Positions 1 through 16,574 of a stretch of 16,574 bases of DNA are shown here, in pieces. Numbering within the stretch: the stretch's first letter is position 1; every line of letters starts with the position of its first letter. Source of the stretch: an uncultured Deinococcales bacterium (GTDB lineage: Bacteria > Deinococcota > Deinococci > Deinococcales > JAAFIG01). Made by a program: the position numbers and the translations under genes. The stretch lies in assembly GCA_964244895.1 (NCBI GenBank), contig CAXTKV010000117.1, forward strand, positions 1-16,574, given 5' to 3'. The notes under the pieces are model-generated. The model saw only the letters and a program-made list of their open reading frames with translations, was not told where the DNA came from and ran no database searches.

Positions 1-318
1 CCGCCCGCGCAGGCCTTTCTTCAGGCCGTACCAACCGCCGACCGGGTTGTCACTGGATCTTCCCCACGCTTCCACGGTCCCGTCGCTGGCGGGTTTCTGC
101 TCGTCCGTGCCGCCCAACGGCATCCAGTCGCCGTGCGCTTTGAGCATCGCGTGCAAGTCCTCGAGACACCGCAGGTCGTAGCGAAGCTCGGTCTTGCCGA
201 CCACGCAGATCAGGATTGGCGGGTTCGCGGTCTCGTCGCGGTACATCTGGTATTCGGATGTACCGCTGGCTGTTTTGAGTTGCCACGGGTGATCTTTCGT
301 GCCTTCGCCTTTTGCCAC
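1..318 (-). CDS. DUF6855-like conserved hypothetical protein, 3' end outside the window
   Basis: Absent from the ORF track because it runs off the edge. GTG at 318 is preceded by GGGAGGA just after the aminotransferase stop. Hand translation MAKGEGTKDHPWQLKTASGTSEYQMYRDE...TVEAWGRSSDNPVGGWYGLKKGLRGR is open to base 1. The family is recognised from memory of the WGRSxDNPVGGWYGL motif. Confidence 0.8.
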   Translation of the reverse strand, partial: MAKGEGTKDHPWQLKTASGTSEYQMYRDETANPPILICVVGKTELRYDLRCLEDLHAMLKAHGDWMPLGGTDEQKPASDGTVEAWGRSSDNPVGGWYGLKKGLRGR

Positions 319-327
319 GGTCCTCCC

Positions 328-1713
328 TTACGCGAACGGTGTCGTCTCGAGGGCTTTCCTGAAGACCTCGAGCCCGGCTTTGGCCTCTTCCTCCGTCAGG
401 ATCAATGGCGGCGCGAATCGGATCGTGCTCGCGCCGCACGGCAGGGTCAGCAAGCCCATCTCGAAGGCCGTGTACGCCAGGGCGTCGCGGTAGTGCGCTT
501 TGGGTTCCATACCTATCGGGTCGGCGAATTCCAGCCCGATAAATAAACCCTTGCCGCGCACGTCCACCAGTTGCGGGTACTCGAGTTGGAGCGCGCGCAA
601 TCCGTCCATCAGCACGTTCCCGACGCGTTGCGCGTTGGCGATCAATCCGTGACCGCAATCGTGGTCGGGGCCGCAGGTGCAGTTCGGGCAGGTGTCGGCT
701 TCGGTGCCGATCAGCAGGTCGATCGTGGCGTTGGCGGCGGCGGTCGCGACCGGGTTGCCGCCGAAGGTGCTGCCGTGCGCGCCGACGGGCCACTGCATGA
801 TTTCCGATCTGGCCAGCATCGCGCCCAACGGCAGGCCGCTGGCGAGTCCCTTGGCGACGGCGATGATGTCGGGACGGATGCTGGAGTATTGGTACGCGAA
901 GAACTTGCCGGTGCGCCCCATGCCGGTCTGGACTTCGTCCAGAATCAGCAGCATCCCGTGGCGGTCGCAGAGTTCGCGCACGGCGGGCAAAAAATCATCG
1001 GGCGGCACGATGTACCCACCCTCGCCCTGCATGGGTTCCAGGATGATCGCGGCGACCTCGTCGGGGCTGATGACGTGGTGGAAAACGTTGTGCTCCAGGT
1101 AGTCCAGCACGGCCTTCCCGCAAGTTTCGGGCGTGCTGTTGAACGGTGGTCGGAACGGGTTCGGGTATGGGATGTGCGTGACGTTCGGCAGCGTGCCGAA
1201 GCCTTTGCGGTAGATGGCTTTGCTGGCCGTCAGCGCCAGCGCGCCCGTGGTGCGCCCGTGGAACGATCCGGTGGTGGAAATCACGTGCGATCTGCCCGTG
1301 GCGTGCCGGGCGAGCTTGACGGCGGCCTCGACGGCTTCCGCGCCGGAATTGCCGAAGAACGCGCGGTAACCGCCGCCCGCCAGGGCCGACAGGCGCTCCG
1401 CCAGCCGCGTCGTCTCGAGCTGCGGGAAATCCGCCAGGCAGATGTGCATGTAGCGCCCGGCCTGATCCTGGACGGCCTTGGTGACGTGCGGGTGGTTGTA
1501 ACCGGTGGTGCTGACCGCGATTCCAGCCATGAAATCCAGGAATTCGTTGCCGTCGATGTCCGTCAGCCAGACGCCGTTGCCGTGGCTCGGCACGAGCGGG
1601 TACGGGCGCGGGTAGCTGGGGCTCATGACGGCCTTGTCGCGTTCCAGGGCGATCTTGGCGCGTTCACCGGGCAGGCTGGTGCGGATGCGGGGTTGGCGTG
1701 CGGTCATGGTCAT
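328..1713 (-). CDS. Class-III PLP-dependent aminotransferase (4-aminobutyrate/acetylornithine aminotransferase family)
   Basis: Motifs NSGAEAVEAA, FHGRT, EPMQGEGGY, DEVQTGMGRTG, AKGLASG (PLP Lys) and STFGGNP. Start moved from 1932 to ATG 1713 because GGAGG lies 6 nt upstream. Confidence 0.92.
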   Translation of the reverse strand: MTMTARQPRIRTSLPGERAKIALERDKAVMSPSYPRPYPLVPSHGNGVWLTDIDGNEFLDFMAGIAVSTTGYNHPHVTKAVQDQAGRYMHICLADFPQLETTRLAERLSALAGGGYRAFFGNSGAEAVEAAVKLARHATGRSHVISTTGSFHGRTTGALALTASKAIYRKGFGTLPNVTHIPYPNPFRPPFNSTPETCGKAVLDYLEHNVFHHVISPDEVAAIILEPMQGEGGYIVPPDDFLPAVRELCDRHGMLLILDEVQTGMGRTGKFFAYQYSSIRPDIIAVAKGLASGLPLGAMLARSEIMQWPVGAHGSTFGGNPVATAAANATIDLLIGTEADTCPNCTCGPDHDCGHGLIANAQRVGNVLMDGLRALQLEYPQLVDVRGKGLFIGLEFADPIGMEPKAHYRDALAYTAFEMGLLTLPCGASTIRFAPPLILTEEEAKAGLEVFRKALETTPFA

Positions 1714-1762
1714 GAGCGGCCTCCGGGACTCGAGGACGCATCTGGGCGTCTCGAGGGTGCTG

Positions 1763-1930
1763 TCCGAGCGGGGGAAACCCCCAGTCCACAGGCGCGATGT
1801 GCCTTTCATGTCGGAATCCTGGCTGAACTTCAGTTGGTGGATCGCGCGGGGTGAGGGTGTGCGCGAAACGATTCCGCCAGGTTCCGACTTCCAGGTACTG
1901 CACCGTCTCACGGGCCAAGCTCGGAGGCCC
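1763..1930. ncRNA. Candidate structured RNA (5' leader of the aminotransferase, or an independent ncRNA)
   Basis: Nested complementary segments 1763-1769/1919-1925, 1799-1804/1893-1898, 1810-1823/1876-1888 and 1842-1847/1861-1866, plus hairpin GGGGG-AAA-CCCCC at 1770-1782. A possible -10 TAGACT lies on the minus strand at 1965-1960. Confidence 0.4.
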
Positions 1931-2010
1931 ATACGCGTTTGACGAAGATCGACCCCTCGAGTCTAGCCGATGGGTTCATCCACGGCGTGAGATTTGGTGC
2001 GCCGAACGGG

Positions 2011-2068
2011 GAGCACCGTCCAGCACGCGAATTTACCGGTACTGGCTCTGGCGTGCTGGATGGTGTTC
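2011..2068. repeat. Palindromic repeat family 1 (CACCGTCC...GGACGGTG)
   Basis: GAGCACCGTCCAGCACGC (2011-2028) pairs with GCGTGCTGGATGGTGTTC (2051-2068), with two G-T positions. Confidence 0.85.
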
Positions 2069-2099
2069 TCGATCAAAGCCCGAGGCTCGAGCCTCACCT

Positions 2100-2726
2100 T
2101 CAGGTCGTGAGCACCTCGAAGCTCAGGTTCCAGCACAGGTGAAAAGCCACGCCTGCCCAGAGCGCGCCCGTGCGCTTCCACAACCAACCGGCGACCAGAC
2201 CCACGACCATCACGCCGATGGTGTTCTGCCCGATGGCCGCAATTGACCGACCAAACGTGATCCAGCCCGGAACGTGAATCCCGAGGAACATAACGGAGGC
2301 CATCAGGTTGGCTCGCCAGAACGGGTGATGGCGCGCGAGCATGGGCAGGAGCGCGCCGCGAAAAAGCAGCTCCTCGGGGATGGCAGCCCCGAGCGCCTGC
2401 GACCACCAGTGCGCGAGCGGTGAGGCATCGATGCGCGGGTCGCCGGTGAGCGCCCGGAACAAGAAACTGCCACTAAAATACGCGAACCCCAAACCGAAGC
2501 CGATGCCCAGGCCGCGCGCAGGATGGCGAAAACTCGAGCGCGGCACGAAGCCCAGCGCGGGCAGCACGAAGAACACCAGCTTGAGCGCGATGCCAAAAAA
2601 CTGCGACCACGGTTGACCGAGCTGGCTCTGGAGTGGGTTAAAAAGTACCAACCGAATCACCCACAACGTCAGCACCGCGCCGTACAGCGCGAATGCGAAC
2701 GCTGGATGCGAGATCGAGCGTTGCAT
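2100..2726 (-). CDS. CPBP family intramembrane metalloprotease (CAAX/Abi)
   Basis: Multiple hydrophobic helices. Motifs EELLFRG, FLGIH and HLCWN match the CPBP EExxxR / FxxxH / HxxxN signature. SD GAGGTG at 2736-2731. Confidence 0.92.
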   Translation of the reverse strand: MQRSISHPAFAFALYGAVLTLWVIRLVLFNPLQSQLGQPWSQFFGIALKLVFFVLPALGFVPRSSFRHPARGLGIGFGLGFAYFSGSFLFRALTGDPRIDASPLAHWWSQALGAAIPEELLFRGALLPMLARHHPFWRANLMASVMFLGIHVPGWITFGRSIAAIGQNTIGVMVVGLVAGWLWKRTGALWAGVAFHLCWNLSFEVLTT

Positions 2727-2731
2727 GATTC

Positions 2732-2779
2732 ACCTCGAGTCGGGGACGAAAAGTCGAAGAGATTCGTCAGGCTCGAGGC
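2732..2779 (-). promoter_or_regulatory. SD-sequestering hairpin between the RGPP small ORF and the CPBP gene
   Basis: In the mRNA, GCCUCGAG (2779-2772, within the Pro-Pro-Arg-Ala codons) pairs with CUCGAGGU (2739-2732, containing the SD). Inner stem GACGAA (2768-2763) / UUCGUC (2750-2745). Confidence 0.6.
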
Positions 2780-3081
2780 GGCCCTCTGGCGCGAGCGGTA
2801 TCGGTTCGGGTTTTGGGTGGTCGCCTGAAGGCTGTGGGGAAGCGCGGACTTTCTAGCGGTCGGTGCGGTGGCTCGAGATCGGGTGCGGGTATGGCCTCAA
2901 TGAACAGCGGCTCGAGCGGCTGGCGCGGCGGTATGGCCAGATCGAGGGTGCGTCCGACGTGCGCGGTGTCGGGCTGCGCGTGCGTTTTATGATCGTCGTG
3001 CGCGAAGGCGTCGCTGGTCGCATTGAGCGCCACCAGCGTCAGCGCGCGGATCAACCAGCGTCGCGTTTGGATCTGAATCAC
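2767..3081 (-). CDS. Small exported His-rich protein with C-terminal RGPP motif; candidate ribosome-arrest leader peptide
   Basis: GTG lies exactly 6 nt after TAGAAT (leaderless pattern). N-terminus TRRWLIRALTLVAL...AFA|HDDHKTH is signal-peptide-like, followed by a Pro-rich linker and the ending ARARGPPRA-stop. Confidence 0.7.
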   Translation of the reverse strand: MIQIQTRRWLIRALTLVALNATSDAFAHDDHKTHAQPDTAHVGRTLDLAIPPRQPLEPLFIEAIPAPDLEPPHRPLESPRFPTAFRRPPKTRTDTARARGPPRA

Positions 3082-3087
3082 ATCGGT

Positions 3088-3093
3088 ATTCTA
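3088..3093 (-). promoter_or_regulatory. -10 box TAGAAT, leaderless promoter of the RGPP ORF
   Basis: TAGAAT-accgat-GTG on the minus strand. Confidence 0.7.
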
Positions 3094-3106
3094 CGCTGGA
3101 ACCGTC

Positions 3107-3156
3107 AGAACACCGTCTGGGACGCGGTTTACAATGCACGTCCCAGACGGTGTTCT
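3107..3156. repeat. Palindromic repeat family 1, directly after the polB stop
   Basis: Perfect 18-bp inverted repeat AGAACACCGTCTGGGACG (3107-3124) / CGTCCCAGACGGTGTTCT (3139-3156). Confidence 0.9.
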
Positions 3157-3157
3157 T

Positions 3158-5497
3158 TCAGGCTGGCGCGTTCGTCTCGAGCTTCGTCCAGCGCACGCGC
3201 AATTCGTGCGTTGGCGCGTCGAACAGGCCTTCTTGCGCGCCGGATTGAAAGACCTGATTGAAGGTCTGATCGTCGAAGGCGAGTTTCAACTTGTGCGCGT
3301 AGACGCGGGTCAGCACGTCGACGTAATGCTGCGCGTCGTAATCGGTGGCGTGCTCCAAGGGGTTGAGGTCTTCCTCGTCGGCGGGCAGGGCGCGCAGCGC
3401 GCCGCCCTGAGCGCGATACCAGCGGATGCGTTCGCCGGGAAGCCAGGTTTTAGCGCTTTGCAGCATGGCCTCGTAGGGCGCTTCGCGCAGCCTGGAGCGG
3501 GATTGCGTGTACGCGTCGTGGGTCTTTTTCAACTTCGCGCGGCTCGAGACATCGCGCGCGCTGAACTGGCGCTCGCGCAATTTGCGCACCGCGTTCAGGT
3601 ACGCCTCGCGCACGCCGGGCGCGTTCCCTTCGAGCGCGGCGCGAACGGCGATCTCGAGGAAACGCTGTCCGAAGGGCTCGAAGCGGCTGGAGCGGAAGGC
3701 CACGCCGCGCAGGATCAGGTCGCCCGTTTGCGTCAGGAGCGCGTAGTTTTTCAAGTCGTGCGAGAGCATCGCGGCGTACAGCGCGTCGAATTCCAGGGTG
3801 ATGCCGTCCGGCAGGCTGTCGCTCAGGGTGTTGACGATAGAGCGCGATCTCGCCTCGTCCCAGTCTTCCGGCACGCTGAAGTACACGCCGTCCGTGTCGG
3901 CCTCGAGCAACCCCACGCCCTGCGCGCGCAGGCCGTCGATCACGGTTTGCAGGATTTCTCGTCCGGTGGCAGTGATGCGGTCGGCGGCGAAGCGATCCGC
4001 GAAGAGCGCCATCCGACCCGCCGCCAGGTAGCCGTAAGCGCTGTTGATGATCAGTTTCATGGCGGCCTGGTTCGCGTCGTGCCGCGCGAATTCGGGATCA
4101 TCCCTGGGCAAGCGTTTGGCGGCGGCCTTGTGCTCCAGGCGCTGGCGGGTCAGTTCGTCCACCAGTTCGATCAGCACGCCCAGTTCGTCGCACGCTGGGC
4201 CGATCTTGTAGGCCCGCATGATGCTCGGGTACAGGCTGGCGATGTCCGCCTTGACGACGCGCCGCGCCAGACCCTGGGCGAACAGATAGAGCGCGCCGCC
4301 CTCGTGGGGCGTCTCGAGGTAGGCGCTCTGACTCTGCGGCAGCGCGCGACCGGCACGGTGGTAGGCGCGCACCAGCATCGGTTCCAGGATGCCGGTCGCC
4401 ATGCCCGCGCTCGAGACGCGCTCATAGCGCCTGGGTGCCAGGCGCGTCAACGCGAAGCTGGCGGGCAGCAATCGCGCGGAGAGCCTGTCCACCTCGCGCA
4501 CGTCCTCTAAGGCGTAGGCCCGCACGCGATCCGGGTTGCGCGCGTACTCCTCGGCGATCTCCGCGCCCGCGATGTACACCCGGTCTTTGGCGGCCAGTCC
4601 GAAGTGCTTGGCGACATCCTTCAATCGGTGGCTGGGCAGTTCTCGGGTCACGAAATCGTGCCGCCAGACGGCGTCCAGCGTGTCGATCAGCTCGCGTCCG
4701 GGAACGCTGAACTTGTCGTTGCGGCCTTCGCGCCGCAGCAATCTGGGCGCGGGGTTCCGCCCGATCTCGAGCCTGATCCCGAGCGCGCTGGCGCGGCCTT
4801 CCAGGAAGGGCAGGTCGAAACCCACCAGGTTGTGGTTCTCTATGACGTCCGGGTCGCGCTGCTGGATGATCCGTACCAGGTCGCGGATGGCCTGGGCTTC
4901 GTCGCGCGGTTCTGGGGCTTCCAGGAGCGCCTCGAAGCCCGTGGAGTCCCGCACGGCGATCAGGATGATGCGAGAATCGCTGGCGCGGAAGCCGGTCGTC
5001 TCGAGGTCGAATTGCAACCGAACCAGATCGCGGTACTCGAGCCCCTTGAAGCAGGTTTTGCCCGTGGCGATCAGGTACTGCTCGGTCAGCCCGAGCGCGT
5101 AGTAATCCTGAAGGTCGTTCAGGCTTCTGGCCTCGCGCCCGTCGCGTTTTGCGCCTTCCATGATGGCGTTTTTGAGGTTCGTCCAGTGGCGGGTCTGAAT
5201 CAGGAATTTGAATATCCCATCCCCAGGAAGTTCCTCGTACGTGAAGGCCGCGTCGGGTTCCGCGCCAGCGAGGGTTTGTGCCTGGAGCCTCGAGCCGACG
5301 TGCCCGAGGTGCGCCAGGTGTTGGGCGTAAACCCACGGCCTGAACTGGTCGCGCTCAGTCCTGATCTGTCCGTTGACGCGCCGCCAGAGGATCGCGTTGC
5401 CGTCACCGTCGGCGTGGACGCTCACCAAACCGGTCGTGTCGTCCCAGCCCTCGAGCCAAGCGCGGCGCGTTTCGGCGTTGGCTGGCTCTGGGCGCAT
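3158..5497 (-). CDS. polB: Family-B DNA polymerase with 3'-5' exonuclease domain (Pol II-like)
   Basis: Exo I FDLETTG, Exo II NHNLVGFDLPFL, Exo III YALED. Pol motif A DIASLYPSIM, motif B KLIINSAYG, motif C ADTDG. C-terminal QEGLF clamp-binding-like motif. Start uncertain (ATG 5497, GTG 5506 or TTG 5515); TATGTT at 5512-5507 favours 5497. Confidence 0.93.
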   Translation of the reverse strand: MRPEPANAETRRAWLEGWDDTTGLVSVHADGDGNAILWRRVNGQIRTERDQFRPWVYAQHLAHLGHVGSRLQAQTLAGAEPDAAFTYEELPGDGIFKFLIQTRHWTNLKNAIMEGAKRDGREARSLNDLQDYYALGLTEQYLIATGKTCFKGLEYRDLVRLQFDLETTGFRASDSRIILIAVRDSTGFEALLEAPEPRDEAQAIRDLVRIIQQRDPDVIENHNLVGFDLPFLEGRASALGIRLEIGRNPAPRLLRREGRNDKFSVPGRELIDTLDAVWRHDFVTRELPSHRLKDVAKHFGLAAKDRVYIAGAEIAEEYARNPDRVRAYALEDVREVDRLSARLLPASFALTRLAPRRYERVSSAGMATGILEPMLVRAYHRAGRALPQSQSAYLETPHEGGALYLFAQGLARRVVKADIASLYPSIMRAYKIGPACDELGVLIELVDELTRQRLEHKAAAKRLPRDDPEFARHDANQAAMKLIINSAYGYLAAGRMALFADRFAADRITATGREILQTVIDGLRAQGVGLLEADTDGVYFSVPEDWDEARSRSIVNTLSDSLPDGITLEFDALYAAMLSHDLKNYALLTQTGDLILRGVAFRSSRFEPFGQRFLEIAVRAALEGNAPGVREAYLNAVRKLRERQFSARDVSSRAKLKKTHDAYTQSRSRLREAPYEAMLQSAKTWLPGERIRWYRAQGGALRALPADEEDLNPLEHATDYDAQHYVDVLTRVYAHKLKLAFDDQTFNQVFQSGAQEGLFDAPTHELRVRWTKLETNAPA

Positions 5498-5635
5498 TTC
5501 GCTCACAACATACAACGTGACTCAGGTTTCACTCAAGGCTGAGGCGGACAGGCGCGACGCGTTCCGCCTCGGGTGGAACGATGTCCCGAGTTCGGGTCTC
5601 GAGATTCCCAGTCTGGCCACGATTACCCTCAAGAA

Positions 5636-5679
5636 ACACCGTCCGGGACGCATGAATTAATCTGCGTCCCGGACGGTGT
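5636..5679. repeat. Palindromic repeat family 1
   Basis: Perfect 17-bp inverted repeat ACACCGTCCGGGACGCA / TGCGTCCCGGACGGTGT with a 10-nt AT-rich loop. Confidence 0.9.
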
Positions 5680-5782
5680 CCTCGAGAATGACGCCACCCG
5701 GATCGCTCGGGCCGGACTTGTATTTCTCGTGTGCTCGACGAGTAGAATCTGTTCGTCCTACAATTCAACAGGAGGTGCAAGT

Positions 5783-6115
5783 ATGGCAGGCGTGTTCGAG
5801 CTGAAAGCCACCAGCGACGGTCAATTCGTGTTCAACCTCAAAGCGGGCAACGGCGAAGTGATCCTCACCAGCGAGCATTACCAGGCCAAAGACAGCGCCA
5901 TCAACGGCATCGCGTCCGTTCAGAAGAACGCCGCCACCGACGCCAACTTTGAGCGCAAGGAGGCCAGCAACGGCGACCCGTACTTCGTGCTGAAAGCCGC
6001 CAACGCCCAGGTGATCGGGCAGAGCGAGATGTACTCGAGCGAGGCCGCCATGGAAAACGGCATCGAGTCCGTCAAGAAGAACGCACCGGACGCGACCGTC
6101 AAAGACCTGAGCTGA
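5783..6115 (+). CDS. yegP: YegP family protein (tandem DUF1508, UPF0339), 110 aa
   Basis: Two repeats, FNLKAGNGEVILTSEHY...NGIASVQKNA and FVLKAANAQVIGQSEMY...NGIESVKKNA. Strong SD AGGAGGT before ATG 5783; the ORF-track start at 5573 is too long. Confidence 0.93.
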   Translation: MAGVFELKATSDGQFVFNLKAGNGEVILTSEHYQAKDSAINGIASVQKNAATDANFERKEASNGDPYFVLKAANAQVIGQSEMYSSEAAMENGIESVKKNAPDATVKDLS

Positions 6116-6126
6116 ACGAACCCGTC

Positions 6127-6161
6127 CCGGACGGTTTCCCGCCGCAGGGGAGACCGTCCGG
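6127..6161 (+). repeat. Hairpin after yegP built from family-1-like arms in reversed arrangement; possible terminator or stabiliser
   Basis: CCGGACGGTTTCCC (6127-6140) / GGGAGACCGTCCGG (6148-6161), 14 bp with one G-U. No immediate U-tract. Confidence 0.6.
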
Positions 6162-6254
6162 TGCGGCTCTCGAGGATCGGTTTTAAGGTCAGCAGACCGT
6201 CAGGCGCGCACATATCGAAGATGTGAAGTGCTTGACGCCCAATCCTGCCCGATC

Positions 6255-6263
6255 TGCTAGAAT
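6255..6263 (+). promoter_or_regulatory. Extended -10 promoter TGcTAGAAT for the uORF-hlyC/corC-cdd unit
   Basis: TGnTAGAAT at 6255-6263. TTGACG at 6232-6237 is 20 nt upstream, a non-optimal spacing. Confidence 0.65.
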
Positions 6264-6273
6264 TGCGCGTCGT

Positions 6274-6489
6274 ATGGACGAACCTCCCAGTCGGACTGAA
6301 CCCTCAGAACCCGACAAACACCGATCCGGCCTCGCGCGCCGGGCGCTTTCATTTGGAAGGTTCGTGCGCCGGACTCGAGAAACCCGCGCGGAAGCTCGAG
6401 AACCCGATCTGGTCGTTCGTGGCGTGACCGATGTCGCCCGGACTGGCGCGTTCCAGACAGGCGCGTTAAGGGGCGCGCTCTTCGAATGA
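6274..6489 (+). CDS. Putative leader peptide (uORF) MDEPPSRTEPSEPD..., 71 aa
   Basis: ATG lies 10 nt after the -10 box. Its stop overlaps the hlyC/corC start in ATGA (6486-6489). Confidence 0.5.
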   Translation: MDEPPSRTEPSEPDKHRSGLARRALSFGRFVRRTRETRAEAREPDLVVRGVTDVARTGAFQTGALRGALFE

Positions 6490-7874
6490 GTGACTTTGTC
6501 GGTTTGCTGGTGCTGTTGTTGTTGATCGTCATGAACGCCTTTTTCGTCGCGGCGGAGTATTCGCTCGTCAGCGTCCGGCGCACGCGCATCGACCAACTGG
6601 TCGATGAGGGTAAAGCCGGAGCCAAACGCGTTCAGGGCGCGCTCAAAAACCTGAGTTTCTACATCGCGGCGGTGCAGCTCGGCATCACGGTCGCGGCGCT
6701 CGCCACGGGTTACGTGGCCGAACCCAGCATCGGGCACCTGCTCGAGGGGCCACTGACCAGCCTGGGGCTTTCACAGAGTACCGTCAAGACGGTCGGTCTG
6801 ATCGCGGCCCTGCTGATTTCCACGGTGCTGAGCGTGATCTTCGCGGAACTCGTGCCGAAATCGATCGCGATTCAGCGCTCCGAACAGACCGCCATGACGC
6901 TGATCTACCCGTTGACGGTTTTCGCCTGGATTTTCGGACCGCTCTCGAGGGGGCTCTCGACCGTCGGCGGCGCGGTCACGCGCTTGTTTGGCGTCAAACC
7001 CGTCGAGGGTCACACGACCGGCTATTCCGAAGAAGAGATTCGCATGATCGTTCAGGCGTCCTCCCAGGAAGGTGTGCTCGAGCAGGACGAGAAAGAGTTG
7101 CTCTACAACGTCTTCGATTTTTCCGACACGACCGCCAAGGCGATCATGACGCCGCGCGTCGACATGATCGGGATTCCGTCGGGCGAGACGCTGCGCGAGT
7201 TGGTCGCGTTGAACGCCGAACACGGCTATTCCAGGTTCCCCGTCTACCGCGAGACGACCGACGACATCATCGGCGTGGCCAACATGGCGGATGTCTTCAA
7301 GCACCTGGCGCGCCTGGACGCGATGAAAGTCGATGGGATCATCCGCCCGACGTACTTCGCGCCCGAAGGCATGAAAGTGATCGACCTCTTTCGCAACATG
7401 CAGACCAAGAAACTCCACATGACCGTGATCGTCGATGAATTCGGCGGCACGGCGGGCGTGGTCACGTTAGAAGACATCCTCGAGGAACTGGTCGGTGAAA
7501 TCTACGACGAGACCGATGACGATGAAGAAGATGGCGTGCAGAAGCTCGAGGACGGCGTCTACATCATGGACGCCAGCTTGAAGGTCGAGGAAGTCGAGGA
7601 GGTTCTGGGCACCGAACTGACCGAGGACGACGACGGCGAGTTCGACACGTTGTCCGGGTTCGTGTACCACCAGTTCGGCTACATCCCGCAGCAGGGCGAG
7701 GAAAGCGAGTACCACGGCTGGATTTTCCACATCGAAACCGCCGACGAGCGCCGCGTCTCGAGCGTGCGCGTTTCCAGGCGTCCCGACCCACTAGAACCCG
7801 GCGATGAACCACCCGAGGAACCCGCGCCCATCGAAACCGAACCCGCCCGCGCCGAAGACCGAGGAGCCGCATGA
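6486..7874 (+). CDS. Hemolysin-family HlyC/CorC (CNNM/DUF21 + 2 CBS + CorC_HlyC) protein, probable Mg2+/Co2+ transporter
   Basis: NAFFVAAEYSLVSVRRTRI, QLGIT, AELVPKSIA, IMTPR, GYSRFPVY, VDEFGGTAGVVTLEDILEELVGEIYDE and FDTLSG. Confidence 0.95.
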   Translation: MSDFVGLLVLLLLIVMNAFFVAAEYSLVSVRRTRIDQLVDEGKAGAKRVQGALKNLSFYIAAVQLGITVAALATGYVAEPSIGHLLEGPLTSLGLSQSTVKTVGLIAALLISTVLSVIFAELVPKSIAIQRSEQTAMTLIYPLTVFAWIFGPLSRGLSTVGGAVTRLFGVKPVEGHTTGYSEEEIRMIVQASSQEGVLEQDEKELLYNVFDFSDTTAKAIMTPRVDMIGIPSGETLRELVALNAEHGYSRFPVYRETTDDIIGVANMADVFKHLARLDAMKVDGIIRPTYFAPEGMKVIDLFRNMQTKKLHMTVIVDEFGGTAGVVTLEDILEELVGEIYDETDDDEEDGVQKLEDGVYIMDASLKVEEVEEVLGTELTEDDDGEFDTLSGFVYHQFGYIPQQGEESEYHGWIFHIETADERRVSSVRVSRRPDPLEPGDEPPEEPAPIETEPARAEDRGAA

Positions 7875-8281
7875 GCGATACCCCAGCCCCCGATGCCCTG
7901 GCCGTTGCCGCCCGAGCCGTCGCCCGGAACGCGTATGCCCCGTACTCGAAATTTCGCGTCGGCGCGGCCCTCGAGACCGACGATGGGCGCGTCTTTACGG
8001 GTGCCAACATCGAGAACGCCAGCTACGGACTGGGTCGTTGCGCCGAGCAGAGCGCGATCCAGGCGATGGCGTCCGCCGGTGCGCGCCGGTTCAAACGCAT
8101 TCACGTTTATTCCGAATCCAGCCCGCCCGCCAGCCCGTGCGGTGCCTGCCGCCAGATCCTTTACGAGTTCGGCCCGGACGCGGTGGTGGAATGCTCCAAC
8201 CACCTGGATGAAAGGCTCACGTCCACGGTGCGCGAGCTTCTGCCCGGCGCGTTCGGCCCCGAATTCCTGCTGGAACCCTGA
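7871..8281 (+). CDS. cdd: Cytidine deaminase (homotetrameric type)
   Basis: AYAPYSKFRVGAA, GANIENASY, and Zn motifs CAEQSA and PCGACRQ. ATGA overlap with the upstream gene. Confidence 0.95.
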   Translation: MSDTPAPDALAVAARAVARNAYAPYSKFRVGAALETDDGRVFTGANIENASYGLGRCAEQSAIQAMASAGARRFKRIHVYSESSPPASPCGACRQILYEFGPDAVVECSNHLDERLTSTVRELLPGAFGPEFLLEP

Positions 8282-8285
8282 AGTC

Positions 8286-8336
8286 GGAACACCGTCCAGG
8301 ACAGTGTTCTTAGGGATGCGTCCTGGACGGTGTTCC
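8286..8336. repeat. Palindromic repeat family 1
   Basis: Perfect 17-bp inverted repeat GGAACACCGTCCAGGAC / GTCCTGGACGGTGTTCC, starting 5 nt after the cdd stop. Confidence 0.9.
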
Positions 8337-8360
8337 AGGGATTCGCCGGACAGCACCGAG

Positions 8361-8435
8361 AACCAGGGCGGGTCATAGACCCGCCCCTACGAGCACCGTG
8401 TCCTGTACGGGCGAACCGCAGTGCTCGCCCTGGTT
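8361..8435. repeat. GTAG-type REP doublet (family 2)
   Basis: Minus-strand GTAG-GGGCGGGTC-tat-GACCCGCCC (8390-8366) and plus-strand GTAC-GGGCGAAC...GCTCGCCC (8405-8430). Outer flanks AACCAGGGCG / CGCCCTGGTT are complementary. Confidence 0.7.
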
Positions 8436-8441
8436 TGAACC

Positions 8442-9299
8442 TCAGGCTGCGCTGAAATGCAGCGCGTTACCCGCCGGGTCGCGCGTCTCGAGTTCCGCGC
8501 CATCTCGGGTGAACGGGGCGCTGGCGGCTTTCAGGCGCTCCTCGAGGTGATCGAGTTCGGTCAGGTTGGGCAACTGGATGTGAACGCGTTCCAGGCGGGC
8601 GGTGTTGGCGTTGGCGGGCTGGGCGTTCTGGCTCTGCCAGATGTTCAGCCCGAAATGGTGGTGGTAGCCGCCGACGGACACGAACAGCGCGCCCGGAAAG
8701 GTAGCGACCAGATCGAAGCCCAGCACGTTCAGGTAAAACGCTCTGGTCGCCTCCAGGTCGGCCACGCGCAGGTGGAAGTGCCCCATGATGGTGCCCTCGG
8801 GCATGCCCATCCAGGGCGCGTCCGCGCCGGGTTCGGCCAACATCCCGGCGACATCCACGGGATCGGAGGCCATCTGCACCCGATCGAGATTCCATTTCCA
8901 CTCGCTGCGCGGTCGGTCGCGGTAGATTTCGATGCCGTGACCGTCGGGGTCGTTCATGTAGAACGCCTCGCTGACCAGGTGGTCGCCCTGCCCGAGCCGC
9001 AAGCCCAGGTCGCTGATGTGCCGCACGAACCGCGCCAGGTCGACCCGCGATGGCAGCAGGATTGCGAAGTGGTACAGGCCCGTGCTGTTGCGGGCCGTCG
9101 GTGACGCGCCGGGAACTTCCGTGATTTGCAACAGCGCGCCCTGGCCGGTGCCGAGCCGAGCCGTCTTGCCGTCGGTTTCCAGCAGTTTCATGCCGAGCGC
9201 TTCGCGGTAGAATTTCAGGCTGCGCTCCAGGTTGGTGACGGTCAATTCGAGCCATCCGAGTCGGAGGTCGGGGTGAAGCCGGGTGTGTGCGGTTTGCAT
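8442..9299 (-). CDS. Two-domain VOC family protein (catechol 2,3-dioxygenase CatE-like)
   Basis: GLYHFAILLP, GDHLVSEAFYMNDPDGHGIEIY, MGHFHL and GGYHHHFGLNIW. SD AGGAG. Confidence 0.92.
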   Translation of the reverse strand: MQTAHTRLHPDLRLGWLELTVTNLERSLKFYREALGMKLLETDGKTARLGTGQGALLQITEVPGASPTARNSTGLYHFAILLPSRVDLARFVRHISDLGLRLGQGDHLVSEAFYMNDPDGHGIEIYRDRPRSEWKWNLDRVQMASDPVDVAGMLAEPGADAPWMGMPEGTIMGHFHLRVADLEATRAFYLNVLGFDLVATFPGALFVSVGGYHHHFGLNIWQSQNAQPANANTARLERVHIQLPNLTELDHLEERLKAASAPFTRDGAELETRDPAGNALHFSAA

Positions 9300-9333
9300 G
9301 GGCTGCTCCTGTCTGAGCGTTGGCTTGAAAGCT

Positions 9334-9798
9334 TCAAGCGCCGTTGTTGGCTTCCTCGAGCAACGCCAGAAGTTGCTCGAGTTTCTGCGAGCCTAGATGC
9401 TCGAGTTGCCGCCGGTGCGTGTCGGCCACGGGCGCGTCGAGTTCCTCGAGCAAGGCCAGTCCTTTTTCGGTGATGCGGGTCGTGACGATCCGTCGATCCT
9501 GGCGTTCTCTGGCGCGCGCCACCCATTCTTGTTTTTCCATCCGATCCAGCAAGCGCGTCACGTCCGGGTCTTTGGCGATCAGGCGTTCGCTGATTTCCGT
9601 GCAGGTCAGCCCTTCTTGCGCGCCCCGCAGGATGCGCAGGGCGTTGAATTGCGATCCGCTCAGGCCGGAAGGTTTCAGCAGGTCGGCCACCTGCGCGTTC
9701 AGGTCGCTCGAGAGGCGCTGCAAGGCCAGGTAGACCTCGTGCTCCAGGCTCGAGAAGGCTTTGGTCTGTTTGATGGCGTTCGCGGTCTTTGAGGGCAT
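9334..9798 (-). CDS. MarR family transcriptional regulator, 154 aa
   Basis: GLSGSQFNALRIL, wHTH DVTRLLDRMEKQEWVARARERQDRR and ITEKG. Start set at ATG 9798 because the promoter lies at 9830-9858. Confidence 0.92.
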   Translation of the reverse strand: MPSKTANAIKQTKAFSSLEHEVYLALQRLSSDLNAQVADLLKPSGLSGSQFNALRILRGAQEGLTCTEISERLIAKDPDVTRLLDRMEKQEWVARARERQDRRIVTTRITEKGLALLEELDAPVADTHRRQLEHLGSQKLEQLLALLEEANNGA

Positions 9799-9829
9799 GG
9801 CTGCTTTCGGTGGAAGGCGTGGCTGCCTT

Positions 9830-9867
9830 AGTGTAATCGTTTTAACGATTATCGTCAAGACGATAAT
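9830..9867 (-). promoter_or_regulatory. Sigma70-type promoter of marR-VOC overlapped by two tandem palindromic operators
   Basis: TTGACG (9858-9853) -17 nt- TACACT (9835-9830). Palindromes TAATCGTT-tt-AACGATTA (9834-9851) and ATTATCGTC-aa-GACGATAAT (9848-9867). Confidence 0.85.
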
Positions 9868-9920
9868 ATCTCGATCTCGAGGTTCTTCCGCGCACCGGAT
9901 TCGCGAACGTCGCCACGAAA

Positions 9921-9987
9921 AACACCGTCCAGCACGCACGATTTAATTTGCGTGCTGGACGGTGTTCTCGAGGTCTGGACGGTGTTC
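9921..9987. repeat. Palindromic repeat family 1 plus one extra right arm
   Basis: Perfect 18-bp inverted repeat AACACCGTCCAGCACGCA / TGCGTGCTGGACGGTGTT (9921-9966), with an extra CTGGACGGTGTTC at 9975-9987. Confidence 0.9.
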
Positions 9988-10164
9988 CGAGCTTCACCAA
10001 ACGCGGCGGAACATGGAGATCAACCTCGAGCTTCCCTGGCGCGGAAAGCTCGAGCATCGTTGCGACGGAATAGCGCGCGACAGTCGTTCTCGTCACGCAA
10101 GCGACGCCCGCGAGGTCGAAGAGACTGTTCGTCCCTACAACATCGAACGCGAGGTGCGTTCAAG

Positions 10165-10893
10165 CTACTTGTGAACCTCGAGTTCAAGCTTGAAATTGCC
10201 GCGCCGCGTCTCGTTCAAGACGCGCTTGAACTCGATCCGCCCCAGGCCATCGGCGATCAGCGTGTCGCCCTCGCGAATGCTGGTGCTGGACGTGGCGACC
10301 TGACCGTTGACGCGCACTTTCTTGCCTTCGATGCCCTGCTGAAAGTACGCGCGGCTCACCCCGAAACCTTTCGCGCCGACCACGTCCACGCGCATGGAGG
10401 GCACGACCACGGCGCGGGTTTTCTGGCTGCGCTCCAGGGATTCAGGCTCGACCACGTCGGTCTGGACTTCGATCTCGCGGCCCAGGGCGCGGATGCTGGT
10501 CAAGGGCTCGAGTTGCTTGAGCCCTTTGGCGGTCGTGGCAATCAGAAACGCGCCGTGCTGCTCGCGGGCGTCGCCGCGCAATTCGTCCGGCAGTTGCAGC
10601 GCCACCAGCAGATCGTTCAGGTCAAAATTGGTCGGGAAATCCCCGTCGAACTGCACCACGCGCACCGGGTCGTCCACGTTCGGGATGTGTTCAGGATAGA
10701 GCGTGTAGATCACGCGCGATGGGTCGGTGAAGCCGCCGTGGACGGCGAAGCGGACACCTTCGGCGGTCAACAGACGCCGATCGACCTCGTTGGCCTCGAC
10801 GAAGCCGGTGCGAACCACGCGACCGCCACGGGCGAGCGAGACGAGGCTGCGAAGGTCGGGGCTGCGAGGATCGGGGCTGCGAGGATCTGGGAT
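10165..10893 (-). CDS. YlmH/Sll1252-like S4-domain RNA-binding protein; start uncertain
   Basis: C-terminal S4 domain SMRVDVVGAKGFGVSR...VRVNG...IREGDTLIADGLGRI...ETRRG. The first canonical start is GTG 10818, but the frame is open to 10926 and DLRSLVSLARGGR looks like part of the protein. ATC 10893 is a candidate start. Confidence 0.8.
   Translation of the reverse strand: MPDPRSPDPRSPDLRSLVSLARGGRVVRTGFVEANEVDRRLLTAEGVRFAVHGGFTDPSRVIYTLYPEHIPNVDDPVRVVQFDGDFPTNFDLNDLLVALQLPDELRGDAREQHGAFLIATTAKGLKQLEPLTSIRALGREIEVQTDVVEPESLERSQKTRAVVVPSMRVDVVGAKGFGVSRAYFQQGIEGKKVRVNGQVATSSTSIREGDTLIADGLGRIEFKRVLNETRRGNFKLELEVHK
10846..10890. repeat. 15-bp tandem repeat x3 encoding PDPRS-PDPRS-PDLRS on the minus strand
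   Basis: GCTGCGAAGGTCGGG, GCTGCGAGGATCGGG and GCTGCGAGGATCTGG. Confidence 0.9.
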
Positions 10894-10926
10894 GAAAACC
10901 GACCGCCCTTCAGGTGATGCTTTGTC

Positions 10927-11715
10927 TCAGGGAATTCTGGTGGTGCGCAGGTGGAACGACCACGAGGTCTTCAAGGGCGTTTCCAGGCTCGAGAAGCGTT
11001 CCGTCAATGCCCCCTTGATCTCGCGCGCGGCCCGCACCCGAAGCTCAAGCGGCACGCCGCGCGTGAACGAGTATAGACCCTCGCTCAATGCTTCGACGAT
11101 CTCTGAGGGAGTGTTGAAGACTTCCCAGTGCGCGATTTCGGCCTCGGTGGGTTGCAGCTTGCGGCGCTTGAAGAACTTCCTGGATGCTTCCAGCGCAGCC
11201 CGGTGCGCACCGCGTTGAATCGGGTGACCGAGTCGCGCCACGGCCTCGCACCAGGCATCCTGAATTTCCGAAGTTGGGCTGTGCTCGTCGGGGGCGTCCC
11301 AACCCTCGAACAAGAACCCTCCGGGGCGCAACACGCGGGCGGCTTCGGTCAGGGCGAGTTCCAGATCGGGCACCAGATGCCAGATGTGAACCGCGATCAC
11401 GGCGTGAAAGCTGCTCGATTCGAACGGCAAATCTTGCGCGTCGGCTTCGACCAGAGAGACCTTGCGGGACACGCCCGAGATTTTCGAGCGGAACAGTTCC
11501 ATCATTTCGACATCCGTGTCCACGCCGGTGAACCGAAAACCGCGCGCCACGATCGGCACGGCGATGCGACCCGTACCGACGCCGACCTCGAGCACGTGCG
11601 CTTCCTTGAAGGCGCGCTCCAGAGGATCGCTGATGGCGGTCGCAATTCGGCCCGAAACTTCGGGCGGATGATACCGGTTGCGATCGTACGCGTGAGCGAC
11701 GCGCAGGCTCTGCAT
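10927..11715 (-). CDS. Class I SAM-dependent methyltransferase, 262 aa
   Basis: VLEVGVGTGRI, ADAQDLPFESSSF and RVLRPGG. GGAGG precedes ATG 11715, with an extended -10-like TGtTAGTAT upstream. Confidence 0.9.
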   Translation of the reverse strand: MQSLRVAHAYDRNRYHPPEVSGRIATAISDPLERAFKEAHVLEVGVGTGRIAVPIVARGFRFTGVDTDVEMMELFRSKISGVSRKVSLVEADAQDLPFESSSFHAVIAVHIWHLVPDLELALTEAARVLRPGGFLFEGWDAPDEHSPTSEIQDAWCEAVARLGHPIQRGAHRAALEASRKFFKRRKLQPTEAEIAHWEVFNTPSEIVEALSEGLYSFTRGVPLELRVRAAREIKGALTERFSSLETPLKTSWSFHLRTTRIP

Positions 11716-11986
11716 TTTTTCACGCCTCCGACTGCATACTAACAACCCTGTCAACCCCGGTTCAAGTAGGGTGACAAAATTCTCTGGGCGCGATCTGCCG
11801 TCCAGGGCGCAGAATCTGGCGTATTGAACGGATTTTTGCCGAAATTGCCGCTCGAGTCTGAGGTGCTTGTGATGCGTTGGGCGAAAGCGATTTCAGAGCG
11901 TCCTGCTCGAGCACCGCGCCGAATGCATGATCTGGCATTACCTATGCAAACCGCTGAAGCGGCGCGTCGGGCACGGCATTTCGGGC

Positions 11987-12580
11987 TCAGGTGGTGACGG
12001 GACTGCGCTCCTTGAACGACGCGATCACCTGATCGAGCGCCCGTCCCCGGTGTGAAAAAGCGCGCTTTTGCGCGATTGTGGCTTCCGCGAAGGTCATGCC
12101 GAGTTCAGGCACGAAAAAAAGAGGGTCGTAGCCGAAGCCGCCCGTGCCGCGCGGCCCCTCGAGCAACTCGCCTGCAACTTCGCCACGGTAGGTTTGCGTC
12201 CAGCCGGTCGGAAAGGCGATCACGACCACGCACACGAATTTCGCGCGGCGCGGCGCGGGCACGTCCCGCAGGCGTTCGAGCAGGTACAGGTTGCGCTCGT
12301 GGTCGCTGTCCAAGTTTCCGAACCGCGCCGAGAACACGCCCGGTTCACCGTTCAGGGCTTCGACCTCGAGCCCGGAATCGTCGGCCAGGGACGGCTGACC
12401 CGTCACGGCGGCGGTGAAGGCCGCCTTGATGAACGCGTTCTCCTCGTAGCTCACGCCCGTCTCCTCGGGCAGGCTGACGCCGATGCCCTCCAGATTCGCC
12501 AGATTCCAACCCAACGGCGCGAGACCTTCCTCGAACTCGAGGAGCTTCCCACGATTCCCGGTGGCAATCAGGACGCGCAC
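11987..12580 (-). CDS. rdgB: Non-canonical purine NTP pyrophosphatase (RdgB/HAM1)
   Basis: ATGNRGKLLE, EETG..YEENA..KA, ADDSGLEV.ALNGEPGVFSAR, GFGYDPLF and SHRGRA. Leaderless TAGAAT-ccatgg-GTG. Confidence 0.96.
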   Translation of the reverse strand: MRVLIATGNRGKLLEFEEGLAPLGWNLANLEGIGVSLPEETGVSYEENAFIKAAFTAAVTGQPSLADDSGLEVEALNGEPGVFSARFGNLDSDHERNLYLLERLRDVPAPRRAKFVCVVVIAFPTGWTQTYRGEVAGELLEGPRGTGGFGYDPLFFVPELGMTFAEATIAQKRAFSHRGRALDQVIASFKERSPVTT

Positions 12581-12694
12581 CCATGGATTCTAACGCGGTC
12601 TTCGGATCGGATAGACGCCTGCGGTTGCAATTTTCGCATGTGGTGGCTGGAACGGGTTCAACAGTGCTGAACGTTCGTCTGAAAGACCTGTCGG

Positions 12695-12752
12695 GCTCAA
12701 AAACACCGTACTGGACGGTGTTTGAGCAAAAACGCCGTGCTGGACGGTGCTC
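12695..12752. repeat. Palindromic repeat family 1, collapsed tandem variant
   Basis: AAAAACACCGTACTGGACGGTGT followed by AAAAACGCCGTGCTGGACGGTGC: two internally shortened units. Confidence 0.7.
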
Positions 12753-12908
12753 TCGGTTTCTGAATCTTTAGGGTTGCGCCTCACTCGAGCCCACTCCATT
12801 TTTCGAGATGGTCACGATCCGAATCCCAGGTTCTCGAGTCGCCCGAACCGGAACCTGCGAGGCCACGAATGAACCCTCAAACGCCAGTTCTCGCCCTAGC
12901 CTGAACCC

Positions 12909-13502
12909 ATGCGGATCGTCGTTCTGATCGTCGTGCTGGCCCTGAGCGGATTCTTGTTGCGCGGCGCGCTGGCGGGTCGCGCAATCTCGCACCCCGCCGG
13001 AATTCTGGTGCGTTCCGAACCGTCTCAGACGGCACTTTCGATGAATGTTCGTTTTGACAAGAATGGCTTCACGGTCACGGCACTGGCGGGTTTCGAGCTT
13101 CGGGCGCGCGTGATCCTCAAGGCCGACTACAACGATTCTGGCGCTCGGGTCGCGCCCGTGGATCTGGCGCTCGGCTGGGGGCCGATGTCCGACTCGAGCG
13201 TGCTGGACGCGCTGAACGTCTACCAGTCGGATCGTTTTTACTACTTTGAGGCCAAAGACAAGTGGCCCTTGCCCCTCGAGAACGTCGGTTACTACAGCGC
13301 CAACATGCACATGATCCCGGCCAGCCCAGGCGTGGAACGCGCGCTGCGCGGCCTGAAATCGGGCAACGTGGTTCACCTGCGCGGTTACTTGGTTCACGTG
13401 GACGGCCCGGAAGGCTTCACCTGGACGAGTTCCTTGACGCGCTCCGATGCCGGGAACGGCGCGTGCGAACTCGTCTGGGTCGAGGCGCTCGAGGTCGGTT
13501 GA
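12909..13502 (+). CDS. Conserved hypothetical exported or membrane-anchored protein
   Basis: Hydrophobic N-terminus. Conserved-looking motifs PVDLALGWGPMSD, SANMHMIPA, LRGYLV and SSLTRSDAGNGACE. Leaderless TAGCCT-gaaccc-ATG. Confidence 0.85.
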   Translation: MRIVVLIVVLALSGFLLRGALAGRAISHPAGILVRSEPSQTALSMNVRFDKNGFTVTALAGFELRARVILKADYNDSGARVAPVDLALGWGPMSDSSVLDALNVYQSDRFYYFEAKDKWPLPLENVGYYSANMHMIPASPGVERALRGLKSGNVVHLRGYLVHVDGPEGFTWTSSLTRSDAGNGACELVWVEALEVG

Positions 13503-13541
13503 AGCTGTGCGACTGCTTGGACACTCGAGAGAACGGCGACC

Positions 13542-13577
13542 AAAAAGAACGGTCAGGGTTTCTTCCCTGACCGTTTT
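13542..13577. terminator. Intrinsic terminator between convergent genes (probably bidirectional)
   Basis: 11-bp stem AACGGTCAGGG / CCCTGACCGTT with an A-tract on the left and a T-tract on the right. Confidence 0.85.
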
Positions 13578-13595
13578 GAATGAAGTTGACTCGGC

Positions 13596-13874
13596 TTAAA
13601 TCTTGCCTTTGAGCGTGCTGGACGCCTTGAACCGCAAACGCTTGCCAGCGGGAATCTTGATCTTGGTCTTCGTACCCGGACGAACACCCGTGCGGGCCTT
13701 CGTCTTGACGACGCTGAACGTGCCCAGGCCCGGTAGTGTGACCGAACCCTTCTTCACGCCCGCGAGGACGGCGGCGATCGTTGCATCTACGGCTGAACCC
13801 GCCTGCTTGCGGGTCACACCAGATTTGCTCGCGATCTCCTGGACGAGGTGCGCCTTGCCCATTCGTTCTGCCAT
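13596..13874 (-). CDS. hup: HU family DNA-binding protein
   Basis: VTLPGLGTFSV, ARTGVRPGT and IKIPAGKRLRFKASSTLK. Strong SD GGAGGT. Confidence 0.95.
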   Translation of the reverse strand: MAERMGKAHLVQEIASKSGVTRKQAGSAVDATIAAVLAGVKKGSVTLPGLGTFSVVKTKARTGVRPGTKTKIKIPAGKRLRFKASSTLKGKI

Positions 13875-14103
13875 GGTTTGTTACCTCCGAATATCACTTT
13901 GTACGACTGCACGCTTTTTGTCAACATTTGTTGCGACCAAGACGCAAAAAATCGAGGTTGAGGGGGTACACAAAACCCGGTTTTTCGAGGTTTTTTGGAC
14001 TCGATTTTAGTCGTCGAGCACGAAGCCAATCGATTCAGGCCGTGAGCATCGGAGTGTACTCGAGAGCGGTGTCCAGGACGATCTTTGCACGTAGTCTGAG
14101 GTG

Positions 14104-15453
14104 GTGATCATCGTCTGGCACAGGGCTGACCTCCGCACGCACGACCATCCGGCGCTGCTCGAGGCGGCACAAAACGGGCCGGTGCTGCCGGTTTTCGTGC
14201 TCGATCCGAGCTTGCTGCGACTGCCGTATTCCGGGCGCACCCGGATCGCGTTTTTGCACGCGAATTTGCGCGCGCTGGACGGGTCTTATGCTCGTCTCGG
14301 TTCGAGTTTGGTGGTGCGCGTGGGCGAGCCCGAAAAAGAACTGCTGGACTTGTGCCGACTGAGCGGTGCGAAAGCCGTGTACGCCCTGCGCAGCTACGAA
14401 CCTGTCGGGCGCAAACGCGACGAACGCGTCGGCAAGGCCCTCAAGGCTGCCGGGATCGAATGGCGCTTGTTGGTCGGGGACGCGATCCAGCAACCCGGCT
14501 CGATTCGCACGCAGACGGGCGGGTCGTACCGGGTCTTCACCCCGTTCTGGCGCGCCTGGAGCGGCATCCCGATGACCAATCCGTCGCCCGCTCCGGAACG
14601 CCTCGAAGATCACGGGATTTCCGGCATCCAGATTCCCGATCCCGTCAGCAGCATCGCGCTGCCGCCCGCCGGGGAGGACGCTGCGATCAGCATGCTCGAG
14701 GATTTCGTGTCTCGGGTCGGGCTGCGCTACGAATCCTTGCGCGACCAGCCCGCCGTGGAAGGCACGTCGCGGTTATCGCCGCATCTGCACCTGGGCGTGA
14801 TCTCCGTGCGTCATGCGGCCTTCCGCGCGGTGCGCGCGGGCATGACGGGCTGGGTGCGCGAGCTCTGCTGGCGCGATTTCTATCGGCACATCCTGTTCGA
14901 CGAACCGCGTCTGGGGACGGAAGCCTTCAAACCCGCCTGGAACGACTTCCCGTGGCGCGACGCACCGGACGACCTGGCGCGATGGCGCGATGGCATGACG
15001 GGTTACCCGATCGTGGACGCCGGAATGCGCCAGTTGCGCGAGACGGGCTGGATGCACAACCGCGTGCGCATGATCGTAGGGAGCTTCCTGACCAAGCACC
15101 TCTTGATCAGCTGGCAGGACGGCGAACGCGTCTTCAACGACCGCCTGGTGGACGGCGACCTGGCCTCGAACAACGGTGGTTGGCAGTGGACGGCGGGGTG
15201 CGGCGTGGACGCCGCGCCGTACTTCCGGGTGTTCAACCCCGTGTCTCAGGGTCAAAAGTTCGACCCAGACGGCGCGTACATCCGTCGGTACGTCCCGGAA
15301 CTCGAGGGGCGAGATCAGGCGGAAGTGCATCAGCCGTGGACTTCCCTGCGTCCGCCCCGCGCCTACCCCGACCCGATCTTGCCACTTGGAATGGGCCGCG
15401 AGCGTTTCCTCGAGACGGCCAAACGCCACCTGAAGGGCAAATCGGACGATTGA
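14104..15453 (+). CDS. phrB: Deoxyribodipyrimidine (class I CPD) photolyase
   Basis: WHRADLRTHDHPAL, YRVFTPF, TSRLSPHL, WRDFY, TGYPIVDAGMRQL..TGWMHNRVRM, DGDLASNNGGWQW and PYFRVFNP. The second GTG (14104) is chosen because TAGTCT lies 6 nt upstream. Confidence 0.95.
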   Translation: MIIVWHRADLRTHDHPALLEAAQNGPVLPVFVLDPSLLRLPYSGRTRIAFLHANLRALDGSYARLGSSLVVRVGEPEKELLDLCRLSGAKAVYALRSYEPVGRKRDERVGKALKAAGIEWRLLVGDAIQQPGSIRTQTGGSYRVFTPFWRAWSGIPMTNPSPAPERLEDHGISGIQIPDPVSSIALPPAGEDAAISMLEDFVSRVGLRYESLRDQPAVEGTSRLSPHLHLGVISVRHAAFRAVRAGMTGWVRELCWRDFYRHILFDEPRLGTEAFKPAWNDFPWRDAPDDLARWRDGMTGYPIVDAGMRQLRETGWMHNRVRMIVGSFLTKHLLISWQDGERVFNDRLVDGDLASNNGGWQWTAGCGVDAAPYFRVFNPVSQGQKFDPDGAYIRRYVPELEGRDQAEVHQPWTSLRPPRAYPDPILPLGMGRERFLETAKRHLKGKSDD

Positions 15454-15464
15454 ATTCATGGAAA

Positions 15465-15506
15465 CATCGTCCTGGACGCATTCCTCAATTTGCGTCCAGG
15501 ACGGTG
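15465..15506. repeat. Palindromic repeat family 1
   Basis: CATCGTCCTGGACGCA / TGCGTCCAGGACGGTG, 16 bp with one T-G and a 10-nt loop, just after the photolyase stop. Confidence 0.85.
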
Positions 15507-15566
15507 CTCTGGAGTCAGATCAAGCTGCGGACGCTCGAGAACCCGGATCGCTAACGGCAATCCCGG

Positions 15567-15609
15567 CGTTCCTGTAGGAGCGAACGGACTGTTCGCCCCT
15601 ACAGGAACG
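15567..15609. repeat. GTAG...CTAC REP-like hairpin (family 2)
   Basis: CGTTCCTGTAGGAGCGAAC-ggact-GTTCGCCCCTACAGGAACG, 19 bp with one mismatch. Confidence 0.8.
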
Positions 15610-15671
15610 GTGCCTCGAGATACAGCTGAAGCGCGGCGGAGGCCGGAGTTTCTGCGTTGCTCCACGGCATC

Positions 15672-15703
15672 AAAAACCCGCCCGAGACCGTCTCGGGCGG
15701 GTT
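15672..15703 (-). terminator. Intrinsic terminator of ddrH
   Basis: 13-bp stem AACCCGCCCGAGA / TCTCGGGCGGGTT followed by a U-tract on the minus strand. Confidence 0.85.
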
Positions 15704-15718
15704 GGATCGGATCGAGGT

Positions 15719-15958
15719 TTACGCCTCGATGCGGCGTTTGGTGGGTTGGGATTCGCTCTGCAGGGCTTGGGTCGCGGCGGCCTGTCCGGCCTGCGCGCCG
15801 AACACCCAGGCGAGTTTCAGCATGAACACGACCGTTTCCGAGTCGCCCTGTGCGACCATCTTGCGGAGGTGATCCTCGACACCCGGCGGCAAGGCCATTT
15901 CTTTGAGGTTGTCCTCGTATTGGGCCTTCATCTGCTGCATGATCTGCTCGAATTCCAT
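15719..15958 (-). CDS. ddrH: DdrH-like DNA damage response protein, 79 aa
   Basis: YEDNLKEMALPPGVEDHLRKMV..GD.ETVVFMLKLAWVFGAQAG resembles Deinococcus DdrH as I recall it. It has its own leaderless extended -10 (TGtTAAGCT-gctccc-ATG) and terminator. Confidence 0.78.
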   Translation of the reverse strand: MEFEQIMQQMKAQYEDNLKEMALPPGVEDHLRKMVAQGDSETVVFMLKLAWVFGAQAGQAAATQALQSESQPTKRRIEA

Positions 15959-16006
15959 GGGAGCAGCTTAACACAAGGACACTCAAGTTATGTATTAGAA
16001 ACTGCT

Positions 16007-16573
16007 TCATGAGGCTTTATCGTTTTCGGCCTCCCGAACCGCCTTTGCCAGCGCCGTGCTCGGGCTCGCGCCGTCGCCGCGGTGGGCGCGGTCGGGCCGA
16101 TCCACCCAGGCTTCGAAGCCTTGATTTGAGCGCCGCACCAGGATTTCCGCGAAGCCAGCATCCAACGCCCTCTCGAAGAGCGCGTCCAGATCCGAGCCGA
16201 CGTGATTGAAGCCCTGTCGCGCCAGCACGCGCCGCAGCGTGAGCTCTCGGGCTTCCATCGTGCCGCCCTGGGCAAAATACCTCGAGAGCGTCTGCGCCCA
16301 GTCGCCCCTGGCGGTGATCGGAGCCATCCGTTCGAGCGCCGTCTCGAGCTCACCGGCTTCGGGCTGGCGGTAGCGGTTCTGGTGGACGATCAGTTCGGGC
16401 TGAATGCGCGGGCGCTGCGCGGGAGCTTCGTCCGGCACGCCGATCACCAGTCCGGCGAACGGCAGCACGCCTTCGGGCAGCGCGCACAATTCCACGATGG
16501 GTTCCAGCGCGCTCAGCACGCCGCCGATCCAGCAGCCCTGGTAGCCCAGCATCTCGGCGGCGATCAGCATGTT
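16007..16573 (-). CDS. Nitroreductase family protein (NfsA/FRP-like), 5' end outside the window, with C-terminal extension
   Basis: AAEMLGYQGCWIGGV, LPEGVLPFAGLVIGVPDE, RPRI and HQNRY. The frame is open to the window edge. Confidence 0.88.
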   Translation of the reverse strand, partial: NMLIAAEMLGYQGCWIGGVLSALEPIVELCALPEGVLPFAGLVIGVPDEAPAQRPRIQPELIVHQNRYRQPEAGELETALERMAPITARGDWAQTLSRYFAQGGTMEARELTLRRVLARQGFNHVGSDLDALFERALDAGFAEILVRRSNQGFEAWVDRPDRAHRGDGASPSTALAKAVREAENDKAS

Positions 16574-16574
16574 C

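Follow-up and report, generated by a model that had tools for sequence, protein, structure and literature searches.

The window analysed here, a stretch of 16,574 nucleotides from an uncultured Deinococcales bacterium, carries on its minus strand a small open reading frame (ORF), hereafter the leader, followed by a gene for an intramembrane protease. The leader, a candidate arrest peptide (2767..3081, minus strand), is 104 aa long, starts with GTG, has no Pfam or NCBIfam match and ends in RARGPPRA-stop, RGPP being residues 99-102 of 104. A 40-nt gap separates its stop from the ATG (2726, minus strand) of the second gene (2100..2726, minus strand), which encodes a 208-aa CPBP (Rce1-like) intramembrane protease matching PF02517 at E 2.3e-17 (63.5 bits where the cut-off is 22.4). 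The protease residues E118-E119-x3-R123, F147-x3-H151 and H196-x3-N200 are intact and invariant in three of three aligned homologues; we take them to be the EExxxR, FxxxH and HxxxN motifs of CPBP proteases. The two genes are bracketed by two REP-like hairpins, one a 20-bp inverted repeat (3107..3156, minus strand; -38.7 kcal/mol, z -7.8) between a polB-family gene and the leader, which may shield the leader from transcription arriving from upstream, the other a degenerate hairpin 3' of the CPBP stop (2011..2070, minus strand; -30.2 kcal/mol, z -4.7), which is likely to be the end of the leader-CPBP two-gene unit. The palindrome core of these elements, AACACCGTC, has 2314 copies in the genome, 9 of them in the window, with many similar copies on other contigs; further intergenic copies in the window lie at 5635, 8288 and 9921. 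The neighbours of the unit are the polB-family gene and an aminotransferase gene. The former (3158-5515, minus strand) encodes a 785-aa family B DNA polymerase with an exonuclease domain and is present in 18 of the 19 genomes of the family, and the genes downstream of its orthologue differ among relatives. For sequencing runs, one of DNA and none of RNA turned up. An assembled 208-base contig from the DNA run matches 2650-2857 with one difference; it possibly stems from the source sample itself and was not counted as evidence.

The leader appears to be expressed from a leaderless promoter. A -10 box, TAGAAT (3088..3093, minus strand), lies 6 nt 5' of the GTG, a layout matching the leaderless, -10-only promoters known from Deinococcus deserti (PMC4007540), and a sigma-70 scan at the leader returned no full -35/-10 match. 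Among 2387 coding-like frames of the genome, the TAnnnT-to-start distance peaks at 6 (164 ATG and 162 GTG starts), compared with 3-46 counts before GTG at other distances, and only 1160 of the 266,924 ATG/GTG triplets genome-wide have a TAnnnT at this spacing. Since the leader's TAGAAT is the sole TAnnnT between 3200 and 2700 on the minus strand, the CPBP gene is without a leaderless promoter of its own. The sequence-only reading, which had described a 104-aa leaderless ORF 40 nt before the CPBP start, was right in the length of the ORF, in its distance from the CPBP start and in the RARGPPRA ending. An out-of-frame ATG-TGA start-stop (3083-3078, minus strand) overlaps the leader GTG and could be a rival initiation site if transcription begins two bases earlier.

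The codon score of the leader is coding-like for codons 1-50 (+0.18) and non-coding-like for codons 51-104 (-0.21), and the score of the whole (-0.02) falls in the 1st-5th percentile of real genes, just above the 99th percentile of their off-frames. The C-terminal half thus lends some weight to the idea that the ORF is a chance or decayed one, a small secreted protein or a gene remnant in which RGPP and the CTCGAG hairpin described below arose by accident, which we hold to be unlikely. The low score is in itself not disqualifying, because the DUF2946-like leader of the same genome scores low too (-0.12).

Residues 1-27 of the leader (3001..3081, minus strand), which begin with RRWLIRALTLVAL and end in AFA, form a weakly hydrophobic, signal-peptide-like segment (best 11-residue hydropathy 1.95) with an Arg-bearing start, TRRWLIR, and AFA at residues 25-27; as judged from hydropathy rather than SignalP, the signal is weak. 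The twin Arg of TRRWLI fits the Tat pattern, RR-x-[FGAVML]-[LITMVF], which occurs in 7 of 195 leaderless signal-like starts, and TatC is present in the genome. Tat export takes place after translation, and a twin-arginine interpretation, as earlier suggested, is weak because lepB leaders with a similar signal (see below) have no twin Arg. The signal-like segment is followed by a His-containing one (H28, H31, H34 and H41; 2959..3000, minus strand) with a putative metal role, so that TRRWLIR, AFA and the His residues are all present as first noticed. Overall the peptide contains 16 Pro, no Cys and no internal Met.

The His residues raise the question of whether the leader could sense a metal through ribosome arrest, as CutF/CruR leaders do, the His residues behind the cleavage site binding the metal and so altering stalling and protease synthesis. 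Four His fall within residues 28-41, the first right after AFA, and His-only metal sites have been proposed for leaders of Streptomyces lividans (PMC12992588). In addition, DUF2946 and CzcI are among the named language-model neighbours of the leader, which include SecM_small and DUF6769 as well, at 0.90-0.92, and which persist when the last 12 residues are removed (CzcI being added then); the shared features, 70-120 of 256, are below the usual same-family level and come from a single source, and we treat them as a lead only. The DUF2946 (CruR/CutF) family is, however, defined by a CxxC about 45 residues before RAPP and by PF11162 (PMC9426467), and the leader has neither Cys nor internal Met and gives no DUF2946 match at E<=1, whereas the leader of the YcnI/CopC cluster of the same genome does match at E 5e-4. 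Moreover, the unit adjoins a polymerase and an aminotransferase gene with no metal gene nearby, and a His directly after the AxA site is also found in the genome's own lepB leader. With no CxxC, no DUF2946 match and no metal gene, the metal-sensing part of the sequence-only reading is weak, and we regard it as quite unlikely.

The RGPP codons, R99-P102 (2776..2787, minus strand), agree with what has been published on RAPP/RGPP arrest. In that class, the first Pro occupies the P site and the second Pro the A site of the stalled ribosome (PMC12992588), which here would be P101 and P102, and more than 30 residues separate signal and motif (PMC10987492); the leader has 71 residues between A27 and R99, with R[AG]PP near the C-terminus. 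Its layout is likewise that of the class, a small unannotated ORF without family match directly 5' of a gene on the same strand. RGPP has been reported to give the strongest arrest in several contexts (ApcA, ApdA, ApdP, SecM), and all seven C-terminal RAPP/RGPP proteins of S. lividans tested stalled, although a RAPP-like motif by itself does not suffice for arrest (PMC12992588). In the present genome, 668 leaderless ORFs of 60-250 aa include two ending in R[AG]PP and none ending in A[AG]PP. Both fall within a subset of 140, comprising those small leaderless ORFs that begin hydrophobic and are free of overlap with called genes, in which 0.17 would be expected; 11 permuted motifs gave four matches in the same 140 ORFs, three of them overlaps within the same two tails. 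RGPP is also depleted in the coding frames of the genome (one observed versus 22.9 expected; 3 versus 19.0 in a second gene set), and other Pro-Pro motifs are somewhat depleted too (AGPP, 11 versus 30.1 in the second set). That a single ORF combines the promoter spacing with a signal-like start, the motif, its position and a hairpin argues against a chance origin, 0.065 such cases being expected among the 60 ORFs that share the other features. Of the two R[AG]PP-ending ORFs among the 140, one lies before CPBP and the other before lepB.

[quoted passage not shown] It is predicted to be occluded in a hairpin (2731..2780, minus strand) with an outer stem, 2780-2772/2739-2731, and an inner stem, 2768-2763/2750-2745: the MFE and centroid structures alike show GCCUCGAG (2779-2772) paired with CUCGAGGU (2739-2732), as well as GACGAA paired with UUCGUC, and thus recover the two stems originally proposed. 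The 5' arm of the outer stem, 2780-2772, consists of codons P101-P102-R103, and the 3' arm covers the SD. The predicted cost of opening the SD is 9.5 kcal/mol in the free RNA and 4.0, 7.3 and 6.5 kcal/mol with modelled stall footprints of 12, 15 and 18 nt, respectively. In 48 control gene pairs on the same strand with an SD-like site, a cost of at least 9.5 kcal/mol occurred once, and a stall-dependent drop as large was found in none with the 12-nt and in one with the 15-nt footprint; counted over the whole ribosome-binding site (RBS), the corresponding numbers for cost, 12-nt drop and 15-nt drop are 3, 1 and 7 of 48. The cost left after the 15-nt footprint, 7.3 kcal/mol, is still reached by only four of the 48. 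A second anti-SD, CUUCGA (2754..2759, minus strand), lies in the hairpin loop; when the ribosome covers the 5' arm, it is expected to pair with 2738-2733, and the opening of the switch is therefore predicted to be partial. Of the hairpin switch as first drawn, the occlusion of the SD has stood as rare among controls (1/48), but the opening is predicted to be partial owing to this second anti-SD, which had been overlooked.

Some properties of the hairpin would fit an accidental origin. The early caution that CTCGAG is very common was justified, the genome having 21,883 copies (a density of 4.3 per kb), of which 74 fall in the window, and 7 of 48 control pairs carrying it twice no more than 60 nt from the ATG; the fold z-score depends on the sequence window taken, -2.3 for 61 nt and -1.3 for 86 nt. 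It could also be that the leader is a real arrest leader which acts not by SD opening but on transcription termination or mRNA stability, in the way of CruR, or through constitutive coupling. The SD stays partly paired with the second anti-SD after the modelled stall, and CruR itself works through Rho-dependent termination (PMC9426467). Against this, the arm that pairs with the SD is exactly that of the P- and A-site codons, the drop in SD cost exceeds that of 47-48 of the 48 controls and the two genes are only 40 nt apart, and we find such an output very unlikely. A last option is a peptide-plus-protease pair in which the neighbouring CPBP protease has the leader as its exported substrate or signal peptide and stalling plays no part, as might be suggested by a signal-like start adjoining an intramembrane peptidase gene and by the protease matching sortase-like CPBP models weakly, in no case above the cut-off. 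Since the leader has no C-terminal membrane segment, and the RGPP motif and the SD hairpin would be left without explanation, we judge this to be highly improbable.

Within the data searched, the leader-CPBP pairing is an orphan of a single genome. In 41 genomes, a search for leader homologues gave ten weak non-self matches (E 0.01-0.09), all rejected as chance on inspection, being glutamine-synthetase-like frames and off-frames. A search of 5.8 billion sequences returned no leader homologue, and the leader ORF itself was also absent from the results; the single match in a search of 1.84 billion was rejected as a repetitive artefact. The protein collection contains four close homologues of the protease (one at 84%, the others at about 67%), whose DNA was found in neither of two genome scans. 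Among 364 genomes of the phylum only this window contained the CPBP at E<=1e-6, a metagenome scan for CPBP loci found a single relative (36%), which has no frame ending in RAPP/RGPP, and a plasmid search gave 11 distant records. Among the PF02517 loci of the 19 family genomes, 45 of which have at least 450 upstream bases, an R[AG]PP leader occurs at 1 of 52, the one described here; genome G010 contains a 50-residue CPBP-like fragment without leader. The region after the polB orthologue, surveyed at 16 loci of relatives (one of only 357 bases), contained no such leader. That the leader is an orphan in all homologue searches, and confined to one of 52 CPBP loci, is what would be expected of a chance ORF.

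The second leaderless R[AG]PP ORF of the genome (G000:C116:1917-2279, minus strand, = L015:1917-2279) lies directly 5' of two signal peptidase I genes, both matching PF10502 and the first also TIGR02227. Orthologous leaders precede lepB in 18 of the 19 family genomes (L018-L033, L049, L052, L053 and L059), the one miss being a genome that is 79% complete, and one copy is without its N-terminal part in frame; outside the family, none was found below E 9e-4 in 345 genomes of the phylum. In the protein collection, 78 homologues end in LAPP (41), RAPP (33), TAPP (2) or HAPP (1) or are truncated (1), and 44 of the 78 have an FDA[L/T/Q]APP core that is not known to have been described. The lepB leaders are 104-132 aa long, mostly of leaderless layout, with a W-x-x-R-x-L signal and an xAPP end. 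In genera g2 and g4, base pairing is predicted between the codons of the RAPP region and the lepB SD, and a modelled stall lowers the SD cost in five of six g2/g4 loci and hardly changes it in g5. The lepB leader is a stronger candidate than the CPBP leader, and the better test case. Its LAPP variant runs counter to the Arg reported to be irreplaceable in ApcA, ApdA and ApdP. In VemP, release from arrest follows signal cleavage (PMC11470409), and a leader over lepB could by analogy give direct feedback on signal peptidase activity.

The CPBP leader resembles the lepB leaders in that both have an xAPP-type end, the W-x-x-R-x-L register and a membrane peptidase gene downstream, with the arrest codons predicted to pair with the SD in several lepB members too. 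They differ in that the lepB leader is kept in 18 of 19 genomes and the CPBP leader is an orphan, and in that the motif is RAPP/LAPP rather than RGPP, and homology between them is not established. The register shared with the g4 lepB leaders comprises W9, L10, R12, L14, L16, A18, A25 and A27. When 137 leaderless signal-like N-termini were ranked against a lepB-leader profile, with the motif outside the alignment, the CPBP leader came first; the margin is small (26.1 versus 23.0, or 24.7 versus 23.4 without the genome's own lepB member), yet this rank against an independently conserved family speaks against a chance ORF. A HMM of 14 lepB leaders did not list the CPBP leader at E<=50, and one of 77 sequences aligned it end to end in HMMER, PP on PP, at E 0.89, which places it third among 56,290 frames, the secDF leader described below ranking higher. 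Profile comparison by hhalign gave a probability of 20-30%, and shuffled sequences scored as well as the CPBP leader in 0 of 2000 cases for the full length and 76 of 2000 when only the middle was shuffled. A W-x-x-R pattern occurs in 2 of 195 leaderless signal-like starts, but having been drawn up with knowledge of the leader it was not counted as a test. From this weak likeness, it is possible that the CPBP leader is kin to the lepB leaders; it may be a diverged copy of a lepB-family leader or convergent with it, and the common signal pattern may be a general trait of leaders in the lineage.

Further leaders of similar design are present in the genome. One such ORF, of about 105 aa and with a signal, lies before secDF (G000:C273:266-658, plus strand, = L108:266-658) and ends in LQLDGG, and counterparts (L114, L117-L119, L121, L122, L124 and L125) bring the total to 9 of 17 secDF loci, with endings (R)LQLDGG-stop, LKTDGG-stop or LQIEGA-stop; with the same filter none was seen in genus g5 or genome G007. 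On its sequence, it is a candidate arrest peptide with a motif other than RAPP, and among the literature entries listed none described a secDF leader with an LQLDGG-type ending. The DUF2946-like leader mentioned above (G000:C91:11883-12326, minus strand, = L016:884-1327; CPLC, His-rich, RAPPP), whose E of 5e-4 lies just under the cut-off, precedes a DUF1775/YcnI gene together with several CopC/CopD-like genes and is an ordinary CutF/CruR-type copper leader. Another leaderless ORF, of 93 aa (G000:C3, plus strand, about 6287-6568), begins hydrophobic and has TAPP close to its end, with no gene called downstream on the same strand. The lepB, DUF2946-like and secDF leaders together indicate that this lineage makes use of leaders combining a signal with an arrest-type end.

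Small upstream ORFs ending in RAPP/RGPP are widespread before diverse genes, including those of the RQH family and orphans (PMC12992588, PMC10987492); what relieves the stall in cases other than Sec/YidC and copper is left as a question in PMC12992588. The leader shares with the ORFs described by Fujiwara et al. the small size, spacer of more than 30 residues, C-terminal RGPP and downstream gene on the same strand, along with a putative N-terminal export signal, and differs in having a CPBP protease gene downstream and a leaderless start. With the monitors ApdA, ApdP and SecM it has in common a putative cleavable-type signal, a RAPP-like core and a predicted SD-occluding stem that overlaps the stall site (PMC7897499, PMC10987492). 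Those leaders, however, control secDF or secA, the genes expected downstream in this group being secA, secDF or yidC, whereas here a PF02517 gene follows; nor has the leader a sequence family match to them, SecM_small being only a language-model neighbour (0.90-0.91, 120 of 256 shared features). Like CutF/CruR (DUF2946, PF11162), it is a leader with a signal-like start and a Pro-rich arrest-type end, and CutF opens an RBS-shielding stem (10.1101/2025.02.05.636593); unlike them, it has no CxxC, no PF11162 match (E<=1) and no copper gene downstream, and CruR acts via Rho. The background cited in the sequence-only reading needs correction in that ApcA ends in RAPG (PMC12992588) and CruR does not work by SD opening but through Rho, but the SD-shielding stem holds, having been described for CutF (10.1101/2025.02.05.636593) and SecM (PMC10987492). 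Peptidases are absent from the top-30 list of RAPP partners, and CPBP, CAAX and signal peptidase from the portions of the supplement text searched (PMC12992588, PMC10987492). The claim that no arrest peptide has been described upstream of a CPBP gene agrees with the literature entries listed and the supplement text searched, among which none was found before CPBP or lepB; the full RGPP ORF table and Appendix of PMC12992588 may hold such cases. The class of arrest leaders is known, a CPBP or lepB partner was not found described, and the leader is a probable member of the class.

Given an export-like start, an RGPP end and a hairpin-hidden CPBP RBS, the leader likely stalls its own ribosome to switch on the protease. 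A leaderless two-gene mRNA would begin at the leader GTG, and the ribosome would stall with its P site at P101 and its A site at P102, covering the 5' arm of the hairpin (2780-2767) and lowering the SD-opening cost from 9.5 to 4.0-7.3 kcal/mol. The signal peptide, lying 73 residues upstream, would be outside the exit tunnel during the stall, and Sec export would pull on it and free the ribosome, so that slow export or signal-peptide processing would lengthen the stall and more protease would be made. All arrest readings taken together, a working arrest leader is what we probably have before us; the specific reading, an export-monitoring RAPP/RGPP-class leader whose stall at Pro-Pro loosens the CPBP SD hairpin, has in our estimation about an even chance of being correct. 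As to the original proposal of an arrest leader coupled to the CPBP SD, the motif enrichment, the hairpin controls and the lepB parallel are in its favour, and the predicted partial opening tells against it.

A leader of this kind before a CPBP protease gene would tie nascent-chain sensing to membrane proteolysis and give a hint of what this little-understood family of proteases does. One could go further and suppose that the arrest-leader family of this lineage monitors signal-peptide processing, an ancestral copy setting the level of lepB and a diverged RGPP duplicate having come to lie before CPBP, an idea that we put forward as an unlikely one. If true, the CPBP protease would be an inducible back-up or clean-up peptidase for conditions in which exported precursors jam the membrane, and nascent-chain monitoring would extend from the translocon to the membrane peptidases.
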